From Escherichia phage vB_EcoM-fFiEco06: a stretch of 64,000 bases of DNA. Shown here one piece after another: positions 1 through 64,000 of this stretch. Both the position numbers and the translations under genes were made by a program. Positions within the stretch are counted from its first letter, which is position 1, and the number at the start of each line of letters is the position of its first letter. The stretch lies in sequence record NC_054914.1. One strand, given 5' to 3'. The notes under the pieces are model-generated. The model saw only the letters and a program-made list of their open reading frames with translations. It did not search any database and had not been told where the DNA came from.

Positions 1-600
1 TCAAACTTAGTAGATTTAACACCAGAAGAGCACTATGTAGCTCATCAACTTTTAGTAAAAATTTATCCTTCTGAACCAAAATTAGTCTATGCTGCTAACA
101 TGATGACAGTTTCCACGAAATACGCTAAACGCAACAATAAAACTTTCGGTTGGATTCGTCGTAAACTCTGGGAAATAGAAAAGAACAAAGAATTCTCCCA
201 GGAGACACGAAAGAAAATGTCTGATGCAGTAGCTAATAAAGCAAGACTAACTTGTCCTCATTGCGGTAAGTCTGGATTAAGCGGGAATATGAATCGTTGG
301 CATTTTGATAACTGTCCAAATCACCCTAATCCTAAAGTTAGACCACCAATGTCTAAAGAACACAGAAATAATATCTCAAACGGGCTTAAAGCAATCGTTC
401 TTGAAGAAACATCCTGCGAATTCTGCGGAATGATAGGCAAGAAATGCGTTATCGCAGCGCATAGAAATTTCTGCAAGAAAAATCCAAATGGACGCAAGAA
501 AACTGAAAAGACTGGTACTTGCGTCCATTGTGGTAAAGTTACCACTTTCGGAAATTTATCAAGATGGCATAATGATAACTGTAAATATAAACCTAGCTAA
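1..600 (+). CDS. Homing-endonuclease-like protein, C-terminal DNA-binding region (5' end lies outside window)
   Basis: Frame 1 is open from position 1. Three repeats of CxxCGK...RWH(F/N)DNC zinc-finger-like motifs and two NUMOD3-like S-x-E-x-R-x-x-(M/I)S segments. Opposite strand to all neighbours and convergent with gene 46. Confidence 0.4.
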   Translation, partial: SNLVDLTPEEHYVAHQLLVKIYPSEPKLVYAANMMTVSTKYAKRNNKTFGWIRRKLWEIEKNKEFSQETRKKMSDAVANKARLTCPHCGKSGLSGNMNRWHFDNCPNHPNPKVRPPMSKEHRNNISNGLKAIVLEETSCEFCGMIGKKCVIAAHRNFCKKNPNGRKKTEKTGTCVHCGKVTTFGNLSRWHNDNCKYKPS

Positions 601-2281
601 TCTTAGCTAAACTAAATCTACCAACTTTTTCCATTTGAATATGCTGACCATATTCTTGTGGGTCATGGTCTTTATGCGAAATTATGAAGAAGTTGGTATC
701 CTTCAAACCATCTAAAATTTTAGCTACATTTTTAATACCTTCAGCATCAAATGCACCGTCATACACTTCATCAAGAAATAAACAACTTATTTTAACACCT
801 GAAACTTTTTCAGCAATATCACGCCAAGTAAATAAAAGAGCAATATCAATTCGTGCTTTTTCACCTTGACTGAATGAAGCATAACTAAAATCTTCGCGAC
901 CACGGGATTTAATTGTCTCATTAAATTCTTCATCTAATGTAAACACATAATCCGCTTCCATTATTTTAAGATAATGGTTAATCTGCTTATTAAATAATGG
1001 AATGTACTTTTTAATAATAGCACCTTTAATACCAGAATCTTTGAGCATATCAGTCAAAATTCCTCGGTGGTATTTTTCCATTACTAAATTAGTTTTTGTC
1101 TTAACAATTTTATCAAGTTCTTCTTGAAGCAGTGCTATTTCATCAGCATGGTCAATAAACTCAGAAGATGCTTTTTCTATAGCCGCTTTAACCTTTTTAG
1201 CTTTATCTACTGCTGCGATCAGAGATTGCTTTTTATTGCGAATATCATTTGCTAACGACTGTTGGGTTTTAATATTATCTCGGTATTCATCAACAAGAAC
1301 TTTTAAATTATCACGATGTGTTGAAAGCTGTTCAAACGAATGCGTACATTCAGAAACTTTATCTTTAATTTTAGAAACAACTTTATCACCGGAACTCAAT
1401 TGTGACAAACAGGTTGGACATAATCCACCTTCGTGATACATATTAATGACTTTATTATACGAGTCAATTTTTGATTTAATTAAAACTGCTTCTTGACCGA
1501 TTTTATTAAATGCATCAGTCGGGTCTTCATCTAAAACAATATTAACTAATCTTTCATTAGCTTCTTCTATTTCCGATTTTAGCGTTCTAGCTTCTTTTGC
1601 CAAATCATCATACATATTTTGCAGACGAGTAAGATTGTCACCCGTTAATTTTTTCTGGCGTTCAACGTTATCATTATATATTTTAATTTGTTGGATAATA
1701 CTATCTTTTTTAACGTCAAGCACTTGGTTTTGTGAATTTAATTCACGTATTAGTGCTTTATTAAGCTTATCCATTTCAGCTAATGTTCCTACCTCAAGCA
1801 GGTCTTCCACAAGCTTTCTTCGCGCAGGGGTCGACAAACCCATGAAAGGGGTATACCCTGCTGTACCAAGGACAACAATCTGCTTGAAACTGGCATATGA
1901 CATTCCGATAAGCTGTTCAAATTCTGCTTGGAAATCTTTACTGCTGGCAGATTCATTAAGACGTGTACCGTTAACGGTGATTTCAAAAACGTTCGGTTTT
2001 TGTCCTCTTTTGATATAGTACTTTTTCTCATCATATTCCATCCACAGTTCAACTAAAAGTTCTTTCTTATTTGTGCTGTTTATTAATTGACCTTTCTTTA
2101 CATCACGAAATGGCTTGCCAAAAAGCCCAAATGTGATGGCTTCTAGCATAGTAGACTTACCACCGCCATTTCGTCCAGTAATAAGAGTTTTTTGAACCTT
2201 ATCTAATTGAATGTCAATAGGATTTCCACCTACTGACATTATATTTTGATACCTAACTCGGTTTAGTTTAAAATTCTTCAC
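593..2281 (-). CDS. 46: Recombination endonuclease subunit gp46 (Rad50/SbcC-like ATPase)
   Basis: 562 aa; Walker A GRNGGGKST; long coiled-coil with CPTC zinc hook; synteny with gp47. Confidence 0.9.
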   Translation of the reverse strand: MKNFKLNRVRYQNIMSVGGNPIDIQLDKVQKTLITGRNGGGKSTMLEAITFGLFGKPFRDVKKGQLINSTNKKELLVELWMEYDEKKYYIKRGQKPNVFEITVNGTRLNESASSKDFQAEFEQLIGMSYASFKQIVVLGTAGYTPFMGLSTPARRKLVEDLLEVGTLAEMDKLNKALIRELNSQNQVLDVKKDSIIQQIKIYNDNVERQKKLTGDNLTRLQNMYDDLAKEARTLKSEIEEANERLVNIVLDEDPTDAFNKIGQEAVLIKSKIDSYNKVINMYHEGGLCPTCLSQLSSGDKVVSKIKDKVSECTHSFEQLSTHRDNLKVLVDEYRDNIKTQQSLANDIRNKKQSLIAAVDKAKKVKAAIEKASSEFIDHADEIALLQEELDKIVKTKTNLVMEKYHRGILTDMLKDSGIKGAIIKKYIPLFNKQINHYLKIMEADYVFTLDEEFNETIKSRGREDFSYASFSQGEKARIDIALLFTWRDIAEKVSGVKISCLFLDEVYDGAFDAEGIKNVAKILDGLKDTNFFIISHKDHDPQEYGQHIQMEKVGRFSLAKIS

Positions 2282-2541
2282 AAAAGATTCCTTTTAATGT
2301 ATCTTTTAGACCATTCTATCATATCATCATAATCTAAAAAGTATTCATCAAATTCAGCCATGCAAACAACGCCTTGTGCTGTTTTTGATGTAATATAAAT
2401 TATTCCAACATATCTAGAATCTTCTTCGGTGTAATCAATATTTGCTATGAATTCATCATTAATGTCAAATGTCGAAAACTTCACAGTATGCATCCTTAAT
2501 ACAAGATACGGCCATATCTCGTAATGATTTAGGTGTGTCAT
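2278..2541 (-). CDS. Hypothetical protein (46.1 position)
   Basis: 87 aa ORF between 46 and 47, overlapping the gene 46 start. Confidence 0.5.
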   Translation of the reverse strand: MTHLNHYEIWPYLVLRMHTVKFSTFDINDEFIANIDYTEEDSRYVGIIYITSKTAQGVVCMAEFDEYFLDYDDMIEWSKRYIKRNLL

Positions 2542-2728
2542 TATCTAAAATGTTGAAGTTAAAGGATACAGCCCAGTCAGTGCAGACCGTAACCTTTTTA
2601 ATACAATTATCTTCAACCTCTAGCGGTTCAAACCAATATTCAATAATTTCTTTATGCCCAATATCATCTTTTACTTCGCATTCAAAATGCTGACTCATCA
2701 TAACATTTTTAAATTCATCAAAAGTCAT
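2465..2728 (-). CDS. Hypothetical protein (46.2 position)
   Basis: 87 aa ORF; start overlaps the gene 47 stop. Overlaps the previous ORF, so the true start is probably internal. Confidence 0.45.
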   Translation of the reverse strand: MTFDEFKNVMMSQHFECEVKDDIGHKEIIEYWFEPLEVEDNCIKKVTVCTDWAVSFNFNILDNDTPKSLRDMAVSCIKDAYCEVFDI

Positions 2729-3744
2729 TGTGTTGCCTCTACATATAGCTGATTTGCATATTGAATAAGTGCTTCACGGTCAGAATCAGTGATGTCTGGA
2801 ATTGCATTAATATACTCTTCCATTAATGTCTGAAGCGATTGGACTTCAACTTCTTCACTGTCATCTGACTCGACAGAGTTATCAATCTTTGACACAACTC
2901 GTAATGAATGCACAACTTTCTCTAGTTCAGATTCAAACTTCGTCAGATTTTTGTCTACTTCAGTTACTATAACACGTACTGATAGATTTGTAAAATCTTT
3001 ATAGTCAATTTTTCCTTTAAATGGATAATGAATTCTACGATGCCAGGTAGTATTGTTTGGAATAAATTCCATTCGTTCTGTTTCTGTATCAAACATCCAG
3101 AACCCGCGAGGGTCATTCTCGTCACCTGCAGTTAGTGTCCATGGTGTCCCAATATATCTGACGTTAGCAGCCTCAGAGATAGTATGGAAGTGACCAGACC
3201 ACACTTCTTTATAAGTCTTAAGGAAATCAGGTTCAAGACCATGAGATTTCATTCCTTTATAAAAATAAAATCCATTCAGTTCCCAGTGACCAACACAAAA
3301 AGAAGCAGATGAAGTTTTGATGTGTTCAAGAATTTCACCAGTATTTTCTTCACACATCCAAGGAATTAAATCAATCAAACATCCGTCAAAATCTACTGTA
3401 GTAGGCTTATCATACACTTTAACATTAGGATATTTAGCCAAAAGCTCAGTAGAGGCATTTGGATGCATTACATTTTTATAGTGGAGATCGTGATTTCCTA
3501 CAATAGTGTGTAATGTAATTCCAGCATCATCAAGCGTTTGAACTATTTCACGGGCAAACTCCATAGTTTTATGTGTGATCGCTTTTCGCACATCAAAAAT
3601 ATCACCGTATTGAATCCAGGTAGTAATTCCATTTTTCTTAGAATATTCTATTGCTTGTTTAATTCCATCAATTTGAATACCGCGAATCCACTCATCATCA
3701 GCTTTAACGCCTAAATGCCAATCACCTAAATTTAAAATTTTCAT
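2725..3744 (-). CDS. 47: Recombination nuclease subunit gp47 (Mre11/SbcD-like phosphoesterase)
   Basis: 339 aa; calcineurin-like motifs GDWH, GNHD, GHxH. Confidence 0.9.
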   Translation of the reverse strand: MKILNLGDWHLGVKADDEWIRGIQIDGIKQAIEYSKKNGITTWIQYGDIFDVRKAITHKTMEFAREIVQTLDDAGITLHTIVGNHDLHYKNVMHPNASTELLAKYPNVKVYDKPTTVDFDGCLIDLIPWMCEENTGEILEHIKTSSASFCVGHWELNGFYFYKGMKSHGLEPDFLKTYKEVWSGHFHTISEAANVRYIGTPWTLTAGDENDPRGFWMFDTETERMEFIPNNTTWHRRIHYPFKGKIDYKDFTNLSVRVIVTEVDKNLTKFESELEKVVHSLRVVSKIDNSVESDDSEEVEVQSLQTLMEEYINAIPDITDSDREALIQYANQLYVEATQ

Positions 3745-3904
3745 ATATCAAGAACCGTCATTGAAATGCAAAATAAAATTATTGAAATAAACCCATCTGG
3801 TGTGCTAAAGAAACCAATCCAGCATGCTCTAGTGAATAGATAAAATGCAAGAAAAAGTATCACATATCCAAAAAATATCATTATATCAAACTCCGTATAA
3901 AGCT

Positions 3905-3922
3905 AAAGGGCCGAAGCCCTTT
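3905..3922 (-). terminator. UUCG-tetraloop hairpin downstream of a-gt (terminator or RNA stability element)
   Basis: AAAGGGC-UUCG-GCCCUUU on the minus-strand transcript, overlapping the a-gt stop; weak U-tract. Confidence 0.45.
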
Positions 3923-5123
3923 ATTTTGTAATAATGTCAAACTGTTCTTTAAAGCAGAAGCTTGAATCTTGATGCTGATACAAAAATTCATATGCTTTTT
4001 CTCGCTCACGGTCATAAAGAGCTCGGTCAGATGACAGTTCTTTAATACGTTCAAACGTTGATTCCATATCATTTTCATCAAACCAAATGATACCGCTATC
4101 ATGCGAGGTCAAAGGAGTATTATCAACACGGAATTTTAAATTTTCGCCAGTAGATTTCCAAAATACCGGAATTGTTCCACATGCACCAAGCTCGAGATGA
4201 GTATATTCTAAAGAACGTTGCAGATATTTTTTATCCAACTTACTCAACTGATAACCAAATCCGGATTTACTCATGCGTTCAAGCATTTCGCTATTTACAT
4301 AACGGTCAAGAATTTGCGTTGGCAAATTAGGAGCAATTTTAATTTGGTCTACTTGATGAAGACGATAATACTCGTATGGAATTCCTTTTTCTTTAATAGG
4401 AATGAACGCTGGAGAACGTTCCAGACCTTCCATAATAGTACTTAGTCCTGCAGGTTTAAGATGTTTTTCATGAAAATCAAACATCTGATAAAAACCTTTC
4501 CATGTAGTCGTACGACCAATCCAACGGTTGATATTCATGTTAATTTCAGAAACATCTTTCCAGTAGGTTGACCGAACCTTCGCAATATCCATAGGAGGCT
4601 GAAAGTTATATACTGTCGGTGCTTCTTCAATATCATCAAACAGAGAAACAGTTTCTGGATACCATTCTTTCATCAGAACTTTATTAAAATCACCATTATC
4701 AGAATGACTAAAAATAACATCAGCTCGACGAACAGTTTCTTCTAATCCCAAATTTCGACGCAAAGAAAGAGAAGAATGGTCATGTTGATAAACTACAACA
4801 CGAACAGAAGGTTTAATGTTATCAATAATTTTTTTATAGTTATTAATAGTGTCTTCTTCAACCGAAGTAGCAGGAACTGAATTGATAATTAGAATATCAC
4901 AATCATTTACCAGCTTAAGTGTTTTATCATATTCTTTTGCCAATAAAACCGGAATTGAAAATGATTTATAATCATGCGCGCAATTACGAGTAAATGATTT
5001 ATCTTTAGCATAAACCAAAGTTACTTCATGACCATTTTTAATAAACCAATCACGTTGCTCGAGTGAGAATTTTGTTACACCACAACCTTCAAGACCTCGA
5101 GCCATAAAAATACATACTTTCAT
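3921..5123 (-). CDS. a-gt: DNA alpha-glucosyltransferase
   Basis: 400 aa; near-identical to T4 alpha-gt as recalled (N-terminus FMARGLEGCGVTKFSLEQRDWFIKNGHEV). Confidence 0.88.
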   Translation of the reverse strand: MKVCIFMARGLEGCGVTKFSLEQRDWFIKNGHEVTLVYAKDKSFTRNCAHDYKSFSIPVLLAKEYDKTLKLVNDCDILIINSVPATSVEEDTINNYKKIIDNIKPSVRVVVYQHDHSSLSLRRNLGLEETVRRADVIFSHSDNGDFNKVLMKEWYPETVSLFDDIEEAPTVYNFQPPMDIAKVRSTYWKDVSEINMNINRWIGRTTTWKGFYQMFDFHEKHLKPAGLSTIMEGLERSPAFIPIKEKGIPYEYYRLHQVDQIKIAPNLPTQILDRYVNSEMLERMSKSGFGYQLSKLDKKYLQRSLEYTHLELGACGTIPVFWKSTGENLKFRVDNTPLTSHDSGIIWFDENDMESTFERIKELSSDRALYDREREKAYEFLYQHQDSSFCFKEQFDIITK

Positions 5124-5149
5124 TTAATATCCTCTTTGTTTTGGTTTAT

Positions 5150-5193
5150 TTTACCAAAAATTTATAAAGCAATATAGGAGCCGAAGCTCCTAT
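5150..5193 (-). terminator. Rho-independent terminator (UUCG hairpin plus U-tract)
   Basis: AUAGGAGC-UUCG-GCUCCUAU followed by UUGCUUUAUAAAUUUUUGG. Confidence 0.6.
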
Positions 5194-5381
5194 CCACATA
5201 ATACGCCATACAGAGGCTCGTTAGAACTTTTAAATTTTATGCGCTTATATTTTATAGTTCCTTCTGCTTTAGCTTTATCATGAGACTCTTTAAAGCGTCT
5301 CATCATTTCCTCTTGAGAGGAACGAATTTTATTATAATCTATTTCAGAAGTCTGGTGTTCATCTTTCATAACTGCCACCAT
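5190..5381 (-). CDS. Hypothetical small protein
   Basis: 63 aa ORF in the a-gt to 55 interval. Confidence 0.35.
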   Translation of the reverse strand: MVAVMKDEHQTSEIDYNKIRSSQEEMMRRFKESHDKAKAEGTIKYKRIKFKSSNEPLYGVLCG

Positions 5382-5572
5382 TTTTTGACTTGATAAGAAT
5401 CAACCCACACTTTCATATTGGGGTCTGCTCTTACAATAGGAGGATTAACTTCTTTAATTGAACTATCATGGTATTCTTTTTCAGAAATTTTCACACAAAG
5501 ATGACCATTCAAAGATTCAGTAAATCCTGCATTAATTTTAAGACGCTTGAATTTTACGTGTGTAAGCATCAA
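5366..5572 (-). CDS. Hypothetical small protein
   Basis: 68 aa ORF co-oriented with neighbours. Confidence 0.35.
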   Translation of the reverse strand: MMLTHVKFKRLKINAGFTESLNGHLCVKISEKEYHDSSIKEVNPPIVRADPNMKVWVDSYQVKKWWQL

Positions 5573-5855
5573 TCATATCCTCAATCTGCGATCTAGTAGT
5601 CTTCCAAAGAATACTGATGAGTTCATCGTTATATGGCTGTTTCAGAATATCCCGACTTTTCTTGATAGCATATTCGTATTGAGCAAAATTATTGTTTTCA
5701 GCTGCGATCTGAGCGTGCTTATAAAGACGATTCAGTTCGCGTTTGTTTTTAGACAATAACTTATTTGCTTTTCTTTCTGCTTCAAGACGGTTCTTTTCTT
5801 CAATAGAAGAAATAAGCTTTTCCACTTCATCATTAATTTCGGGTTTATCAGTCAT
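5538..5855 (-). CDS. Hypothetical protein, helical/coiled-coil
   Basis: 105 aa, charged helical sequence. Confidence 0.45.
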   Translation of the reverse strand: MTDKPEINDEVEKLISSIEEKNRLEAERKANKLLSKNKRELNRLYKHAQIAAENNNFAQYEYAIKKSRDILKQPYNDELISILWKTTRSQIEDMIDAYTRKIQAS

Positions 5856-5856
5856 A

Positions 5857-6075
5857 TTATTTCTCTAATATAAAATAAAAATCATCATCTGTTAAATGAT
5901 ACCTGTAATTTAATTCTACACCATTAGATTTAAAAGCGGTATCATACGGATTTTCTGGATCAATATCAATGTCAAGAGCTAAAACTTCCCTGAGATACAT
6001 TTTAAGTAAATAGGGAATAGCTTCAACTTCAGGTATTTCTTCCAAGAATCCGGAGAGGTTAATCGTTAGCCTCAT
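5857..6075 (-). CDS. Hypothetical small protein
   Basis: 72 aa ORF immediately upstream of gene 55. Confidence 0.4.
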
Positions 6076-6616
6076 ATAAAAAATCCAAACTAGGAGAATC
6101 GTCTACAACACTTTTCTTTTCAGCCCCCGGTGTTCTATAGGTCGATTCTTCGTAATGCGTCATTTTATCGTAGATGTCTTGAATAAAAGTTTCATCTACT
6201 AACGCAACCATATCGTCGTCACGGCTGTCATAGACATTGTGAACGAAGTAACTGTATTTCTTTGCAACTTCCTTACGTTCTTTTTTAATACGTTGGACGA
6301 ATGCATTAAAACAAGCTTGAGTTATATATGCATGCGGGTTTTTATATTTCGTTTCATCAAAATTGTGAAGCCCCTTAATAGAAGCTTCTATACCATCTGC
6401 AATCATTTCTTGTTTCCAAGACTGGGTGTATCCTGAAAAGTTGAAACGTTTAGATAAGCCTTCTGCAATAAGCATAATGGCTAATCCGATAGTATCATTC
6501 TGACGAACTACTTTATTTGGGTCTTTATTATTTGCTAATTCTGTTTTCCAATCAATAATAGCTTGTAAAAGCTCTTTATTGTTTACGTAATTATATTTAG
6601 GCTTAGTTTCTGACAT
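6059..6616 (-). CDS. 55: Late-transcription sigma factor gp55
   Basis: Matches T4 gp55 ([23 protein letters not shown]...); start taken at the Met giving 185 aa. Confidence 0.88.
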
Positions 6617-6694
6617 TTTCACCTCTTAGCTCAATTCATAGATCTATTATATCATAATATTTGAAGATCTATCTTAAAGCATAGAGGATATCAG

Positions 6695-6964
6695 TTATCT
6701 AAGTAAACAGTATGCTTGGAACACTTTTTCCATCATCTTTTTAAATTCATGAATATCTATGTAATGACTAGTTAAATCAGCATGATATAAAAAGTCTAAA
6801 AACTTTTCATGTGTACTAACATATTCACTTTCATTTAATTCAGAAACATGGCTTTCCCAATATCCAACACCAGTCTTATTTGGGAAAAATGAAATTTTCA
6901 TGTATTTGTCAACATAGAAAATGCCATAATTTTCAATAGTAATAGAAATATTAATAAATTTCAT
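6695..6964 (-). CDS. Hypothetical protein
   Basis: 89 aa ORF in the 55 to nrdH interval. Confidence 0.4.
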   Translation of the reverse strand: MKFINISITIENYGIFYVDKYMKISFFPNKTGVGYWESHVSELNESEYVSTHEKFLDFLYHADLTSHYIDIHEFKKMMEKVFQAYCLLR

Positions 6965-7176
6965 ACATTCATCAACTTAGCCGCTTCAAGAGCTGCATCT
7001 AGTGAATCAAATTGATCAACATATTCAATCAATTCGCCGTAATTAGCATATAACCACCATTGGCTAAATTCATACTCAAGGATGAATCCGTTTCCTTCAA
7101 TTTGAGTTAAACCAATGCCATTTGTATTTACTTCATACCCAGCAAGACGTAAATCGTTAATAAGAGCTTCGTTCAT
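6961..7176 (-). CDS. Hypothetical small acidic protein
   Basis: 71 aa; start/stop coupled to neighbours. Confidence 0.4.
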   Translation of the reverse strand: MNEALINDLRLAGYEVNTNGIGLTQIEGNGFILEYEFSQWWLYANYGELIEYVDQFDSLDAALEAAKLMNV

Positions 7177-7178
7177 AA

Positions 7179-7505
7179 TTATACCTTAGTAATTTTCAGG
7201 TCTACAAATTTTTTCTTGCGTTGATTTTTCATGCGACGAATAGTTTTATCGGAAATTTCATGCTTTTGATAAGCTTTAGATTCTACACCAAAAGCTTTAA
7301 CATCAAATTCTGACAAGATATATTGAACCAACAATTCACGGACAGTATTGCGTCCAATCTTCTGATCATTCTGTTTCATCGTCTGATGAAGCTCTTTTTC
7401 CCATTTATCCAAAATTTGAGGAGTTACAATATCGCCTTTTTCTAGCAAAGAAACTACTTTATCATATGCGTAAGAATTAATGACGTTTTTAATTTGAATA
7501 GTCAT
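7179..7505 (-). CDS. Hypothetical protein
   Basis: 108 aa, basic C-terminus; follows the terminator at 7530-7559. Confidence 0.45.
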   Translation of the reverse strand: MTIQIKNVINSYAYDKVVSLLEKGDIVTPQILDKWEKELHQTMKQNDQKIGRNTVRELLVQYILSEFDVKAFGVESKAYQKHEISDKTIRRMKNQRKKKFVDLKITKV

Positions 7506-7529
7506 ACATTATCCTCAATTACGTTAAAA

Positions 7530-7559
7530 TTTTATTATCCAAAAAGGGCCGAAGCCCTT
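7530..7559 (-). terminator. Rho-independent terminator (UUCG hairpin plus U-tract)
   Basis: AAGGGC-UUCG-GCCCUU followed by UUUUUGG. Confidence 0.65.
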
Positions 7560-7758
7560 AGCTAAACTTTTTGGCACCCTTCCAGCCTTCGTACATCATT
7601 GCGACTGACAATGACAAAGCTCCTTCACATGCTGCATACTTATTATTCCAGAACCAATTTAGAAAAACTTCATCCTCAATACCATTGTGTTTCATGTTCT
7701 GGAAAAATTTGGCGCGTTCTTCAGCAATTCGCTGCGATAATTTAGATTCAGGATTCAT
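7558..7758 (-). CDS. Hypothetical small protein
   Basis: 66 aa ORF. Confidence 0.35.
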   Translation of the reverse strand: MNPESKLSQRIAEERAKFFQNMKHNGIEDEVFLNWFWNNKYAACEGALSLSVAMMYEGWKGAKKFS

Positions 7759-7974
7759 TTAAATTTCCCAATTGCCATTTTCATCAATAAATTTAATCCA
7801 GTCATTTACTGACCACTTAGTTGTATCGCCTTTTGGAGTAACATTTAAAGTATATAACCCCTGCTTAAAAAGCATTCGTTTGATATTCATATTTTCCTCA
7901 GCTATAACGATAACACTCGTTTGATTTACGTTTAGCAACTCGTTGAGAAGTATTATAATCAAAATCATCGTCAA
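7759..7974 (-). CDS. Hypothetical small protein
   Basis: 71 aa ORF. Confidence 0.3.
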   Translation of the reverse strand: MTMILIIILLNELLNVNQTSVIVIAEENMNIKRMLFKQGLYTLNVTPKGDTTKWSVNDWIKFIDENGNWEI

Positions 7975-8230
7975 TGTAAACTGATTTTTTCAACTTTCTT
8001 ACTTCACCGCGTAATTGACGATTTAACTCATCTTTAACTTCTGAATCAATACCTTTCATTCTACGCCATTTATCTGAGCGAAAAATGTTTTCAACCATAT
8101 CTTTATGACTTACACCATCAGGAGCTTTACGCTTTCCGAAATAGTCATAATCACGAACTTTCAAGTCTTTACGACGATACGTTTTACCCATGGAGTTTAA
8201 TTTCCTTAGCAACTGAACTAAATGCAGCAC
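7898..8230 (-). CDS. Hypothetical basic protein (start probably internal)
   Basis: 110 aa ORF overlapping the downstream ORF. Confidence 0.35.
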   Translation of the reverse strand: MLHLVQLLRKLNSMGKTYRRKDLKVRDYDYFGKRKAPDGVSHKDMVENIFRSDKWRRMKGIDSEVKDELNRQLRGEVRKLKKSVYIDDDFDYNTSQRVAKRKSNECYRYS

Positions 8231-8366
8231 GATCGCAAATCATGCGTTTATGTAACTTGAGTATAATATAGCAAACTTCAAAACTATTTACATGAGTAAC
8301 ACGAACAGCATTACCATTAATGAGATAATACTGTCCCTTTTTAATTTCTTTATCAACCATAACCAT
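8184..8366 (-). CDS. Hypothetical small protein
   Basis: 60 aa; early promoter lies just upstream (8393-8426). Confidence 0.35.
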   Translation of the reverse strand: MVMVDKEIKKGQYYLINGNAVRVTHVNSFEVCYIILKLHKRMICDRAAFSSVAKEIKLHG

Positions 8367-8392
8367 ATCAATTCCTCAAAGGCAATTCATAT

Positions 8393-8426
8393 GTTAATAA
8401 TACCACAGTTTGAGCTCGTTGTAAAC
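8393..8426 (-). promoter_or_regulatory. T4-type early promoter (-35 GTTTAC, -10 TATTAT)
   Basis: Minus-strand GTTTAC, 18-nt spacer, TGGTATTAT; A/T-rich upstream region. Confidence 0.5.
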
Positions 8427-8524
8427 AACTTTGTGAAAATTATTTTAGGGAATGATAAGAAGGGAACGATAGCTTAGAATGGTAATATACAGAATGTGAG
8501 AAAGAAGGACCCAGAGGGCCCGTC

Positions 8525-8848
8525 TTAGTCTTCTATGATATCTCTATCATATCCAAGTGAAATGAGAGTTTCTTTGAAATGTTTAATGTTCTTTTGTCTA
8601 GAATCATTAATGAAAATGACTGGATAACGAATGTTAAGAGATGTGAATCCAGCGCGTTTAGCAAGAGATACAATCAGTGGACGATCATACTCAATCTTAC
8701 CGTTATTTGTAAGAACTTTATAGAAAGTAAAAGGAGCATTGAGCTCCTTTAGAAGTTTTGTAACTGATTGACATCCAGGACAACGACCTACTTCTTCGGG
8801 GATGCCATAGATTTCAATCTTATTCTTTAAGTTCGAGTTTTGTTCCAC
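8525..8848 (-). CDS. nrdH: Glutaredoxin-like protein NrdH
   Basis: Thioredoxin-fold active site CPGCQ; position between 55 and nrdG. Start placed at an in-frame GTG preceded by AGGA, because the longer ORF overlaps the upstream gene. Confidence 0.6.
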   Translation of the reverse strand: MEQNSNLKNKIEIYGIPEEVGRCPGCQSVTKLLKELNAPFTFYKVLTNNGKIEYDRPLIVSLAKRAGFTSLNIRYPVIFINDSRQKNIKHFKETLISLGYDRDIIED

Positions 8849-9131
8849 GAGAAATAATTCCTTGATAAGCCCAGTATGGCGGGTTAACAGAATCCTCACC
8901 AGAGTTTTCTTCAGGAAAATAAACCTGGATAACAAATCCAGATGCATCAAAGGTAAAATAAACCGTAGGCAGTTCACCTAACAATTCGGCACGAGCATTA
9001 ATTTCTTCGAGATCTCGTTCACGTCCAGCCCAAAAACTAGGATTTAGACTACATTCGTAAAAATAATAGTCATTACCGAACATATCAAAACCCTTCCAAC
9101 TCTCTACCACATACCGCTCAAAACTAATCAT
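8820..9131 (-). CDS. Hypothetical protein
   Basis: 103 aa ORF. Confidence 0.4.
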   Translation of the reverse strand: MISFERYVVESWKGFDMFGNDYYFYECSLNPSFWAGRERDLEEINARAELLGELPTVYFTFDASGFVIQVYFPEENSGEDSVNPPYWAYQGIISRGTKLELKE

Positions 9132-9133
9132 AA

Positions 9134-9349
9134 TTAAGCCTTTTTATCAAGAACAGAATTCAGCTTGTTAGTAATTTTATCCAGACGCTCATTGAACTCG
9201 CTAGAAGATAAACCCTTTTCTGGAGAAATCAAACTAATCACGAAAAATATAGCAATAAAAGGAATAAGGAAAATAGCTCCAACTGCCATAAACAGAAAGA
9301 ATGTTACAGTTGTAAGAAAATCAGCTAAACCTTTACGAAATTTATACAT
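9134..9349 (-). CDS. Small membrane protein
   Basis: 71 aa with a hydrophobic stretch (FFLFMAVGAIFLIPFIAIFFVISL). Confidence 0.4.
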   Translation of the reverse strand: MYKFRKGLADFLTTVTFFLFMAVGAIFLIPFIAIFFVISLISPEKGLSSSEFNERLDKITNKLNSVLDKKA

Positions 9350-9464
9350 ATTTTACCCTTAATTGATTAACCAAGCATTGATAAGCACTAAACTATACTG
9401 CGAATAAAATTCTGGACCAAAATGAAAAATCATATCATTTATAGTATCCATAATGTAATTCAAT

Positions 9465-9935
9465 TTAATCATGTGTCCACACCCCATCGGTATTTGACCA
9501 AAGCCGCTGATTATCTGATCCTCTCCACAGCTTTTTGGTCGGAAGATTTTTCTCATACTTCCCATCAATAATAACATCAACATATTTAAGCATTTCTAGT
9601 TGTTTAATATCTTCAAACTTATATCCTGTCCACAACCAAATGCTTTTATTTGGATAAAGATTTTTTACTGTTTGAACAATGCAATGAATAACATCTCGAT
9701 TATCAGGATAGAGAGGGTCTCCTCCAGTTATAGTTAATCCTTCTATATAATCATTATTCAAACATTCAATTAATTGTTCTAGTGTTTCACCAGTGAATGG
9801 AATACCATTTCTAGCATTCCATGTTGATTTATTATAACACCCTTCGCATTTATGCAAACAACCTGTAACGAAAAGAACGACCCTGCAACCAGGGCCATTC
9901 ACAAAATCGCAAGGATAAAATCTATCATAATTCAT
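9465..9935 (-). CDS. nrdG: Anaerobic ribonucleotide reductase activating protein (radical SAM)
   Basis: 156 aa; CxxxCxxC cluster (CLHKCEGC). Confidence 0.9.
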   Translation of the reverse strand: MNYDRFYPCDFVNGPGCRVVLFVTGCLHKCEGCYNKSTWNARNGIPFTGETLEQLIECLNNDYIEGLTITGGDPLYPDNRDVIHCIVQTVKNLYPNKSIWLWTGYKFEDIKQLEMLKYVDVIIDGKYEKNLPTKKLWRGSDNQRLWSNTDGVWTHD

Positions 9936-11749
9936 TGATGCTTAACCCTATGCATGATTTCTTTATTTTTGCCGAGATTAAATCCGCGTTCGTTCGGATT
10001 TCCCAAATAACCACATGTTCTTCTTATTGTATTCATCTTTTTAGGATCAGTTTCTCCACAAATAGAACAAACAAATCCGTTTTCAGTAGGAGTCATTTCA
10101 TGGGTACTTCTGCATGTAAAACATTTATCCACTGGCATATTAACACCAAAATAATCTAAATGTTGTGCAGCATAATCCCATACGGCCTCAAGACCTTTCA
10201 AGTTATTTTTCATATCAGGAAGTTCAACATAAGAAATGTGACCACCTGTCGCAATGAAATGATATGGCGCTTCACGAGAAATCTTTTCAAACGGAGTAAT
10301 ATTTTCTTCTACTGAGACATGGAAACTGTTAGTGTACCAGCCTTTATCGGTAACATCTTTTACGCTTCCATATTTTTCTGTATCGAGTTTACAGAAGCGA
10401 TAACAAAGGTTTTCAGCAGGAGTCGAATATAAACTAAAAGCAAATCCGGTTCTTTCAGTCCACTGTTTAAGATGAGCATTCATTTTAGTTAAAATTTCTC
10501 GTCCAATATCACGACCGACAAGAATATTCAATTCGTGAATACCAATGTATCCTAAAGACACTGAACTTCTACCGTTTTTAAATAACTCAATTATATCGTC
10601 ATCAGGTTTAAGACGAACCCCAAATGCACCTTCTTGGTAAAGAATAGGAGCAACAGTAGCTTTAACTCCTTTTAAGGAACTAATTCTACACATCAAAGCT
10701 TCAAAACATAAATCCATTCGTTCATTGAACAATTCAACAAATTTCTGTTCATTGAACTGTGTTCCAATATAAGAATCTAACGCGATGCGAGGAAGATTCA
10801 GTGTTACAACACCAAGATTATTACGTCCATCAAGAATTTCATTACCAGTCGAATCTTTCCATACGCCCAAGAAACTACGGCAACCCATTGGAGAAACAGG
10901 AACAGATGAACCAGTGATAGCTTTATTGTTCTTAGCTGAAATAATATCAGGATACATCCTTTTGCTTGCACACTCTAGAGCAAGCTGCTTAATATCATAG
11001 TTCGGATCGTCTTTATAAAGATTAACACCTTCTTCAACGAACATAACAAGCTTAGGGAAAATAGGAGTTATTCCATCACGACCAAGACCTTTAATACGAT
11101 TTTTCAGAATTGCTTTCTGAATCATTCGTTCAGTCCAGTCAGTTCCTGTACCAAATGTAATTGTTACAAAAGGTGTTTGTCCGTTTGAACTAAAGAGAGT
11201 ATTTACTTCATATTCATAAGCTTGGAATGCATCGTATACATCTTTTTCTGTTTTAGATTGAGCATAATTCAACGCATCAGCGATTTGCCATTTTTCTGCA
11301 TCCTCAATATGTTTTGCATAGGTGCGTTTAACATAAGGAGAAAGTACTTTATCGACATTAGCAAATGTAGTTCCGCCATATTGGTGAGAAGCAACCTGTG
11401 CAGTAATTTGTGCCATAATTGCAGTAGCAACACCGATTGATTTAGGAGTTTCAATCTGTGCATTACCAAGCTTAAATCCGTTCTCAAGCATTCCTTTTAA
11501 ATCTACTAAACAACAATTAGTAAATGGAAGAGCAGGGGAATAATCAATATCGTGGAAATGGATAATTCCGCTTTCATGCGCTTTCATAATAAAAGACGGG
11601 ACCATATTTTTGGCAATGTGTTTAGACACAATACCAGCCATAAGGTCCCGTTGAGTTGGAAAAACACGAGAATCTTTATTAGCATTCTCGTTTAAAAGGT
11701 CTTTATTAGTTTTATGAATCAATCCTTCAATTTCTTTTTCAATTGTCAT
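9932..11749 (-). CDS. nrdD: Anaerobic ribonucleoside-triphosphate reductase (glycyl radical enzyme), uninterrupted
   Basis: 605 aa continuous ORF; C-terminal zinc ribbon CFTC...CSIC and glycyl-radical region RRTCGYLG. Confidence 0.92.
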   Translation of the reverse strand: MTIEKEIEGLIHKTNKDLLNENANKDSRVFPTQRDLMAGIVSKHIAKNMVPSFIMKAHESGIIHFHDIDYSPALPFTNCCLVDLKGMLENGFKLGNAQIETPKSIGVATAIMAQITAQVASHQYGGTTFANVDKVLSPYVKRTYAKHIEDAEKWQIADALNYAQSKTEKDVYDAFQAYEYEVNTLFSSNGQTPFVTITFGTGTDWTERMIQKAILKNRIKGLGRDGITPIFPKLVMFVEEGVNLYKDDPNYDIKQLALECASKRMYPDIISAKNNKAITGSSVPVSPMGCRSFLGVWKDSTGNEILDGRNNLGVVTLNLPRIALDSYIGTQFNEQKFVELFNERMDLCFEALMCRISSLKGVKATVAPILYQEGAFGVRLKPDDDIIELFKNGRSSVSLGYIGIHELNILVGRDIGREILTKMNAHLKQWTERTGFAFSLYSTPAENLCYRFCKLDTEKYGSVKDVTDKGWYTNSFHVSVEENITPFEKISREAPYHFIATGGHISYVELPDMKNNLKGLEAVWDYAAQHLDYFGVNMPVDKCFTCRSTHEMTPTENGFVCSICGETDPKKMNTIRRTCGYLGNPNERGFNLGKNKEIMHRVKHQ

Positions 11750-12219
11750 TTTAAACTCTTTCTAAGCTGCTTCTTAAATGAAGCTATTAACTGTGTTTTG
11801 GTGTCAGATTCATTATATTCAAATCCTCTTTGAAGCATCTCGGCCATCATTTCCTCTTTTCCTAAACGAGAAAATTCCTTTGATTTATCTCCAACAAAGT
11901 TAGGGTGAATATTATTTTGGGTGTAATCGGATTTTAAATAAGTAAGTAAATTTTCTAACCATTCAAGATAATCAACACCTTGTCCCTTTAAGCCAGAACG
12001 ATTAAATTTATGCTTCATTTGACCTTCTGCAGCATTGCAGAGATTACAAAGCAATCCACGTATCTTTCCTGCTTTTGGTCCATTTAATTCATGGTCATGG
12101 TCGAGGTGATTAGCTTGAACATCAGGATTTAGTTCTCGTTGGCAAATTAAGCATTTACCGTTTTGTGCATTATAAAATTTTTGTTTTTCTTCTTTGTATA
12201 ATTTGCCAGTCAATAACAT
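11746..12219 (-). CDS. 49: Endonuclease VII (Holliday junction resolvase)
   Basis: 157 aa; CLICQ...HLDHDHELNG...CNLCN zinc/H-N-H motif. Confidence 0.9.
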   Translation of the reverse strand: MLLTGKLYKEEKQKFYNAQNGKCLICQRELNPDVQANHLDHDHELNGPKAGKIRGLLCNLCNAAEGQMKHKFNRSGLKGQGVDYLEWLENLLTYLKSDYTQNNIHPNFVGDKSKEFSRLGKEEMMAEMLQRGFEYNESDTKTQLIASFKKQLRKSLK

Positions 12220-12225
12220 AATAAA

Positions 12226-12250
12226 ACCCTTACCTTAAATAGATAAGGGT
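12226..12250 (-). promoter_or_regulatory. Hairpin sequestering the gene 49 ribosome-binding site
   Basis: Inverted repeat ACCCTTA ... TAAGGGT ends about 6 nt before the gene 49 AUG; the 3' arm contains AAGGG. Confidence 0.45.
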
Positions 12251-12260
12251 ATTTATTATT

Positions 12261-12316
12261 TTTAAGTATTGTAAAACATTCGATGCAATCGTTTATACTG
12301 TCGAATCATCTTTTTA
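12261..12316. repeat. Direct repeat copy 1 (about 55 bp)
   Basis: TTTAAGTATTGTAAAACATTCGATGCAATCGTTTATACTGTCGAATC, about 85% identical to the copy at 12474-12530. Confidence 0.6.
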
Positions 12317-12438
12317 GTAGGACGAGAATAGGTTCCTACGCAAGTGGTCATATGAGGGTCCGTAGAATGTCCTTTAATAAAAAGTTTCCAAACCTTACCG
12401 CCATTTAACTTTTCAGTATAAACCAATTCGGTTTTCAT
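12262..12438 (-). CDS. Small ORF (58 aa) sharing its C-terminus with the downstream-encoded 167 aa protein
   Basis: Hand translation MKTELVYTEKLNGG...IRQYKRLHRMFYNT; the last 14 aa and 3' flank repeat those of ORF 12475..12978. Confidence 0.3.
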   Translation of the reverse strand: MKTELVYTEKLNGGKVWKLFIKGHSTDPHMTTCVGTYSRPTKKMIRQYKRLHRMFYNT

Positions 12439-12473
12439 TAAAATGTCCTGTCAGAAAAAGAATTTTGAGTTTT

Positions 12474-12530
12474 TTCAAGTATTGTAAAACATTTGATGCA
12501 ATCGCTTATATTGCCGAATCTTTTGGTCAG
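12474..12530. repeat. Direct repeat copy 2 (about 55 bp)
   Basis: TTCAAGTATTGTAAAACATTTGATGCAATCGCTTATATTGCCGAATC; covers the 3' end of ORF 12475..12978. Confidence 0.6.
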
Positions 12531-12978
12531 AAAAAGAAATTTGAGTTTCAAGCCATTCAATGTACTCTGCGGCAGCTTGCATCAGGTTACCTTCATAGCC
12601 ATCGTTATTTTCTTGCGCAGCTAATTTAGCTAATGCGTATGAAATACGTTCACCTTGAAAAGCGGCTTTAGGCTTCTGAACATCTTGGCTAGTTCTCTCT
12701 ACAACTTCTTCAATTTCGCCATTTTCAACGGATTCAGTATTCCACAAACACCAGTATGTAATTGGCTTATCATAGATGTTAATAATCTTTCCGTCGGAAA
12801 GTTCAATTTCAATAATTCCAGTATCAGGTTCTATATCATCTTCGCATTCTTTTGCAAGTTCACGAACTTTAAAGACAGTACCTGCACTAAGTTCCGGCCA
12901 GTAATTACATAGCCCTGTATCAACACGATTAATTCTAAACCACTTATCTACTGTAATCATGTCCCATCTCCATATCAA
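12475..12978 (-). CDS. pin: Hypothetical protein, possible Lon protease inhibitor PinA homolog
   Basis: Position immediately upstream of gene 49 as in T4; the second Met would give 161 aa. Identity not verified. Confidence 0.4.
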   Translation of the reverse strand: MIWRWDMITVDKWFRINRVDTGLCNYWPELSAGTVFKVRELAKECEDDIEPDTGIIEIELSDGKIINIYDKPITYWCLWNTESVENGEIEEVVERTSQDVQKPKAAFQGERISYALAKLAAQENNDGYEGNLMQAAAEYIEWLETQISFSDQKIRQYKRLHQMFYNT

Positions 12979-13255
12979 TTAAGTCATTTATCGTTGGTTC
13001 ATTATATACTGTTTCTTCATCAGTGTAAACCGGTTCTTCCGGCTCTGGCTCTACAGTTTCCCATCTAGCCGCCCACCAAGGTTTAACCCCGAAGCTTATT
13101 AAGTTCTTCATAATCAATCCAGGATTCTAATCCTGATGGCAAATCAGATTCAATTTCCCAAAGAAGCTCTTCAATTTTCTGAAGACGATCTAGTTCTTCG
13201 GCTGGAATAGTAACCATTGACGGAGCTCGTGATACATTAATATCGTAAATCATAT

Positions 13256-13471
13256 TTACCCCAATTTAACCATACAATCGCCGTATTTCCACTTAGAAAT
13301 AGACTTTTCACCATTAGAATAATAAACTTCGAGTTTAGCACGATTATTTTTAATTTGAATAACCTTGGCTGTCATCAAAGTTCCATACCCATAATAAACT
13401 GCAACTTCATCACCTACATATACCGCGCTTCCGCGGTAATCATGAATATAGTCAGTTCCTTCAAGCATCAT
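13256..13471 (-). CDS. Hypothetical small protein
   Basis: 71 aa ORF directly downstream of nrdC. Confidence 0.45.
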   Translation of the reverse strand: MMLEGTDYIHDYRGSAVYVGDEVAVYYGYGTLMTAKVIQIKNNRAKLEVYYSNGEKSISKWKYGDCMVKLG

Positions 13472-13731
13472 TTAAAATATTCTCGCAGTTGGTCAAATCC
13501 ACCAATATGACTTCCATCAGGAGCAAATACCTGGGGCATTGTCAAGCCGATTTGAGTATCACGACCTAGTTTAGTCAGAAGCTCAGCAATTTTCTCATCA
13601 TCAAAAACACCTTTTTCCGGCATAATGTTGATAAATTCAAACGGCTGTTTCTTCACGGTCAAAAGACGTTTTGCATTATCGCAATACACACATTTATGAA
13701 TGTTGCTATCATAACCATATACTTTAAACAT
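13468..13731 (-). CDS. nrdC: Thioredoxin (glutaredoxin-like) NrdC
   Basis: 87 aa; CVYC active site; matches T4 thioredoxin as recalled. Confidence 0.9.
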   Translation of the reverse strand: MFKVYGYDSNIHKCVYCDNAKRLLTVKKQPFEFINIMPEKGVFDDEKIAELLTKLGRDTQIGLTMPQVFAPDGSHIGGFDQLREYFK

Positions 13732-13732
13732 A

Positions 13733-13975
13733 TTATTCCTTAATTCCTAGTACTTGTTTAAAAGTCTCGTCGTAATCAAGACTTTGGCCCGTTTGTTCTT
13801 TATGTTTGTATATAATATCACTTACTTCTGATAGCATATTTTTATATGAACGAGTTAAAGCAGATTTAAGCACGCTGTATCTATCAGGAAATTTACCATG
13901 TTCATTATAATAAGCTATTGCTAATTCACGGACTGCCTTTTCAGCAGCCTCCATATATTCTTTACGCTTGGTCAT
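13733..13975 (-). CDS. Hypothetical protein
   Basis: 80 aa. Confidence 0.45.
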
Positions 13976-13977
13976 TT

Positions 13978-14367
13978 TTAATCCAAAATATTATTAGGCA
14001 TTGGTTGAACACTCACAAGTTCTTTAAAGAACTCAGTAGAGTCAGGCAATTTAACCATTTCCGGAGCATGCTTACTGAATTTATGTTTACATTGACGGCA
14101 TTTATATTCAAGCTCTGGTTTACGCCAGTTAATCAATTGAACTTGTTCAGTTCCACATTCAGGGCAATTAGGAACGTTTTTAGAAGCCCTTTCACGTCGT
14201 TCAACCATAGCCATAATAGCATCCCATGCTGGAGGTTTAAAATCTAAATCGTCGCAGCCGTGAATCTTTCCACGCATTTCCATATCATCTTCCTCACCAG
14301 CCATAATAATTTTAATTAAACTGGAATTACTTGAAGCTGCAATGTCTTCTAATAGACGCTTTTTCAT
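13978..14367 (-). CDS. Zinc-ribbon protein
   Basis: 129 aa; CPECG...CRQC pair. Confidence 0.5.
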
Positions 14368-15293
14368 TTCAATACCTCAATAGCATTACGTAAACCATTT
14401 GCTTTTGCATTAAGAGCTTTTAACAATTTGGTGTGTTCTGCAATTTGGGCTTCAACTTCAATCAAACGAGCATTGAGATATTCGCGTTCTTCACTCAGAT
14501 TATCAGCCTTTTCTGCTTTAGGTTCTTTTACAACTTGCTTATATGTATTAGGGTTCTTCAGTTTAATTAGAATGCGTGAACTGTACAGCATTGAATCATT
14601 ATCTTCGGTTTCGTCATACATTTCCACTACGTCCATCATCTCCACCATCGTGCAGAGTTTATAAGACAACGAACGAATAATTTTGTTGTGCTTATTAATT
14701 TCTCTAGCTGTCATGGTGCCGAGATTACGTGAGTAATAATAAGGAACCTGGATATTAATTAATACTGATGAACCACCTGGCTTGTGTGTTACTTCATCAG
14801 CAATAACCCAATCCTTAACATGAACTGTATTTGTACGGTCATCGCCCGCGGTAAATAGTTTACGAGCATGCTTAAAAAGCATATTCACTTGGTCATTGAA
14901 TTGACAAGCGAATTTATCAGCAAATTTAGTTTCGGGAATGGTAGATAACCAATCAGCCAAATGGGTCTTTTTAACATCGTTAACAATAGTAAATTCAACC
15001 AAATCGGTTATAGATGTCGCAGTTTTAATGAATCTCGGCTTCATAAAGTTTTTAATGTTATCGCGAGCTACAGTAGAAGATAACATACGAGAACGTTTAA
15101 ACCATTCAAGTAAATTGCCTAACGAATGAGAATAAGCGTTCTGAGTATCTTTACAGATATGATTTTCCTGGCCAACATACTGAAGGAAATCACGAAGAAT
15201 ATTATTGATTACTGCTCTGTGTCCTATCTGATAATCACGATGTTTAGTAATAAGACTGTCAAAATAATCAATATAATGTTTACGAGTTTTCAT
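14364..15293 (-). CDS. Paralog family member A: globular N-domain plus C-terminal coiled coil
   Basis: 309 aa; last 45 aa heptad-like ([42 protein letters not shown]). Confidence 0.5.
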   Translation of the reverse strand: MKTRKHYIDYFDSLITKHRDYQIGHRAVINNILRDFLQYVGQENHICKDTQNAYSHSLGNLLEWFKRSRMLSSTVARDNIKNFMKPRFIKTATSITDLVEFTIVNDVKKTHLADWLSTIPETKFADKFACQFNDQVNMLFKHARKLFTAGDDRTNTVHVKDWVIADEVTHKPGGSSVLINIQVPYYYSRNLGTMTAREINKHNKIIRSLSYKLCTMVEMMDVVEMYDETEDNDSMLYSSRILIKLKNPNTYKQVVKEPKAEKADNLSEEREYLNARLIEVEAQIAEHTKLLKALNAKANGLRNAIEVLK

Positions 15294-15347
15294 GTTCTTC
15301 TCACTTGGTTAATGGTTTATACTCCGAGCCATCCTTGGCTTTAAATT

Positions 15348-16349
15348 TTACTTAATTAACTGTAAAGCTTGTTCAAGACGATCCAGGCGATTAACAGATT
15401 CTTCCCAAATCCTTTTAGCCTGCTCATATTCTTTCTGTGCTTTATTAGAAATTTCTAGAACTTCTTTATAAGCTTTTTCTAATGCAATAACTTCTGGACG
15501 AATTTCTACCGATTCAGGTGAATCATCAAGATTATCCATTAGTTCCTCAAGGGTAGTTTCTTCTTTAGGGGTATTCACAATTTCTTCACATTTTTGTTGA
15601 TAAATTTCTTTATTAGTAGGTGAGTACGCGCACTTTACTTCACGAAGACTAACTACAATTTTATATCCTTCCCAACCGCATATATTCTTAAAAGGATAAG
15701 TATGAATATTTTCTACCGTTTCCATACAAAGTAATGCAGTCTCTAACTGACGAGTTGTATCACTAGCAATTGAGAAAAATTTATTAATGTTCTTTTGATT
15801 AGCTTCTGGTGTAAAAAATTCATAATTCACAAAAATAGCTGCTTTATTTTTATCAAGTTCATATTCTTTTATGATAATCATATCAGAAGCCAAAGGATGA
15901 ATTTGACGATAATCGCCATAACATAATTTAGAAGCTGATTTTAGAATTTGCTTCTTGAAAAGTCTAAAATTACTAATCCAACGACGAGTAAAAATATTCT
16001 CAGGGTCTTCTTTATTATTAAGATGATAAGAATTAACATCACCGAACCAACTGTATCCTACTACATCTTTGGTTCGTTTAATTTCTTTCCCAAAATTACT
16101 AAGAATATCTTGATTAACTAAATATGAAAGAAGACGAGACCCTTTAAAGGTTTCCTTAATATCATCTTTATCTACACGACTAGAAATTTTATGAACTTCA
16201 TGAATAAATTTGCTGGAAGAAACAATACTTGCATCAGTATTGTTGAGCCACTGATTGATAATAGAAAGAACACTATTCTGACTAGACATAGGTTTAACTT
16301 TATCATCAATAACGCTATTGAATGATTTGATATATTCGTTACGAGTCAT
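15348..16349 (-). CDS. Paralog family member B: globular N-domain plus C-terminal coiled coil
   Basis: Start moved to Met11 (GAGGAGA RBS) because the early promoter at 16376-16407 overlaps the longer ORF start; coiled-coil tail. Confidence 0.5.
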   Translation of the reverse strand: MTRNEYIKSFNSVIDDKVKPMSSQNSVLSIINQWLNNTDASIVSSSKFIHEVHKISSRVDKDDIKETFKGSRLLSYLVNQDILSNFGKEIKRTKDVVGYSWFGDVNSYHLNNKEDPENIFTRRWISNFRLFKKQILKSASKLCYGDYRQIHPLASDMIIIKEYELDKNKAAIFVNYEFFTPEANQKNINKFFSIASDTTRQLETALLCMETVENIHTYPFKNICGWEGYKIVVSLREVKCAYSPTNKEIYQQKCEEIVNTPKEETTLEELMDNLDDSPESVEIRPEVIALEKAYKEVLEISNKAQKEYEQAKRIWEESVNRLDRLEQALQLIK

Positions 16350-16375
16350 ATTAATCTCCTCAGTAGAAAGTAAGA

Positions 16376-16407
16376 ACATTATACCACATCCTTGTGGTAA
16401 AGTAAAC
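16376..16407 (-). promoter_or_regulatory. T4-type early promoter (-35 GTTTAC, extended -10 TGGTATAAT)
   Basis: Minus strand GTTTAC...TGTGGTATAATG. Confidence 0.55.
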
Positions 16408-17426
16408 TAGTTCAGCGCATTTAGTGCATTGTTCAATTTAGAACGTTGCTTCGTGAGATTTTTGACTTTTTCTTGAGCTTTTTCTAGCATCTTTTCAGCT
16501 TCTAGCACTTCATTAGTTGCTTTAACGAGTTCATCATCTACTGCCTTGATAGACTTCTCAATCGCATCCGCGTGCCATTTTTCAACAGGTTTAAGACTCG
16601 GATTTTCAATAGGAAGAAAATTCACTTTATTGAATTTCCATGCATCTTTATTACCTGAGCTATACATCCAAAATTTAGGATCGTTTGATGAGCAATTAGA
16701 TAAATTTAAGTTATCTTGCACTTCCTGCTTTTTCTCTTGCGGGACTTCATCCTTTCTCAAAAAATCGTATTTAAATGAAACGATCATATCAAGTTCATAC
16801 GTTGTTGTATGTTCCCAATTTCGCTCAAAATGAGGTAAAATCTTAGACTGAACAGCGGCAACAACATCCATATACTTAAATGCTTCTGTCAACTGTGATT
16901 TAAGGCATTCACAAATTGAAAGAGAATTTTTTGTATTAGGTTTAAAGCTAATTCGTGCAGTTCTATTATTTTCTTTTAATGGTCTTACTTCCATCTGAAG
17001 AGTATAACCATCAAATTTCAGGTTCTTTAAGTTAATGTCAGAACCTTTTAATCGACTAGCCGTCGACAAAATTTGCTTTAATTGTTTACGGAATAGAGCA
17101 ATAAATCTCCATTCAAGACGGTAATGATTTGGATTAAAAAATCCTGTTGATAAATCAACCTTACTCTGACCAACGCCTTGAACAAATAGAGGATTTTTAT
17201 AATCAATAGTTTTACAGAAATCGGTGAGCTGTTCGCGAGCAGTCATTTGCGTAATATATCCAGCTTTATCAAAATGTCGCAGCCATTCACTGCTATTCAT
17301 ATACTTAAAGTGAATGGAACTATTAACTCTATCAGGGTCTAAATTATTTTGGCACAAAAATGTCATAACATCACGAGTATAACTGGCATTACGAACCATA
17401 TCTTCAATTTGAGAACGAGTTTTCAT
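16407..17426 (-). CDS. Paralog family member C: globular N-domain plus C-terminal coiled coil
   Basis: 339 aa; N-terminus MKTR... like member A; coiled-coil tail. Confidence 0.5.
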   Translation of the reverse strand: MKTRSQIEDMVRNASYTRDVMTFLCQNNLDPDRVNSSIHFKYMNSSEWLRHFDKAGYITQMTAREQLTDFCKTIDYKNPLFVQGVGQSKVDLSTGFFNPNHYRLEWRFIALFRKQLKQILSTASRLKGSDINLKNLKFDGYTLQMEVRPLKENNRTARISFKPNTKNSLSICECLKSQLTEAFKYMDVVAAVQSKILPHFERNWEHTTTYELDMIVSFKYDFLRKDEVPQEKKQEVQDNLNLSNCSSNDPKFWMYSSGNKDAWKFNKVNFLPIENPSLKPVEKWHADAIEKSIKAVDDELVKATNEVLEAEKMLEKAQEKVKNLTKQRSKLNNALNALN

Positions 17427-17434
17427 GGTGTTCC

Positions 17435-18337
17435 TTAAAATTTAAGTAAATCAACGATTTTAATTAATTTTTCACGCTCAGATTTAGCTTTACTACTCAA
17501 TCCAGATAGTCTGAAAATTTCATCATCATATTGCTGAATAGAAATATTTAGCTCTTCAATCTGCTTATTAAAATAAGCAATTTGTTCAGAATGTTTTTCA
17601 TTACTGCGAACTGGTACAGGTTTTGTAGGTAATTTAGATGAACTGGATTCATTCGGGCGATAAATTAAAATACAACTTGAACCAATCGGACATTTAGCAC
17701 CAGATGAATATTCTAATGTTCCAGCTTCTTTTAAAACTTCAAAAGCTAAACAGAGATGATGCCCCATATTGACATAATCTGTAGAGTGAGCTCTGATGTA
17801 ATAATCATCTCCACGAGTACTAAATTTAAAGCATTTAAGGTCTTCTGTATTATTGGTCTTAAAAATCATTTGTTTATCTAGACCTTTAGCTAATCGAGCG
17901 CCTAATGCTAATAATCGTCGTTGATTTTCCCACAAATCCACAATCATTTGGTCAAATGATAATTTCGGCATTAGTCGACCATAAAGGTCATATCCTTTAT
18001 TATAATTGCGAAGGATTTCACTCGCATTAATACGAGACAACGCTCCAATTTTATTAAGGGCTTTCATGATGCGATTAGATAAACCCATTCCAGATCCGTT
18101 TGTTCGTTGCAAATGTTTATCTAATCCAAACCCAATATCAACTTTAAATTTATCTAAAATTTCAGCATGAACATCTCTGTCAATAACATTCAAATCCAAA
18201 GTTGGGTTAAATCTATGAAAAAATTTATCTGGCTCTCCACGACGAAGTACAGTCCATTCATTTAATTTTTTATTAACTAAAGATTTAATTACTGCATTGA
18301 CATTATTAATTACTACTGACATATTTTTCTCACTCAA
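17435..18337 (-). CDS. Paralog family member D: globular N-domain plus C-terminal coiled coil
   Basis: 300 aa; coiled-coil tail. Confidence 0.5.
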   Translation of the reverse strand: MSEKNMSVVINNVNAVIKSLVNKKLNEWTVLRRGEPDKFFHRFNPTLDLNVIDRDVHAEILDKFKVDIGFGLDKHLQRTNGSGMGLSNRIMKALNKIGALSRINASEILRNYNKGYDLYGRLMPKLSFDQMIVDLWENQRRLLALGARLAKGLDKQMIFKTNNTEDLKCFKFSTRGDDYYIRAHSTDYVNMGHHLCLAFEVLKEAGTLEYSSGAKCPIGSSCILIYRPNESSSSKLPTKPVPVRSNEKHSEQIAYFNKQIEELNISIQQYDDEIFRLSGLSSKAKSEREKLIKIVDLLKF

Positions 18338-18738
18338 TTTTCAATTTTACTAAATACACAGAATATGATGGAAAAGACTATATAAGCACCGCATACAGAT
18401 TGAACTAATACCATTCCAAAGAACCAAACAATATTATCAAACAATGTCTGTTTTACGTCGAAAGGACGTAAACTTACAGTAATATTATCGCCTTTTTCTA
18501 TTGATGAATACATCTCTGGTGAAATATATTCACTAAATCTATAACCGTCTTTGAGTTCATATACGGCAATAAACGATAAACTAGACCCCTTTCCTTGAGT
18601 TCCTGTAAGGGTATTAACTACAGTAACATCATAATCTTTATAATGCATATAATCATTAATTGCATAATAACCATATGCAACTACTACACATAAACAACAT
18701 ATCAATAAATTCAATCTTTTAATTATCAACTGTTTCAT
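18334..18738 (-). CDS. Membrane protein
   Basis: 134 aa; hydrophobic segments at both N- and C-termini. Confidence 0.5.
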   Translation of the reverse strand: MKQLIIKRLNLLICCLCVVVAYGYYAINDYMHYKDYDVTVVNTLTGTQGKGSSLSFIAVYELKDGYRFSEYISPEMYSSIEKGDNITVSLRPFDVKQTLFDNIVWFFGMVLVQSVCGAYIVFSIIFCVFSKIEN

Positions 18739-18765
18739 AATAATCTCAATTAAAAGGGCTTAGAA

Positions 18766-18797
18766 CCATTATACCATCCTTGGTATAAAGCGGTTAT
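18766..18797 (-). promoter_or_regulatory. Early promoter candidate (extended -10 TGGTATAAT, weak -35)
   Basis: Minus strand GGATGGTATAATGG. Confidence 0.4.
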
Positions 18798-19321
18798 GCG
18801 AGTACCGTCTTTAACCGTTCTTCAAACTTCCGAAGAGTATTTTGGCGTTCAGCTCTTTGCTTTTTGTAAGTTTCAATACGCTCTGAAATGAGAGTGTATC
18901 GTTCATTTACTGATTCTTTCATAAAATCAGGAATTTCACGAGAAGCTTTAATCTCGTCAAATTTATCAATAACTGCTTGCTCTTCAGCAATTAAGTTATC
19001 ATACATCAAAATATCTTTCTTGATGAACTCAATATCTTCTTGAGTTACACGAGATAATTTAGATGCTTTATCCTTTTTGTACTGTTCGTTAGTATCACGA
19101 GACCAGTGTAATGTACGATTTTTATTCGTATTCTTGTAAATTTCTACAATACCAATCTCATCGATAATAACGATCCAATTCCAACGAGATTTGTAAATTT
19201 GTCCTCCGTCAACCGTGATTTCACCTCCGATTGAGATGTCATTAAAGAACTTGCTTTGTGCTTCAGATTTAAATTTACCATCGTTGTAATTTACCAGGTT
19301 GAAAATATCTTTAGCGTTCAT
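18794..19321 (-). CDS. Hypothetical protein
   Basis: 175 aa; GGAGGA RBS and early promoter upstream. Confidence 0.5.
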   Translation of the reverse strand: MNAKDIFNLVNYNDGKFKSEAQSKFFNDISIGGEITVDGGQIYKSRWNWIVIIDEIGIVEIYKNTNKNRTLHWSRDTNEQYKKDKASKLSRVTQEDIEFIKKDILMYDNLIAEEQAVIDKFDEIKASREIPDFMKESVNERYTLISERIETYKKQRAERQNTLRKFEERLKTVLA

Positions 19322-19346
19322 TTTGTGTTCCTCCGTAGTTGATAGT

Positions 19347-19379
19347 TGTATAGTACCACAGAGGAACAGTCTTGTAAAC
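19347..19379 (-). promoter_or_regulatory. T4-type early promoter
   Basis: Minus strand GTTTACAAGACTGTTCCTCTGTGGTACTATAC, followed by GGAGGA RBS. Confidence 0.55.
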
Positions 19380-19381
19380 CA

Positions 19382-19696
19382 CTAAAAGAAACTTCTTTCA
19401 CAATTTTTTCCACTGAACCATGCGCTTACCGCTTTCTTAGTCTCAGGAGCAGTGTTATCCATAAACCATTCAAAGGCAGCCTTTTTATGATTCTGGAGGG
19501 CTTCTCGGGCTTTAATCTGCTCACGGTCTATTAACACTAACATATGAGCCTTTCTTGTCACCATGGGCTTCTTATGATTTTTTGAATACTCCCAGTCATT
19601 TGTCCATCGCATTGTCGTTGCGAACTTAAATACTGCTTCTTTAATTTTAGTTTCGTAAATTTCACGAGCCTTTGAGTATAACATCATTACCTCCAT
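19382..19696 (-). CDS. Hypothetical protein
   Basis: 104 aa. Confidence 0.4.
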   Translation of the reverse strand: MEVMMLYSKAREIYETKIKEAVFKFATTMRWTNDWEYSKNHKKPMVTRKAHMLVLIDREQIKAREALQNHKKAAFEWFMDNTAPETKKAVSAWFSGKNCERSFF

Positions 19697-19786
19697 TCAC
19701 CAGTTTAATTCTAGTCATCTTTTTAATGGCAGTCCATATAATCTATTTCTGAACTGCCTTTTTGTCATAGAAGTCCTCTTATGAAT

Positions 19787-20773
19787 TTATTTCAGAAGAG
19801 TAACCTCAGCGATTTCTTCCCAACCGTTTTTGTCGGTCATAATAAAGTCAGCAAGATAAAGAGCAGTACGCAGTGAAACATTGCGTAAACGATTAACATT
19901 AACTTTCATCCATGATAATGCTTTATAAGTTTCTTCATCAGAAAGACCGCGCTTTTGCATCATGTCGGTTGAAAGAATAACATCTTCAACCCTGACCATA
20001 ATTTCTTCATTAGTGTGAACACCCAAATCTAAATAAACTGAGCGGGACACTAATGCTTGTAAATGTGGAGCAAGTTTAGTACCACGGTCTAATTCGCGGT
20101 CAATATCAACGTTTGTGATAAAAACAATCGTTCCTTTAAATTCAAACTCACGCTCAATGCCTTTTTCTTCTAAGTAAGAAGATGCAGTGCTCCAGCAGAC
20201 TTTACGGGTCTCTCCAGTGTCCAGAGCAGCTTTCAGAAGATTAAGAATGTCCATATCAGAGAAAACATCCACATCATCAATCAAAAGGACAGAATTCTCT
20301 TCACGATTATTCCAAAGTTGTTCATAAAGACCGATACCGGAGATTTTACCGTTAATGCTTTTATATTCAATGTATCCATTATCATTTGCTTTATTCAAAG
20401 CTTTATCTAAAGAATACGTTTTACCAATACCCGCCGCACCAGAGATAATTAATGAACGAATGTTTCCGTTAATAATACCATTCGTCATCATTCCCATAAC
20501 ATTAAATCTTTTATTAATGCGGGTTTTCATATCTTCATATGATTCTTTAACTTCTTCAACTTTTACACCATCATATGAAATGTCTGATTTGTAAACCCAA
20601 ACACCGCGACGCTTACCGTCAATTTCAACAAAAACTTTACCATCTCCTTGTGCATCTACCGGAGCATTATCTGGGAACCATTCACCTAAGAGCTCAAAAG
20701 TTCCAGAGATTTCTTTACCGAAGTAGATACCCTTATTGATAGTTACAGTTTTCATTTTATTCTCCAATCTCAC
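19787..20773 (-). CDS. P-loop ATPase (AAA-like) with N-terminal extra domain
   Basis: 328 aa; Walker A GAAGIGKT, Walker B VLLIDDVD. Confidence 0.6.
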   Translation of the reverse strand: MRLENKMKTVTINKGIYFGKEISGTFELLGEWFPDNAPVDAQGDGKVFVEIDGKRRGVWVYKSDISYDGVKVEEVKESYEDMKTRINKRFNVMGMMTNGIINGNIRSLIISGAAGIGKTYSLDKALNKANDNGYIEYKSINGKISGIGLYEQLWNNREENSVLLIDDVDVFSDMDILNLLKAALDTGETRKVCWSTASSYLEEKGIEREFEFKGTIVFITNVDIDRELDRGTKLAPHLQALVSRSVYLDLGVHTNEEIMVRVEDVILSTDMMQKRGLSDEETYKALSWMKVNVNRLRNVSLRTALYLADFIMTDKNGWEEIAEVTLLK

Positions 20774-20789
20774 ATTTGTTTTGATAGGG

Positions 20790-20821
20790 TAATAGTATCA
20801 CACTACTACCCTTCTGTAAAC
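20790..20821 (-). promoter_or_regulatory. T4-type early promoter
   Basis: Minus strand GTTTACAGAAGGGTAGTAGTGTGATACTATTACCCT. Confidence 0.55.
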
Positions 20822-20824
20822 AAT

Positions 20825-21088
20825 TTATTTTAACGTTCGCCAAATTTTTACTGCTTCACGGCGAGATACTTCTACAGCTCCAAGTTCTACAGCTTTTTGG
20901 CGTCGGCGAGCGTGTAAGTCATAATGTTTAATGCGTTTATCTTGAAACCAAGAACGTTTCATTCCTATTGCTTCTGCCATTTCATGAAGCTCTTCAATAT
21001 CTCCATCAGTGAACATATGACAATTTTTAGTTGGATGACCGCGAAGTTTCCATCCATGATTCATTAAAACATCTACGTAAACTGTCAT
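20825..21088 (-). CDS. Small conserved protein (resembles a bacterial DUF4031-type domain)
   Basis: 87 aa; HMFTDG...EELHEMAEAIGMKRSWFQ...HYDL motif. Family assignment from memory. Confidence 0.4.
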   Translation of the reverse strand: MTVYVDVLMNHGWKLRGHPTKNCHMFTDGDIEELHEMAEAIGMKRSWFQDKRIKHYDLHARRRQKAVELGAVEVSRREAVKIWRTLK

Positions 21089-21303
21089 TGATTCTTCTCC
21101 AAATAAGTTTCGATAATTTTCTGAGCGAGATAAACTGCATTATCTTCAGTTGCATCTTCTAAGAAACTTTCAAAACACTCTGAAATTTCTTCTGTATCAA
21201 TCAACTTTTTTACTTCAATTGGTGTAATTTTCATTTTGTTTTTCCGTTTAAGTGTTTGTTTTGATAGTTGTATAGTACCATAAAGCTTTATGCTTGTAAA
21301 CAA
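21085..21303 (-). CDS. Hypothetical small protein
   Basis: 72 aa; the 5' end overlaps a predicted promoter, so the start may be internal. Confidence 0.35.
   Translation of the reverse strand: MFTSIKLYGTIQLSKQTLKRKNKMKITPIEVKKLIDTEEISECFESFLEDATEDNAVYLAQKIIETYLEKNQ
21270..21301 (-). promoter_or_regulatory. T4-type early promoter
   Basis: Minus strand GTTTACAAGCATAAAGCTTTATGGTACTATAC; adjacent to the terminator at 21318-21349. Confidence 0.55.
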
Positions 21304-21317
21304 TTTTGTGAAAAATT

Positions 21318-21349
21318 TTTGAAATAAAAAAGGGAGCCCGAAGGCTCCC
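21318..21349 (-). terminator. Rho-independent terminator
   Basis: GGGAGCC-UUCG-GGCUCCC followed by UUUUUUAUUU on the minus strand. Confidence 0.7.
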
Positions 21350-21351
21350 TA

Positions 21352-22365
21352 TCATTTATAATAACTTCGGTGGTTTTCAAGATAAACCCTCTCAAGGAAG
21401 TCATCCCAAAAACCCATGTCTACTTTTTGCTGCATACCGTTCTTAGAAGCTTCAGTAGATGCTGCTTCTACTTGATCGACCACATCTTCCAAAAACTCTT
21501 GAACCGTTTTAAATGGATGTTTACCCAACTTCACGTCGAGAATAAATGGAGCATCTTGGAGTGGATAAACCAAGTCACCAGTTTTGTAAATTTCCAATAG
21601 TTGGAGTCCACCACGGCAAGCATGACTCAGAGCTTTCCAGTCAATACCTTCATTGGCTTCGGCCTTACGAGCACGTTCACCGTATTCAGCATCTAATTTG
21701 TTCAGTGACTGCTTAAGCTCAATAAGAGAAAGCGTTGTCTGATATTTACGACCCAACACTGTGTAGAACGTCTGTGGGCCTGTTTTCTCATGATTATGGA
21801 ACACCCATTCACAGAATTCGTTTTCTGGAAGACGATGCTTAATATCTTCAACTTTAGTACGACGCTGCTTAATAGAACCATCTTCTTGGTAATCAACCCA
21901 TTGCTCAGGGATTTGATTAACTACTTTCAATACATCACGTAATGCAGCCAAACGAGAACCCTTAACGCCGTATTTAGAAGCTTGCTTACGGACATATCCT
22001 AAATAGGATTTCATGTTAGTCGTATAAAAACGAGAACGGTTGTCTTGAATAAACTTCCACACATCAGGCAAATCAGATTTAACCACTAGTTCAGGTGGAG
22101 TGTGAAGCATATCTAACGCTACAGTTTCACCATCTGCTGCTAATTTAAAGAAATATTTAAGACTGTATAGTTCATGGTCAATATCATCTTTAGTGTTTTT
22201 AGATGATGTGTTGTTAGTGTTTTTACTCATGTGCTCTTTAACATTTCCGATAAGAATATCACGAGCAGGAGGAACAAAGATTTCTTTAAAATCTACATCA
22301 GATTCTGGGGTAGAAGTTCCATAAAGATGACTACCAAAATAGCTTTTCATTACTGTTTTCATCAT
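21352..22365 (-). CDS. Nucleotidyltransferase-fold protein (Pol-beta superfamily-like)
   Basis: 337 aa; N-terminal GSHLYGTSTPESDVD matches the hG[GS]x(9-13)DxD pattern. Confidence 0.5.
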   Translation of the reverse strand: MMKTVMKSYFGSHLYGTSTPESDVDFKEIFVPPARDILIGNVKEHMSKNTNNTSSKNTKDDIDHELYSLKYFFKLAADGETVALDMLHTPPELVVKSDLPDVWKFIQDNRSRFYTTNMKSYLGYVRKQASKYGVKGSRLAALRDVLKVVNQIPEQWVDYQEDGSIKQRRTKVEDIKHRLPENEFCEWVFHNHEKTGPQTFYTVLGRKYQTTLSLIELKQSLNKLDAEYGERARKAEANEGIDWKALSHACRGGLQLLEIYKTGDLVYPLQDAPFILDVKLGKHPFKTVQEFLEDVVDQVEAASTEASKNGMQQKVDMGFWDDFLERVYLENHRSYYK

Positions 22366-22823
22366 TCAGCCTTATATTCAATAACAGGACATACTTTAGC
22401 TTTACGAGCTTTTAAAAATTCAACGATAATCGATTTCTTGGGTTGAATAGGAGGTAAACCTTTATACGCCCTATCAATATTTTCTACGTGTAAAGCATAA
22501 TCCTTTTTCCATTTATAATCTTTATATTTTTCACGCAGTTGTGCAGGAATAACAAATGAACCGATAATAAGTAAAACAAGCAAAATGGCAAGTATAAATG
22601 CTGATGGAATAAGAGTCCATAAACTACCAAAAATAAGCCATTTCTGTATGATTTCTGCGCAGATGATAGTTAGACCTACGAGTATAGTACATCCGAAAAA
22701 AGAAACGAAAAATGTAGGGATAACAATAGACCAAAAGTATGCGCACAGCGTCTTAGGTCGTTGCCATTCATCGTTAAACAATTTGAATAATTTATAGTGC
22801 CAAGAGTTTTCATTAATAATCAT
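22362..22823 (-). CDS. Membrane protein
   Basis: 153 aa with 2-3 hydrophobic helices. Confidence 0.5.
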   Translation of the reverse strand: MIINENSWHYKLFKLFNDEWQRPKTLCAYFWSIVIPTFFVSFFGCTILVGLTIICAEIIQKWLIFGSLWTLIPSAFILAILLVLLIIGSFVIPAQLREKYKDYKWKKDYALHVENIDRAYKGLPPIQPKKSIIVEFLKARKAKVCPVIEYKAE

Positions 22824-22825
22824 AA

Positions 22826-23347
22826 TTATCCTTTCATTGAAGGTGTAACAGTTGTTAAATACTTAATCATAGCTTCAGCTTCTGATTTTGATAATGAAAT
22901 TTCTTCATTGTTTTGACGAATAGAAATAAAATCCGGATGACGGTCACCACCAGCTTTTAAAACACACATATAAGTATCAGTTTCATCTTCAATATCTGAA
23001 ATGATTGAAGCAGTTCCACATGAATGCGGTTTTTGATAAATCAATACAGCTTTTCTTCCGCCATTTGACTGTTCATAAACTTTTAATACATCAAACAAAT
23101 CACTTCTTTTATCAATAGCTAAAATGTTATTTTCATCTTCAATGTTAAATCCTTCGGATACTTCATAAAGTGTCACCCATAAATCGCCAATATCAATAAC
23201 AGCGTTCACTTTTCCATGACTTTCAAGAGCATGACAAATTTTCTTGATTTCGTCATAACTCATTTTAATAATATCATCTCCTTGAATAAGAAAGATGTCA
23301 TTTTTAAATTCAACACGAATTAAACCACTTCCACTTGAAATAAACAT
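22826..23347 (-). CDS. Hypothetical protein, paralog of 23354..23911
   Basis: 173 aa; C-terminal SKSEAEAMIKYLTTVTPSM resembles TKDEAIALKTYLDSVIPTM of the neighbour. Confidence 0.5.
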   Translation of the reverse strand: MFISSGSGLIRVEFKNDIFLIQGDDIIKMSYDEIKKICHALESHGKVNAVIDIGDLWVTLYEVSEGFNIEDENNILAIDKRSDLFDVLKVYEQSNGGRKAVLIYQKPHSCGTASIISDIEDETDTYMCVLKAGGDRHPDFISIRQNNEEISLSKSEAEAMIKYLTTVTPSMKG

Positions 23348-23353
23348 ATTTCC

Positions 23354-23911
23354 TCACTTTGAAATCATAGTTGGAATGACAGAATCGAGATAAGTCTTTA
23401 GCGCAATAGCTTCGTCTTTGGTAAATGTGACAATATACGATCGAAAATCATCAATTTGACGAATAGTTAAGACATCACCATCTTCATAGCATTTTGATAC
23501 GTTTAAAACAGTTTCATCATTCTGATTGCAAGCGTTAGTAATAATAGCATTGCAATTTTTGAGCCATTTTAAACTATGTTTTCTTTCATTAGAATAATAA
23601 AAATATTTAATCTTATCTATAAAACTATCCCAATGGATAACTGATAAACACATTGACTCACTTTTAATATTAAATCCTGGGCATGAAGAATAAAAATGAA
23701 TTTTGTGCTCATCATTGATGCTTACTATTTTATCAGTATAAGGATATTCAATTTGGGTTAAATGAATGATTTCACTAGGCGTAAAATATAGCATATCGTC
23801 TTCTTGTGTCAAACGATACATATTATTTACTTTTTCTATAGCTAATTCACCAAAAAGCGGACTAACTTCTAATACTAATCGTTTCATATTGATTCTCTTC
23901 GACTCACCCAC
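23354..23911 (-). CDS. Hypothetical protein, paralog of 22826..23347
   Basis: 185 aa; GTG start. Confidence 0.5.
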   Translation of the reverse strand: MGESKRINMKRLVLEVSPLFGELAIEKVNNMYRLTQEDDMLYFTPSEIIHLTQIEYPYTDKIVSINDEHKIHFYSSCPGFNIKSESMCLSVIHWDSFIDKIKYFYYSNERKHSLKWLKNCNAIITNACNQNDETVLNVSKCYEDGDVLTIRQIDDFRSYIVTFTKDEAIALKTYLDSVIPTMISK

Positions 23912-23913
23912 AA

Positions 23914-24018
23914 TTACATACTCCTTTGAATAATATCAATAATGTTGTTCACCAGATTATAAGTAAACATTGGATAATTATATTGAATCATCACATACAC
24001 AACAAACAAAACTTTCAT
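23914..24018 (-). CDS. Small hydrophobic peptide (about 34 aa)
   Basis: Hand-found ORF MKVLFVVYVMIQYNYPMF... preceded by AAGGAG and the promoter at 24036-24076. Confidence 0.3.
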   Translation of the reverse strand: MKVLFVVYVMIQYNYPMFTYNLVNNIIDIIQRSM

Positions 24019-24035
24019 TCTCTTCTCCTTGGCAG

Positions 24036-24076
24036 TTGACAAGATTACTATATCATAATCTTGTCAACTTGTAAAC
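24036..24076 (-). promoter_or_regulatory. Early promoter candidate within a 12-bp perfect inverted repeat
   Basis: GTTGACAAGATT...AATCTTGTCAAC palindrome; minus-strand GTTTACA upstream. Confidence 0.4.
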
Positions 24077-24241
24077 CATTAAATGACGTTTTCAATAAAA
24101 TTCTGAAGCTTTGTGTGAGCATCAACCATGATTTTCATTTCTTCTTTGGCGAAAGCTGTACCTCTTTCCCGAGAAGAACACTCATAGTCAGAAACTGCAT
24201 TAGCATATTCTTCAATTAGTTTCATTAAAAACATCTGCTTT

Positions 24242-24436
24242 TCAGTTTTCATTGTTCCACCTAATCATTTCAAGATATTGAACTAACTTAGCTTTAGATT
24301 TATCCAAATCCTTTTTAGCTGCTTCTATACCATCGTATGAATATCCTTCACAATGCTCAACTGCTAATTGATATGAATCTATTTCAATATCACGTGCTAA
24401 TTTAATGATTTTTTCAAACTGTTCGCGTGTTAGCAT
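24242..24436 (-). CDS. Hypothetical small protein
   Basis: 64 aa. Confidence 0.4.
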   Translation of the reverse strand: MLTREQFEKIIKLARDIEIDSYQLAVEHCEGYSYDGIEAAKKDLDKSKAKLVQYLEMIRWNNEN

Positions 24437-24438
24437 AC

Positions 24439-24678
24439 TTACACTCTCGTATTATGATCGATAATTTCATCAAGAAACATATCTAACGCTTCTATAGCAT
24501 TATCAACTTTAGCTTCAAGTTCTTCAGCGCCTTTATTTGCAATGCCTGCCGAAAACCAAGCAAAGTCACTAAGTTCCTCATCTGCTTTGCGAATTAAAGC
24601 TACCAATTCTTTAATTTTATCTGCTTGTTCAATGCTAGTCATTATTCCACCACATATGAAAGAGAGAATATTGCACAC
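24439..24678 (-). CDS. Hypothetical small acidic protein
   Basis: 79 aa. Confidence 0.4.
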
Positions 24679-24830
24679 GCCATATGAGTTGCAGCTTCAT
24701 CACACATATCATAACGTTTCTTAAGAAGTTCTACAAGTTCTTCACTAGTAACTTCATCCATGTCGACGAAAAAATCACCATTAATGATGACGTAGATATT
24801 TCCTTCTTGATTAAGTGCTTCAATTTTCAT
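24642..24830 (-). CDS. Hypothetical small protein
   Basis: Start moved to Met16 (RBS AAAGAGGAGAA), downstream of the promoter at 24855-24888. Confidence 0.4.
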
Positions 24831-24854
24831 GATGTTCTCCTCTTTATCCGATAG

Positions 24855-24888
24855 TTGTATAGTATCACAGCTCAAACGGAAAGTAAAC
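24855..24888 (-). promoter_or_regulatory. T4-type early promoter
   Basis: Minus strand GTTTAC...GTGATACTATAC; adjacent to the terminator at 24895-24920. Confidence 0.5.
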
Positions 24889-24894
24889 CGGTAA

Positions 24895-24920
24895 AATGAA
24901 AAAAGTCTCCCGAAGGAGAC
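24895..24920 (-). terminator. Rho-independent terminator
   Basis: GUCUCC-UUCG-GGAGAC followed by UUUUUUCAUUUU. Confidence 0.65.
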
Positions 24921-24925
24921 TAATG

Positions 24926-25312
24926 TTATTCGAGGGAAAGAAGATACTTACTCTGGTAAAACATTCCAGTAATATCATCTATCGTGCTTTGAATGGCTGG
25001 AGGCATTTCTTTATAAATGCTGTTAGATTGGTCTAGTATGCGATCAATCATTTTAATTGTGTCGGTAGGAAGTTTACTGGCATCTGGAATTGAAGGCGTG
25101 TATTTTCTACCAGAATACCCCAAATATTGCTCACCAAATTTATCAATCAAATCTGGCAATTCGGAGAAAATAAAATCGTATGCTTTGTGTCTAGCATAAC
25201 TTTTAGTTTCAAAATGCGCAGAATGAAAATAAGCTTGTGCAGCCATTAATAAACCTAAGTATTCATCTGCCTTTGAAGGTTTTCCACTTTGTGAAAAGTC
25301 GCTGAATTTCAT
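24926..25312 (-). CDS. Hypothetical protein (rI.1 position)
   Basis: 128 aa, directly downstream of rI. Confidence 0.45.
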
Positions 25313-25602
25313 TCAGTCTCCAATTTAATGTTCATAATTCTAGCGTATGATTGTGCCATCTCCGCGCCTCGTTCTATACATTCAAAATCAGAAGAGCACG
25401 GGTCATTTTTATAGGTCGTTCTCATAAAACTATAGAACTGTTCAGATGATTCTACGCTTTTATTTTCAAAAAGCATATAAACATGTCTAATACCAGATTC
25501 CATAAATTTATCAAAATGAGGATCGACATTCGCTTCAATCGATGGAGATAAAACAAATGACAATCCTAGCATGGCAAATAGTGCCGTTGCTTTTAAGGCC
25601 AT
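25309..25602 (-). CDS. rI: Lysis inhibition regulator RI (antiholin)
   Basis: 97 aa; N-terminal signal-anchor MALKATALFAMLGLSFVLSPSIEA; matches T4 RI as recalled. Confidence 0.85.
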   Translation of the reverse strand: MALKATALFAMLGLSFVLSPSIEANVDPHFDKFMESGIRHVYMLFENKSVESSEQFYSFMRTTYKNDPCSSDFECIERGAEMAQSYARIMNIKLETE

Positions 25603-25614
25603 AAAGGCCTCCTA

Positions 25615-25827
25615 TCATTTTTGTCCTGTATTTACTTTATGCCGATGCACGGCCTTAACTTTATCAAGGTATTTTTCAAAATTTCGCAATCTAGTATAGT
25701 CTGCCGGAGATTGATTGAGTGATACTTCTCGACGCAAAGCTGAAATGATATTTCCAACTTCCCTACGAATTTCATCTAATTGAAGCACAGTAAGATTGCG
25801 AAGTTGCTTTTCAGTTAATTGTAGCAT
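25615..25827 (-). CDS. Hypothetical small protein
   Basis: 70 aa between tk and rI. Confidence 0.4.
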
Positions 25828-25869
25828 ATATACCCCTTTAGTTAGATAAACCTATTTATAACTTTTGCA

Positions 25870-26451
25870 CTAACCGAGCTTTTTAGTTAATTCATTCCAA
25901 TGTTTTCTACACAAAGAAACATAAATTTCATCACCAATACAGATTTGATTACCTTCTTTAACTGGTGTTCCATCTTCCATTAATCGAGCTGTCATAATCG
26001 CTTTTTTACCACAATGACAAACTGCTTTTAATTCAATAAGTTTATCTGCAATCGCTAAAAGTTCTTTAGAACCTTCAAATAATTTTCCAGCGAAATCAGT
26101 CCTTAATCCATAAGCCATAACAGGAACATTATATGTATCAACAATTCGACTTAATTGATGCACTTGTTCAGTTTTTAAAAACTGAGCTTCATCTACAAAT
26201 ACGCAATGAATATCTTTTTGTGCTTCAGCCCATTTATAGAACTCGAAAATATCCATATCATCTGTAATAATATTCGCTTCCTGTTTAATTCCAATGCGAG
26301 AAACAACTTCACAGACAGAATCGCGAGTATCAATAGCAGGCTTAAGAACTAATACACTCATTCCACGTTCTTTATAATTATGTGCAGCAGTCAAAAGAGA
26401 AGCAGATTTTCCAGCATTCATTGCTGCATAAGTAAAAATTAAACTCGCCAT
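25870..26451 (-). CDS. tk: Thymidine kinase
   Basis: 193 aa; P-loop AMNAGKS and C-terminal CHCGKKA...C zinc motif. Confidence 0.92.
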   Translation of the reverse strand: MASLIFTYAAMNAGKSASLLTAAHNYKERGMSVLVLKPAIDTRDSVCEVVSRIGIKQEANIITDDMDIFEFYKWAEAQKDIHCVFVDEAQFLKTEQVHQLSRIVDTYNVPVMAYGLRTDFAGKLFEGSKELLAIADKLIELKAVCHCGKKAIMTARLMEDGTPVKEGNQICIGDEIYVSLCRKHWNELTKKLG

Positions 26452-26460
26452 ATCACCTTC

Positions 26461-26646
26461 TTAAAGCGTATTCACATAAGCTATTAATTCGTTTTCTTTC
26501 TTATCAAACCGATCAGCAAATTCTTCCTGCTGTTCTGGAGATAGCGGGCCGTATTCATCATAAAAGGTGTTTGCTTCTGTATGCTCATCTAGAAGTTCAT
26601 GGATAAGCTCAAACAATTTATCTTTTTGTTCTTTACTCAGACTCAT
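26461..26646 (-). CDS. Hypothetical small acidic protein (tk.1 position)
   Basis: 61 aa. Confidence 0.45.
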   Translation of the reverse strand: MSLSKEQKDKLFELIHELLDEHTEANTFYDEYGPLSPEQQEEFADRFDKKENELIAYVNTL

Positions 26647-26816
26647 ATATTAATTTCCAGGAGTTTTAAAATAATTCGCTTTTGCTTAAATATTTCCATA
26701 GTTAAATGACCAGTATCTTTTTGACCGATTCCAATGGCAAAACCTTTATTGACAGCGAGTTCAATTAAATTATCAAGCTCACGTAACACTTCATACTGTA
26801 ACTCAAAACTATTCAT
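26643..26816 (-). CDS. Small ORF (about 57 aa)
   Basis: Hand-found ORF MNSFELQYEVLRELDNLIEL...; ATGA start/stop overlaps with both neighbours. Confidence 0.3.
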   Translation of the reverse strand: MNSFELQYEVLRELDNLIELAVNKGFAIGIGQKDTGHLTMEIFKQKRIILKLLEINI

Positions 26817-27025
26817 TTCGGTTTACCTTCTTTAACGAAATCTGGATAAGGATAAAATCCCGAATAAAATCCTTCACCTTTATGATTGATGCATCCTTTA
26901 TTAGAACAATAGCACCAATAATCGAAATCACAAGCCATTTCATCGTTGCATAAAGCAAAAACAACTGGCCATTTACACTTTTCACAATGGGCATTTTTAA
27001 GAATACTAGTTTGGCTCATAACCAT
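26813..27025 (-). CDS. Cys-rich small protein (probable zinc binding)
   Basis: 70 aa with CEKCK...C...CDFDYWCYC...C. Confidence 0.45.
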   Translation of the reverse strand: MVMSQTSILKNAHCEKCKWPVVFALCNDEMACDFDYWCYCSNKGCINHKGEGFYSGFYPYPDFVKEGKPK

Positions 27026-27243
27026 GTAACCTTTAAGCAGTATTCTTCTACATGCTGTTTACGACCTTTCTTATCAATAAAGGTATATTCAACGAATGTT
27101 CCAATGTAGTCTTTATCTACATCATGCGGACTATTAATTGGACATTTAGTACGGCAAATGCGTTCCCATTGACGAATAATTACTGCCTTATTCTTTGGGT
27201 CATATGGATGTGGATAATGTATATTCATAATAACGGTTCCCAA
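27016..27243 (-). CDS. Hypothetical small protein
   Basis: 75 aa. Confidence 0.4.
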   Translation of the reverse strand: MGTVIMNIHYPHPYDPKNKAVIIRQWERICRTKCPINSPHDVDKDYIGTFVEYTFIDKKGRKQHVEEYCLKVTWL

Positions 27244-27692
27244 TCAACAATCACAATTTCTAATTTAGAGGAATATGTATCTAAAATCCCCTCAATAATA
27301 TCCCAGTTCCCTTTACCTATGCCTGCACCAATCCTAGGCATATAGATTGTAGGTTTAATCAGTTTATTTTCACCAAACTCATTTAATTCTAACATACAAT
27401 TCATTAAAGCGGAATACTCAAAATTTGGCCCTGGTTGAAATTGAGTATAAAGGTTGAAGCAATACGCTTTATGAGTCCTAAAGTATTTTTCATAGACTGA
27501 GTAAGAACCGAGTTTAGTTACATCACCCCATTCAGTCTGTAATTTATCAGCTTCCAAAATTTTAGGGAAAGCTTTGGTTAATTGACCCGCTACGCCTGAA
27601 CCCATAGTATGAAAACAATTGCATCCATGCGCAATATTTTTACCTTCAGCGAAAAGGGCGACAATATCGCCCTTGATATATTTTACAATCAT
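27225..27692 (-). CDS. Macro-domain protein (ADP-ribose binding/processing)
   Basis: 155 aa; GDIVALFAEGKNIAHGCNCFHTMGSGVAGQL matches macro-domain glycine-rich motifs. Confidence 0.65.
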   Translation of the reverse strand: MIVKYIKGDIVALFAEGKNIAHGCNCFHTMGSGVAGQLTKAFPKILEADKLQTEWGDVTKLGSYSVYEKYFRTHKAYCFNLYTQFQPGPNFEYSALMNCMLELNEFGENKLIKPTIYMPRIGAGIGKGNWDIIEGILDTYSSKLEIVIVDWEPLL

Positions 27693-28030
27693 CTAGTACT
27701 CAATCCTCGATTATAAGAATCTACCAAACGGTCAACCATTGAATGACAAGCGGCTTTATCTTTCTCCTCCGCAACTGAACATTCTAAGGTATTCCACTTT
27801 TTAGCATATCGTTTTAATAATGTATCGTTTTTGTATCTGCTTGATTTATCTCTTTCTCCGTCTTTATATGCATATATTAATTTCTGCGCAAATTCAGCTT
27901 GGCATGCTTTATTTTTCCCACAATAATCTGCCGCAGTGCGATTTACATATTCTCTAATTTCAGTATATGATGTATCTGCTAACGCAGAAAATGAAATTAA
28001 TCCTATACATAAAACCAAAATTTTAGTCAT
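27689..28030 (-). CDS. vs: Secreted/periplasmic small protein (vs position)
   Basis: 113 aa with N-terminal signal peptide; position between the macro-domain gene and vs.1 as in T4. Confidence 0.4.
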   Translation of the reverse strand: MTKILVLCIGLISFSALADTSYTEIREYVNRTAADYCGKNKACQAEFAQKLIYAYKDGERDKSSRYKNDTLLKRYAKKWNTLECSVAEEKDKAACHSMVDRLVDSYNRGLSTR

Positions 28031-28568
28031 TTACTATTTCCAAAAGTTTATTATTTTTAAGGTAATTAGCCTTTTCTAGGACTTCAGAAGCATATTTAGA
28101 ACCTGCTTTAACATTCCATCCCGAATTATAAGATGATATTGCTTTTCTTATATCGCCCTTATGTATATTTAACCAATAAGAAAGTTCAATGTACGCCCAG
28201 GAAGCTGAATTGGATCGTTTATTCAACATTCTTTTTATTTCAGCATCGGTCATATTATAACCAAGTTCCTTAACTCTTGCTCGCATAGTAGGCAAATAAT
28301 TTTGGAACATTCCATAAGCGTGATGCTTTGGTTTAGATTTTAAATTAACTCCGCCAGAGCTTTCTTGCCATAAAATGGCTGCCATTATATGGCCTAATCC
28401 GCTCTTGTGGATGTTTTTGTGTGTTTTATATTTTCCATCCTTAGAAAATTGTTCCCCGAATTGATACGCGTAACGCATGTTATCGAGTTGGACATTACTG
28501 AAAGTATGCTCGGAGCTATGTGCCATCATTGAAATGGCCAATAGACCAGCGAGTAGTGCTTTTCTCAT
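28023..28568 (-). CDS. Secreted protein, possible lytic-transglycosylase-like (vs.1 position)
   Basis: 181 aa with signal peptide MRKALLAGLLAISMMAHS. Confidence 0.45.
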   Translation of the reverse strand: MRKALLAGLLAISMMAHSSEHTFSNVQLDNMRYAYQFGEQFSKDGKYKTHKNIHKSGLGHIMAAILWQESSGGVNLKSKPKHHAYGMFQNYLPTMRARVKELGYNMTDAEIKRMLNKRSNSASWAYIELSYWLNIHKGDIRKAISSYNSGWNVKAGSKYASEVLEKANYLKNNKLLEIVND

Positions 28569-28575
28569 GCTTACC

Positions 28576-29037
28576 TCATTGAGTTTTAATTACTGCTTTA
28601 GAAGCCTTTCCTGGTAAACGACGACTGTTGATAATTGCCATCCTGCATTGAAGTGACGGGTTTTTGAACTTCTCATTAGGCTTACAAACCGTAAATCCAA
28701 GCCAAAGATTTCCATCTGTGATTTCTAAACGTCCAGGACGATATTCAACCCCATCAATAAAATCCTCGTCAATGTCAGGACGCGGAGGCATACTCAGGAA
28801 TTCATTAACTTCTAAAACATGGTCTTTTATTTTATGGAATAATTCAAAAACATATGTCTCATCAATCTCCCGTTGAATTGCACGATCAAGAAGATGTTGA
28901 GAATATTTTAGATGAAACGATGAGACTCCTGCTGCTTTTGATGCCTCACGAATCTCATTGTTAATTTGACGAAACTCCGACTCAAAATGACGACGAAGCT
29001 TATTTCGACGGATAAAAACTTCTGTATTGATAGTCAT
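28576..29037 (-). CDS. regB: Endoribonuclease RegB
   Basis: 153 aa; position and sequence match T4 RegB as recalled. Confidence 0.85.
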   Translation of the reverse strand: MTINTEVFIRRNKLRRHFESEFRQINNEIREASKAAGVSSFHLKYSQHLLDRAIQREIDETYVFELFHKIKDHVLEVNEFLSMPPRPDIDEDFIDGVEYRPGRLEITDGNLWLGFTVCKPNEKFKNPSLQCRMAIINSRRLPGKASKAVIKTQ

Positions 29038-29063
29038 GTTGTTCTCCTCTTAACTGATAGAAA

Positions 29064-29094
29064 AATTATACCACAGTCAAGAGGAAAAGTAAAC
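29064..29094 (-). promoter_or_regulatory. T4-type early promoter upstream of regB
   Basis: Minus strand GTTTAC, 18-nt spacer, TGTGGTATAATT. Confidence 0.6.
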
Positions 29095-29096
29095 AG

Positions 29097-29375
29097 TTAT
29101 TCTTTAAATCTAATCAATTTATTCATAGACTTTGAAACTTCTGCACGAACCTCATGTAGATTTTTGAGCTGTTCAAGACGCTGCGTATAGTAAGCAATTT
29201 CATCTTCTTCGAGACAGTCCTGTGAATCTTCTTTAAGATACCGTGCATAGTCCTGGAAAGCGTTACGGACTACTTCCTGGAAGTCATCAAGACTTTGAAT
29301 TTTCTTAGGAGCAGCAGACACACGACGAGGGGCAGTATAATACTCATAACCAAACCCTGCGCTTAATTGAGCCAT
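29097..29375 (-). CDS. Hypothetical protein (vs.3 position)
   Basis: Start set at the internal Met that abuts the upstream gene's stop. Confidence 0.35.
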
Positions 29376-29641
29376 TAGTATTTTTCCTCTGGTTGGAACA
29401 CAGCACGACAAGCCCACATACTGGCTTCTTTGAGTTTCGTTTTAGCAATAGCTAACTGATCGAGGCTTTCAGCATAATTCTTCGCGAGTTCAAAGTCTTC
29501 GCAATTATCTAGTGCTTCCCAGAATTCATCATATAAAGCATCAAAGATAAGTCCTAAACGAACTTCAGCGTCTTTAATAGCATTTACTTTACCGATTTTT
29601 TCGTCGGTATGTGGCTTATAACCTTTAATATCTTCAATCAT
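29375..29641 (-). CDS. vs.4: Acb2-like protein (vs.4 position); candidate cyclic-oligonucleotide sponge
   Basis: Helical, about 88 aa from [12 protein letters not shown]...; fourth gene after regB. Sequence identity not verified. Confidence 0.45.
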
Positions 29642-29855
29642 ATTTGACTTCCTCACCAGTACATAAATCGTATTCAACTAAACGAATAGGTTCATGAATG
29701 CCATATCCCTGAACAGAAATTTCTGTCGTAGGATAAATTCCACTAATATCACCCATATTCCACGCTTCATTAAATTGATGTTCGCCTGAATTACTAAACC
29801 ATTCTGCGAAAGCATTTAACACATCTTTAGAACCTTCAATAATTATCTTTGCCAT
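29634..29855 (-). CDS. Hypothetical small protein (vs.5 position)
   Basis: 73 aa. Confidence 0.4.
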   Translation of the reverse strand: MAKIIIEGSKDVLNAFAEWFSNSGEHQFNEAWNMGDISGIYPTTEISVQGYGIHEPIRLVEYDLCTGEEVKYD

Positions 29856-30217
29856 TACAAGCTCTCAGTAAAGGTACGAGCGATAACGTCGCGCTGCTGT
29901 TCCGGAGTCAGAGAGTTAAAGCGAACTGCATAACCGGATACACGGATGGTCAGCTGCGGATATTTTTCCGGATGCTTAACTGCATCTTCCAGAGTTTCAC
30001 GACGCAGAACGTTAACGTTCAGGTGTTGACCACCTTCAATTTTAACTGTAGGCTGTGTCTCAATTTCAATTTCACGGGCATGCAAACCATAGAAAATTTC
30101 TGGGTCTACAAAAGAGTCCTCTTTAAAGGTTTTAGAGACAATAATTCGTGCTTGAATACCATCTTCAAAATAAATAGTACCTTTATGTGTGCCTTCAAGA
30201 ATTTGATATGCTTTCAT
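29855..30217 (-). CDS. Autonomous glycyl radical cofactor (GrcA/YfiD-like)
   Basis: 120 aa; C-terminal glycyl-radical motif [29 protein letters not shown]; the 3' half is about 50% GC. Confidence 0.8.
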
Positions 30218-30223
30218 ATAACC

Positions 30224-30604
30224 TCAATTAGAAAATAAATTTATCCAAGATTGTTCTTTAATTAAAAATGGCTCAGAATCATATGCCATTAAACTCTGTG
30301 TGATTAGTCCTTTAAAAGGCCCATCAATAAATTCCATGGTAAAATATGGAATTTTATTCATTAGCCGTGCATTAGGAGCCGTGCACAAAACTCTGCATCC
30401 TTTGAATACGCCTTTTTGTAATTTGTATTGCTTGGGATAAAATTCGCTCAAAATGTTATTTTTTGCCAAAATTTCAAAATGATTCACCAATTTATTTTTA
30501 ATAGTTTTTGGCGAAAAATAAAGATATTCGAAAAGCTGAGTGTCTGTCATCATTGCATTCCGATTACGAAAAACTGTGGACGAGTAATACCACCAATGCA
30601 ACAT
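30224..30604 (-). CDS. Hypothetical protein (vs.7 position)
   Basis: 126 aa. Confidence 0.4.
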   Translation of the reverse strand: MLHWWYYSSTVFRNRNAMMTDTQLFEYLYFSPKTIKNKLVNHFEILAKNNILSEFYPKQYKLQKGVFKGCRVLCTAPNARLMNKIPYFTMEFIDGPFKGLITQSLMAYDSEPFLIKEQSWINLFSN

Positions 30605-31137
30605 TTAATATTACAGCAGCAGTGTACAGTGTCAATATGGACACTATAAATCTTATCCATATCAGGAGATTTGACAGGCTCATCAATTATATACAAAATT
30701 CGCGAAAGCGATAAACCTCTGAACTTGCTTCCTTTATTACCAATAAAACTGCGTACAGAATCAGTAAATAAACGAAAACGTATATCATCATTAGAATAAC
30801 GTGAAAATTCCTTTTTAATGTTATTTGCAGAAATTTTAGCGTAAGCTGAAGTATTAGAAAGAACAATAACTGTTCCGCCATCATACAACCAATTAGCAGC
30901 AAAGTTAGTCACAGCAATTGATTTACCAGATTGACGTCCACCGTCTAGTCGAAGTGTGCAATACTGTTTAAGTAAGTCTTCAAATGGCGGGATATATTCG
31001 TTTTTACAAATTTCTTCTACTCTAGCATCAGAATGGTGTGTAAAAGCATTCATCAGGGATAGATAAGGACCAGTTAAAAATGTTCTCATTTTGTTCTCTC
31101 TAGGTTTGGGCCATTCCATGGCGCATGAATTGTCCAT
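30550..31137 (-). CDS. Small P-loop NTPase (vs.8 position)
   Basis: Walker A GGRQSGKS and Walker B-like ILYIIDEP; the true start may be Met17 near 31089. Confidence 0.5.
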   Translation of the reverse strand: MDNSCAMEWPKPRENKMRTFLTGPYLSLMNAFTHHSDARVEEICKNEYIPPFEDLLKQYCTLRLDGGRQSGKSIAVTNFAANWLYDGGTVIVLSNTSAYAKISANNIKKEFSRYSNDDIRFRLFTDSVRSFIGNKGSKFRGLSLSRILYIIDEPVKSPDMDKIYSVHIDTVHCCCNIKCCIGGITRPQFFVIGMQ

Positions 31138-31234
31138 TTCTGTATTTACCCATTACCGCACTTGGGCTCGACCTTATTACAGGTTGGCGGGAATCCCTCA
31201 CAGAATCATGAGGTCCAGGTTATTCCCATGTTAT

Positions 31235-31651
31235 TTAAATGTAAATATTTTTGCCGTAATACTTATACCAGTGTGGCTTCATTAAAATTTTTTCATCGAG
31301 TCGTTGTTGACTCAACTTAATAGCTGATTTACATGGATTATAATCATTTTTCCATTCTACTGGAATATCGCTGATGTCAGGAACTTCAGTATCTTTTATA
31401 CTGAACCCGCGTTTTAAGCATTCCGTTATAATGTCCGATTGACGCTTTCGCAAAAATTCTAACTTATCGTAAAAGAAAGTAACATGACCAGAACCTAAAA
31501 TAAATTTAGAAGATATTTTAAAATCTTTAACGCGCTTACCGTTTGCCACATGCTTACGAACTATACCAAAAACACGCGGCAATTCACGGTATTCTGCGAT
31601 TAAATGTTGATCAGCAAGTTCAGATACTAAAGTCAAATTAATACGAGTCAT
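31235..31651 (-). CDS. denV: Endonuclease V (pyrimidine dimer DNA glycosylase)
   Basis: 138 aa; [17 protein letters not shown]...[10 protein letters not shown]. Confidence 0.92.
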
Positions 31652-31673
31652 TTTATCCCTCCAAGTAACTGTG

Positions 31674-31706
31674 AATATACTATCACAATTCTAGGAGAAA
31701 GTAAAC
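31674..31706 (-). promoter_or_regulatory. T4-type early promoter upstream of denV
   Basis: Minus strand GTTTACTTTCTCCTAGAATTGTGATAGTATATT. Confidence 0.55.
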
Positions 31707-31710
31707 AACT

Positions 31711-32241
<531 letters not shown>

Positions 32242-32697
32242 TTAAAAGAGGCTGTTCATTATTCGGTAAAGTGAAGGACCCATCACATATTGCCACTGAG
32301 TACGAGGAATAAGAGCAAAAGCATCCATCTCTGGAATCATAACGCCATCTTTATTTTCAAAATAAGACTCGCAATGGCAATTTCTAAACATCTCATGCTC
32401 TACTGGAATCGTATAATAAAATAACTGTAAGTCTTTATTACTAGAATATTTAAATACACCTAAGTCTTCTAGAAGGTCTGGATTATAATCGATAAAACCA
32501 GTCTCTTCTGAGCATTCTCTTTTTGCAGCTTCCAGTGCATTCAAATCAGAACTTTCTACACGCCCCTTTGGAATATCCCAGCGATGTGCAATCATTCCAG
32601 GTTTACGAGAACCGGTAACTCGTCCCATAAATAAATCTTTATCTTCTGTCATAAAGATAATACCAGCTGATAATGTTTTCATTTTAATTTCCTGCAT
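32242..32697 (-). CDS. nudE: Nudix hydrolase
   Basis: 151 aa; Nudix box GRVESSDLNALEAAKRECSEETGF. Confidence 0.8.
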   Translation of the reverse strand: MQEIKMKTLSAGIIFMTEDKDLFMGRVTGSRKPGMIAHRWDIPKGRVESSDLNALEAAKRECSEETGFIDYNPDLLEDLGVFKYSSNKDLQLFYYTIPVEHEMFRNCHCESYFENKDGVMIPEMDAFALIPRTQWQYVMGPSLYRIMNSLF

Positions 32698-33167
32698 TCA
32701 GTGATAAAGTTATTTAAATTTTGAGTATATTTCTTTTCATCAAAAATCTTTTGTTGTCTGCGTAAACGCCATGGCATTTCAATGAACATACGCCATATTC
32801 CTGATAATACTGCTGCTGTAAAAATATTAACAAGTATAGTTAAAAGAACCCAATCTCCTATTCTGTCCATTGGATTTTTTATAAAAAAGTAAAATACGAA
32901 CGATGATATAGGAAGACTAATGATATACCACAGAAGAACCTTCTTATCTGTGAACCAATCAGCATTCGTTAACTTAGCGCGACCGTTTTGAATACATACG
33001 AACTTATCATCTGTTACAGTAAATGGCTTAGCTGCTTGATATCCCATTCTAAACTCCCTAATCAACAAATTTTTCATATCTTCGGAACAACCATTCCAGT
33101 CAACTCTATCAACTGAAATGCCATCATCCCCATCATCTAAATCATACCAGCGAGTTTTTAAAATCAT
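32679..33167 (-). CDS. Membrane protein, paralog group (C-terminal CRK motif)
   Basis: 162 aa; two hydrophobic helices; ends FITECRKLK. Confidence 0.5.
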   Translation of the reverse strand: MILKTRWYDLDDGDDGISVDRVDWNGCSEDMKNLLIREFRMGYQAAKPFTVTDDKFVCIQNGRAKLTNADWFTDKKVLLWYIISLPISSFVFYFFIKNPMDRIGDWVLLTILVNIFTAAVLSGIWRMFIEMPWRLRRQQKIFDEKKYTQNLNNFITECRKLK

Positions 33168-33526
33168 TTAATTTTCCTACAATCACTCACAAACTCTTTC
33201 ATTGACTCATTTTCAATATAAGACATGTAGCTATTATATTCTTTTAATTGTATTTTGTAATCCTTTTTTCTTTGCCAATTTATTTTAAAATTATCATAAT
33301 GAAAATATAACATGGTACCAAAGAATGAAAATAATGAAATCGCTATAGTAAAACGAAGTTCACTCCAAACCTCTGTTATAATTACTGTGCCGTCGATATT
33401 TAAAATAAAACAGTCAATTAACAATCCAATAAGACTACCCGCAAGAGCTGTAAATACTGATACAGCAAGAATTAATAGTGCCTCAGGAAACGAATATTTG
33501 ACTTTATTTAGTTTTGGCTTTTGCAT
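33164..33526 (-). CDS. Membrane protein, paralog group (C-terminal CRK motif)
   Basis: 120 aa; hydrophobic helices; ends FVSDCRKIK. Confidence 0.5.
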   Translation of the reverse strand: MQKPKLNKVKYSFPEALLILAVSVFTALAGSLIGLLIDCFILNIDGTVIITEVWSELRFTIAISLFSFFGTMLYFHYDNFKINWQRKKDYKIQLKEYNSYMSYIENESMKEFVSDCRKIK

Positions 33527-33921
33527 CGTGATTCCTTAACAAATTTCATAATTTCATCAAATTCATACATATCTAGCTTAAGCTGGTGTTCCTTTTTAAT
33601 CTTTTTACACTGAGCTTTCCAATCACGTACACGTTTACGATAATGTCTTCCTTGATACCAGTATCCTACCCAATTTACGGGTACTAATAAAAGTGGAACT
33701 ATTAATGGAAGAATTAGCATTAACACAAGTATTTCGCCAGAATCAATATCAGTCATAACATCTAAAACACCTCCAATAATCAATAGAATTACAAATGATA
33801 TGAGTATAACAGGACCTATTAACACATCAGTAGAAATTATCTGACGCTTTGGTTCATACTTCACAGGTTTACTTGGAAGGTATAGTGATGGTTTTGACAT
33901 ATTCTCTACATTCCTTAACAA
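33508..33921 (-). CDS. Membrane protein, paralog group
   Basis: 137 aa; hydrophobic helices; ends KFVKESRCKSQN. Confidence 0.5.
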   Translation of the reverse strand: MLRNVENMSKPSLYLPSKPVKYEPKRQIISTDVLIGPVILISFVILLIIGGVLDVMTDIDSGEILVLMLILPLIVPLLLVPVNWVGYWYQGRHYRKRVRDWKAQCKKIKKEHQLKLDMYEFDEIMKFVKESRCKSQN

Positions 33922-34483
33922 ATTTTTCTAGTAATAAATCACTTTCAAAATTGGGATTTTCTACAAATTTATCAAAAAGATCATCAACAATAGTTAAGAT
34001 ATTCTTTTTACTAAGAATACGTTTATTTTCATGCTTCGTTTCAGAATCAACTATAAGAGTAAAGAAATATTTCTTGCCCTGAAATTTTACAGTAGTATCA
34101 ATATAAAATAAATTTGACTTTTGTAAATTACGTTTAAACCATGCGTCACTTAAACTATAAACACCGAGATAATCAAAATCGTCGTTTAAATAACAAACCG
34201 TCCATTCAGGAGAAATGAAATCAGTAAATTCAACATCAAAATCACACGTCAATGAATGAATTGATTCAATACTGTTAATGAGTATTCCAGGACGTATTAA
34301 AGACTTTTTACCTCTAGAAAATCTTCCGGAAAGGCTTTCATCAGTTTCATATGAAGACCCCCAATAGTAATTACGTCCTTCTGCCATGCGTTTAAGAGCA
34401 TTTAGTAATTGGTCTGGAACATCAACCTGTCTTTGGAACTCTTCAAACATTGAATTGAAATCACTTTGCATTTTCATTTTCAT
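33869..34483 (-). CDS. Hypothetical protein
   Basis: 204 aa; preceded by a UUCG hairpin and a GGAG RBS. Confidence 0.5.
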   Translation of the reverse strand: MKMKMQSDFNSMFEEFQRQVDVPDQLLNALKRMAEGRNYYWGSSYETDESLSGRFSRGKKSLIRPGILINSIESIHSLTCDFDVEFTDFISPEWTVCYLNDDFDYLGVYSLSDAWFKRNLQKSNLFYIDTTVKFQGKKYFFTLIVDSETKHENKRILSKKNILTIVDDLFDKFVENPNFESDLLLEKFVKECREYVKTITIPSK

Positions 34484-34502
34484 TCCTATTTACTCCAAGT
34501 AT

Positions 34503-34520
34503 AAGGGGCCGAAGCCCCTT
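34503..34520 (-). terminator. Intercistronic UUCG hairpin (no U-tract; RNA stability/processing element)
   Basis: AAGGGGC-UUCG-GCCCCUU between a stop codon and the next RBS. Confidence 0.4.
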
Positions 34521-34524
34521 ATCA

Positions 34525-35118
34525 TTATTTCAGAGAATTAATGTATTCCTGAACATCGGCAGAGGTAGTTTCAACCCCAGAAATATTACCGTTAAAGGTT
34601 TCAACTCGAGCAAGGGTATCTTCAATATCAACCTTAGTCAGTGCTGCAATTTCAACTACATCATCAGCAGTACTAATTCCAAGGGCATTCGCTGCACGAG
34701 TTTCACGGATATATTCCAATTTAACCGCAAGTTCTTGACGAGCATCATCTAACTCAACTACTTTCTTGGCGATTTCAATTCGCATTTCAGCATAACCGTC
34801 AGCCTTAGTAGTCAACTGCTCAGCTGTTCGACGATATAGTAAACCGAGTTTAGCATGCATTGTTACATCTTGGCCTTCGGAAAGAAGTTTACGAATTTCA
34901 CGCTCTTTTGATTCGGCCTGTCGATTCTTTTCGATAACAAGTTCACGAATACGTTTTTCTTCGTTAATAGATTTAACAGAAGCAGTTTTTAGATCTTTAA
35001 TTTTATCAAGTAGTTTTGCTGCTGCAGCAGTATACTGTTCTTCGACAGATAGATTTTTAGCCATAGCAGAACCAAGTTTAGTGCGAATAAACTCAACAAT
35101 TTTCTTCAGTGTGTTCAT
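34525..35118 (-). CDS. Coiled-coil protein (PspA-like heptad character)
   Basis: 197 aa, largely helical charged repeats. Confidence 0.45.
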
Positions 35119-35407
35119 AGTATTTCCTTAGGTTAATTGAGATTTAAAATCCATGAGAGTATTATACTCCGGATAGTTTGTAAACTATTTCAACATCGCC
35201 TTTTGCTGCTTTATAACCTTCAGCCCAAGATACAACCGAGTTTTTATCCGAAGATTCAAATTCTGGCATTGGGCTTTCGCCAATGTTCACGCAGTATGTT
35301 TCTTCATTTTCGTCGAACCAAATAATTAAAGTAGTCATTTATTTCTCCGTTTTCTGTATTTGTTTTGATAAGTCTATAATAACACCGTCCTTGGCGTTTG
35401 TACACAA

Positions 35408-35683
35408 TTATTTCATATTATTGAAATATTCTTCTGCGATTTCATCGTTATCATGGTAAACTTTAGAAGACAGTTTAACATAACCTTCAGCAGTGAACAT
35501 GTTAATCACAACCTTTACAGTATACCACTGACCATCTTCATTACCCATTACTGCATAGGTTTCAAACATCGGATGGTCAGGACCGATAACTTTAATATCA
35601 TTCACTGTACGACCGAAATCTTCTGAAACACATTTCATAAAGAAGTTGAACAGTTCGCCGTAATTATCCATTTCATTCTCCAA
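35408..35683 (-). CDS. Hypothetical protein
   Basis: 91 aa; early promoter at 35711-35743. Confidence 0.45.
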   Translation of the reverse strand: MENEMDNYGELFNFFMKCVSEDFGRTVNDIKVIGPDHPMFETYAVMGNEDGQWYTVKVVINMFTAEGYVKLSSKVYHDNDEIAEEYFNNMK

Positions 35684-35710
35684 GTTGTTTTTGTATCAGT
35701 AGTTGATAGT

Positions 35711-35743
35711 TGTATAGTACCATGGAAGAACAGGGATGTAAAC
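35711..35743 (-). promoter_or_regulatory. T4-type early promoter
   Basis: Minus strand GTTTACATCCCTGTTCTTCCATGGTACTATAC. Confidence 0.55.
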
Positions 35744-35870
35744 AGTTTTGTGAAAAAATTTTTTAAAAAGTTTTAGGGAATTCTAGGGCAGGGAGGGGCA
35801 ATTAAAAGATAGGATAATATATTATAAAGGGTAGAAACTAAATGATGTCTAGAGAGGCCCGGAAAGGCCT

Positions 35871-35906
35871 AGATACCAAAAAGCCCCAACCTTTTGGTCG
35901 GGGCTA
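35871..35906 (-). terminator. Rho-independent terminator (copy 1 of duplicated terminator)
   Basis: AGCCCCGACC-AAAAG-GUUGGGGCU followed by UUUUUGG; downstream of ORF 35913..36386. Confidence 0.7.
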
Positions 35907-35912
35907 AGAATG

Positions 35913-36386
35913 TTATTTGATTTGTTTAGCAGACCAAATGCGGTCTTTAATAATTTTTTGGATGTCTTCAACATACTCAAGAGAGTGAACATGTGGGTTA
36001 TCTTTGAAACTATAAGCACGAGCTAGCTTTTGGCCTTCAGTTTTGATTACTAAAAGCTCTTTAAGGATAGCTTCATATTTGGAGATAATTCCTTTAACAA
36101 TATTTTTCTCTTGTGTGACTTTAGGATCTGCTTTAGGAGCAGGTTTACCTGAAGCCTTTGCAAAAGCAGCTCCAGTAGCAACTAAACTTTTCCAAGCCAT
36201 ACTAACTGCATTCCCTGTAAATCCTTCGGCTTTCATATCACGAGCAAATTGGAATCGTGATTCATCGGAAGCATCTTTATAGGAATATTTACCCGCGGCA
36301 ATGGCAGCTTTTGCAACAGCTTGAATTTCAGTGCTAGATGCTTCATTTAACACCGCTTCATTTAAAAATTGAGTATATGATTTCAT
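35913..36386 (-). CDS. Internal-protein-like late gene (capsid-targeting N-terminus)
   Basis: 157 aa Ala/Lys-rich; N-terminus MKSYTQFLNE resembles the T4 capsid-targeting sequence MKTYQEFIAE; TATAAATA late promoter upstream. Confidence 0.5.
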   Translation of the reverse strand: MKSYTQFLNEAVLNEASSTEIQAVAKAAIAAGKYSYKDASDESRFQFARDMKAEGFTGNAVSMAWKSLVATGAAFAKASGKPAPKADPKVTQEKNIVKGIISKYEAILKELLVIKTEGQKLARAYSFKDNPHVHSLEYVEDIQKIIKDRIWSAKQIK

Positions 36387-36422
36387 CTTATTTCCTGTTT
36401 TAATTCGGGGTTTTAATATACT

Positions 36423-36430
36423 TATTTATA
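36423..36430 (-). promoter_or_regulatory. Late promoter TATAAATA upstream of the internal-protein-like gene
   Basis: Minus strand AGTATAAATAAG about 37 nt upstream of the ATG at 36386. Confidence 0.6.
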
Positions 36431-36460
36431 CTAAAAAGCCCCAACCTTTCGGTCGGGGCT
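36431..36460 (-). terminator. Rho-independent terminator (copy 2) ending the tRNA/stable-RNA transcription unit
   Basis: AGCCCCGACC-GAAAG-GUUGGGGCU followed by UUUUUAG; about 30 nt shared with copy 1. Confidence 0.7.
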
Positions 36461-36776
36461 AAGCCTTGCGGCAACCTTGTCGGGGTTCCACCTGCTAAGG
36501 CAAGTGTTTGTACGAAACGCCGGGATTCGAACCCGGTTATTAAGCAGTTGACGCTACTCAATATTTTTAAAAGGCCATATCTCGACCATATCCGAACGTT
36601 CCGTCAAAAACGCTACTCGGCTTACGGCAAAGATATTTCCTCGAATCGATAATTCGGTGCGCCGTTTCTGCTGTGATATAAGGGGACATTAACAAAACAT
36701 AAAGATTTATTAATACCAGTCCTTAAACAGGGAACATCAGTCCGACGACTTGCCGGTAGCGACCCGGCTTCTTGTC
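36461..36776 (-). ncRNA. Stable RNA region (T4 species 1/2, rnaC/rnaD-like)
   Basis: Non-coding stretch between tRNA-Arg and the terminator, containing a tRNA-like T-arm (GGGTTCGAATCCCGG); position as for the T4 stable RNAs. Confidence 0.4.
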
Positions 36777-36852
36777 TGGTCGAGGCAGTAGGGATCGAAC
36801 CTACGACCCAGGACTTAGAAGGTCCTTGCTCTTCCTTCTGAGCTATGCCTCG
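36777..36852 (-). tRNA. tRNA-Arg (anticodon UCU)
   Basis: Hand-folded cloverleaf: acceptor CGAGGCA/UGCCUCG, anticodon loop CUUCUAA, T-arm GGTTCGATCC, encoded CCA. Confidence 0.8.
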
Positions 36853-36856
36853 TATT

Positions 36857-36931
36857 TGGCGGACGTGATAGGATTCGAACCTATAACCAATCGCTTAACA
36901 GGCGATCGCTCTGCCATTGAGCTACACATCC
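36857..36931 (-). tRNA. tRNA-Asn (anticodon GUU)
   Basis: Acceptor GGATGTG/CACGTCC, anticodon stem ATCGC/GCGAT with loop CTGTTAA, T-loop TTCGAAT, CCA. Confidence 0.7.
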
Positions 36932-36935
36932 AAAT

Positions 36936-37022
36936 TGGTGGGGAGTGGTGGAGTCGAACCACCCGAGTCGCAATGACAATGAATTTACAGTCCACACCGC
37001 TACCTCTACGGGATAACTCCCC
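36936..37022 (-). tRNA. tRNA-Tyr (anticodon GUA), long variable arm
   Basis: 87 nt; acceptor GGGGAGT/ACTCCCC, anticodon loop CTGTAAA, T-arm GGTGGTTCGACTCCACC, CCA. Confidence 0.65.
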
Positions 37023-37031
37023 AAATTAATT

Positions 37032-37106
37032 TGGTGGCCCTGGGTGGAATTGAACCACCATCTGGCGATTATGAGTCGCTTGCTTGAACCTTCCAGCTAC
37101 AGGGCC
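37032..37106 (-). tRNA. tRNA-Ile/Met (anticodon CAU)
   Basis: Acceptor GGCCCTG/CAGGGCC, anticodon loop CTCATAA, CCA. Confidence 0.75.
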
Positions 37107-37107
37107 T

Positions 37108-37183
37108 TGGTGCTGATTGACGGAATCGAACCGCCGACCTTCTCATTACAAGTGAGTTGCTCTACCTACTGAGCTAAATCAGC
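37108..37183 (-). tRNA. tRNA-Thr (anticodon UGU)
   Basis: Acceptor GCTGATT/AATCAGC, anticodon loop CTTGTAA, T-arm GGTTCGATTCC, CCA. Confidence 0.8.
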
Positions 37184-37188
37184 AAAAC

Positions 37189-37278
37189 TGGCGGAGGCGA
37201 TAGGATTTGAACCTATGAGTCGCCGGAGCGACTGCCGGTTTTCAAGACCGGTGCATTAAACCACTCTGCCACGCCTCC
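37189..37278 (-). tRNA. tRNA-Ser (anticodon UGA), long variable arm
   Basis: 90 nt; acceptor GGAGGCG/CGCCTCC, anticodon loop CTTGAAA. Confidence 0.8.
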
Positions 37279-37280
37279 AG

Positions 37281-37354
37281 TCTCCGTGGCAGGATTTGAA
37301 CCTACGACATTCTGCTCCCAAAGCAGACGCTCTACCAAACTGAGCTACACGGAG
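37281..37354 (-). tRNA. tRNA-Pro (anticodon UGG), CCA not encoded
   Basis: Acceptor CTCCGTG/CACGGAG, anticodon loop TTTGGGA; separated from tRNA-Ser by 2 nt. Confidence 0.8.
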
Positions 37355-37364
37355 TAAATTAAAT

Positions 37365-37438
<74 letters not shown>

Positions 37439-37443
37439 AAATT

Positions 37444-37530
37444 TGGTGCGAGAAGTGGGACTCGAACCCACAAGGAAATCATTCCGCAGCATTTTAAGTG
37501 CTGTGCCTTTACCAATTTGGCCATTCTCGC
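37444..37530 (-). tRNA. tRNA-Leu (anticodon UAA), long variable arm
   Basis: 87 nt; matches T4 tRNA-Leu as recalled (GCGAGAATGGTCAAATTGG...). Confidence 0.85.
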
Positions 37531-37531
37531 G

Positions 37532-37604
37532 CTGGGAATAAAGGACTCGAACCTTTGCATCCTGGAATCAAAATCCAGTGCCTTACCAACTTGGCTAATT
37601 CCCA
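37532..37604 (-). tRNA. tRNA-Gln (anticodon UUG), CCA not encoded
   Basis: TGGGAATTAGCCAAGTTGGTAAGGCACTGGATTTTGATTCCAGG...; abuts tRNA-Leu with a 1-nt spacer. Confidence 0.85.
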
Positions 37605-37701
37605 ATTATTAACAAAGGCTCTTAAGCAAGAACCCTTGATGATAGAGGGTATTAATCAGTGCGATATGAGTTAATAATAACAAATAATTCTTAAAGCATA
37701 T

Positions 37702-37989
37702 TTACCATTTATAATAATACATATTTACGATGCATTCAAGACCCAAAGGATTCTTGAAAATATCATATTCAAGAGGACCTTTTTCTGTTTCAATAAAGAA
37801 ATCAAAATTTACTGTATTAAATTTACGTTCTTCCTTCACTAATTTAACTTGAGAAGATGAACGGTCAATGTAAACCTTTTCAACTTCAAAACATGTTAAA
37901 ATGCCATAATCATCAATCAAAGCTTTAGCCGCGTCTTGATCATATTTATATCCATTTTCAATGGATGATACTTTCGCATAAAGAATCAT
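37702..37989 (-). CDS. Hypothetical protein
   Basis: 95 aa. Confidence 0.4.
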   Translation of the reverse strand: MILYAKVSSIENGYKYDQDAAKALIDDYGILTCFEVEKVYIDRSSSQVKLVKEERKFNTVNFDFFIETEKGPLEYDIFKNPLGLECIVNMYYYKW

Positions 37990-37991
37990 TA

Positions 37992-38390
37992 TCAGCCTTC
38001 ATCAACAATAGTGTGAGTATTAGCATTTACGATTTGCCACCAATCAAAGCGATTAGAATCCATCGGTTTGTTTTCATTTTCTTTGATAATGTCACGGAGT
38101 TCATCTTCAGAGAATGCTTTAGCAATTAAATCGGTATACCCACCACGGGGATAATAATTATCACCTGCAAACAAAAGGAAATTTACCTTCCCGGAAGCAA
38201 CATATGCTTCCTTAGGATACTTGTTTCCTGCGTGGTCAACCACTTCAATATAACGGTAAGGAATATCGGTTCTTTCAACCCATTGCCATGCCGCCGCAGG
38301 GGAATCGAAAGCATCTACACCTAAACGATTATCTTCATCTTTAGACGGATTATTTTCGTAATCCGCATATACATAATATTCAACGTTCAT
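37992..38390 (-). CDS. Hypothetical protein
   Basis: 132 aa. Confidence 0.45.
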   Translation of the reverse strand: MNVEYYVYADYENNPSKDEDNRLGVDAFDSPAAAWQWVERTDIPYRYIEVVDHAGNKYPKEAYVASGKVNFLLFAGDNYYPRGGYTDLIAKAFSEDELRDIIKENENKPMDSNRFDWWQIVNANTHTIVDEG

Positions 38391-38575
38391 TATTCACCTT
38401 TAGAAATTTTATCCATAACAATAGCAATTAAACCAATTAAAAATGCTACTACAAGTGAAAAAACATTTTCTGCCGTAGTCAATAATCCGCATATAAATCC
38501 AACAAACATTGAAAAACTGAAAGCGGAAGCAGAAATTGCAATAGCAACATTTCGAATTAATTCACAACGTTTCAT
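38390..38575 (-). CDS. Small membrane protein
   Basis: 61 aa, two hydrophobic helices; own early promoter. Confidence 0.4.
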   Translation of the reverse strand: MKRCELIRNVAIAISASAFSFSMFVGFICGLLTTAENVFSLVVAFLIGLIAIVMDKISKGE

Positions 38576-38600
38576 TTTATTCTCCTCAGTAGTAGATAGG

Positions 38601-38633
38601 GTAATAGTATCACTACCCTATCTAAAAGTAAAC
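38601..38633 (-). promoter_or_regulatory. T4-type early promoter with 9-bp inverted repeat around the -10
   Basis: GATAGGGTA ... TACCCTATC flanks the -10 ATACTATTA. Confidence 0.55.
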
Positions 38634-38867
38634 TTATTTTTTACGAAAAATTGATTTATTTTCTGCTGCCCATTTTTCAATAACTGCAGCAGGACCAGTA
38701 ACAACAATTTTATCACCGTAATCTTCTGCGGCGAGTTGACCGAAATTATCTAATGCATCACGAAGAACTCCATGAGGCATTTCACCCATTTTATCTTTCT
38801 TGCCAGTGTAAATAAACTCAACTTTTACATCAGCAGTTTCAGCAATAAATTCTTGGTAAGTTTTCAT
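38634..38867 (-). CDS. Internal protein (ip-like) with canonical capsid-targeting sequence
   Basis: Start taken at the second Met: MKTYQEFIAE matches the T4 capsid-targeting sequence as recalled; own early promoter. Confidence 0.55.
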   Translation of the reverse strand: MKTYQEFIAETADVKVEFIYTGKKDKMGEMPHGVLRDALDNFGQLAAEDYGDKIVVTGPAAVIEKWAAENKSIFRKK

Positions 38868-38898
38868 TTTGATTTCCATTTGGTTTTGTTTTGATAGG

Positions 38899-38931
38899 GT
38901 AATAGTATCACAACTAAAACCCTATGTAAAC
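38899..38931 (-). promoter_or_regulatory. T4-type early promoter with inverted repeat around the -10
   Basis: ATAGGGT ... ACCCTAT flanks the -10; drives the ip-like gene at 38634-38867. Confidence 0.55.
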
Positions 38932-38943
38932 AACTTTGTGAAA

Positions 38944-39201
38944 TTATTTTAAATCTTCTAATCGTTTCTTCATCTTAGAGCCATTTTTAGCAATTTCTCC
39001 TGCATCGGAGCATAATGCTAAAAGTGCTTTAACTTTAGTTTGGTCTCCTTTAAAAGATGAAGGATCGACCGCAGCAGCAAGTTCTTTAATACGAGAGAAA
39101 AGACGCTCAGCTTCAGCTAAAGCCATTCCAAGCTTTACTTCCATACCGTGGGAAGATTCAGTGATAGTAGTTTTTGTAGCAAACTCTTTGAAAGTTTTCA
39201 T
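38944..39201 (-). CDS. Internal protein (ip-like) with capsid-targeting-like N-terminus
   Basis: 85 aa; MKTFKEFATKTTITE with an I-x-E cleavage-type motif; own early promoter. Confidence 0.5.
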   Translation of the reverse strand: MKTFKEFATKTTITESSHGMEVKLGMALAEAERLFSRIKELAAAVDPSSFKGDQTKVKALLALCSDAGEIAKNGSKMKKRLEDLK

Positions 39202-39229
39202 TTTTATTTTCCTAATTAATTTTGATGAG

Positions 39230-39262
39230 GTAATAGTATCACTACCTCATCAGTATGTAAAC
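39230..39262 (-). promoter_or_regulatory. T4-type early promoter with 9-bp inverted repeat around the -10
   Basis: GATGAGGTA ... TACCTCATC flanks the -10; compensatory changes relative to 38601-38633. Confidence 0.55.
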
Positions 39263-39274
39263 AACTTTGTGAAA

Positions 39275-39959
<685 letters not shown>

Positions 39960-39960
<1 letters not shown>

Positions 39961-40685
39961 TATAGTACCTTTAGTGTATTTTTAATTTTAGAAAAAAGTT
40001 CTTCAAGAGAACCATCGTTTGTAATTACTAAATCGCCATCACGAATTGGCAATCCAGCTTCTGTAATATGTGTATCATTGGATTTTTGACCAGGACGAAC
40101 TACATGAATTACTGTAGCACCCATCGCCCTAGCCGCATCCATTTCATGATCTTGACGGGTATCAGGAACGATATAATAATCATAACCTGAGTTAAATTTA
40201 TCAAGATAATCTAAAGCAAATAATTTTACCCAGTACATGCGGTCGAAGTTATTAACAATCAAATCCGTACCTAGGGCTTGCATCAGACGACGGACTGACC
40301 ATTGATCTTCAATATTATTTATAACGTCAATAATCTTGTTAAATGCTACGGAATTAACTGATTCTTGTCCTTCGTCATCAAAAACAAACACACCTTTAAT
40401 TGGGCTTTTACCATTAAGATAGCAAAATGCTTGTTCCATAATCGTGATTACTTCTAATTTAGTTAGATTTAAATTAGTCTCACGATCATAGTCAATTCCT
40501 TCAAACTCTTTACGAGTTAAGCAAGGATAGTCGGTATTTGCAGCAAATACTCCCCATGCATAAGCCAATGCATCCTTAATAGGACCAGCAAGTTGGTATT
40601 TAACTGCAGAATAATTGCTCATGATAAAATCAGCAGTAGTATCTTTTCCACTACGCTTTACACCGCTTAAAAAGATTAGTTTCAT
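39960..40685 (-). CDS. 1: Deoxynucleoside monophosphate kinase gp1
   Basis: 241 aa; P-loop GVKRSGKDT. Confidence 0.92.
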
Positions 40686-40734
40686 ATGTTTCTCCTCAAA
40701 TTTAGTTAAGATTATAACACATGAAACTGAAGCA

Positions 40735-41265
40735 TTAAACTTCCGCTATAATTTTTCCATCTTTTTCTACTTGAAAATACGTATAAGGAATCGTTGCTGT
40801 ACATACTAAAGCCGGGTCTGAATCTTCTGTGTAGCTAAATTCTACTTCAGATAGGTCAGAAACCCAAGGCTTATAAAAATTTATTGACATCACGATTTCA
40901 GTTTTGCTATTATCTAAAATGTAAAGCGTAATGTATTCAGGACCTGTTTTTTGGGCAGTATTTTCACCTGTAAGATAGTTGCTAGTTCCTAGCATCCATT
41001 CATACATTCCTATCCATGACTTAAGTTCTTCATCAACTATAAATCTCACGATGAGTGGATCGTACTCAAATGTAGCACCTGGACGTTGTGCTCGGCCCAG
41101 TCCAAACGGCCCAGTCACGGTATCAGTAACAGGTATTCTAATTCCTGGAATAGGAACTGACTGAGCATTTAAAGTAAAAGCAGATGTAGTATTACTATGT
41201 GGTATTGATACTACAAAGTTAGTTGTATTTGCTTGGTTAAAAATTTGTTGCAGTGCTTGCGACAT
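40735..41265 (-). CDS. 3: Tail completion / sheath stabiliser gp3
   Basis: Position between genes 1 and 2; an internal Met gives 176 aa (the ORF track extends to 41346). Confidence 0.65.
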   Translation of the reverse strand: MSQALQQIFNQANTTNFVVSIPHSNTTSAFTLNAQSVPIPGIRIPVTDTVTGPFGLGRAQRPGATFEYDPLIVRFIVDEELKSWIGMYEWMLGTSNYLTGENTAQKTGPEYITLYILDNSKTEIVMSINFYKPWVSDLSEVEFSYTEDSDPALVCTATIPYTYFQVEKDGKIIAEV

Positions 41266-41371
41266 ATATTCCTCATAATGCTTTATAACTGTTGGTGGTA
41301 TAATGGGTCTAAGTCCCTTCCATTCAATTCCATTTAGAACAAACAACAGAAAAGAATGGAAGATAATAGAA

Positions 41372-42196
41372 TTAGATATTTGACCAGACTTTGTTTGCAG
41401 AGAAACGTTTTCCTTTTGAAACGAACTGCTGAAGTGGCATTAACACAACGTTCGCCCAGTCTTTCGGGGCGATTTCAACAAGGCTACCCATAATATTACC
41501 AGGTATATATGCCTTAATCATTTGGTCTGCACCCCTAAATCCTTTCACTTGACTCCAATCAATTTTTAATTTCGTTTTATTAGTAATAGTAGGTGTATTT
41601 GCATATTGCTTTAAAAGCTCTTCTAGAAACTGTTGACGAGCTTTAGGTGGAATATAGTGCAAGTTCAATCCGTACATTAAATTATGCTTACCTAAACCAA
41701 GGTAAATTATCAAAGGAAATTTATCCCAGTAAGGAAGAGTTTCCTTGTGTTTAGCATCATAAGCAAAAGCATATATTCGTCCCGGCTGCGGGCGAACAAC
41801 TTTATGTCCTTTTACTTGCTTAATAGTTTCAGCAAACCACTTTCTGGTTTTATTATTAATTGCTGCGCCTTCATTACGAATTTTATCGCGCAATGTTTGT
41901 CTGAATGAATTTATCATAAGCAGTTGTCTTTCTTGCTTATTGAGTTTATTCATTGGTTTTGATTCAAGCTTTTGAATCTTTTCAGCCGTTTTAATTCCTG
42001 AAGCATATTTTGACATTGCTGAAGTAAACGTAGAGTATTTGATTCCTCTTTCTTCAGCAAATTGCTTTCCTGTCATTCCTTTTGCTTTGGCCTTTTTATA
42101 TTCAAGACCTATCTGAATCCATTTCTTTTCGTTTAATGATTGCTTAACCTTTGGAACTTGGGGAGTGCTTTCATTAATTATTTGAAAAATAGCCAT
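41372..42196 (-). CDS. 2: DNA end protector gp2
   Basis: 274 aa, basic; synteny. Confidence 0.8.
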
Positions 42197-42648
42197 TATG
42201 CCCCCTTAAAGCCAAGAGCTCGTAATCCATCTTCTGTCAGAATTCTAAATTTTATTCCACGCTTTTCAGCTAAAGCTTGCGCTGCTTTCCATTTGTCGGT
42301 ATTAACAGAATATGTATAAATTTCATTCATAAATCTTTTCTTCGCTGCGGTTGTTAGATGTGCTGGTTTAACTGGTGGTTGTGTTTCTTTTTTAGGTTTT
42401 ATTTCAATAAAAAATTCTTGTCCAGAAGAATCTTTCATCCAAATATCCATGAAGTATCTACGTTTTTTCCCTTCTGCATTACAAAAATAAGGAATTACTG
42501 CTGTTTCACTACCCCATGCAATAATTTCTGGATTTTTATCTAACCATTCAAAAAAGAATTTTTCCCAATTTGATCTATACGTAATTTTTTTAGGGTCACC
42601 TCTATACTTTGATATATTTTTAGGAACCCATTTTCCAGAATATGCCAT
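42196..42648 (-). CDS. 4: Head completion protein gp4
   Basis: 150 aa; synteny. Confidence 0.8.
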
Positions 42649-42659
42649 TGGATTCTCCT

Positions 42660-42667
42660 TATAAATA
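42660..42667 (+). promoter_or_regulatory. Late promoter TATAAATA for gene 53
   Basis: Plus strand TATAAATA about 29 nt upstream of the gene 53 ATG. Confidence 0.65.
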
Positions 42668-42674
42668 GATAATA

Positions 42675-42682
42675 TATTTATA
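42675..42682 (-). promoter_or_regulatory. Late promoter TATAAATA for gene 4 (overlapping, divergent)
   Basis: Plus-strand TATTTATA reads TATAAATA on the minus strand, upstream of the gene 4 start at 42648. Confidence 0.5.
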
Positions 42683-42695
42683 AACAGGAGGGCCC

Positions 42696-43286
42696 ATGCT
42701 CTTTACATTTTTTGATCCGATTGAATATGCGGCCAAAACGGTGAATAAAAACGCGCCGACTATTCCTATGACAGATATTTTTAGAAACTATAAAGACTAT
42801 TTTAAACGCGCTCTTGCGGGATACCGCTTACGTACTTATTATATCAAAGGTTCACCACGCCCGGAAGAATTAGCAAATACTATATATGGAAATCCACAGT
42901 TGTATTGGGTTTTATTGATGTGTAATGATAATTATGACCCGTATTATGGATGGATTACTTCACAAGAAGCAGCTTATCAAGCATCTATACAAAAATACAA
43001 AAATGTAGGTGGAGACCAAATAGTATATCATGTGAATGAGAACGGTGAAAAATTTTATAATTTAATATCATACGATGATAATCCATATGTTTGGTATGAT
43101 AAAGGTGATAAAGCTAGAAAATATCCTCAATATGAAGGAGCACTTGCTGCTGTTAATACGTATGAAGATGCTGTTCTTGAAAATGAAAAACTTCGTCAAA
43201 TAAAAATAATAGCAAAATCAGACATTAATTCATTTATGAACGACCTTATACGTATAATGGAGAAATCTTATGGAAATGATAAGTAA
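42696..43286 (+). CDS. 53: Baseplate wedge protein gp53
   Basis: 196 aa; first plus-strand late gene; TATAAATA late promoter upstream. Confidence 0.85.
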   Translation: MLFTFFDPIEYAAKTVNKNAPTIPMTDIFRNYKDYFKRALAGYRLRTYYIKGSPRPEELANTIYGNPQLYWVLLMCNDNYDPYYGWITSQEAAYQASIQKYKNVGGDQIVYHVNENGEKFYNLISYDDNPYVWYDKGDKARKYPQYEGALAAVNTYEDAVLENEKLRQIKIIAKSDINSFMNDLIRIMEKSYGNDK

Positions 43287-44997
43287 TAACCTTAATTGGT
43301 TTGTTGGTGTTGTTGAAGATAGAATGGACCCATTAAAATTAGGTCGTGTTCGTGTTCGTGTGGTTGGTCTGCATCCACCTCAAAGAGCACAAGGCGATGT
43401 AATGGGTATTCCAACTGAAAAATTACCATGGATGTCAGTTATTCAACCTATAACTTCTGCAGCAATGTCTGGAATTGGAGGTTCTGTTACTGGACCGGTA
43501 GAAGGAACTAGAGTTTATGGTCATTTTTTAGACAAATGGAAAACTAACGGAATTGTCCTTGGCACGTATGGTGGAATAGTTCGCGAAAAACCGAATAGAC
43601 TTGAAGGATTTTCTGACCCAACTGGGCAATATCCTAGACGTTTAGGAAATGATACTAATGTATTAAACCAAGGCGGAGAAGTAGGATATGATTCGTCTTC
43701 TAACATTATCCAAGATAGTAACTTAGACACTGCAATAAATCCCGATGATAGACCACTATCAGAGATTCCAACCGATGATAATCCAAATATGTCAATGGCT
43801 GACATGCTTCGCCGTGATGAAGGATTAAGACTAAAAGTTTATTGGGATACTGAAGGATATCCGACAATTGGTATTGGTCATCTTATCATGAAGCAGCCAG
43901 TTCGTGATATGGCTCAAATTAATAAAGTTTTATCAAAACAAGTTGGTCGTGAAATTACTGGAAACCCAGGTTCTATTACGATGGAAGAGGCGACGACTTT
44001 ATTTGAACGTGATTTGGCTGATATGCAACGGGACATTAAATCACATTCTAAAGTAGGACCAGTCTGGCAAGCTGTCAACCGTTCTCGTCAAATGGCGTTA
44101 GAAAATATGGCATTTCAAATGGGTGTTGGCGGTGTAGCTAAATTTAACACAATGTTAACTGCTATGTTAGCCGGAGATTGGGAAAAAGCATATAAAGCCG
44201 GTCGTGATTCATTGTGGTATCAACAAACAAAAGGCCGTGCATCCCGTGTTACCATGATTATTCTTACGGGGAATTTGGAATCATATGGTGTTGAAGTGAA
44301 AACCCCAGCTAGGTCTCTATCAGCAATGGCTGCTACTGTAGCTAAATCTTCTGACCCGGCTGACCCTCCTATTCCAAATGACTCGAGAATTTTATTCAAA
44401 GAACCAGTTTCTTCATATAAAGGTGAATATCCTTATGTGCATACAATGGAAACTGAAAGCGGACATATTCAGGAATTTGATGATACTCCTGGGCAAGAAC
44501 GATACAGATTAGTTCATCCGACTGGAACTTATGAAGAAGTATCACCGTCAGGAAGAAGAACAAGAAAAACTGTCGATAATTTGTATGATATAACCAACGC
44601 TGATGGTAATTTTTTGGTAGCCGGTGATAAAAAGACTAACGTCGGTGGATCAGAAATTTATTACAACATGGATAATCGTCTTCACCAAATAGATGGAAGC
44701 AATACAATATTTGTACGTGGCGATGAAACTAAGACAGTTGAAGGCAATGGAACTATCCTAGTTAAAGGTAATGTTACTATTGTAGTTGAAGGTAATGCTG
44801 ACATTACAGTTAAAGGAGATGCTACCACTTTAGTTGAAGGAAATCAAACTAACACAGTAAATGGAAATCTTTCTTGGAAAGTTGCTGGGACAGTTGATTG
44901 GGACGTTGGTGGTGATTGGACAGAAAAAATGGCATCTATGAGTTCTATTTCATCTGGTCAATACACAATTGATGGATCGAGGATTGACATTGGCTAA
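43270..44997 (+). CDS. 5: Baseplate hub and tail lysozyme gp5
   Basis: 575 aa; lysozyme domain (DMLRRDEGLRLKVYWDTEGYPTIGIGHLI) and C-terminal VxG beta-helix repeats. Confidence 0.92.
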   Translation: MEMISNNLNWFVGVVEDRMDPLKLGRVRVRVVGLHPPQRAQGDVMGIPTEKLPWMSVIQPITSAAMSGIGGSVTGPVEGTRVYGHFLDKWKTNGIVLGTYGGIVREKPNRLEGFSDPTGQYPRRLGNDTNVLNQGGEVGYDSSSNIIQDSNLDTAINPDDRPLSEIPTDDNPNMSMADMLRRDEGLRLKVYWDTEGYPTIGIGHLIMKQPVRDMAQINKVLSKQVGREITGNPGSITMEEATTLFERDLADMQRDIKSHSKVGPVWQAVNRSRQMALENMAFQMGVGGVAKFNTMLTAMLAGDWEKAYKAGRDSLWYQQTKGRASRVTMIILTGNLESYGVEVKTPARSLSAMAATVAKSSDPADPPIPNDSRILFKEPVSSYKGEYPYVHTMETESGHIQEFDDTPGQERYRLVHPTGTYEEVSPSGRRTRKTVDNLYDITNADGNFLVAGDKKTNVGGSEIYYNMDNRLHQIDGSNTIFVRGDETKTVEGNGTILVKGNVTIVVEGNADITVKGDATTLVEGNQTNTVNGNLSWKVAGTVDWDVGGDWTEKMASMSSISSGQYTIDGSRIDIG

Positions 44998-45526
44998 TAT
45001 ACTTCCAATGAGCGCTGATTTAGGAGAATCCATGGAAGGTTCTTCTATCGACGTCACCTTTACCGCTCAATTAGAAACAGGTGAAACGTTAGTATCTATA
45101 AATATAACTAGTTACGAAGAAACTCCTGGGGTTTTAGTAGAAGAAAATCGCTTATACGGAACATATGAATCTGTGTTTGGATTTGGAAATGACGCGTTGA
45201 AATATCGTTTAGGCGATGAATTTAAAACTGCTGCTTCATGGGAAGAACTTCCTACTGATTCTGATACTCAGTTGTATTTATGGAAAGCTCCTCAAAACCT
45301 CCAGAAGACATTCACTTACGAAGTAACATTAATATATGACTACCAAGAACAAAGTGAATCTGGAGGTTCTGGCAGTAATTCTAGGTCATCTTCTGATACT
45401 ACTGAACCGACAGATCCTCCTGCTCCAGTAAGAAAAACTCTCGTTAAAAATTATACTAAAACTATAGTTGGAAATTGGAGTCGTTGGGCTAATAAATTAA
45501 GAAGCTATGTGTATGAGAGGTCATAG
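44969..45526 (+). CDS. 5.1: Hypothetical late protein (5.1 position)
   Basis: 185 aa between genes 5 and 5.4. Confidence 0.5.
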
Positions 45527-45820
45527 ATGTCAGGATTAAGTTATGATAAATGTGTTACTGCTGGTCATGAAGCATGGCCTCCAACAGTTGTGAATGCTAC
45601 ACAAAGTAAAGTATTCACTGGAGGAATTGCTGTTCTCGTAGCAGGTGATCCAATTACAGAACATACAGAAATTAAAAAGCCATATGAAACACATGGCGGA
45701 GTGACACAACCCAGAACTTCTAAGGTATATGTCACTGGAAAGAAAGCTGTTCAAATGGCTGATCCAATATCATGCGGTGATACTGTGGCTCAGGCATCAT
45801 CTAAAGTATTCATTAAATAG
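45527..45820 (+). CDS. 5.4: PAAR-repeat spike tip protein gp5.4
   Basis: 97 aa; position after gene 5. Confidence 0.8.
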
Positions 45821-45828
45821 GATTTAAA

Positions 45829-47811
45829 ATGGCAAATACCCCTGTAAATTATCAATTAACAAGAACAGCAAATGCTATTCCCGAGATATTCGTCGGGGGT
45901 ACGTTTGCTGAAATAAAACAAAACCTCATTGAATGGCTTAATGGCCAAAATGAATTTTTGGATTATGATTTTGAAGGCTCAAGATTAAACGTTCTGTGTG
46001 ACCTTTTAGCTTATAATACATTGTACATTCAACAGTTTGGTAATGCTGCTGTGTATGAAAGCTTTATGCGTACTGCTAACTTACGAAGTTCAGTTGTTCA
46101 AGCTGCACAAGATAACGGATATTTACCTACTTCAAAATCCGCTGCGCAGACCGAAATTATGTTAACATGCACCGACGCATTGAATAGGAATTACATTACT
46201 ATTCCTCGCGGAACTCGCTTTTTAGCATATGCAAAAGATACTTCTGTTAATCCATATAACTTCGTTTCTACCGAAGACGTTATTGCTATTCGTGATAAAA
46301 ATAACCAATATTTTCCGCGTTTAAAATTGGCCCAGGGACGTATAGTAAGAACTGAAATCATTTATGATAAATTAACACCTATTATCATTTATGATAAAAA
46401 TATTGATAGAAACCAGGTTAAATTATACGTTGATGGAGCAGAATGGATTAACTGGACAAGAAAGTCAATGGTTCATGCTGGTTCTACATCGACAATTTAC
46501 TACATGCGTGAAACTATTGATGGAAATACTGAATTCTATTTTGGTGAAGGTGAAATTTCTGTTAATGCTTCTGAAGGAGCTTTGACCGCTAATTATATCG
46601 GAGGTCTTAAACCTACTCAGAACTCTACGATTGTTATTGAGTACATCAGTACTAATGGTGCTGACGCGAACGGAGCAGTCGGATTTTCATACGCAGATAC
46701 ATTAACAAATATAACTGTCATCAATATTAATGAAAATCCAAACGATGACCCAGATTTTGTTGGGGCAGATGGCGGCGGTGATCCAGAAGATATTGAGCGT
46801 ATCCGCGAATTGGGTACTATTAAACGCGAAACCCAGCAACGCTGCGTAACTGCGACTGACTATGATACATTCGTTTCAGAGAGATTTGGTTCTATTATTC
46901 AAGCAGTTCAGACTTTCACTGATTCTACTAAACCTGGTTATGCATTTATTGCTGCTAAACCTAAATCAGGTCTGTATTTAACTACTGTACAGCGTGAAGA
47001 TATTAAAAATTATCTCAAAGACTATAATTTAGCTCCTATTACGCCATCAATTATTTCTCCTAATTATCTTTTTATTAAGACTAATTTAAAAGTCACATAT
47101 GCTTTAAATAAGCTGCAAGAATCCGAACAGTGGCTCGAAGGTCAAATAATTGATAAAATTGATCGTTATTATACCGAAGACGTAGAAATTTTTAATTCAT
47201 CTTTCGCTAAATCTAAGATGTTGACATATGTAGATGATGCAGATCATTCTATCATTGGCTCATCAGCGACAATTCAAATTGTTCGTGAAGTACAAAACTT
47301 CTATAAAACGCCTGAAGCAGGTATTAAATACAATAATCAAATAAAAGATCGTTCTATGGAATCTAATACGTTTTCATTTAATTCTGGACGAAAGGTTGTA
47401 AATCCTGATACTGGTTTAGAAGAAGATGTATTATATGACGTTCGCATAGTATCAACAGACCGAGATTCTAAAGGAATTGGTAAAGTTATTATTGGTCCAT
47501 TTGCTTCTGGCGATGTTACAGAAAATGAAAACATTCAGCCATATACAGGCAACGATTTTAACAAATTAGCAAATTCTGATGGACGCGACAAATACTATGT
47601 TATCGGTGAAATAAATTATCCAGCTGATGTGATTTATTGGAATATCGCTAAAATTAATTTAACATCTGAAAAATTTGAAGTTCAGACCATCGAATTATAT
47701 TCTGACCCAACCGATGATGTTATCTTTACTCGCGACGGTTCACTGATTGTATTTGAAAATGACTTACGTCCACAATACTTAACTATCGATTTGGAGCCTA
47801 TATCACAATGA
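45829..47811 (+). CDS. 6: Baseplate wedge protein gp6
   Basis: 660 aa; synteny. Confidence 0.88.
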   Translation: MANTPVNYQLTRTANAIPEIFVGGTFAEIKQNLIEWLNGQNEFLDYDFEGSRLNVLCDLLAYNTLYIQQFGNAAVYESFMRTANLRSSVVQAAQDNGYLPTSKSAAQTEIMLTCTDALNRNYITIPRGTRFLAYAKDTSVNPYNFVSTEDVIAIRDKNNQYFPRLKLAQGRIVRTEIIYDKLTPIIIYDKNIDRNQVKLYVDGAEWINWTRKSMVHAGSTSTIYYMRETIDGNTEFYFGEGEISVNASEGALTANYIGGLKPTQNSTIVIEYISTNGADANGAVGFSYADTLTNITVININENPNDDPDFVGADGGGDPEDIERIRELGTIKRETQQRCVTATDYDTFVSERFGSIIQAVQTFTDSTKPGYAFIAAKPKSGLYLTTVQREDIKNYLKDYNLAPITPSIISPNYLFIKTNLKVTYALNKLQESEQWLEGQIIDKIDRYYTEDVEIFNSSFAKSKMLTYVDDADHSIIGSSATIQIVREVQNFYKTPEAGIKYNNQIKDRSMESNTFSFNSGRKVVNPDTGLEEDVLYDVRIVSTDRDSKGIGKVIIGPFASGDVTENENIQPYTGNDFNKLANSDGRDKYYVIGEINYPADVIYWNIAKINLTSEKFEVQTIELYSDPTDDVIFTRDGSLIVFENDLRPQYLTIDLEPISQ

Positions 47812-50800
47812 CAGTAAAAGCACCTTCAGTCACTAGTCTCAGAATTTCCAAGTTATCCGCAAATCAGGTGCAAGTACGCTGGGATGACGTTGGTGCTAAT
47901 TTCTACTATTTTGTAGAAATCGCTGAGACAAAAACGAACTCGGGGGAAAATCTCCCGAGTAATCAATACAGATGGATTAACTTAGGATATACTGCAAATA
48001 ACAGCTTCTTTTTTGATGATGCTGACCCATTGACATCATACATTATCAGAGTAGCTACAGCTGCGCAAGATTTTGAGCAGTCTGATTGGATTTATACCGA
48101 AGAGTTTGAAACTTTTGCTACAAATGCTTATACATTTCAAAACATGATTGAAATGCAATTAGCCAATAAATTCATTCAGGAAAAATTTACTCTTAATAAT
48201 TCTGATTATGTTAATTTTAACAATGACACTATAATGGCTGCATTGATGAATGAATCATTTCAATTCAGCCCATCGTATGTTGATGTTTCATCAATAAGTA
48301 ATTTTATTATTGGTGAAAATGAGTATCATGAAATACAAGGTTCTATTCAGCAAGTATGTAAGGATATTAACCGAGTTTATTTGATGGAATCAGAAGGAAT
48401 TCTATATCTTTTTGAGCGCTATCAACCTGTAGTTAAAGTATCCAATGATAAAGGACAAACCTGGAAAGCCGTAAAGCTCTTCAATGACCGTGTAGGATAT
48501 CCTTTATCTAAGACAGTATATTACCAATCTGCGAACACAACATACGTTCTAGGATACGACAAGATTTTCTATGGCCGTAAATCGACTGACGTTAGATGGT
48601 CAGCAGATGATGTCAGATTCAGTTCGCAGGATATAACATTTGCTAAACTTGGCGACCAGTTACATTTAGGATTTGATGTAGAAATCTTTGGTACTTATGC
48701 GACTTTACCAGCGAATGTATATCGTATAGCTGAAGCCATTACTTGTACGGATGATTATATCTATGTTGTTGCCAGAGATAAAGTTAGATATATAAAAACG
48801 AGCAATGCACCTATAGATTCTGATCCATTATCTCCAACATATTCGGAAAGGCTATTTGAACCTGATACAATGACTATAACTGGAAATCCTAAAGCAGTAT
48901 GCTATAAAATGGATTCTATTGGTGATAAAGTTTTTGCTCTTATTATCGGTGAAGTTGAAACATTAAATGCTAATCCTAGAACGTCAAAAATAATTGATTC
49001 TACTGATAAAGGAATATATGTTTTAAATCATGACACAAAAACGTGGAAAAGAGTTTTTGGCAACACTGAAGAAGAAAGAAGACGTATTCAACCTGGGTAT
49101 GCGAATATGTCAACTGATGGTAAATTAGTTTCTCTATCTTCGAGTAATTTTAAATTTTTAAATGATAACGTTGTTAATGACCCTGAAACTGTAGCAAAAT
49201 ATCAGTTAATCGGTGCCGTTAAATATGAATTTCCTCGTGAATGGTTAGCTGATAAGCATTATCATATGATGGCATTTATAGCAGATGAAAAGTCTGATTG
49301 GGAAACTTTTACGCCTCAGCCAATGAAATACTATGCAGAACCATTCTTTAACTGGTCTAAAAAGTCTAATACACGGTGCTGGATAAACAACTCTAATAGA
49401 GCTGTAGTAGTTTATGCTGATTTAAAATACACTAAAGTTATAGAAAATATTCCGGAAACATCACCAGATAGATTAGTTCATGAATACTGGGATGATGGTG
49501 ATTGTACGATAGTAATGCCAAATGTTAAATTCACGGGATTTAAAAAATATGCGTCTGGGATGCTTTTTTATAAATCTTCTGGTGAAATAATTTCTTATTA
49601 TGATTTTAACTATCGTGTGAGAGATACAGTAGAAATTATTTGGAAGCCGACTGGAGTATTTTTAAAAGCATTTTTACAAAACCAAGAGCATGAGACTCCT
49701 TGGTCGCCAGAAGAAGAGCATGGATTAGCTGACCCTGATTTAAGACCATTAATTGGCACAATGATGCCTGATTCTTATTTGTTGCAGGATTCGAATTTTG
49801 AGGCATTTTGTGAAGCATATATTCAATATCTTTCTGACGGATACGGAACTCAGTATAATAATTTACGAAATTTAATTCGTAATCAGTATCCACGAGAAGA
49901 GCATGCGTGGGAATATTTGTGGTCAGAGATATATAAAAGAAACATTTATTTAAATGCTGACAAACGTGATGCTGTTGCAAGATTTTTTGAATCACGTAGT
50001 TATGATTTTTATTCTACTAAAGGAATTGAAGCATCATACAAATTTCTTTTTAAAGTTCTTTATAATGAAGAAGTTGAAATTGAAATTGAATCTGGAGCTG
50101 GTACTGAATATGATATAATCGTTCAATCTGATTCTTTGACTGAGGATTTAGTAGGACAAACGATTTATACAGCTACAGGAAGATGTAATGTTACTTATAT
50201 AGAAAGAAGTTATTCTAATGGTAAATTGCAATGGACCGTGACTATACATAATCTTTTGGGGCGTTTAATAGCAGGGCAAGAAGTTAAAGCAGAAAGACTC
50301 CCTAGTTTTGAAGGCGAAATTATTCGTGGAGTTAAAGGAAAGGATTTGCTTCAAAACAATATAGACTATATTAATAGAAGTAGATCATACTATGTAATGA
50401 AAATTAAATCCAATTTACCTTCTTCCCGCTGGAAATCTGACGTTATTCGTTTTGTTCATCCAGTAGGATTTGGATTTATAGCAATTACCCTTTTAACGAT
50501 GTTTATTAATGTTGGTTTAACTCTTAAACATACAGAGACTATAATTAATAAATACAAAAACTATAAATGGGATTCTGGATTGCCTACTGAATATGCTGAT
50601 AGAGTAGCTAAATTAACTCCAACCGGTGAAATTGAGTATGATTCAGTAACAGGCGAAGCAATTTATGAGCCTGGCCCAATGGCTGGTGTAGAATATCCTC
50701 TTCCTGATGACTATAATGCTGAAAATAATAATTCAATATTTCAAGGTCAATTGCCGTCTGAACGACGTAAATTAATGAGTCCCCTATTTGATGCTTCTGG

Positions 50801-50906
50801 AACAACATTTGCGCAATTTAGGGATTTAGTTAATAAACGTCTAAAAGATAATATAGGAAATCCAAGAGACCCTGAAAATCCAACACAGGTTAAAATAGAT
50901 GAATGA
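47808..50906 (+). CDS. 7: Baseplate wedge initiator gp7
   Basis: 1032 aa; synteny. Confidence 0.88.
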   Translation: MTVKAPSVTSLRISKLSANQVQVRWDDVGANFYYFVEIAETKTNSGENLPSNQYRWINLGYTANNSFFFDDADPLTSYIIRVATAAQDFEQSDWIYTEEFETFATNAYTFQNMIEMQLANKFIQEKFTLNNSDYVNFNNDTIMAALMNESFQFSPSYVDVSSISNFIIGENEYHEIQGSIQQVCKDINRVYLMESEGILYLFERYQPVVKVSNDKGQTWKAVKLFNDRVGYPLSKTVYYQSANTTYVLGYDKIFYGRKSTDVRWSADDVRFSSQDITFAKLGDQLHLGFDVEIFGTYATLPANVYRIAEAITCTDDYIYVVARDKVRYIKTSNAPIDSDPLSPTYSERLFEPDTMTITGNPKAVCYKMDSIGDKVFALIIGEVETLNANPRTSKIIDSTDKGIYVLNHDTKTWKRVFGNTEEERRRIQPGYANMSTDGKLVSLSSSNFKFLNDNVVNDPETVAKYQLIGAVKYEFPREWLADKHYHMMAFIADEKSDWETFTPQPMKYYAEPFFNWSKKSNTRCWINNSNRAVVVYADLKYTKVIENIPETSPDRLVHEYWDDGDCTIVMPNVKFTGFKKYASGMLFYKSSGEIISYYDFNYRVRDTVEIIWKPTGVFLKAFLQNQEHETPWSPEEEHGLADPDLRPLIGTMMPDSYLLQDSNFEAFCEAYIQYLSDGYGTQYNNLRNLIRNQYPREEHAWEYLWSEIYKRNIYLNADKRDAVARFFESRSYDFYSTKGIEASYKFLFKVLYNEEVEIEIESGAGTEYDIIVQSDSLTEDLVGQTIYTATGRCNVTYIERSYSNGKLQWTVTIHNLLGRLIAGQEVKAERLPSFEGEIIRGVKGKDLLQNNIDYINRSRSYYVMKIKSNLPSSRWKSDVIRFVHPVGFGFIAITLLTMFINVGLTLKHTETIINKYKNYKWDSGLPTEYADRVAKLTPTGEIEYDSVTGEAIYEPGPMAGVEYPLPDDYNAENNNSIFQGQLPSERRKLMSPLFDASGTTFAQFRDLVNKRLKDNIGNPRDPENPTQVKIDE

Positions 50907-51903
50907 TTCAAGTGTTATCTATCGTGCGATAGTTACTTCAAAATTTAGAACAGAAAAAATGCTGAATTTTTATAATTCAATTGGAAGTGGTCCGGATAAA
51001 AACACTATCTTTATCACATTTGGAAGATCAGAACCGTGGTCATCAAATGAAAATGAGGTGGGCTTTGCCCCACCTTATCCAACCGATTCTGTATTAGGCG
51101 TAACTGACATGTGGACGCATATGATGGGAACAGTAAAAGTTCTTCCATCAATGCTTGATGCTGTTATTCCTCGCAGAGATTGGGGAGATACTAGATATCC
51201 GGATCCATACACATTTAGAATTAACGATATTGTAGTGTGTAACTCAGCTCCTTACAACGCTACTGAATCAGGCGCAGGCTGGTTAGTATATCGTTGTTTA
51301 GATGTTCCTGATACTGGAATGTGTTCAATCGCATCTTTAACTGATAAGGATGAATGCCTTAAATTAGGCGGAAAATGGACACCTTCTGTTAGGTCAATGA
51401 CTCCTCCTGAAGGTCGAGGAGATGCTGAAGGAACAATTGAACCTGGGGACGGGTATGTATGGGAATATCTTTTTGAGATTCCACCCGATGTATCTATAAA
51501 TAGATGCACGAATGAATATATCGTAGTTCCTTGGCCTGAGGAATTAAAAGAAGACCCGACTAGATGGGGATATGAAGATAATCTCACTTGGCAGCAAGAT
51601 GATTTTGGATTAATTTACCGGGTTAAGGCAAATACTATCCGTTTTAAAGCATATTTAGATTCAGTTTATTTTCCTGATGCTGCATTGCCAGGAAATAAAG
51701 GATTTAGACAAATATCAATAATCACGAATCCTCTTGAAGCTAAAGCTCATCCAAATGACCCAAACGTTAAAGCTGAAAAGGATTATTATGACCCAGAAGA
51801 TTTAATGAGGCATTCGGGCGAAATGATTTATATGGAAAATAGGCCACCTATTATTATGGCAATGGATCAAACAGAAGAAATCAATATTCTGTTTACATTT
51901 TAA
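50899..51903 (+). CDS. 8: Baseplate wedge protein gp8
   Basis: 334 aa; synteny. Confidence 0.88.
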   Translation: MNDSSVIYRAIVTSKFRTEKMLNFYNSIGSGPDKNTIFITFGRSEPWSSNENEVGFAPPYPTDSVLGVTDMWTHMMGTVKVLPSMLDAVIPRRDWGDTRYPDPYTFRINDIVVCNSAPYNATESGAGWLVYRCLDVPDTGMCSIASLTDKDECLKLGGKWTPSVRSMTPPEGRGDAEGTIEPGDGYVWEYLFEIPPDVSINRCTNEYIVVPWPEELKEDPTRWGYEDNLTWQQDDFGLIYRVKANTIRFKAYLDSVYFPDAALPGNKGFRQISIITNPLEAKAHPNDPNVKAEKDYYDPEDLMRHSGEMIYMENRPPIIMAMDQTEEINILFTF

Positions 51904-51908
51904 ATTAA

Positions 51909-51933
51909 GGGAGCCCATGGGCTCCCTTTTTTC
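51909..51933 (+). terminator. Rho-independent terminator after gene 8
   Basis: GGGAGCCCAUGGGCUCCC followed by UUUUUUC on the plus strand. Confidence 0.7.
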
Positions 51934-51935
51934 TT

Positions 51936-51943
51936 TATAAATA
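51936..51943 (+). promoter_or_regulatory. Late promoter TATAAATA for gene 9
   Basis: TTTATAAATATT immediately after the gene 8 terminator. Confidence 0.65.
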
Positions 51944-51967
51944 TTATAAACTCATAAGGAAACCGCT

Positions 51968-52834
51968 ATGTTCATTCAAGAACCAAAGAAATTGATTGAT
52001 ACCGGCGAAATTGGTAACGCTTCTACTGGTGATATCTTATTCGACGGTGGTAATAAAATTAATAGTGATTTTAACGCAATTTATAATGCGTTTGGCGATC
52101 AGCGTAAAATGGCAGTAGCAAATGGCACTGGAGCAGATGGTCAAATTATCCATGCTACTGGGTATTATCAAAAACACTCTATTACAGAGTACGCAACTCC
52201 AGTGAAAGTTGGCACTAGACATGATATTGATACCTCTACTGTAGGTGTTAAAGTTATTATTGAAAGAGGCGAACTCGGCGATTGTGTTGAATTCATTAAC
52301 TCTAATGGATCAATATCAGTTACTAATCCTTTAACAATTCAAGCTATTGATTCAATTAAAGGTGTTTCAGGTAATTTAGTAGTAACTAGCCCATATAGTA
52401 AAGTAACTTTACGCTGTATTTCATCTGATAATTCTACATCGGTTTGGAATTATTCTATTGAAAGTATGTTTGGACAAAAGGAATCACCAGCTGAAGGTAC
52501 ATGGAATATTTCTACATCCGGATCAGTTGATATTCCACTATTTCATCGCACTGAATACAATATGGCTAAATTGCTAGTTACGTGCCAATCAGTAGATGGA
52601 AGAAAAATTAAAACAGCAGAAATAAATATTCTTGTGGATACTGTTAATTCAGAAGTTATTTCTTCTGAGTATGCTGTCATGAGAGTTGGAAATGAAACAG
52701 AAGAAGACGAGATTGCTAATATTGCATTTAGTATTAAAACCAACTATGTAACGGCGACTATAAGTTCTTCTACCGTTGGCATGAGAGCAGCAGTTAAAGT
52801 TATCGCTACGCAGAAAATCGGGGTGGCTCAATAA
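51968..52834 (+). CDS. 9: Baseplate wedge / long-tail-fibre socket protein gp9
   Basis: 288 aa; terminator plus late promoter upstream. Confidence 0.88.
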   Translation: MFIQEPKKLIDTGEIGNASTGDILFDGGNKINSDFNAIYNAFGDQRKMAVANGTGADGQIIHATGYYQKHSITEYATPVKVGTRHDIDTSTVGVKVIIERGELGDCVEFINSNGSISVTNPLTIQAIDSIKGVSGNLVVTSPYSKVTLRCISSDNSTSVWNYSIESMFGQKESPAEGTWNISTSGSVDIPLFHRTEYNMAKLLVTCQSVDGRKIKTAEINILVDTVNSEVISSEYAVMRVGNETEEDEIANIAFSIKTNYVTATISSSTVGMRAAVKVIATQKIGVAQ

Positions 52835-54639
52835 TGAAACAAAATATTAATATCGGTAATGTTGTTGATGATGGTACCGGTGACTACCTGCGTAAAGGTG
52901 GTATAAAAATAAATGAAAACTTTGATGAACTTTATTATGAACTTGGCGATGGAGATGTTCCATATTCAGCCGGTGCCTGGAAAACTTATAATGCTTCATC
53001 TGGTCAAACATTAAAAGCTAAGTGGGGAAAATCATACGCTATTAATACCTCTTCTGGAAGAGTAACTTTACAACTTCCTAAAGGAACTGTTAATGATTAT
53101 AATAAAGTAATTAGAGCTAGGGATGTATTTGCAACATGGAACATTAATCCAGTTACTTTAGTAGCTGCTTCTGGAGATACAATTAAAGGGTCGTCATCAT
53201 CGGTTGAAATTAATACTCAATTTAGTGATTTAGAGCTCGTTTATTGCGCTCCAGGACGTTGGGAGTATGTCAAAAACAAACAAATTGACAAAATTATTAG
53301 TTCAGATATTAGTAATGTAGCACGTAAAGAATTTTTAGTCGAAGTTCAAGGACAAACGGACTTTTTAGATGTTTTCCGCGGAACTAGCTATAATGTTAAT
53401 AACATCCGAGTAAAACACCGTGGTAATGAATTATATTACGGCGATGTATTTAGTGAAAACAGTGACTTTGGCTCTCCTGGGGAAAATGAAGGAGAATTGA
53501 TTCCTCTTGATGGATTTAATATTAGGTTAAGACAGCCTTGTAATATTGGTGACACTGTTCAAATTGAAACATTTATGGATGGTATATCACAATGGAGAAG
53601 TTCATATACAAGACGCCAAATAAAAGTATTAGATTCAAAATTAACGTCAAAAACTTCTTTAGAAGGAAGTATTTACGTTACTGATTTATCAACAATGAAA
53701 TCAATTCCATTCTCTGCATTTGGATTAATTCCTGGAGAACCTATTAATCCTAATTCTCTTGAAGTTCGTTTTAATGGAATTTTACAACAACAAGCTGGAA
53801 CAGCAGGATATCCTCTGTTTTTGTGTGAAGGTGCTAACTCAGATACGCAAGCAGGATGTATATCTCTTGGTGGTGAATGGAAAGAATCGAACACAGATTA
53901 TTCTATAGAATATGAAGATGGAAAACCTGTCAGTCTTTTATTTGATAGAAAATTTGAATCAGGTGATATAATCGTTATAACATGGTTTAATAATGATTTA
54001 GGAACTCTTTTAGAAAAAGATGACATTATTGAATTAACTGATGACCGTTATGTTAGTAAAGGATCATCTACCGAAGTTACTGGTGATGTAGCCTTAACAG
54101 ATTTTGATAAAATCGGTTGGCCAAATGTTGAAAAAGTTGATTCTTATACTAGAACGTATAATTCAATATCATCTATTTTCGATAGCATTTATCCTGTAGG
54201 TTCAATTTATGAAAATGCTATAAATCCAAATAATCCGGTGACTTATATGGGATTTGGTTCATGGAAATTATTTGGTAAAGGACAAGTTTTAGTAGGATGG
54301 AATGATGATGTTACGGATCCAAACTTTGCTTTAAACAATAATGATTTAGATTCTAGCGGAAATCCTTCACATACTGCCGGTGGAACAGTTGGAACAACAT
54401 CGGTGACACTTGAGAACGCAAATCTTCCTGCGACTAAAACTGATGAAAAAGTTTTAATTGAAGATGAAAACGGATCAGTTATTATTGGAGGTTGTCAATA
54501 TGACCCAGACGAAACTGGTCCTATATATACAAAATATCGTGAAGACTACGCAACAACAAACTCTTCACATACTCCTCCTACTAATATTAGTAATATTCAA
54601 CCGTCTATTACTGTATACCGTTGGATAAGGATTGCATAA
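52834..54639 (+). CDS. 10: Baseplate wedge protein gp10
   Basis: 601 aa; synteny. Confidence 0.88.
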
Positions 54640-55298
54640 TGAGTTTACTTAATAATAAAGCGGGAGTTATTTCCCGCTTAGCAGATTTTCTTGGTTTTAG
54701 AACTAAGAAAAATGATATTTCGGTTATGAATAATCAGCCAGTAGGCGCTGTAACAATTTCACAAATAGCAAAAGGTTTTTATGACCCGAATGTAGAATCT
54801 GCTATCAATGATGTTAGAAATATGGCAGAGCAACCGGTTGGAGCTGTATTAGTTAATATAAGCGGCGTATCTCCTACTGGCGTGCAACAAACCGACTATT
54901 GGTCATTTGAAGGAACTGTTACTGATACTTCAGTCAAATCAGGTGACCCAGTTATTGTTAACATGTTTGGTATTCCAGTTAAAGCTACTAATGGAATGAC
55001 TTCAATTGAATTTACTAGTGCCGTTAGAATAGCTCTACAGGAAATGGTTGTAAAATTTATTGCAATTGATTCATTTGAAGACCATCCTACCATAGGAAAT
55101 AAAATACAAGTTAAGTATTTAGATAACCAAGAACATATCTTAGAACAATACTCTGATAAAGGAATTACTTTCAAACAGGAAATAATTTCTCCTTCTAAAC
55201 CTGGGTATGGAACTTGGCAATTATTAGGTGCGCAAACTGTTACGCTAGATAGTCACACACAACCTACAGTATTTTATTATTTTGAGAGAGTAGCATGA
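54639..55298 (+). CDS. 11: Baseplate wedge protein gp11 (short-tail-fibre interface)
   Basis: Start taken at the Met overlapping the gene 10 stop (TAATG), giving 219 aa. Confidence 0.85.
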
Positions 55299-56845
55299 GT
55301 AACAATACATATCAGCACGTATCAAATGAATCAAAATATGTTAAATTCGATCCTACTGGATCGAATTTTCCTGGCACTGTTACGACAGTACAGTCTGCAT
55401 TATCAAAAATAAGTAATATCGGCGTAAATGGTATTCCTGATGCAACTATGGAAGTTAAAGGAATAGCAATGATTGCGTCAGAGCAAGAGGTTTTAGATGG
55501 AACTAATAATTCTAAAATCGTTACACCAGCTACATTAGCAACAAGATTATTGTATCCAAATGCTACTGAAACTAAATATGGTTTAACGCGTTATTCAACA
55601 AATGAAGAAACATTAAAAGGCTCAGATAATAATTCATCAATAACACCACAAAAACTGAAATACCACACTGACGATGTGTTCAAAAATAGATATTCGTCTG
55701 AGTCATCAAACGGGGTTATTAAAATATCATCTACACCTGCAGCTTTGGCTGGAGTTGATGATACTACTGCGATGACTCCGCTAAAAACCCAAAAACTTGC
55801 AATAAAATTAATTTCGCAAATAGCTCCTTCAGAAGACACTGCAACAGAATCGGTGAGAGGAGTAGTTCAATTATCTACTGTTGCACAAATTCGTCAAGGA
55901 ACTCTCCGCGAAGGATATGCAATTTCCCCGTATACCTTTATGAATTCTGTTGCAACACATGAATATAAGGGTGTTATACGCCTAGGAACGCAGACTGAAA
56001 TTAATAATAATTTGGGTGGTGTTGCAGTAACAGGTGAAACACTAAATGGTCGAGGAGCTACCGGTTCTATGCGTGGAGTAGTTAAATTAACGACGCAAGC
56101 CGGTATTGCCCCTGAAGGTGATAGCTCTGGAGCATTAGCATGGAACGCAGATGTAATTAATACTCGTGGTGGACAAACTATTAATGGTTCTTTAAATTTA
56201 GACCATCTTACAGCAAATGGAATTTGGTCACGCGGTGGAATGTGGAAAAATGGCGATCAACCTGTTGCCACTGAAAGATATGCGTCCGAACGAGTTCCGG
56301 TTGGAACTATTATGATGTTTGCGGGTGATTCAGCACCTCCAGGTTGGATTATGTGTCATGGTGGAACCGTGTCAGGTGACCAATTTCCTGATTATAGAAA
56401 CGTAGTTGGAACAAGATTTGGTGGCGATTGGAATAATCCTGGCGTTCCTGATATGCGGGGTCTTTTCGTCAGAGGAGCCGGCACAGGCGGTCATATTTTA
56501 AATCAACGTGGACAAGATGGCTATGGAAAGGATAGACTGGGCGTAGGATGTGACGGAATGCATGTTGGTGGTGTTCAGGCACAACAAATGTCATACCATA
56601 AACATGCTGGTGGTTGGGGTGAATATAACAGAAGTGAAGGCCCATTTGGCGCGTCAGTTTATCAAGGATATCTTGGAACTAGAAAATATTCCGACTGGGA
56701 TAATGCTTCATACTTCACTAATGATGGATTTGAATTAGGTGGACCGAGAGATGCTCATGGTACACTTAATCGTGAAGGATTAATTGGTTATGAAACTAGA
56801 CCATGGAATATATCATTAAACTATATTATTAAAGTTCATTACTAA
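55295..56845 (+). CDS. 12: Short tail fibre gp12
   Basis: 516 aa; synteny. Confidence 0.88.
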
Positions 56846-56854
56846 GGATTACAA

Positions 56855-58312
56855 ATGATTGAATTAAAAGAGTTACCTTTTGTTGATAGCGTTCCTGACG
56901 AAGGTCAGGAACGTATTTCATGGATTAAAAATGGTGAAGAAATATTAGGAGCTAGTACTAAGTATGGAAATGATGGATCAATGAATAGACCAATTGTTTC
57001 CGTGTTTAAAAACGTCGAAGTTCTTGATGAAAATGTGGGAATTCTTAAAACTGCCATTGAAACATCACAGAAAGATATTAAAACAATTCAAGGAGTTTTA
57101 GATGTATCAGGAGATATAGAAGCACTATCGCAGATCAGTGTTAATAAAAATGACATATCGAATTTAAAGACACTTACCAGTGAACACACTGATATATTAA
57201 CTGGAACTAATAATACAGTTGACAAAATTATTGCTGATATAGGTCCATTTAATGATGAAGAAAACTCTGTTTATAGAACAATTAGAAATGATTTATTGTG
57301 GATTAAACAGGAATTAGGACAATATTCTGGCCAAGACATTAACGGTCTTCCTGTTGTTGGTAATGCTAGCACAGGAATGAAACACAGAATAATAACAAAT
57401 AGTACATTATTATCTTCACAGGGCATTCGTTTAAGCGAATTAGAAAATAAATTTACTGAATCTGACGTAGGATCATTAACTGTTGAAGTTGGTAAATTAC
57501 GTGATGAACTTGGTAATAAACCAGTAGATTTTGGGCCAAATATTTATAATAGATTAAACACCATAGATGATAAACAAACTTTAATAATTTCTGATATAGC
57601 AGAAATTAAATCTTCTATTGGATACCCAGAAAATGTTTCTATAATAACAGAAATTAATAATAACAAAAGTAGCATTGAAGCTATTAATAATGAATTAAAT
57701 CAGAGTGAAGGTGTTAAACAGCGCTTAACGGCTATTGAAACTTCTATAGGTTCAGATGATATTCCTTCTAGTATTAAAGGAAAAATTAAAAATCACACAA
57801 CTTCTATTGAGTCTTTAAACGGAATTGTTGGTGAAAACACTTCGTCTGGTTTAAGAGCGAATGTTTCGTGGTTAAATCAAATTGTTGGAACTGACTCCAG
57901 CGGAGGACAACCGTCTCCTTCTGGATCTCTATTAAATAAAGTTTCAGTGCTTGAAGGAGAAGTTTCAGTTTTAAACAATAATGTTCAAAATATACAAGTT
58001 GAAATAGGAAATAATAGAACAGGAATTAAAGGTCAAGTTATTGAACTTACTTCACTTATAAATGGAAATAATCCTGACGGATCAACTGTTGAAGAACGAG
58101 GATTAACTAATTCTATAAAAACGAATGAAACCAACATTGCGGCAGTCACACATGAAGTAAATACAGCTAAAGACAATATATCCTCTTTACAGAGCAGCGT
58201 TCAAGCTCTACAAGAAGCAGGTTATATTCCTGAAGCTCCAAAAGATGGCCAAGCTTACGTTCGTAAAGACGGCGAATGGGTACTACTTTCTACCTTTTTA
58301 TCACCAGCATAA
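56855..58312 (+). CDS. wac: Fibritin (whisker antigen control)
   Basis: 485 aa coiled coil ending in foldon [27 protein letters not shown]. Confidence 0.9.
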
Positions 58313-58315
58313 CAT

Positions 58316-58331
58316 GGGGCCGCAAGGCCCC
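58316..58331 (+). terminator. Hairpin after wac (weak terminator or RNA stability element)
   Basis: GGGGCC-GCAA-GGCCCC immediately after the wac stop; no strong U-tract. Confidence 0.4.
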
Positions 58332-58343
58332 AAAGGATTTTAA

Positions 58344-60045
<1,702 letters not shown>

Positions 60046-60086
60046 TAAATATTATAAACTAATTAAAGCCCAGATTAGGAGAAATC

Positions 60087-63227
<3,141 letters not shown>

Positions 63228-63255
63228 TATTAAAGCATATTAAAGAGGATTAAAA

Positions 63256-64000
63256 ATGACTTTATTATCTCCGGGCATTGAGCTCAAAGAAACTACGGTT
63301 CAAAGCACCGTGGTTAATAACTCTACTGGTACAGCAGCTTTGGCCGGTAAATTCCAGTGGGGTCCTGCTTTTCAGATTAAACAGGTTACAAACGAAGTAG
63401 ATTTAGTTAATACTTTTGGTCAACCTACAGCTGAAACTGCTGACTATTTTATGTCTGCGATGAATTTCTTGCAGTACGGAAATGACTTACGAGTAGTTCG
63501 TGCTGTTGATAGAGATACCGCTAAAAACTCATCGCCAATTGCTGGTAATATTGAATACACAATTTCTACCCCAGGTAGTAACTATGCGGTTGGAGATAAA
63601 ATCACGGTCAAATATGTTTCAGATGATATTGAAACTGAAGGTAAAATTACTGAAGTAGACGCAGATGGAAAAATTAAGAAAATTAATATTCCTACTGCAA
63701 AAATTATCGCTAAAGCGAAAGAAGTCGGTGAATATCCGGAATTAGGTTCTAACTGGACTGCGGAAATTTCTTCGTCTTCCTCTGGTTTAGCTGCAGTAAT
63801 AACTCTTGGAAAAATTATTACTGATTCTGGTATTTTATTAGCTGAAATTGAAAATGCTGAAGCTGCTATGACAGCAGTTGATTTTCAGGCAAATCTTGAA
63901 AAATATGGAATTCCAGGAGTAGTAGCTCTCTATCCAGGCGAATTAGGCGATAAAATTGAAATTGAAATCGTATCTAAAGCTGACTATGCGAAAGGCGCTT
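63256..64000 (+). CDS. 18: Tail sheath protein gp18 (N-terminal part; continues beyond window)
   Basis: ORF opens with MTLLSPGIELKETTVQSTVVNNSTG; TATAAATA late promoter at 63220-63227. Confidence 0.88.
   Translation, partial: MTLLSPGIELKETTVQSTVVNNSTGTAALAGKFQWGPAFQIKQVTNEVDLVNTFGQPTAETADYFMSAMNFLQYGNDLRVVRAVDRDTAKNSSPIAGNIEYTISTPGSNYAVGDKITVKYVSDDIETEGKITEVDADGKIKKINIPTAKIIAKAKEVGEYPELGSNWTAEISSSSSGLAAVITLGKIITDSGILLAEIENAEAAMTAVDFQANLEKYGIPGVVALYPGELGDKIEIEIVSKADYAKGA

Follow-up and report, generated by a model that had tools for sequence, protein, structure and literature searches.

A probable PeSL cassette with a conserved RNA stem-loop upstream of mobD.2, an early gene of T4

Introduction

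Why should a perfect palindrome enclose the core of a putative promoter, directly in front of a gene for a peptide of 34 residues, and does it act there as DNA or as RNA? This question is raised by positions 23,914 to 24,076 of a 64,000-nucleotide stretch of Escherichia phage vB_EcoM-fFiEco06 (NC_054914.1), a T4-like phage of the genus Tequatrovirus. This whole stretch was the subject of the analysis, and is called the window below. A first-pass annotation of the window, made from its letters and open reading frames, had singled out the palindrome, the promoter and the small ORF, and had proposed that the palindrome could be an operator.

One described class of phage element is built from parts of this kind. 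As defined in Arbiol 2010 (PMC2839356), the promoter-early stem-loop (PeSL) of phages phi1/RB49 begins with the stop codon of the upstream gene, in AT-rich sequence. An early promoter that resembles sigma-70 promoters and a stem-loop come next, and a Shine-Dalgarno sequence with a start codon closes the cassette. Five positions of the stem-loop are distinguished there, the commonest being between the -35 and -10 elements or overlapping the -10 element, and the stem-loop is proposed to terminate or attenuate upstream transcription; one G/C-rich RB49 stem-loop cut lacZ about as much as rrnB T1. According to the same paper, crossovers were mapped inside PeSLs, including the loop, and minicircles arise between PeSLs. 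For PST/T4, Comeau 2014 (PMC4122927) reports PeSLs with the promoter consensus TTTACW-N17-TAYWAT, the stem-loops being located, according to a figure legend, immediately upstream of the promoter.

Results

Genomic setting of the cassette

The segment 23300-24700 of the window is 100% identical to Escherichia phage vB_EcoM-fHoEco02 (MG781191) and to several other Tequatrovirus genomes, and 498 phage records match it at megablast level. All genes at the locus lie on the minus strand, in the transcription order tk, rI.1, rI, rI.-1, mobD.5, mobD.4, mobD.3, mobD.2a, the element, mobD.2 and mobD.1. The features referred to in the text are as follows, in the direction of transcription.

24830..24925, minus strand: terminator-plus-promoter unit between rI.-1 and mobD.5, a hairpin and T-run followed by a promoter
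24079..24252, minus strand: mobD.2a, 57 aa, DUF7438, the gene upstream of the cassette
24070..24076, minus strand: -35 element GTTTACA, T4-early type (PST/T4 consensus TTTACW, PMC4122927)
24056..24069, minus strand: 5' arm AGTTGACAAGATTA (sense strand), which fills the greater part of the spacer (about -29 to -16)
24047..24055, minus strand: extended -10 element TGaTATAGT (TG at 24055-24054, TATAGT at 24052-24047)
24034..24047, minus strand: 3' arm TAATCTTGTCAACT, containing the predicted transcription start
24025..24030, minus strand: Shine-Dalgarno sequence AAGGAG, 3 nt past the stem, 6 nt before the ATG and outside the helix
23914..24018, minus strand: mobD.2 coding sequence, 34 aa plus stop (ATG 24018-24016, TAA 23916-23914)
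23354..23911, minus strand: mobD.1, Pfam T4_y05I_N/C, the gene after mobD.2 in the predicted unit

The TAA stop codon of mobD.2a (24081-24079) is separated by 2 nt from the -35 element, and because of this close spacing transcripts from the mobD.5 promoter would run into the cassette; the rI.-1/mobD.5 promoter is the likely source of read-through transcripts. The unit that carries this promoter comprises a UUCG-tetraloop hairpin (24904-24921) with a T-run, and then GTTTAC-N17-TGaTACTAT, GAGGAG and ATG. It represents the cassette type with the stem-loop upstream of the promoter.

Downstream, mobD.1 probably starts at the GTG at 23911, 2 nt past the mobD.2 stop, with the GGAG for this start located within the final mobD.2 codons (23887-23916 region, minus strand). 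In T4 the two genes overlap as TAATG, and the annotation of MG781191 uses a later ATG for mobD.1, at 23887. The Pfam family of MobD.1 is named 'y05I-like putative transcription factor'.

Some annotations of neighboring genes were also recorded. The T4 reference gives mobD.2a a length of no more than 38 aa, so that an apparently 'intergenic' gap of 116 bp results (2550-2666 of the extracted T4 piece), while the 57-aa ORF is intact in the window; judged from its sequence, the T4 copy appears to be frameshifted. Other records name mobD.2a 'Helicase loader', and the product of several mobD.x genes in RefSeq (NC_000866, NC_041919, others) is called 'molybdopterin-guanine dinucleotide biosynthesis protein MobD'. 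The latter looks like an annotation error by name collision, since T4 mobD is a homing endonuclease locus.

Anatomy of the palindrome and the promoter

The inverted repeat had been given as 12 bp and perfect; it is perfect, and its arms are longer, at 14 nt each with 100% complementarity (24034-24047 and 24056-24069, 8-nt spacer). None of 100 shuffles of the window reached an arm of 14 nt, the longest being 13 nt, found once. Folded as RNA, the hairpin has a free energy of -22.8 kcal/mol (z = -5.7). Contrary to the first description, in which the palindrome overlapped the GTTTACA element, the repeat abuts the -35 element and covers the spacer, the -10 element and the predicted start site. The 8-nt loop TGATATAG corresponds to 24055-24048, and the 3' arm begins with the T that ends the -10 hexamer (24047). 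The sense strand therefore reads GTTTACA, 5' arm, loop, 3' arm, GCC, AAGGAG, AAGAGA and ATG.

That a promoter lies inside the palindrome was supported by our promoter scan, which returned TTTACA-17-TATAGT, its TTTACA at 24075-24070, with TG before the -10 element and a match at 10 of 12 consensus positions; with GTTTACA, a 17-nt spacer and TGaTATAGT, this putative promoter is of the sigma-70/T4-early type. TATAGT departs from the PST/T4 -10 consensus TAYWAT once, at position 5. Transcription is predicted to start at about 24040 (G, 7 nt past the -10 element), within the 3' arm. A promoter is annotated at the equivalent position in phage Lutter. On the plus strand, a promoter-like match in the palindrome (TTGGCA-16-TATCAT) was dismissed as a mirror-image by-product of the dyad. 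The AAGGAG and small ORF of the first-pass annotation were found as described, with AAGGAG, a strong ribosome-binding site, at 24030-24025, 6 nt before the ATG that opens the 34 codons.

With G-C pairs at 5 of its 14 positions the stem is AU-rich, and the sequence after it is GCCAAGGAG. The hairpin has no U-tract in any genus compared and does not appear in the output of our terminator scan. Classical intrinsic termination by this hairpin is doubtful for these reasons, as the G/C-rich stem and the U-tract of a Rho-independent terminator are both lacking. An Rfam scan of 23000-25500 at E <= 1 gave nothing at the hairpin and only two chance-level matches elsewhere.

The mobD.2 gene and its product

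The small ORF is T4 mobD.2 (NP_049712, UniProt P39239), and its product in the window, MKVLFVVYVMIQYNYPMFTYNLVNNIIDIIQRSM, is 91% identical to T4 MobD.2. The first-pass view that such a peptide is overlooked by annotation is correct for many GenBank records, in which the gene is unannotated, but not for MG781191, T2 and T4, in which it is annotated as 'MobD.2 conserved hypothetical protein'. Among the phage records listed with an identical or near-identical MobD.2, about one quarter have no feature annotated under the match, and mobD.2 is thus often dropped by automatic annotation. MobD.2 matched PHROG 3515 (function unknown) over its full length with E = 6.5e-22, and no Pfam family matched it.

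A tblastn search against the phage collection found mobD.2 in 842 phage records, from genera that include Tequatrovirus, Mosigvirus, Gelderlandvirus, Winklervirus, Karamvirus and Jiaodavirus. Conservation of the small ORF in relatives, on which its reality had been made to depend, was confirmed, with length and motif kept in these six genera. Residues Y8, Q12, Y13, P16, F18, T19, Y20, N21 and V23 are invariant. pN ranged from 0.03 to 0.28 versus 0.14 to 0.87 for pS, dN/dS was about 0.1-0.5 where computable, and variable columns were distributed over the three codon positions as 22/8/31. Judged from these comparisons, mobD.2 is a real gene under purifying selection in six Tevenvirinae genera.

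A HMMER scan of 1.84 billion cluster representatives returned only seven real MobD.2 clusters, six of which are 34-50 aa in length, and in none of the seven is MobD.2 a domain of a larger protein, the seventh (124 aa) being a gene call that reads through the cassette. The cluster result therefore describes a family that, on present sequence collections, is small and restricted to T4-like phages. The 124-aa call comes from a Mosigvirus-like contig and runs from the upstream gene via the cassette into mobD.2, the upstream TAG being CAG there; it is probably a gene-calling artefact, and could be a real fusion. In Escherichia phage FL08 (PP400785), a one-base insertion in an A-run frameshifts mobD.2 (630-760 of the extracted piece), which is either a sequencing error or a pseudogene. 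An extended ORF of 42 aa with a TTG start (23914-24042) was considered for the window and rejected, as the TTG is located in the 3' arm, ahead of the point where transcription is predicted to begin, and is not preceded by a ribosome-binding site.

The description of the peptide as hydrophobic holds to a moderate degree (GRAVY 0.68); the best 19-residue Kyte-Doolittle window scores only about 1.0, under the usual transmembrane cut-off of 1.6, and strong hydrophobicity is limited to about 10 N-terminal residues. A single-sequence AlphaFold model consists of one helix, residues 2-33, with a pLDDT of 93, whose C-terminal half is amphipathic. The membrane-active role that the first pass had in mind for such peptides is speculative. 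A T4 omics study placed mobD.2 in the early RNA class and in no proteome class (PMC9697503, supplementary table S2), the supplement giving the class only, without expression values. A literature search on mobD.2 found no papers.

Conservation of the hairpin across genera

The arms upstream of mobD.2 are AGTTGACAAGATTA / TAATCTTGTCAACT (14 bp) in Tequatrovirus, and upstream of its orthologues they are TTGGTAGGACTA / TAGTCCTACCAA in Mosigvirus, ATGATGAGATA / TATCTCATCAT in Gelderlandvirus and GAGAGGGCAT / ATGCCCTCTC in Winklervirus. These arms are unrelated in sequence, range from 10 to 14 bp and vary in G+C, and their pairing is kept. Presence in relatives, named in the first pass as a test of the palindrome, was therefore found for the structure, in four genera, and not for the arm sequence. 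In all four genera, a GTTTAC-like -35 element precedes the stem, TGnTAnnnT occupies the loop, and a ribosome-binding site and start codon follow. The cassette of T4 mobD.2 equals that of the window but for one loop difference.

We counted pairs over the inner 10 pairs of 14 distinct sequences. Pairing was found in 98.6% of cells, with both-sided changes in 8 of 10 pairs, and the covariation score was reached by none of 500 shuffles (slid controls were 31-69% paired); the alignment was built from hairpins already recognised, which favours structure somewhat. MAFFT had misregistered the Winklervirus and Gelderlandvirus hairpins, so one loop base was removed from two Gelderlandvirus rows and Winklervirus CHI14 was dropped, its independent perfect 10-bp stem being counted apart.

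The changes that are not fully compensated lean to one strand. On the sense strand, G·U is found in eight cells, which would read C·A on the other strand, against one C·A (PhAPEC2) and one U·U (L031), a comparison that comprises few independent events. G·U intermediates occur in L035, L012 and many Tequatrovirus sequences, and one pair can be followed from G-C in most Mosigvirus through G·U in L035 to A-U in L034, where the replacement is fully compensated. In all four genera tested, the hairpin is part of the minimum-free-energy fold of the read-through RNA. The turnover of the arms with pairing kept, together with the G·U bias to the sense strand, favours selection on a sense-strand RNA hairpin.

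In Karamvirus and Jiaodavirus there is no intergenic region, and mobD.2 is coupled directly to the upstream gene. Since these genera keep mobD.2 with neither promoter nor hairpin, the cassette is dispensable for the gene.

Further copies and module boundaries

An inverted-repeat scan found the same architecture at 38593-38624 (minus strand) and 39223-39252 (minus strand) of the window and, in T4, upstream of dmd. A relaxed census added 20786-20812 (minus strand) of the window and the T4 promoters of motB (7179-7202) and motB.2 (8176-8203). Weaker examples of the same design were seen at 16372-16393 and 31667-31690, both on the minus strand. Our first promoter census, which set 5 out of 6 matching -10 positions as its minimum, was too strict, and the notion that the mobD.2 promoter is the sole one with an inverted repeat was overturned by the inverted-repeat scan and the relaxed census (-10 TACTAT). 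Stems of at least 8 bp with G·U allowed occur in the census at background level (7-23 in shuffles), so only long stems were counted. Most of the window's strongest promoter-like sites have no inverted repeat round the -10 element.

The further cassettes of the window consist of GTTTAC and arms round a TGaTACTAT-type loop, followed by a ribosome-binding site and ATG. Those at 38593-38624 and 39223-39252 lie in the internal-protein locus, where the ORFs begin with MKTYQEF or MKTFKEF. The T4 dmd copy (NC_000866, 20570-20605, minus strand) is 37 kb from the mobD.2 cassette of T4 and is identical to it at 36 of 39 core positions, with two of the three differences forming a compensated pair and with unrelated flanks. 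Between Tequatrovirus and Mosigvirus, nucleotide homology spans exactly 23917-24076, that is, the ORF and the cassette up to the -35 element, and the upstream genes differ.

Discussion

Assignment to the PeSL class

We consider it probable that the element upstream of mobD.2, an early gene of T4, is a PeSL cassette, and very probable that it combines a PeSL-type promoter with a hairpin that functions in sense-strand RNA. The parts stand in the order described for PeSLs, with an upstream stop, an early promoter, a stem-loop, a Shine-Dalgarno sequence and the start of a small gene, and every sequence-level feature by which the class is defined is found in the mobD.2 cassette. Its stem-loop overlaps the -10 element, one of the two commonest geometries in phi1/RB49. 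Like PeSLs, it belongs to a hyperplastic region (nrdC-tk), recurs elsewhere in the genome and marks a point where the homology of one phage to another stops. Anatomy, conservation, covariation, coding constraint, repeated copies and module boundaries were all observed directly in this comparison.

There are also differences. The mobD.2 stem is AU-rich, whereas the RB49 stem is of polyG/polyC. The geometry given in the PST/T4 legend, with the stem-loop upstream of the promoter, is not that of mobD.2, which may therefore not be the type catalogued for the T-even phages. Finally, the PeSL reporter tests concern RB49/phi1 copies, the one experimental terminator test in the literature having used a G/C-rich RB49 stem-loop, while the promoter and terminator activities of the mobD.2 cassette are predicted from its sequence, with the early class of the T4 RNA as indirect support.

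The putative promoter fits the T4 early promoters, which have an UP element, a GTTTAC -35 element, TGn and a TATAAT -10 element (PMC2988021): mobD.2 has GTTTACA, a 17-nt spacer, TG at -15/-14 and TATAGT, with five of six matches. Its position and orientation suit an early gene, and the T4 RNA class is early. The rI.-1/mobD.5 unit, with a terminator followed by a promoter, shares with the mobD.2 cassette an intercistronic hairpin at the end of one unit beside the promoter of the next. However, the hairpin of that unit is G/C-rich, has a UUCG loop and a T-run and lies upstream of its promoter, whereas the mobD.2 hairpin is without a T-run and encloses the -10 element.

Alternative explanations

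If the palindrome were a DNA operator for a dimeric regulator of the embedded promoter, as the first pass had suggested, its perfect dyad symmetry, centred on the -10 element, would be accounted for, and MobD.1 would be a candidate regulator, having T4_y05I_N and T4_y05I_C domains and being encoded in the same predicted unit as mobD.2. However, a bound sequence should persist, and the arms of the four genera have no sequence in common and differ in length (10-14 bp) and G+C with pairing kept. Where only one side has changed, the result is in most cases G·U on a single strand, which is neutral for RNA and yet would weaken one half-site. Extra half-sites in the window do not exceed chance, and several other early promoters have the same architecture with unrelated arms. 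MobD.1 is not linked consistently to the hairpin: in Winklervirus CHI14 the 1.5 kb downstream yielded no y05I-like protein, and in Gelderlandvirus Melville there is only a C-domain protein, four genes downstream of the mobD.2 homologue. Given the turnover of the arms, the bias to G·U and the want of further sites, we rejected the operator and hold it to be highly improbable. The same very low probability is given to a translational switch of the type of T4 e, soc, 49 and I-TevI, in which a long transcript hides the ribosome-binding site and a short one is translated. As in those hairpins (PMC3014915), the promoter of mobD.2 is embedded in the DNA that codes for the helix, the promoter's own transcript would lack the 5' strand, and long and short transcripts differ in structure. 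In the T4 examples, however, the ribosome-binding site is sequestered and the embedded promoter is late, whereas the Shine-Dalgarno sequence and AUG of mobD.2 are outside the helix and its promoter is early. Predicted accessibility of -14 to +3 in the read-through RNA versus the promoter's own transcript was 0.45 vs 0.36, 0.61 vs 0.60, 0.40 vs 0.36 and 0.49 vs 0.44 in the four genera, and sequestration was rejected, as the ribosome-binding site is no less accessible in the read-through RNA.

The repeated copies could also be read as a mobile recombinogenic DNA cassette, with a hairpin or cruciform in DNA and an incidental RNA structure. The near-identical paralogue 37 kb away in T4 and the homology blocks between genera that stop at the cassette agree with this, as do the PeSL minicircles and crossovers within the loop described in PMC2839356. 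But the sense-strand G·U bias and the series G-C, G·U, A-U point to selection at the RNA level, and recombination needs identity between copies rather than intramolecular pairing, so it fails to explain why pairing is kept amid sequence turnover; we regard this explanation as improbable. Less remote, although still unlikely in our judgement, is a hairpin for RNA stability or processing, which, after a nearby endonucleolytic cleavage, would protect the 3' end of the mobD.5-mobD.2a message or the 5' end of the downstream one. RegB is a candidate nuclease, with the GGAG in the ribosome-binding site of mobD.2 as its target. This enzyme cleaves GGAG between the genes of early mRNAs, helped by A-rich sequence on the 3' side and blocked by structure (review PMC3014915), and in the window GGAG, followed by AAGAGAA, stands 5 nt past the stem. 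Selection on a sense-strand RNA helix agrees with such a role, and, with no U-tract, termination is not obviously encoded. On the other hand, the GGAG is not conserved, Melville having AGAGGAU, and the lower downstream expression in the published PeSL test fits attenuation as well.

Proposed mechanism

From the sequence we infer promoter activity, a start site and attenuation for the PeSL-type cassette, which would then work as follows. Host RNA polymerase would start at the strong sigma-70 promoter of the T4-early type, with the predicted +1 near 24040; no genome-wide map of T4 start sites was found in the literature. As this start falls within the 3' arm, a transcript made from the promoter itself would contain just part of that arm and could not fold the hairpin. 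It would have an unstructured leader of about 22 nt with AAGGAG, and would code for MobD.2 and, closely coupled to it, for MobD.1. Both arms would be present only in RNA that enters the cassette from the mobD.5 promoter via mobD.2a, and this RNA would fold a hairpin of 14-15 bp directly past the mobD.2a stop codon. In line with the role published for PeSLs, the hairpin would weaken or stop the message that comes from upstream, and the downstream module would be expressed at the level set by its own promoter. The conserved cassette of about 40 bp may serve in addition as a recombination joint between gene modules. As for the hairpin itself, the chance that it terminates or attenuates transcription, as opposed to having another role at the RNA level, is in our estimate a little below even.

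A further reading is that the stem-loop is no terminator but an element selected in sense-strand RNA, through which read-through transcripts and promoter-proximal ones would meet different fates, for instance if it shields the 3' end of the upstream message once RegB or an RNase has cut at the adjacent GGAG. MobD.2 could in addition be a functional, Tevenvirinae-specific early small protein with a host-directed role. The arm turnover via G·U intermediates and the purifying selection in six genera are compatible with both ideas, which we put forward tentatively and hold to be on the whole rather unlikely.

Significance

Both the element type, PeSL, and the gene, mobD.2, are already known, and the significance of the locus is modest: the gene had been annotated in T4, and the cassette belongs to a class whose regulation and recombination have been described. 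Two points may be of some use to T4 specialists. mobD.2 is conserved and under purifying selection, yet it is unannotated in many deposited T4-like genomes. For the PeSL class, the compensatory change in four genera, with its G·U bias to the sense strand, provides comparative evidence that the stem-loops are selected as RNA structures, even where they have no U-tract.

Follow-up and report, generated by a model that had tools for sequence, protein, structure and literature searches.

How does a phage of the T4 type go on replicating in a host whose DarTG2 system marks its DNA, and by what chemistry might the mark be taken off again? The question is raised by tk.4, a small gene in the 64,000-nucleotide stretch analysed here (the window, meaning the whole of that stretch). 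A preliminary description of the same DNA had placed a 155-residue ORF at 27225-27692, called it a macro-domain protein of the tk-regB cluster and quoted a glycine-rich motif from it. All of this stands: the frame is listed on the minus strand with an ATG start, Pfam Macro scores above its cut-off with tk and regB among the neighbours, and 27579-27638 on the minus strand translates exactly to NIAHGCNCFHTMGSGVAGQL (Table 1). The product is identical to T4 Tk.4 (NP_049723.1, also T4 ORF 60.5) at 155 of 155 residues (100% identity), and the order vs, tk.4, tk.3 is that of T4, which makes the gene an ortholog by sequence and by position. ATGA overlaps like those at both ends of tk.4 are a usual feature of T4 early genes whose translation is coupled, and the overlap with vs suggests such coupling here. 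In T4, transcription of the regB-vs.1-vs-tk.4-tk.3 string precedes that of the late genes. The sigma-70-like match just upstream of regB is a weak candidate for an early promoter of this co-oriented string; it is to be read as a consensus match only, because the scan of the region gave 18 promoter-like matches against 20.0 +/- 3.8 in shuffles, which is no excess. The 70-residue DUF7202 frame downstream of tk.4 was considered as an insertion relative to T4 and rejected, since blastn against T4 and the protein alignment identify it as T4 tk.3. A terminator-like hairpin at 27654-27674 (plus strand), inside and antisense to tk.4, is regarded as chance.

Table 1. Features of the tk.4 locus, in window coordinates
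Feature	Position	Strand	Description
tk	25870-26451		thymidine kinase gene; Pfam TK, 6e-61
tk.3	27016-27228	-	70 aa, DUF7202; product 100% identical to T4 Tk.3
tk.4-tk.3 overlap	27225..27228	-	ATGA; tk.4 stop and tk.3 ATG; from sequence
tk.4 (adfM) CDS	27225..27692	-	ATG start, 155 aa; single macro domain and no other domain (ORF list and Pfam)
Loop-2 motif	27303..27338	-	PRIGAGIGKGNW; aa 119-130; second glycine-rich diphosphate-binding loop
N80-L-Y-T-Q84 motif	27441..27455	-	end of central strand; Q84 at the catalytic-lysine position of DarG and TARG1
Loop-1 motif	27579..27638	-	NIAHGCNCFHTMGSGVAGQL; aa 19-38; H22-G23-C24-N25 and G31-S32-G33 phosphate-binding turn
vs-tk.4 overlap	27689..27692	-	ATGA; vs stop and tk.4 start; tcat on the plus strand
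vs	27689-28030		between tk.4 and regB
vs.1	28023-28568		SLT-domain protein; between tk.4 and regB
regB	28576-29037		Pfam REGB_T4, 6e-69
Sigma-70-like promoter match	29065..29093	-	TTTACT-17-TATAAT with upstream TG; 10/12 match; just upstream of regB

The window comes from a T4-like Tequatrovirus, a relative of T4 and not T4 itself, with about 95% DNA identity around tk.4. Over 2.7 kb around the gene its sequence is 100% identical to that of Escherichia phage vB_EcoM-fHoEco02; this stretch matches 725 phage records, nearly all of them Tequatrovirus (at least 80% of the stretch is covered in 521), and tblastn with the Tk.4 protein finds matches in 2,749 phage records. Between tk and tk.3 (26451-27015) the window has no blastn match to the tk.1/tk.2 region of T4; where T4 carries these two DUF7438 paralogues, the window has one DUF7438 frame (26461-26646), a 57-residue frame without a Pfam match (26643-26816) and a 70-residue Phage_zn_bind frame (PF23895; 26813-27025). 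At 31655-31662 the T4 genes ipII and ipIII (T4 65359-66454, about 1.1 kb) are missing, the denV and e flanks being joined almost directly, and at 38613-39167 two small ORFs (38634-38879 and 38944-39201) stand in place of the T4 ipI stretch. Their products begin MKTYQEFIAE... and MKTFKEFATK..., starts that we take to resemble the leader by which T4 internal proteins are targeted to the capsid; they probably represent alternative internal proteins, ipI being known as a hypervariable locus. The window has no counterpart of the T4 homing endonucleases mobB, mobC, mobD and segB or of the nrdD I-TevII intron (positions 5114-5139, 9935, 11211-11214, 22366-23329 and 36822-37087); the mobD position holds a 153-residue ORF predicted to be membrane-like (22362-22823) and a 173-residue ORF (22826-23347).

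What is already on record about the function of tk.4? A match to an A1pp/macro domain was reported from CDD in 2006 (PMC1524935), and the RefSeq label of the T4 protein is 'phosphatase; contains A1pp phosphatase motif'. T4 lacking both adfA and adfN stayed resistant to DarTG2, and a further factor was therefore predicted (PMC11825919). The genetic evidence for tk.4 comes from a preprint describing HIDEN-SEQ (10.1101/2025.11.20.689424): of the genes covered by a T4 transposon library, tk.4 alone came out as significant after growth on a DarTG2 host, and T4 with a clean tk.4 deletion was sensitised to DarTG2. The gene, which T4 does not need on E. coli K-12 lacking DarTG2, was renamed adfM. The same preprint found Tk.4 structurally similar to M. 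tuberculosis DarG and considered that removal of ADP-ribose by the enzyme "seems likely". The suggestion in the preliminary description that this macrodomain reverses ADP-ribosylation by a DarT-like toxin of the host is thus borne out by a published screen and knockout concerning the identical T4 protein. The gene, its macro domain and its role against DarTG2 had all been described before; the role having been published for the identical protein, there is no new biology in it. A literature search for Tk.4 biochemistry found no assay of the T4 protein.

Is Tk.4 then a macrodomain of the DarG kind? The fold itself is clear. Pfam Macro (PF01661) matches at 27.7 bits against a gathering cut-off of 22, with residues 22-132 on profile positions 2-113 of 118, and phmmer against PDB sequences returns macrodomains only. 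The AlphaFold2 model, built from a 63-sequence alignment (mean pLDDT 95.6, pTM 0.90), is predicted to have the three-layer alpha/beta/alpha fold with a mixed central sheet and superposes on solved macrodomains; Foldseek retrieves TARG1, Poa1p, BT1257 and DarG with it, each at probability 1.00 and with TM 0.72-0.82. Tk.4 is a stand-alone macrodomain of 155 residues, and the ranking of the structure comparison (Table 2) places it in the ALC1-like class of TARG1, DarG, Poa1p and SCO6735, human TARG1 (OARD1) and yeast Poa1p being top Foldseek matches from that class. The DarG profiles of NCBIfam and PADLOC match its macro part as well (E 2.5e-7 and 1.3e-9). Over the full length, however, the NCBIfam profile (NF048014) gives only 30.3 bits, below its cut-off of 250, and just positions 2-146 of 338 are aligned: Tk.4 lacks the C-terminal DarT-binding domain of DarG. 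The operon partner of DarG is missing too, there being no darT beside tk.4, whose neighbours are vs, vs.1, regB, tk.3 and tk.

Table 2. Tk.4 against reference macrodomains
Protein	Residue at the Q84 position	Fold comparison	hhalign probability (Tk.4 family)
BT1257 (2afc)	Gln	18.5	98.5%
SCO6735	Gln (Gln85)		98.4%
TARG1	Lys (K84)	16.8	98.2%
Poa1p	Ser	17.7	98.1%
M. tuberculosis DarG	Lys (K80)	17.6	97.8%
T. aquaticus DarG	Lys (K80)		97.7%
PhiKZ gp104 (AdfM)	Lys (FPTK)		96.4%
T. africanus DarTG		17.0	

The next question is how much of the pocket has been kept. Conservation was read from an alignment of 119 homologues with reference macrodomains, and equivalent positions in the references from profile-sequence hhalign. 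The residue set that binds ADP-ribose (an N-terminal Asp, the loop-1 Asn and two glycine-rich loops) is present. D9 is Asp or Asn in all 119 homologues. In loop 1, G33 and A35 are invariant (119/119), G23, N25 and C26 are each found in 118 of the 119, H22 in 114 and C24 in 113; N25 aligns with N23 of PhiKZ AdfM, and the H22/N25 pair with H24/N27 of SCO6735. In loop 2, P119, I121, G122 and G124 are invariant (119/119) and W130 is kept in 117/119. This loop aligns with PRIGCGLAGGxW of BT1257 and SCO6735; T4 Tk.4 itself reads GIGKGN there, against GIAGGD in the consensus of its own family. At the end of the central strand Q84 and Y82 are invariant (119/119) and N80 is found in 118/119. The family also has near-invariant residues of its own in D49 (118/119; Tyr in DarG, BT1257 and Poa1p), in C24 and C26 of HGCNC and in Y82.

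It is at Q84 that Tk.4 departs from DarG. In the hhalign alignments this glutamine occupies the column of the catalytic K80 of both DarGs (T. aquaticus, 5m31/5m3e; M. tuberculosis, 5m3i), of the TARG1 lysine and of the FPTK lysine of PhiKZ AdfM, and the same column holds Gln in SCO6735 and BT1257 (Table 2). The second catalytic residue of TARG1, D125, is replaced as well, by G126. An alignment of catalytic residues with DarG had been put forward earlier as a check on the macro-domain claim; the ADP-ribose-binding residues come through it intact, and the catalytic lysine of DarG and TARG1 does not, its place being taken by Gln as in SCO6735. In the literature searched we found no statement that the catalytic site of Tk.4 is not DarG-like.

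Can a macrodomain with Gln in place of Lys act on DNA? The substitution is explained by SCO6735 of Streptomyces coelicolor (PDB 5e3b), which cleaves thymidine-linked ADPr from single-stranded DNA and loses its activity on mutation of the glutamine (Q85A/E); a water-mediated mechanism involving the Val25 backbone and Gln85 has been proposed for it (PMC9411070, PMC9967889). The Bacteroides protein BT1257 (PDB 2fg1/2afc) is closely homologous to SCO6735 (E 6.5e-51). Tk.4 has in common with both the Gln at the catalytic-Lys position, the H-x-C-N motif (H22-G23-C24-N25 on H24-V25-C26-N27 in the SCO6735 alignment) and the PRIG-x-G-x-x-G-x-W loop. The likeness is not complete, as identity is only about 25-29% and the near-invariant D49, Y82 and C26 belong to the Tk.4 family and not to SCO6735/BT1257. 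SCO6735 also has a longer mobile loop with Lys89/Lys94, proposed as the basis of its efficiency on DNA, and Tk.4 is without it: hhalign leaves a gap of 5-6 residues, with QFQPGPN in Tk.4 against QHGMKTGSKGAP. Moreover, SCO6735 is a cellular, DNA-damage-inducible gene and not a phage counter-defence gene.

It seems likely that tk.4/adfM (anti-DarT factor, macrodomain) hydrolyses thymidine-ADPr DNA by a glutamine chemistry like that of SCO6735 and in this way protects T4 from DarTG2. On infection of a DarTG2 host, DarT2 would attach ADP-ribose to single-stranded phage DNA, at N3 of thymidine, and replication would be blocked. Tk.4 would then grip the ADP-ribose moiety through an adenine contact of D9, through N25 and through its two glycine-rich loops, and hydrolyse the N-glycosidic bond between thymine and ribose; ADP-ribose would be freed, the DNA restored and replication resumed. 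Catalysis is probably not of the Lys-dependent type of DarG and TARG1. It is likelier to be of the water-mediated Gln type proposed for S. coelicolor SCO6735, in which the Gln (Q84 in Tk.4) would position the distal ribose, and the water would be placed by a backbone carbonyl of the H-x-C-N turn. On the strength of the alignment and the predicted model, we infer that the protection is enzymatic, that thymidine-ADPr DNA is the substrate and that the mechanism is SCO6735-like. That phage macrodomains are able to clear DarT2 marks is known from PhiKZ gp104, also named AdfM, a stand-alone phage macrodomain countering DarTG2, which strips these marks from TNTC ssDNA in vitro and is less active as N23A (Cell Rep 2026, PMC13309987). 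TARG1 also reverses thymidine-ADPr.

Could Tk.4 instead be mainly a small-molecule phosphatase like Poa1p, clearing ADP-ribose-1''-phosphate or the cyclic phosphate from RNA repair or NAD-based immune signalling? The RefSeq label would say so, but it goes back to the CDD match of 2006 (PMC1524935) and thus to the name of a domain, not to an assay. Iyer et al. have also argued for a possible preference of phage macro domains for soluble ADPr derivatives. The two proteins share an H-x-C-N-C motif, and H22 and T29 of Tk.4 align with H23 and S30 of Poa1p, the residues mutated in PDB 6lfs and 6lft; against this, the counterpart of the invariant Tk.4 Gln is Ser in Poa1p, which also carries a long insertion ahead of loop 2. 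Gene neighbourhood offers a further hint: two divergent T4-like contigs carry the homologue close to the RNA-repair genes Rnl1 and/or PNKP. The homologues concerned are labelled as bacterial MAG proteins (P0072 and P0118; Bacilli, Culicoidibacterales), and both are on T4-like phage contigs (L002 1-2397 and L003 6001-8941) with Rnl1 and/or PNKP and dCMP deaminase. L002 has DUF4326 and T4-type RNA ligase 1 close to the macro gene, PNKP about 2.5 kb downstream and also a Dda-like helicase; in L003, Rnl1 is missing and a DNA ligase is present. Adjacency counts for little in genomes as mosaic as the T4-like ones, however, and Pnkp-Rnl1 repair in T4 is not known to leave a 2'-phosphate on which a Tpt1-type step could act. 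The one phenotype reported for tk.4 is specific to DarTG2 (10.1101/2025.11.20.689424), and the target of DarT2 is DNA. We regard a mainly Poa1p-like role as improbable. An "orphan antitoxin" origin of Tk.4 gained no support when cellular homologues beside darT were sought: P0072 and P0118 are both on phage contigs and show no toxin linkage.

Might Tk.4 protect the phage without any hydrolysis, by inhibiting DarT2 as an antitoxin mimic or by binding the ADP-ribosylated DNA? The catalytically dead mutants SCO6735 Q85A, DarG K80A and TARG1 K84A all lower DarT activity in vitro, SCO6735 most strongly, and as dead SCO6735 inhibits DarT directly, Tk.4 may make some non-hydrolytic contribution. That this would be the whole of the protection is hard to credit. 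Tk.4 lacks the C-terminal DarT-binding domain of DarG, and binding of modified DNA would not restore replication. N25, Q84 and the glycine-rich loops are, moreover, kept across the 119 homologues, down to about 35% identity, a pattern that speaks more for a conserved catalytic pocket than for a surface made to bind one toxin.

T4 also encodes three ADP-ribosyltransferases of its own (Alt, ModA and ModB), and the preliminary description had Tk.4 processing their products as another option; these enzymes target arginine and we know of no macrodomain that cleaves arginine-ADPr, so that reversal or editing of their marks on host proteins or RNA-protein conjugates finds no support and is, because of this chemistry, highly improbable. 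Macro domains and ARTs do co-occur in phage genomes (Iyer et al.), and SCO6735 acts also on Asp/Glu-linked protein ADPr, but no alt or mod gene adjoins tk.4 in the window (vs and tk.3 do), and the gene can be spared on E. coli K-12 when DarTG2 is absent (10.1101/2025.11.20.689424).

Hydrolysis of thymidine-ADPr by a Gln-type site being the preferred reading, how does the T4 protein relate to that of PhiKZ? The name AdfM was given independently to T4 Tk.4 (preprint, Nov 2025) and to PhiKZ gp104 (Cell Rep, Apr 2026), and the latter report states that no macrodomain Adf had previously been reported (PMC13309987). The gp104 protein has retained the FPTK lysine, and its match to DarG has an E of 1e-24, whereas Tk.4 matches DarG only at 5e-4 and has Gln; between the two AdfMs BLASTP aligns just 23 residues. 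They therefore belong to different branches: as judged from their sequences, T4 AdfM is of the Gln-type, SCO6735/BT1257-like branch and PhiKZ AdfM of the Lys-type DarG branch. The proteins differ in their setting too, gp104 being imported into the phage nucleus and T4 having no such nucleus. This sequence-based classification of T4 AdfM as Gln-type is the sole increment of the present analysis over known work. A broader proposal, to which we would give slightly less than an even chance, is that the macrodomains which phages have recruited against DarT2 are of two kinds that differ in mechanism, a Lys-type one derived from DarG (PhiKZ) and a Gln-type one like SCO6735/BT1257 (T4, and widespread).

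What does this mean for T4 and its relatives? tk.4 explains the resistance of T4 to DarTG2 and would offer a clear case of a phage "eraser" enzyme undoing a bacterial defence mark on its DNA. The branch to which T4 AdfM is assigned matters for naming, for the choice of catalytically dead controls (Q84A/N25A and not a Lys mutant) and for predicting the substrate range. If Tk.4 does use a Lys-independent, water-mediated route, it may share the dual activity of SCO6735 on DNA and on Asp/Glu-linked protein ADPr. In that case its neutralising action could extend to more than one defence toxin of the ADP-ribosylating type, and it would be unaffected by inhibitors and by toxin variants aimed at Lys chemistry.

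Follow-up and report, generated by a model that had tools for sequence, protein, structure and literature searches.

The 64,000 nucleotides from Escherichia phage vB_EcoM-fFiEco06 (sequence record NC_054914.1) analyzed here, called the window in the following, contain a small ORF that had been proposed to encode Acb2, a sponge for cyclic oligonucleotides. The proposal was based on gene position and on sequence, not on a search. Gene 57B of the same window had been named as the homolog of Acb1, so that both anti-CBASS components appeared to be present. This locus raises the question whether the small ORF indeed encodes an Acb2, which ligands such a protein would bind and what the presence of both genes would mean for the phage.

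Identity of the 88-residue protein

The coordinates proposed for the ORF proved to be exact. It comprises 88 codons followed by a TAA stop and is located on the minus strand, which the initial annotation had not stated (Table 1). A phmmer search against all PDB chains matched the product over its full length to T4 Vs.4 (PDB 7UQ2; Jenson et al. 2023, PMC10097602) with an E-value of 8.2e-54. The alignment to T4 Vs.4/Acb2, which had been suggested as a check, gave 84 of 88 identical residues (95.5%); the T4 reference sequence was checked against NC_000866. Acb2 of PaMx33 (8H2J, 8IXZ) was found as a weak match in the same search (E about 0.01). The product further matched the Pfam family Acb2_Tad1_hairpin (PF24729) with a score of 73.6 bits at a cut-off of 27, as well as PHROG 717 (E 3e-32), the group by which Jenson et al. 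defined and collected the Vs.4 homologues (PMC10097602). No NCBIfam model matched the acb2 or the acb1 product. The searches thus confirm the proposed Acb2 call. We consider it highly probable that the ORF is an intact, wild-type-like acb2 (vs.4) allele of a T4-like Tequatrovirus and that it encodes a hexameric cyclic-dinucleotide sponge; ligand binding and anti-CBASS activity would be expected from the near-identity to the tested T4 proteins.

The protein is widespread. By tblastn the acb2 product was found in 1,231 phage records, and the exact protein sequence is present on 74 contigs and in several deposited phages (e.g. AUV61255.1). UniRef lists this exact sequence as “Acb2/Tad1 hairpin domain-containing protein”.

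Genomic context of acb2

In a megablast search, positions 28000–31000 of the window matched Escherichia phage vB_EcoM-fHoEco02 (MG781191, Tequatrovirus) with 100% identity; for several hundred T4-like phages the identity was 95% or more. When the first 50 kb of the window were compared with MG781191 by BLAST, four mismatches and one 10-base gap were found (99.97% identity). On the minus strand the genes follow each other in the series denV, vs.8, vs.7, vs.6, vs.5, vs.4, vs.3, regB, vs.1 and vs, and the same series is found in T4 (NC_000866). The ORF shares with T4 vs.4 its length of 88 residues and its slot between vs.5 and vs.3. It had been described as the fourth gene after regB; according to the gene order it lies two genes upstream of regB and is the fourth when counted from vs. 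This slip leaves the conclusion on Acb2 untouched.

The genes around acb2 are tightly packed. The TGA stop of vs.5 and the start of acb2 overlap by 8 nt, suggesting that translation of the two genes may be coupled. In contrast, vs.5 of the T4 reference is an ORF of only 58 aa, owing to a frameshift, and ends 36 nt before acb2; another T4 frame encodes the C-terminus of the longer window protein. On the downstream side, the stop codon of acb2 and the start codon of vs.3 overlap as TAATG (junction sequence AAAAATACTAATGGCTCAA). The GAGGA sequence upstream of acb2 is also found in T4.

Table 1. Position of acb2, acb1 and associated features in the window.
Feature	Position	Strand	Description	Basis
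acb2 (vs.4) CDS	29375..29641	-	88 aa + TAA stop	ORF, 7UQ2, PF24729, PHROG 717
Shine-Dalgarno-like GAGGA	29650..29654	-	8 nt before acb2 ATG	motif match only
vs.5	29634..29855	-	73 aa, directly upstream of acb2	ORF list, record annotation, PHROG 1986 (full length)
vs.3	29097..29375	-	92 aa, directly downstream of acb2	annotation, PHROG 2037
acb1 (57B)	39275..39733	-	2H phosphoesterase, 152 aa	T4 NP_049750.1 identity, PF23474, 7T26, UniRef
MotA-box-type middle-promoter-like site	40709..40734	-	upstream of gene 1-57A-57B	consensus match only

Identity of gene 57B as acb1

Gene 57B is located about 9.6 kb from acb2 on the same strand, exactly at the coordinates at which an Acb1 homolog had been proposed. 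All 152 residues of its product are identical to T4 NP_049750.1. The two H-x-T/S motifs that had been noticed in the protein are H44-S-T46 and H113-I-T115, leaving the HxT/HxT catalytic tetrad intact. The product scored 202.7 bits against the Acb1 family PF23474 (cut-off 27) and matched the sequence of the FBB1 Acb1 crystal structure 7T26 with an E-value of 4e-62; UniRef names the exact sequence “Anti-CBASS protein Acb1 ACB1_BPT4”. T4 Acb1 cleaves 3'3'-cGAMP, cUA, cAAA and cAAG (Hobbs et al. 2022, PMC9117128). The window enzyme would be expected to act likewise, being identical to the tested T4 protein (PMC9117128). The gene lies at the same place as in T4, downstream of genes 1 and 57A, and there is no difference to T4 at the protein level. 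The downstream neighbors differ, however: ip5 and ip6 follow acb1 in the window, ipI in T4.

With an intact ORF for both acb2 and acb1, the view that both anti-CBASS components are present in the window is supported. Neither gene is new: acb2 and acb1 are well characterized, and their exact protein sequences are already public. The near-identical genome MG781191 still labels acb2 and acb1 “hypothetical protein”.

Functional residues and substitutions

The residues important for Vs.4 function are known from T4. The bases of cGAMP are stacked by Y8 and F82, and Y8, H11, K23 and R79 provide hydrogen bonds and salt bridges. The mutation S74N disturbs ligand contacts and T12I abolishes a helix cap; formation of the hexamer requires L29, A66, A73 and A77, with a milder effect of F33 (PMC10097602). 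The window protein differs from T4 Vs.4 by four substitutions: E13D, C50F, F52L and T64A. Retained in comparison to T4 are Y8, H11, T12, K23, L29, F33, L60, A66, A73, S74, A77, R79 and F82. All residues linked by mutagenesis to cGAMP binding or hexamer assembly are unchanged, including the complete set at the hexamerization interface (L29, F33, A66, A73, A77). Y11 and K26 of PaMx33 Acb2 fall on Y8 and K23 of the window protein in an alignment that is itself weak (E 0.01).

A similar pattern was observed among the homologues. No exchange occurs at the residues of the dinucleotide pocket in any of the five full-length Straboviridae homologues that were aligned besides T4 (window, RB68, Pet-CM3-4, RB16 and Kpn35c1). 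In the alignment of RB68, Pet-CM3-4, RB16 and Kpn35c1 the N-terminal (I/V)(K/Q)GYKPH is conserved and a C-terminal segment of 19 residues is almost invariant; the hairpin tip varies freely among the aligned homologues. For the 90% cluster, in which 13 full-length proteins were listed, variation is concentrated at positions 13–17, 43–54 and 64, and none of these 13 proteins showed variation at a ligand contact. All four substitutions of the window protein are found at positions that are polymorphic in the other 12 full-length members listed, and A64 is a common natural variant, being present in 3 of the 13. The cluster also includes two proteins of 73 aa (P0007, P0015) which correspond to Vs.5; this looks like a clustering oddity.

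These data bear on the question whether acb2 might be decayed or inactive in this phage, so that anti-CBASS activity would come from Acb1 alone. Natural loss alleles do occur: in phage T2 (NC_054931) a frameshift at codon 8 (MIEDIKG*) removes Tyr8, and in the Mosigvirus EP32a only a 42-aa remnant is left (positions 10591–10900 and 1495–1623 in the numbering of the compared T2 and EP32a stretches, respectively). In EP32a no vs.3 is annotated between the acb2 remnant and the regB-type endonuclease gene. In addition, the Panoptes defense selects for loss of acb2 (PMC12657218). The window gene, however, consists of a full-length ORF preceded by a Shine-Dalgarno-like motif, every functionally tested residue is kept, and the four substitutions all affect positions that vary in nature and lie apart from the listed ligand contacts and interface residues. 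We therefore regard inactivity of the window allele as extremely improbable and continue with a functional Acb2 as the preferred reading.

Predicted fold

The AlphaFold single-sequence model of the protein (pLDDT 83.2) consists of two long antiparallel helices, residues 13–45 and 50–81, with a short loop in between. What had been described as a small helical protein is thus predicted to be a helical hairpin. In a Foldseek comparison against the PDB, chains of 7UQ2 ranked on top (E about 1e-8), and 8H2X and 8H2J came next; E-value and ranking are helped by the sequence identity. The overlap of the model with 7UQ2 is coarse (TM 0.55, rmsd 5.1 Å), and since TM amounts to only 0.55 the model supports the hairpin class and nothing finer. 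Of the four substituted positions, 13 marks the beginning of helix 1 in the model, 50 and 52 lie where helix 2 begins, just past the loop, and 64 lies about halfway along helix 2. We consider this model unsuitable for locating the substitutions within the hexamer.

Some distant Acb2 homologues act on a signal unrelated to CBASS, and the window protein might likewise sequester such a signal, e.g. the Thoeris signal 3'cADPR. Inhibition of type I Thoeris is known for ten Acb2 homologues, and one of them, Acb2_43, binds 3'cADPR without inhibiting CBASS (PMC12393519). This specificity, however, needs extra N-/C-terminal beta-strands and the Acb2_43 contact residues T4, H5, L6, V7, K19 and K55 (PMC12393519). 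The AlphaFold single-sequence model of the window protein contains no strands, and its pocket is of the Y8/K23/F82 type found in phage T4, identical to the cGAMP-bound crystal structure. A switch to a non-CBASS ligand therefore has hardly any likelihood, and a sponge for CBASS signals remains the reading we follow.

Predicted ligand range

Acb2 proteins differ in the cyclic oligonucleotides they bind. T4-Acb2 binds cyclic dinucleotides and not cA3 or cAAG (Cao et al., PMC10312549); the Kd of T4 Vs.4 was determined as about 30 nM (PMC10097602) or, for 3'3'-cGAMP, as about 84 nM (PMC10312549). PaMx33 Acb2 (8H2J/8H2X; Huiting et al. 2023, Cao et al. PMC10312549) shares with these proteins the PF24729 family and the Y11/K26 pocket, at an identity to T4-Acb2 of 24.2% (Cao et al., PMC10312549). 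It is also a hexameric sponge with three cyclic dinucleotides bound, but unlike the window and T4 proteins it additionally binds two cyclic trinucleotides via R67 and T74 (PMC10312549). T4-Acb2 carries D61 at the position of R67, and its helix is unkinked, as a result of which Y37, A57, L60, D61 and T64 have been proposed to clash with cA3. Introducing D61R into T4-Acb2 did not rescue cA3 binding, for which the helix geometry (no kink, smaller pocket) was blamed (PMC10312549).

The window protein keeps Y37, A57, L60, D61 and T68, and A64 replaces T64. Of the five residues for which a clash with cA3 was proposed, four are therefore kept. The signature of the trinucleotide-binding subtype (PaMx33/JBD67 type), which combines Arg at the site of R67 with Thr at that of T74, is absent, as the window protein has D61 and T68 there. 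Since Asp61 replaces Arg67 and four clash residues are kept, binding of dinucleotides only is to be expected; the same range would be expected because pocket geometry and not one side chain was blamed in T4-Acb2. Judged from these residues, the window Acb2 would belong to the dinucleotide-only subtype and should leave trinucleotides to Acb1.

T64A is the sole substitution at a site discussed in the literature, and it falls within the closed trinucleotide pocket. An allele with D13, F50, L52 and A64 could have a ligand range shifted from that of T4 Acb2: T64A, perhaps aided by C50F and F52L, might partly open the vestigial trinucleotide pocket, or binding of the Panoptes decoy 2',3'-c-di-AMP might be weakened with cGAMP binding kept. 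T64 is one of the positions at which T4-Acb2 is supposed to collide with cA3, and the corresponding residue of PaMx33 Acb2 is an alanine (A70, by the offset that places R67 on D61 and T74 on T68). Yet Y37, A57, L60 and D61 are unchanged, and D61R alone failed to restore cA3 binding in T4-Acb2, where helix geometry was blamed (PMC10312549). The contacts of the dinucleotide pocket are all unchanged as well, so there is no reason to expect a selective loss of 2',3'-c-di-AMP binding.

Sequence divergence has to be weighed in the same context. Among the small neighboring genes the amino acid change is greatest in vs.4 (95.5% identity to T4; of the codon changes 4 are non-synonymous and 6 synonymous) compared to 97.4–100% for tk.4, vs, vs.1, regB, vs.3, vs.6 and vs.7; vs.5 was set aside because it is frameshifted in T4. 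This is mildly suggestive of a faster protein change in vs.4 than in its neighbors, with counts far too small to claim selection, and A64 is a common variant in the cluster, as described above. Phages have been argued to be under pressure to retune or lose Acb2 (PMC12657218), and a shifted range, if true, would mean that anti-CBASS activity is kept while Panoptes is escaped. Taking both sides together we consider a shifted range very unlikely and assume that the range of the window protein is identical to that of T4-Acb2 despite T64A.

Promoter-like motifs and expression

A promoter and terminator scan of positions 28500–31800 yielded 10 sigma-70-type sites, compared to 11.1 in shuffled sequence. 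By pattern search no MotA-box-type site was found within several kb upstream of acb2, and on the minus strand late-promoter-like TATAAATA motifs come no closer than 32219 and 32232, where they precede gene e. As no convincing promoter motif was found near acb2, the gene is probably read within the tightly packed vs.8-to-vs.3 unit.

For acb1, the MotA-type site listed in Table 1 is located 24 nt upstream of the start of gene 1 (40685), and a late-type TATAAATA motif lies inside gene 1. The pattern TGCTTNA-N11-13-TANNNT has 15 matches in the window, in comparison to 4.8 expected by chance. Further matches are found e.g. at 37674–37698 and 5148–5171, and 11 of the 15 are located on the minus strand, the carrier of most early and middle genes of the window. 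In T4, acb2 and acb1 are mainly expressed as middle/late genes according to a preprint.

Other features of the window

Similarity to T4 falls sharply at 30550–31651, where denV shows 77.5% amino acid identity and vs.8 encodes 195 aa versus 219 aa; a G+C-rich spacer of 97 nt is located at 31138–31234. In contrast, the genes tk.4 to vs.7 are 97–100% identical to T4. The region 30550–31651 thus has the appearance of a mosaic boundary. The internal head protein genes also differ from T4: ip5 and ip6 are located beside acb1 (38634–39201) and replace ipI, and neither ipII nor ipIII is present between denV and e (31652–31710). Internal proteins are injected together with the DNA and some of them counter host defenses. 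The internal protein cargo encoded in the window may therefore differ functionally. Tk.4 (27225–27692, minus strand) is a macro-domain protein matching PHROG 335, annotated as a YmdB-like O-acetyl-ADP-ribose deacetylase; its sequence is 100% identical to that of T4 Tk.4. The gene might serve in counter-defense by reversing ADP-ribosylation.

Between e.8 and rnaC/rnaD we noticed an insertion of ~520 bp relative to T4 (35908–36427) with an ORF of 157 aa (35913..36386), annotated as hypothetical. Positions 36511–36772 on the minus strand show 92% DNA identity to the T4 stable RNA genes rnaC/rnaD, and no Rfam match was obtained for the rnaC/rnaD-like region at the gathering threshold. In the near-identical GenBank record the region 36400–36772 of the same strand contains two “hypothetical protein” CDSs (36400..36564 and 36567..36710), which are probably RNA genes mis-called as proteins. 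The adjacent tRNA cluster (36777–37604, minus strand) comprises ten genes according to ARAGORN: Arg, Asn, Tyr, Met-CAU, Thr, Ser, Pro, Gly, Leu and Gln. The Rfam scan of the window returned tRNAs only and missed tRNA-Tyr at the gathering score. In comparison, the T4 cluster has eight genes. Asn and Tyr are extra in the window, the CAU tRNA occupies the place of tRNA-Ile in T4, and the homing endonuclease gene segB is absent from the window.

Proposed mechanism and biological implications

The experiments on the near-identical T4 protein allow us to propose how Acb2 would act in this phage. The 88-residue product is predicted to fold into a helical hairpin and to assemble into a hexamer. Y8, H11 and K23 from the N-terminal part and S74, R79 and F82 from the C-terminal part would form three pockets at the protomer interfaces, each of which is expected to trap one cyclic dinucleotide, e.g. 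3'3'-cGAMP, at nanomolar affinity. As the signal would be sequestered and not destroyed, it could not activate CBASS effectors such as CapV. Acb1, which cleaves di- and trinucleotides that contain adenosine, and a dinucleotide-only Acb2 would cover complementary sets of ligands, and Acb1 and Acb2 have been discussed to span a wide ligand range together (Cao et al., PMC10312549). That Vs.4 protects the phage from CBASS in vivo was shown with a T4 vs.4 knockout (PMC10097602).

This protection may have its cost. In Panoptes (OptSE), the OptE toxin is set free once 2',3'-c-di-AMP is sequestered, and T4 escapers of Panoptes carry loss-of-function mutations in acb2 including F82C (PMC12657218). An active Acb2 should trigger Panoptes by soaking up the decoy 2',3'-c-di-AMP, and with an intact Acb2 the phage is predicted to be sensitive to this defense. 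What the analysis of the window itself shows is the identity to T4 at the sequence level, the conservation of residues, the order of the genes and the motifs; the hexamer, ligand binding and both the anti-CBASS and the Panoptes phenotype are extrapolated from the work on the near-identical T4 protein.

The acb2 and acb1 genes of the window add little new biology, and the practical value of the analysis lies in annotation, given the labels of both anti-CBASS genes in MG781191. With both genes intact, the phage would be predicted to grow well on many CBASS-bearing E. coli. Intact alleles (window, T4) and broken alleles (T2, EP32a) of acb2 coexist, which fits the published opposing pull of CBASS and Panoptes on this gene.

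Follow-up and report, generated by a model that had tools for sequence, protein, structure and literature searches.

Probable recurrent rewriting of the T4-type phage gene vs.6 from Escherichia coli grcA by host-to-phage gene conversion

T4, the reference lytic phage, is commonly taken to have virtually no DNA in common with its host. A stretch of 64,000 nucleotides from Escherichia phage vB_EcoM-fFiEco06 (NC_054914.1), referred to below as the window, contains a short gene with one half that resembles phage DNA and another that resembles grcA (yfiD) of Escherichia coli. The locus raises the question of where the host-like half came from, and whether it was gained once or is gained repeatedly.

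Identity and predicted function of the vs.6 product

The gene in question (29855..30217, minus strand) encodes 120 amino acids followed by a stop codon, and its predicted product is a GrcA-type autonomous glycyl-radical protein. Its DNA is 100% identical to the gene annotated as 'Vs.6 pyruvate formate-lyase' in Escherichia phage vB_EcoM-fHoEco02 (Tequatrovirus), where the T4-type gene order nudE, e, denV, vs.8, vs.7, vs.6, vs.5, vs.4, vs.3, regB, vs.1, vs is found. In T4, vs.6 is annotated as 'autonomous glycyl radical cofactor GrcA' and occupies the same locus, between vs.7 and vs.5 in the denV-regB region. The order vs.8-vs.7-vs.6-vs.5-vs.4-vs.3-regB downstream of denV is conserved and the sequences are nearly identical, with 358 of 363 nucleotides in common (five differences) and only two of the 120 residues changed (T54P and R73H in T4). 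By sequence and neighborhood, the window gene is the ortholog of T4 vs.6 (Y06I), in a Tequatrovirus, which gives a firm footing to the T4 homolog named in the preliminary description. The stop codon of vs.6 (TAA) overlaps the ATG of vs.5 (TAATG).

The two halves of the predicted protein differ in their likeness to E. coli GrcA. The C-terminal 61 residues (60-120) are identical to GrcA residues 67-127, while only 18 identities were found in the N-terminal 59 residues. A near-identical C-terminus and a divergent N-terminus had been proposed from the open reading frame alone, and both were recovered here, the frame with the sequence then quoted. The Pfam Gly_radical domain (PF01228) was detected at residues 60-101 (E=2.2e-18), consistent with a stand-alone protein of the GrcA/YfiD type. 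The motif RVSGYAV contains the predicted glycyl-radical site, Gly95 (codon at 29933..29935, minus strand), which is equivalent to Gly102 of GrcA and Gly734 of PFL according to the motif and the GrcA/PflB alignment; the C-terminal module is of the PFL type, with residues 58-120 aligning to PflB 697-759 (E=5e-26). Furthermore, residues 22-120 align to the NMR structure of GrcA (PDB 6OWR, E=5e-42). The NCBIfam GrcA equivalog model (TIGR04365, IPR011140) matched residues 20-120 with 154.6 bits (E=1.4e-45), which is below its cutoff of 170 bits because the N-terminal half has diverged. When tested alone against GrcA residues 25-66, this half gave a blastp match with E=4.4e-6 (36% over 39 aa) and an hhalign match of 91% (E=1e-6), a weak but significant similarity by which it is still recognized as homologous to GrcA. 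The vs.6 protein and GrcA (YfiD, 6OWR) thus have in common their size class, the glycyl-radical motif, the C-terminal sequence and a two-part architecture, but the N-terminal half of the phage protein is only about 30% identical and is seven residues shorter, and grcA sits between ung and eamB in E. coli whereas vs.6 is part of a lytic phage operon.

Both the gene and its biochemical role are already known from T4 Y06I. In GrcA, the disordered residues 1-60 aid binding to cleaved PFL and radical installation, and the structured residues 61-127 stand in for the PFL segment that is lost on oxygen cleavage (PMC8683613). According to the account of Wagner et al. (2001) given in that paper, YfiD and T4 Y06I both restore cleaved PFL once activated by PFL-AE. 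The role of a PFL spare part, known from the T4 ortholog, is predicted by analogy for the window protein. Following the published biochemistry, PflA of the host would install the radical on Gly95 of the vs.6 protein, the C-terminal module would replace the oxygen-cleaved part of the host pyruvate formate-lyase, and the output of acetyl-CoA and formate would continue in an infected cell unable to express its own genes. A glycyl-radical enzyme of the phage itself, NrdD, had also been noted in the window, and its gene (9932-11749, minus strand) was located there together with that of its activase NrdG (9465-9935, minus strand). The suggested rescue of NrdD by the vs.6 product found no support, the C-terminal module being of the PFL/GrcA type and not of the NrdD type.

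A segment of vs.6 identical to E. coli grcA

The putative host-derived conversion tract (29865..30039, minus strand; gene nt 179-353, residues 60-118) is identical to E. coli grcA at 175 of 175 nucleotides. It encodes almost the whole of the structured glycyl-radical module and corresponds to GrcA residues 67-125. Over gene nt 179-363, identity to grcA amounts to 183 of 185 positions, comprising the 175 consecutive ones and two synonymous mismatches in the last ten bases. In the alignment, identity is about 40% upstream of gene nt 179 and immediately past the stop codon, so that the breakpoints between the donor-identical segment and its unrelated flanks are sharp, as expected of gene conversion. 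All 5,426 complete E. coli genomes searched (5,426/5,426) match the 3' half of vs.6 with 95-99% identity. The 5' half (30040..30217, minus strand) is of phage type and without nucleotide similarity to grcA; it is conserved in many phage lineages, and no match to it was found in any of the 5,426 complete E. coli genomes.

The composition of the tract was computed and compared with that of the phage. Its GC content is 0.494 versus a window mean of 0.351 (sd 0.045), which places it in the top 0.94% of 176-nt windows, and the 5' half has a GC content of 0.337. The estimate of 48-52% GC against about 35% made in the preliminary description for a GC-rich, host-like 3' half therefore holds, and no match with the composition of the flanks was seen. 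GC3 is 0.443 in the tract, versus 0.203 in the 5' half and 0.228 +/- 0.066 in windows of phage ORFs (top 0.25%). Codon usage is likewise of the E. coli type, with CTG as five of six leucine codons (6% phage-wide) and CCG as all three proline codons (13% phage-wide). In GC, GC3 and CTG/CCG codons, the tract accordingly displays a donor-like composition within a compositionally different recipient, another property expected of gene conversion. When the rest of the 64-kb window was compared with the 5,426 E. coli genomes by megablast, nothing was found but a match of about 88% over a tRNA gene. Other GC-rich spots of the window were considered as host DNA and rejected, since they consist of the tRNA cluster and the Gly-rich part of the short tail fibre gene.

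Identity of the phage sequence over gene nt 179-354 reaches 99.4% with E. coli, compared with 98.3% for another Escherichia species and 91.5% for Citrobacter; for the same stretch, the identity between Salmonella grcA and E. coli grcA is 0.84. In a neighbor-joining (NJ) tree of the tract, the phage sequence clusters with E. coli. On these comparisons, the donor is resolved to the species level as E. coli. Horizontal acquisition of a host gene segment by vs.6, as had been proposed, is supported by the exact nucleotide identity to grcA, the host-like composition and the sharp breakpoints taken together; the low nucleotide identity that would have spoken against it was not observed.

The mosaic structure singled out in the preliminary description is real in the window gene but is not peculiar to it. 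T4, RB69 and some 620 further genomes of Tequatrovirus and Mosigvirus have it too, and their left junction is the same. With E. coli grcA as the query, 623 phage records were returned at an identity of at least 95% (3 at 99% or above and 620 at 95-99%), and nearly all among the matches listed start at the same grcA position. In order to compare the tracts base by base, 19 further phage copies were aligned, giving a set of about 20 phage sequences and 8 E. coli alleles in all. The copies comprised T4, L084-L087, IME537, GiZh, OES_C-2, SHBML-50-1, ECO07P4, Shfl2 and slur04 from Tequatrovirus, and RB69, L088, L089, JS09, Shf125875, WFL6982 and TH58 from Mosigvirus. The left junction lies at nt 178/179 in all 19 copies, and the tract differs from E. 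coli at 0 to 6 positions per copy. T4 vs.6 has the same host-identical 3' tract at the same locus, with one difference from grcA (218G>A, resulting in His73) where the window tract has none. The right edge of the tract (gene nt 354-363; 29855..29864, minus strand) carries mixed phage-type and E. coli-type states at positions 354, 357, 358 and 360 across phages. In the window, 354G and 358T are of phage type and 357C is of E. coli type, while other combinations are present in T4, L086, OES_C-2 and Shfl2, T4 differing from the window at 354 and 357.

Identity at the protein level is found outside this group as well. In the phage contigs L095 and L097, which we take to be RB16/RB43-like, the 61 C-terminal residues are identical to those of E. 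coli GrcA, with a nucleotide identity of only 82.8% and a longest identical run of 17 nt. Selection alone can therefore keep protein identity, and amino-acid identity by itself is no proof of recent transfer; the nucleotide identity in the T4 group, on the other hand, requires recombination. An unconverted 3' half with 70-83% identity was found in several lineages, including CC31-like, RB43-like, KP15-like and T5-like phages. Compared with E. coli, the unconverted lineages have a dN of about 0 and a dS above 2, indicating a very strong protein-level constraint on the module.

One transfer or repeated conversion

The two segments of vs.6 have diverged to different extents between the phage genera. 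Mean pairwise differences in the 5' half (177 nt) and the tract (175 nt) were 4.2 and 4.1, respectively, within Tequatrovirus, and 3.0 and 4.2 within Mosigvirus, but 19.4 and 4.5 between the two genera. The 5' half contains 11 fixed differences between the genera and the first 20 nt of vs.5 contain another 5, but there are none in the tract (Fisher p=4e-4). Both this divergence pattern and the NJ tree indicate different histories for the two segments, as expected of gene conversion. Since the tract is as polymorphic within genera as the 5' half, no special nucleotide constraint acts on it. The E. coli sequence is central to the variation among tracts. Flanking genes are 70-85% identical between the genera, and the island of between-genus identity has nearly the same edges as the E. 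coli tract, the offset being at most about 8 nt at the left edge and 3 nt at the right edge.

Polymorphisms shared by host and phage were examined using E. coli grcA alleles that had been sampled blind to the phage variants. These alleles contained four tract SNPs: 192A>G (in an O157 strain), 219T>C, 204T>A and 282C>A. All four recur with the same base among 16 phages (hypergeometric P=4-7e-4, calculated from 23 synonymous phage variants among 133 possible), the carriers being L084 (192G and 219C), RB69 (219C), IME537 (204A), and L087 and GiZh (282A). The variant 204A is also present in another Escherichia species. Furthermore, a directed search yielded an E. coli allele with 204A-285A-336T, and this whole three-SNP haplotype, which includes two transversions, is found in phage IME537, the 5' half of which is 1 nt from the window sequence. 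Eight phage records are within one mismatch of the 204A-285A-336T allele, and parts of it occur in SHBML-50-1, ECO07P4, Shfl2 and slur04. Allele B and the phages resembling it derive from such directed searches and not from the blind sampling. Several donor alleles are thus represented among the recipients, again as expected of gene conversion, in what is a small sample.

Other tract variants belong to the phages. Some variants, such as 249A, 265T and 327T, are phage-private and inherited within subclades, and tracts therefore persist for some time between conversion events. No allele matching the variants of WFL6982 was found in E. coli genomes, which marks these variants as phage-private. 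For GiZh, the best E. coli alleles remove one of four tract differences, in agreement with the shared 282A, and the other three look phage-private. TH58 combines tract variants of different Mosigviruses, which shows phage-phage exchange inside the tract. An E. coli double allele 192G+219C was considered as the source of L084 and rejected, being absent from the 5,426 genomes. Phages differ from one another at position 219 (C and G, with 218A in T4), which may simply be a mutational hot spot.

From these sequence comparisons, repeated conversion from different E. coli alleles, accompanied by some phage-phage shuffling, is favored over one old transfer. The horizontal acquisition put forward in the preliminary description thus stands as a transfer from the host, but the data point to repeated gene conversion in place of a single acquisition. 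Overall, vs.6 is a chimera whose tract has probably been recurrently rewritten from E. coli grcA by host-to-phage gene conversion.

Four other histories of the tract were weighed against this reading. A single passage from host to phage could have been followed by spread from phage to phage through the T-even lineages, with the variants shared with E. coli arising as coincident mutations. T-even phages readily recombine in co-infection, and the mixture of Mosigvirus variants in TH58 is in line with such spread. This history would, however, require that in each of the seven Mosigvirus sequences the crossovers fell no more than about 8 nt from the left edge and about 3 nt from the right edge, without co-transfer of flanking markers, and a coincidence between the edges of the identity island and those of the E. 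coli tract would not be expected under phage-to-phage transfer. In addition, coincident origin of 204A-285A-336T, with its two transversions, in IME537 and in E. coli is very unlikely, and all four of the blindly sampled E. coli SNPs are shared (P about 5e-4). Spread among phages after one host transfer is accordingly regarded as unlikely.

A second possibility is that the 3' part of grcA entered the ancestor of Tequatrovirus and Mosigvirus in a single ancient transfer, and that its nucleotide sequence has since been held by purifying selection acting on codon usage, RNA structure or an embedded signal. The strong protein constraint seen in unconverted lineages (dN of about 0 versus dS above 2) fits this history, as does the junction at nt 178/179 common to all phages, although a shared left junction is expected in any case because homology with the host ends there. 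Against it, the tract varies within genera as much as the 5' half does (4.1 versus 4.2 and 4.2 versus 3.0), has 0 fixed between-genus differences versus 11, and contains codons atypical for the phage, while host allele haplotypes recur in single phages. Synonymous-site diversity of the tract within genera also equals that of neighboring genes, in a small sample. An ancient transfer preserved by selection is therefore considered very unlikely.

Shared polymorphism by itself gives no direction, and T-even phages could in principle have supplied E. coli with the 3' half of grcA or with its allelic variants. GC3 is the same in both halves of E. coli grcA (0.42 and 0.43), however, and the host tract diverges among genera roughly as in vertical descent (Escherichia sp. 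99%, Citrobacter 92%, Salmonella 84%), from which the direction is read as host to phage. The presence of 204A in another Escherichia species, the private variants of WFL6982 that have no match in E. coli genomes and the killing of the recipient cell that normally follows lytic infection also argue against transfer from phage to host, which is extremely unlikely as the main direction. Finally, introduction of E. coli sequence into phage records through host reads or chimeric assembly is effectively refuted: host DNA is present in phage lysates and the tract is identical to host sequence, but the same in-frame mosaic and junctions occur in about 620 independent records including T4 and RB69, the right edge retains phage-specific bases and the overlapping vs.5 start, and phage-private tract mutations are inherited within subclades.

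Other hosts, proposed mechanism and significance

In JD18-type Klebsiella phages (Jiaodavirus), the 3' half of vs.6 is 87-88% identical to E. coli and encodes an LLDAVEH variant, as in Klebsiella-type GrcA proteins. Comparison of the JD18 tract with 80 named reference genomes gave a best identity of only 91.5%, in Pseudocitrobacter. It took a metagenome scan to make the donor clear: with a JD18 35-mer, the scan returned 29 stretches, among them about 27 bacterial grcA loci and one phage contig (L193; 165,693 bp, GC 0.40). The bacterial loci have a GC content of 0.53-0.58 where long enough to judge and a MITGIQ N-terminus, and among named references they come closest to Klebsiella and Raoultella. 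The most frequent host allele in this set agrees with L193 at every base over 158 nt (gene nt 181-338); the GC content of this L193 tract is 0.59, versus 0.37 for the 5' half of the gene. Compared with the same host allele, JD18 and AM_K4 are identical at 166 of 175 positions, and they have individual variants in common with a second host allele, L191. We infer that an equivalent process with a Klebsiella-like donor has operated in Jiaodavirus-type phages, the donor species being suggested by GC content and nearest named references. No phage record contained a Salmonella-type tract at an identity of 95% or above, with 270 Salmonella phage records covered, and conversion is therefore lineage-specific and not universal. 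Two further candidates were rejected: the IMG/VR contig L112 (91% to Yersinia), considered as a Yersinia-type phage tract, is bacterial grcA with bacterial flanks, and L153-L163 are pflB.

A mechanism for the conversion may be proposed from the sequence patterns, which are those of homologous gene conversion confined to the region of homology, and from known properties of T4. The phage breaks the host chromosome into fragments, and its UvsX/UvsY recombination system is highly active, is linked to replication and allows short homologous stretches of resident DNA to be copied. In T4 marker rescue, or insertion-substitution recombination, short homologous non-phage DNA in the cell is copied efficiently, and about 50 bp is said to suffice. 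During infection, this recombination machinery would take host DNA as the donor for homologous gene conversion. The tract would end where phage-host homology ends, on the left at the start of the conserved radical module and on the right a few bases before the stop codon that overlaps the vs.5 start. In unconverted relatives, identity to host grcA is about 80% and uninterrupted matches extend over 11-20 nt, so that the initial conversion had to join sequences that had diverged. With 175 bp of identity in place, subsequent conversions would become much more likely, and the tract would since have been rewritten from different E. coli alleles in both the Tequatrovirus and the Mosigvirus lineages. 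Copying from a host-fragment template would yield a tract of phage-type modified bases. A point against this route is that T4 degrades cytosine-containing host DNA, which should limit host-phage exchange. Marker rescue is a property of laboratory plasmid constructs, whereas the vs.6 tract would be drawn from a natural chromosomal gene, in exchanges outside the laboratory.

Conversions may be favored by selection because they erase harmful changes, for which T4 His73 and RB69 Ile70 are candidates, or they may be neutral by-products. A more far-reaching possibility, less likely than not as a whole, is that continual conversion is favored by selection and keeps the radical module of vs.6 matched to the current grcA allele of the host. 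The host chromosome would then serve as a repair template, erasing damaging mutations in a protein that needs an exact fit to PflB and PflA; occasional flow in the reverse direction would let T-even phages shuffle grcA alleles from one E. coli strain to another; and Klebsiella phages would be tethered to their hosts in the same manner.

Segmental exchange between host and phage genes is known from psbA and psbD of cyanophages, where patchy GC content and statistical signals of host-phage segment exchange were described for T4-like phages (PMC1484495). As with vs.6, signs of segment exchange with the host copy are seen in a host-like metabolic gene of T4-like phages. For psbA, exchange was described in either direction (PMC1484495) and the signals are less sharply delimited, whereas vs.6 presents an exact tract (175/175) that can be tied to named host alleles, one fixed left boundary at a domain border and a classical coliphage model. 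The searchable full-text literature yielded no account of the vs.6/grcA nucleotide mosaic or its recurrence, and older T4 literature may contain prior notice of the identity.

The finding places 175 bp of exact host identity inside a functional phage gene, and the population data indicate that this segment has been rewritten repeatedly from the host chromosome. As such, vs.6/grcA would represent a clean natural case of host-to-phage gene conversion and an experimentally tractable system. For genome annotation, it implies that a host-identical patch in a phage genome need not be contamination. More generally, a phage auxiliary protein that docks into host enzymes can stay matched to its host in two ways, through selection at the protein level, as in the RB16/RB43-like lineages, and through copying at the DNA level, as the T4, RB69 and JD18 lineages appear to do.

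Gene content around nrdD and vs.6

In the window, nrdD is encoded as one uninterrupted 605-aa open reading frame (9932-11749). T4 nrdD carries a group I intron, which appears to be absent from this phage. Gene order near vs.6 was examined using the annotation of fHoEco02, a Tequatrovirus with an identical vs.6. In this type denV is followed directly by the lysozyme gene e (region 31235-32300; compared sequences L002 and L003), whereas in T4 ipII and ipIII sit between the two genes. The start codon of vs.7 is uncertain, since the mechanically called open reading frame, beginning at an upstream ATG, encodes 126 aa (30224-30604) while the gene is annotated as 109 aa (330 nt) in the matching phage record.

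Other GC-rich or host-matching regions

The GC-rich stretch at 36428-37401 is explained by a cluster of ten tRNA genes on the minus strand (36777-37604; Arg, Asn, Tyr, Met, Thr, Ser, Pro, Gly, Leu, and Gln), and the tRNA-Tyr region was an approximately 88% match to a tRNA-Tyr on an E. coli plasmid record. A further patch with a GC fraction of at least 0.49 (56313-56622) lies inside a 516-aa open reading frame (55295-56845). The product of this frame resembles the short tail fibre protein gp12, and the patch falls in its glycine-rich C-terminal part. No match to this patch was found in E. coli genomes; it is therefore compositional, not host-derived.

Variation within vs.6

Codon 73 of vs.6 (gene nt 217-219; window 29999-30001) is CGT in the window copy. 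Of the nine phages read first, four differ at this codon, which is CAT (His) in T4, CGC in RB69 and the phage copy L084, and CGG in the phage copy L088; CGC also occurs as a natural E. coli grcA allele. These changes may represent a hot spot or repeated import. In vs.6 of phage OES_C-2 (L173:429-785), the EIEIE repeat of the 5' half is shortened by a 6-nt deletion, and identity to E. coli in the tract extends to the stop codon, with the exception of position 354.

GrcA modules in other phages and metagenomes

Within the metagenome set L186-L214, the Jiaodavirus-like phage contig L193 (OIWQ01000019.1, region 11991-12025) carried a 158-nt tract with no differences from a bacterial, Klebsiella-like grcA allele, and the Klebsiella phages JD18 and AM_K4 had variants in common with a second host allele. 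Several IMG/VR "viral" contigs, one with a complete bacterial grcA and Yersinia-like flanks (L112) and others carrying pflB (L153-L163), were rejected as viral at these loci, where the DNA is bacterial or prophage-flanking.

The C-terminal 61 aa of the vs.6 homologs on IMG/VR contigs L095 (143,983 bp) and L097 (176,788 bp) are identical to E. coli GrcA, and those of homologs L098/L099 are nearly so, yet nucleotide identity to E. coli grcA was only 82-83%, with dN of 0 and dS above 2. In these homologs the phage module stays matched to the host through strong protein-level selection, without DNA copying.

Follow-up and report, generated by a model that had tools for sequence, protein, structure and literature searches.

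The window, by which we mean the whole 64-kb stretch of DNA analysed, is Tequatrovirus (T4-like) DNA, identical to Escherichia phage vB_EcoM-fHoEco02 at every position of the 1.2 kb compared. Along its minus strand a nudE-like gene, the lysozyme gene e and denV are followed by a GC-rich interval and then by a small P-loop gene. denV encodes a pyrimidine dimer DNA glycosylase (31235..31651, minus strand; PF03013, phrog_1183) and the downstream gene a vs.8-like protein of 179 aa (30550..31089, minus strand; phrog_1488), both as named by the original prediction, which had placed a nested stem-loop between denV and a small P-loop NTPase gene. The phrog_1488 protein carries a Walker-A-like motif, GGRQSGKS, recognised by eye, and belongs to a family without an assigned function. 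Between the two genes lies the subject of this report, an RNA element of ~120 nt which in its T4-like form spans 31108..31227 on the minus strand, as delimited by sequence, GC content, conservation and structure; all coordinates given below for the element refer to that strand. The denV stop codon stands 8 nt ahead of its first stem, P1.

The interval had been singled out as an island of roughly 50% GC, a value slightly high for the span concerned (31138-31234), which has 46.4% against 35.1% for the window; it is an island nonetheless, at the 97th percentile among 97-nt windows. The full element, at 50.0%, reaches the 99th percentile among 120-nt windows, with higher values in the window confined to the region of the tRNA cluster and a few further places. 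Elsewhere on the same strand, a 120-aa open reading frame at 29855-30217, with a local GC content of 0.51, was noted by eye as a candidate GrcA/YfiD-like autonomous glycyl-radical cofactor.

An N-terminal extension of the downstream reading frame, which the original prediction had kept as its simpler alternative, is ruled out. An ATG at 31137 is in frame with the P-loop gene in this window; in T4 the frame opened by the same upstream ATG does not match that of MRTF and meets a stop ahead of it, and the phrog_1488 profile, over its positions 2-177, begins its alignment at residue 3 of the protein that starts MRTF at the ATG at 31089. To judge from this frame break and profile start, the translation start is 31089 and the in-frame ATG at 31137 is an accident. 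An intrinsic terminator for denV was likewise rejected: P1 is followed by GCCAACCUG, with no U-tract, and no terminator-like site is predicted on the minus strand in 30000-32500. ARAGORN finds 10 tRNAs in the window at 36777-37604 (minus strand) and none at 31100-31230, nor in the corresponding elements of relatives.

A T4-type early promoter-like sequence stands ahead of denV at 31671-31706 on the minus strand (GTTTAC, 18 nt, TGaTAGTAT; by eye), and where a Klebsiella phage has no denV at the corresponding place, the same sequence directly precedes the element (locus L034, ~360-395; loci of relatives are numbered in this way throughout), which suggests that the RNA may be expressed early. Across the Tevenvirinae the element sits between variable denV or internal-protein genes and the vs.8-like gene; the gap offers no room for a promoter of its own, so the element is presumably part of an early transcript, and in this phage it would be transcribed with the early denV - vs.8 message.

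Architecture and covariation of the element

The original prediction had recognised a nested inverted repeat at 31189-31227 on the minus strand and proposed a structured RNA element on that transcript. Direct reading of the sequence shows its coordinates to be exact, comparison with relatives gave positive results for conservation and covariation, and the proposal is thereby borne out, with some amendments: the hairpin is merely stem P1 of a larger, pseudoknotted three-way-junction RNA; the RNA continues ~30 nt beyond the 3' boundary originally drawn, to ~31108; and the best-conserved part is not the hairpin, the core at 31141-31193 being more conserved. This core (31141..31193) is matched by a covariance model, R1, at 67.5 bits (E = 6e-21).

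The P1 domain (31189..31227), visible in the sequence and present in the predicted minimum-free-energy fold, comprises an outer helix P1a (GGGAAU at 31227-31222 with AUUCCC at 31194-31189), a 5' internal loop AACCUGGA (31221-31214) and an inner helix P1b (CCUCA at 31213-31209 with UGAGG at 31200-31196) closed by a loop at 31208-31201. The 5' strand of P2, GCCA (31185..31188; pairs 9-42, 8-44 and 7-45 of our core alignment, A1), leads into P3, or hairpin A (31171..31184; ACCU-GUAAUA-AGGU), which has a GNRA-like loop and the family consensus N-CCU / GUNNNA / AGG-N'. Junction J3/4, CGA (31168..31170; C-(N)-A in the family consensus of alignment A1), separates it from P4, or hairpin B (31158..31167; GCC-CAA-G(U)GC), whose stem is replaced among relatives by GUC/GAC, GGC/GCC, GUA/UAC or GCG/UGC. 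Junction J4/2, GGUAA (31153..31157), occurs in every copy collected, the search patterns having required it. The 3' strand of P2, U(G)GGU (31148..31152), has a bulged purine, G31151, after its first pair, and a bulge of this kind recurs when the classes are compared by eye. An A/U-rich linker, UAAAUA, and the 3' strand of the pseudoknot, CAG (31142-31140), together occupy 31140..31147.

The pseudoknot joins the P1 5' internal loop to the stretch 3' of P2, past an A/U-rich linker of 0-8 nt, and in this phage consists of 3 bp only, CUG (31218-31216) with CAG (31142-31140). Beyond it, at 31110..31140, T4-like phages have a specific 3' extension of two hairpins followed by CC(C), recognised by sequence conservation: hairpin 1 at 31127-31140 with an AUGGAC loop, and hairpin 2 at 31110-31122 (GCCA-UGGAA-UGGC). 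Both keep their sequence among T4-likes, covary little if at all, and are absent from other classes; their loops contain GGA, and the extension ends at ~31108, ~20 nt ahead of the start codon. A CsrA-type role for these GGA loops was considered and set aside; in the other classes GGA lies within stems or is absent.

The predicted folding energy of the region does not distinguish it: the segment 31080-31250 (minus strand) has a minimum free energy of -32.2 kcal/mol and its shuffles average -34.0 (z = +0.5); it does no better than they do even though P1 appears in the fold. Folding energy alone therefore lends no support, and the case rests on comparative evidence. Alignment A1 contains 55 distinct core sequences, the same set from which R1 was built, and 90.1% of its paired cells are complementary against 74.8% in shuffles and 26-40% in controls whose 3' partners were slid by 1-3 columns; its covariation score of 0.404, compared with 0.113 in shuffles, was matched by none of 500 shuffles. 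The three inner pairs of P2 are unpaired in none of the 55 sequences and use three to five pair types each (AU 26, UA 16, CG 7, UG 5 and GC 1 for the first; CG 38, GC 7, UA 5, AU 4 and GU 1 for the second; CG 39, GC 10 and AU 6 for the third), while the closing pair of hairpin A (AU 51, GC 3, CG 1) and the middle pair of hairpin B (CG 40, UA 11, GC 2) also covary.

For P1 and the pseudoknot, counts were made column by column in an alignment of 17 full-length b-type T4-like sequences. One P1a pair covaries (GC 11, CG 3, AU 1), and the two variable pseudoknot pairs, never unpaired in the 17 sequences, are CG 12, AU 4 and GC 1, and GC 10, CG 5 and AU 2. Between classes, pseudoknot strands change together in the same register, as in GGGUA/UACCC vs GGGAG/CUCCC, ACCG/CGGU vs ACUG/CAGU, and CUCCGG/CCGGAG vs UUCCGG/CCGGAA; an automated comparison of own with mismatched partners over windows of 14 x 16 nt was noisy and separated the two weakly, with mean helix scores of 4.15 and 3.83, respectively. 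A P1a helix of differing sequence was present in every class inspected: GGGAAU/AUUCCC in this window, AAAGG/CCUUU or AAAGC/GCUUU in other T4-likes, GGGG/CCCC in rV5, AGCGC/GCGCU in L073, and GAGGG/CCCUC in phage Ivi against GCGGG/CCCGC in its relatives. G-U pairs are seen solely when the element is read on the minus strand, which fixes the strand and favours RNA over DNA.

The homologues were collected with sequence patterns that fix many core positions, so that the invariance of CCUGU, AAGG and CGGUAA is partly circular. A divergent second copy in L144, whose hairpin A reads ACCA-GUAA-UGGU, suggests a GNRA-type loop in that hairpin and, on the evidence of this one sequence, the pattern-based collection overstates how invariant the core is. 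From conservation and covariation together, we consider it almost certain that the element is a conserved structured RNA.

No known family accounts for it. The 4227 models of Rfam 15, which cover riboswitches, hammerhead, twister, twister-sister, pistol, hatchet, HDV-like, tRNA, tmRNA, 6S and abiF RNAs, give no match to 31090-31240 at E up to 10 and none over the element at gathering score in a search of the window; the relatives' elements were equally without matches in 15 loci at gathering score and in 16 loci at E up to 5. HDV-like, hammerhead and twister folds were rejected by inspection on topology, and the 2-3 nt between hairpins A and B leave no room for the P1 3' strand of an HDV-type ribozyme. 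Three segments, GCGGUAAU (530 loop), GUAACAAGGU and GGUUUAAUUC, are presumably short identities with universal 16S rRNA; mimicry of 16S rRNA was rejected, as the flanking positions vary among relatives and the identities are probably chance. To judge by these comparisons the element belongs to an uncurated phage RNA family outside all Rfam 15 families. Literature searches by sequence and by keyword found no published description of it, although a catalogue of 10,006 viral candidate RNAs (PMC10690425) may include it.

Distribution among phages

A 151-nt region around the element matches 1,117 phage records by blastn, including distant Tevenvirinae of Klebsiella, Enterobacter, Citrobacter and Erwinia. 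Matches restricted to 32-45 nt of the core extend to rV5-like members of Vequintavirus, a Phapecoctavirus and a few 45-kb Kagunaviruses such as Ivi, all of them without other DNA similarity to the query; among the Kagunaviruses the distribution is patchy, some members having the element and others not. Degenerate core patterns added 76 loci from IMG/VR and 65 from metagenomes, with environmental copies from TARA ocean, soil, gut and wastewater samples and one on a 359-kb jumbo-phage contig.

True copies score 48-72 bits with R1; chance pattern matches, which are partial and fall within coding regions, score at most 24 bits. When 185,579 species genomes of bacteria and archaea were scanned twice with patterns, the scans yielded 0 and 5 matches; all five were chance matches of at most 24 bits, leaving no true copy in those genomes, and blastn against 5,426 E. 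coli genomes gave no match. The single plasmid-collection match, CP057073.1, is a 137.5-kb non-mobilizable E. coli 'plasmid' with an rV5-type core only, and looks like a mislabelled rV5-like phage genome. Records labelled Campylobacter among the matches are UNVERIFIED Vequintavirus genomes, for example MG065677.1 (L035, 'Campylobacter phage A13b'), which also looks mislabelled. Within the reach of the pattern and blastn searches, the family occurs solely in virulent phages and viral contigs.

With its filters off, R1 finds a single copy in the 64-kb window, the next best score being 9.9 bits, and hence no second copy beside the tRNA cluster; on this basis a paralogue of the stable RNAs of the tRNA region was rejected. 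Tandem copies, 85-115 nt apart, do occur in Karamvirus-like phages and in one environmental class (L058/L100); the loci are L017 (5089-5252), L021 (9019-9183), L032, L156, L058 (828-965) and L100 (2106-2243). In the second of the Karamvirus copies P1b is shortened, and hairpin B reads GCC-CGC-GGC or GUC-CGC-GAC.

A separate observation concerns rV5-like phages, in which a repeated motif, GAGUUCCCCUUAGAGGGCUUGAUAGUG, flanks the element (L001, ~1425-1455; both sides in L014 and L079). In its opening 9 nt and in its hairpin shape the motif resembles what we take to be the E. coli type I-E CRISPR repeat, a likeness that may be coincidence or a repeat mimic.

Genomic settings and candidate functions

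In the interpretation that we tentatively favour, with somewhat less than even confidence, the element would work in trans, as an autonomous and stable RNA with a binding partner. The junction is held against P1 by the pseudoknot that joins the P1 internal loop to the stretch 3' of P2, and junction and pseudoknot together would form a pocket or surface for a conserved partner, be it a host protein, a host RNA or a small molecule; the module might be released or simply stable. This proposal derives from arrangements in which the element lies in tRNA arrays or is flanked by terminators or by long stems, and it has to be weighed against four others.

tRNAs are present in 26 of 35 loci, in all cases on the element's strand and in 25 within ~1.1 kb. 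The element lies between tRNA-Thr and tRNA-Gly in phiWec188 and starts a few nucleotides after a tRNA in L073 (distance given as 46 nt), a tRNA begins 27 nt past the core in L043, and the core follows a tRNA by 53 nt in the jumbo-phage contig L038. Such repeated proximity, the constant placement on the transcribed strand, and a compact, pseudoknotted multi-helix fold with invariant unpaired nucleotides would suit a new small self-cleaving or otherwise catalytic RNA, one that processes polycistronic and tRNA-array transcripts and in which the junction strands and pseudoknot form a putative active site; a preprint (bioRxiv 10.1101/2023.06.13.544163) describes HDV-like 'theta' ribozymes in phage tRNA arrays, which resemble the element in having a compact pseudoknotted fold in that setting and on the transcribed strand. 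Against a ribozyme, the spacing to tRNAs is inconstant, ranging from 27 nt to over 1 kb, with 5.6 kb in this window; no candidate cleavage site emerged that is conserved; none of the known ribozyme models in Rfam was matched, with E allowed up to 5-10; and phage tRNA transcripts are already processed by host RNase P and RNase E. We regard a catalytic role in processing as unlikely.

A different setting prevails in the T4-like phages. A phrog_1488 homologue follows the element directly in almost every Tevenvirinae genome examined, and among T4-likes element and gene have nearly the same distribution (~1,000 records each); homologues of the vs.8 protein are confined to these same Tevenvirinae, more distant T4-likes not being reached through the protein. 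The element could on these grounds be a cis-acting leader, a riboswitch or protein-binding operator controlling translation or stability of the vs.8-like gene, with the GGA-looped 3' hairpins just upstream of the start codon as part of it, and by eye the GGG of the P2 3' strand could alternatively pair with the element's 3' CCC as a possible switch. Like riboswitch aptamers, the element measures ~60-120 nt and combines a multi-helix junction and invariant unpaired nucleotides with a long-range pseudoknot and occasional tandem copies. Unlike them, it has no Rfam riboswitch match, no consistent downstream gene and no expression platform shared across classes, consistent 5' UTR placement with such a platform being absent outside the Tevenvirinae, and it often stands alone or has a terminator or promoter after it.

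The core occurs without phrog_1488 in rV5-like, Phapecoctavirus, Kagunavirus and environmental phages, and another gene follows it in L018, L044 and L102. Elsewhere it lies upstream of promoters, between tRNAs or before terminators: in rV5 it lies within a gap of 344 nt that precedes the annotated sigma-70 promoter P74, ~570 nt before the tRNA array, and is therefore not a 5' UTR of P74's gene; in Ivi, by comparison with other Kagunaviruses, it is inserted sequence, with a terminator before it and a near-consensus promoter, TTGACA-N17-GATACT, after it. The 3' hairpins lack covariation, the P2 3' strand of the L016 class is unable to pair with the 3' CCC, and control of the vs.8-like gene as the element's function seems to us doubtful, a shade more so than catalysis.

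The tRNA arrays raise a further alternative at the level of transcription, that the element is a put-like RNA for processive antitermination or protects untranslated tRNA-array transcripts from Rho. It lies within or ahead of long untranslated tRNA arrays, and is counted as standing ahead of terminators in L037, L073 and Ivi. In Phapecoctavirus-like tRNA arrays it is bracketed by repeats of the form AGUGCUCUU(U/A)NCGUUGUG, found at ~2001 and 2212 in L019 and also in L062, L033, L115, L129, L009 and L012, at -63 and +115 to +150 from the core; these contain UGCUCUU(U/A), which we take to resemble boxA. The downstream complement of the repeat, AAGAGCAYU, might form a long enclosing stem, at which Nus factors, RNase III or both could act. 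The boxA-like motifs are, however, limited to this one class, a promoter intervenes between element and downstream genes in rV5-like phages and Ivi, and to our knowledge the element bears no resemblance to the two-hairpin architecture of put, all of which makes a role of this kind very improbable. Ordinary sequence, whether a coding extension, a denV terminator or a chance GC-rich hairpin, has the in-frame ATG at 31137 and the indifferent folding energy in its favour, but given the broken frame in T4, the family profile that begins at MRTF, the missing U-tract and terminator, and conservation across phage families with compensatory changes, it can be dismissed with hardly any reservation.

Action in trans by a stable RNA module remains our tentative preference, and some of the evidence counts against it as well: adjacency to the vs.8-like gene and the 3' extension in Tevenvirinae suit a cis-regulator, the invariant junction nucleotides and pseudoknot fit a ribozyme active site equally well, and the pseudoknot in this phage has just 3 bp. 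The settings in which the element appears as a separate unit are found in other phages only. In the Phapecoctavirus-like class long complementary flanks enclose it, which we infer to be an excision stem, and in L037 and L073 a terminator follows it. When the open reading frames within 4 kb on either side were clustered for 29 loci, no protein family was shared by at least three classes.

A role in host takeover or anti-defence is plausible, given this lack of a conserved adjacent protein partner and a distribution that looks accessory, with insertion in Ivi, a place in the hyperplastic region of T4-likes and abiF motifs nearby. Copies of the abiF RNA motif (RF03085), at 45 bits against a gathering score of 37, occur in the tRNA arrays of environmental contigs that carry the element: L046 (3624-3655, minus strand), L109 (140-171, plus strand) and L110 (1417-1448, minus strand), with a weaker copy in L122 (541-614). 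abiF RNA is otherwise linked to an abortive-infection gene, and the phage-borne copies could be anti-defence decoys. Phages are known to carry RNA decoys of host defence RNAs, among them pseudo-ToxI and RNA anti-CRISPRs; like these and the abiF motif, the element is accessory, patchy and in need of no adjacent phage protein, and in one class it shares its tRNA arrays with abiF RNA. Unlike such decoys, it forms no repeat array and has no host counterpart in the 185,579-genome pattern scans or the E. coli blastn search, and those searches yielded no bacterial homologue beside a toxin or defence gene.

Resemblance to known phage RNAs and significance

The closest parallel within T4 itself is provided by its stable RNAs C and D, the species 1 and 2 RNAs of the tRNA region, which are small, GC-rich, phage-encoded RNAs associated with the tRNA cluster, conserved in T-even phages and orphan in function. 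The element is likewise a small, GC-rich, phage-encoded orphan associated with tRNAs; it differs in lying 5.6 kb from the T4-like tRNAs, inside an early mRNA, and in reaching far beyond the T-even phages. As a side observation, the highest GC peaks of the window (0.57; 36438-36560 and 36730) lie at or just downstream of the tRNA cluster, and the one near 36438, which has neither a tRNA nor an Rfam match, probably corresponds to RNAs C and D, which we assume are not in Rfam 15. Another parallel is the pRNA of phi29, a phage-encoded RNA of ~120 nt with a three-way junction. The element shares those three features and has no relation to pRNA in sequence or gene context, occurring instead in early-gene and tRNA regions; we know of no use of RNA by the packaging motors of T4-like or rV5-like phages.

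In kind, the element is thus an orphan structured phage RNA. Its nearest likenesses are riboswitch aptamers, the small ribozymes of phage tRNA arrays and the orphan stable RNAs encoded in the tRNA region of T4, and it departs from each of them in the features by which that kind can be tested. That it represents a new functional class, either a self-cleaving or other catalytic fold or a decoy or sponge in which RNA alone, without protein, captures a host factor, a component of defence or a signalling molecule, and that it has spread horizontally among unrelated virulent phages, is a conjecture towards which we do not lean, though we take it seriously; if true, such an RNA would have travelled in tRNA arrays among phages that range over T4, rV5, marine phages and jumbo phages.

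T4 is among the best-studied of phages, yet it harbours in this intergenic stretch an RNA whose support from covariation is on a par with that for curated ribozymes and riboswitches. Over 1,000 sequenced phages carry the RNA, many being candidates for therapy, and so do marine, soil and gut viromes; it offers a handle on the role of the non-tRNA stable RNAs in phage tRNA regions. Its small size, the clear compensatory designs available in P2, hairpin B and the pseudoknot, and the tractability of its phages make its function directly testable. That phage families with almost nothing else in common have conserved its fold points to a target or a chemistry both shared and important.
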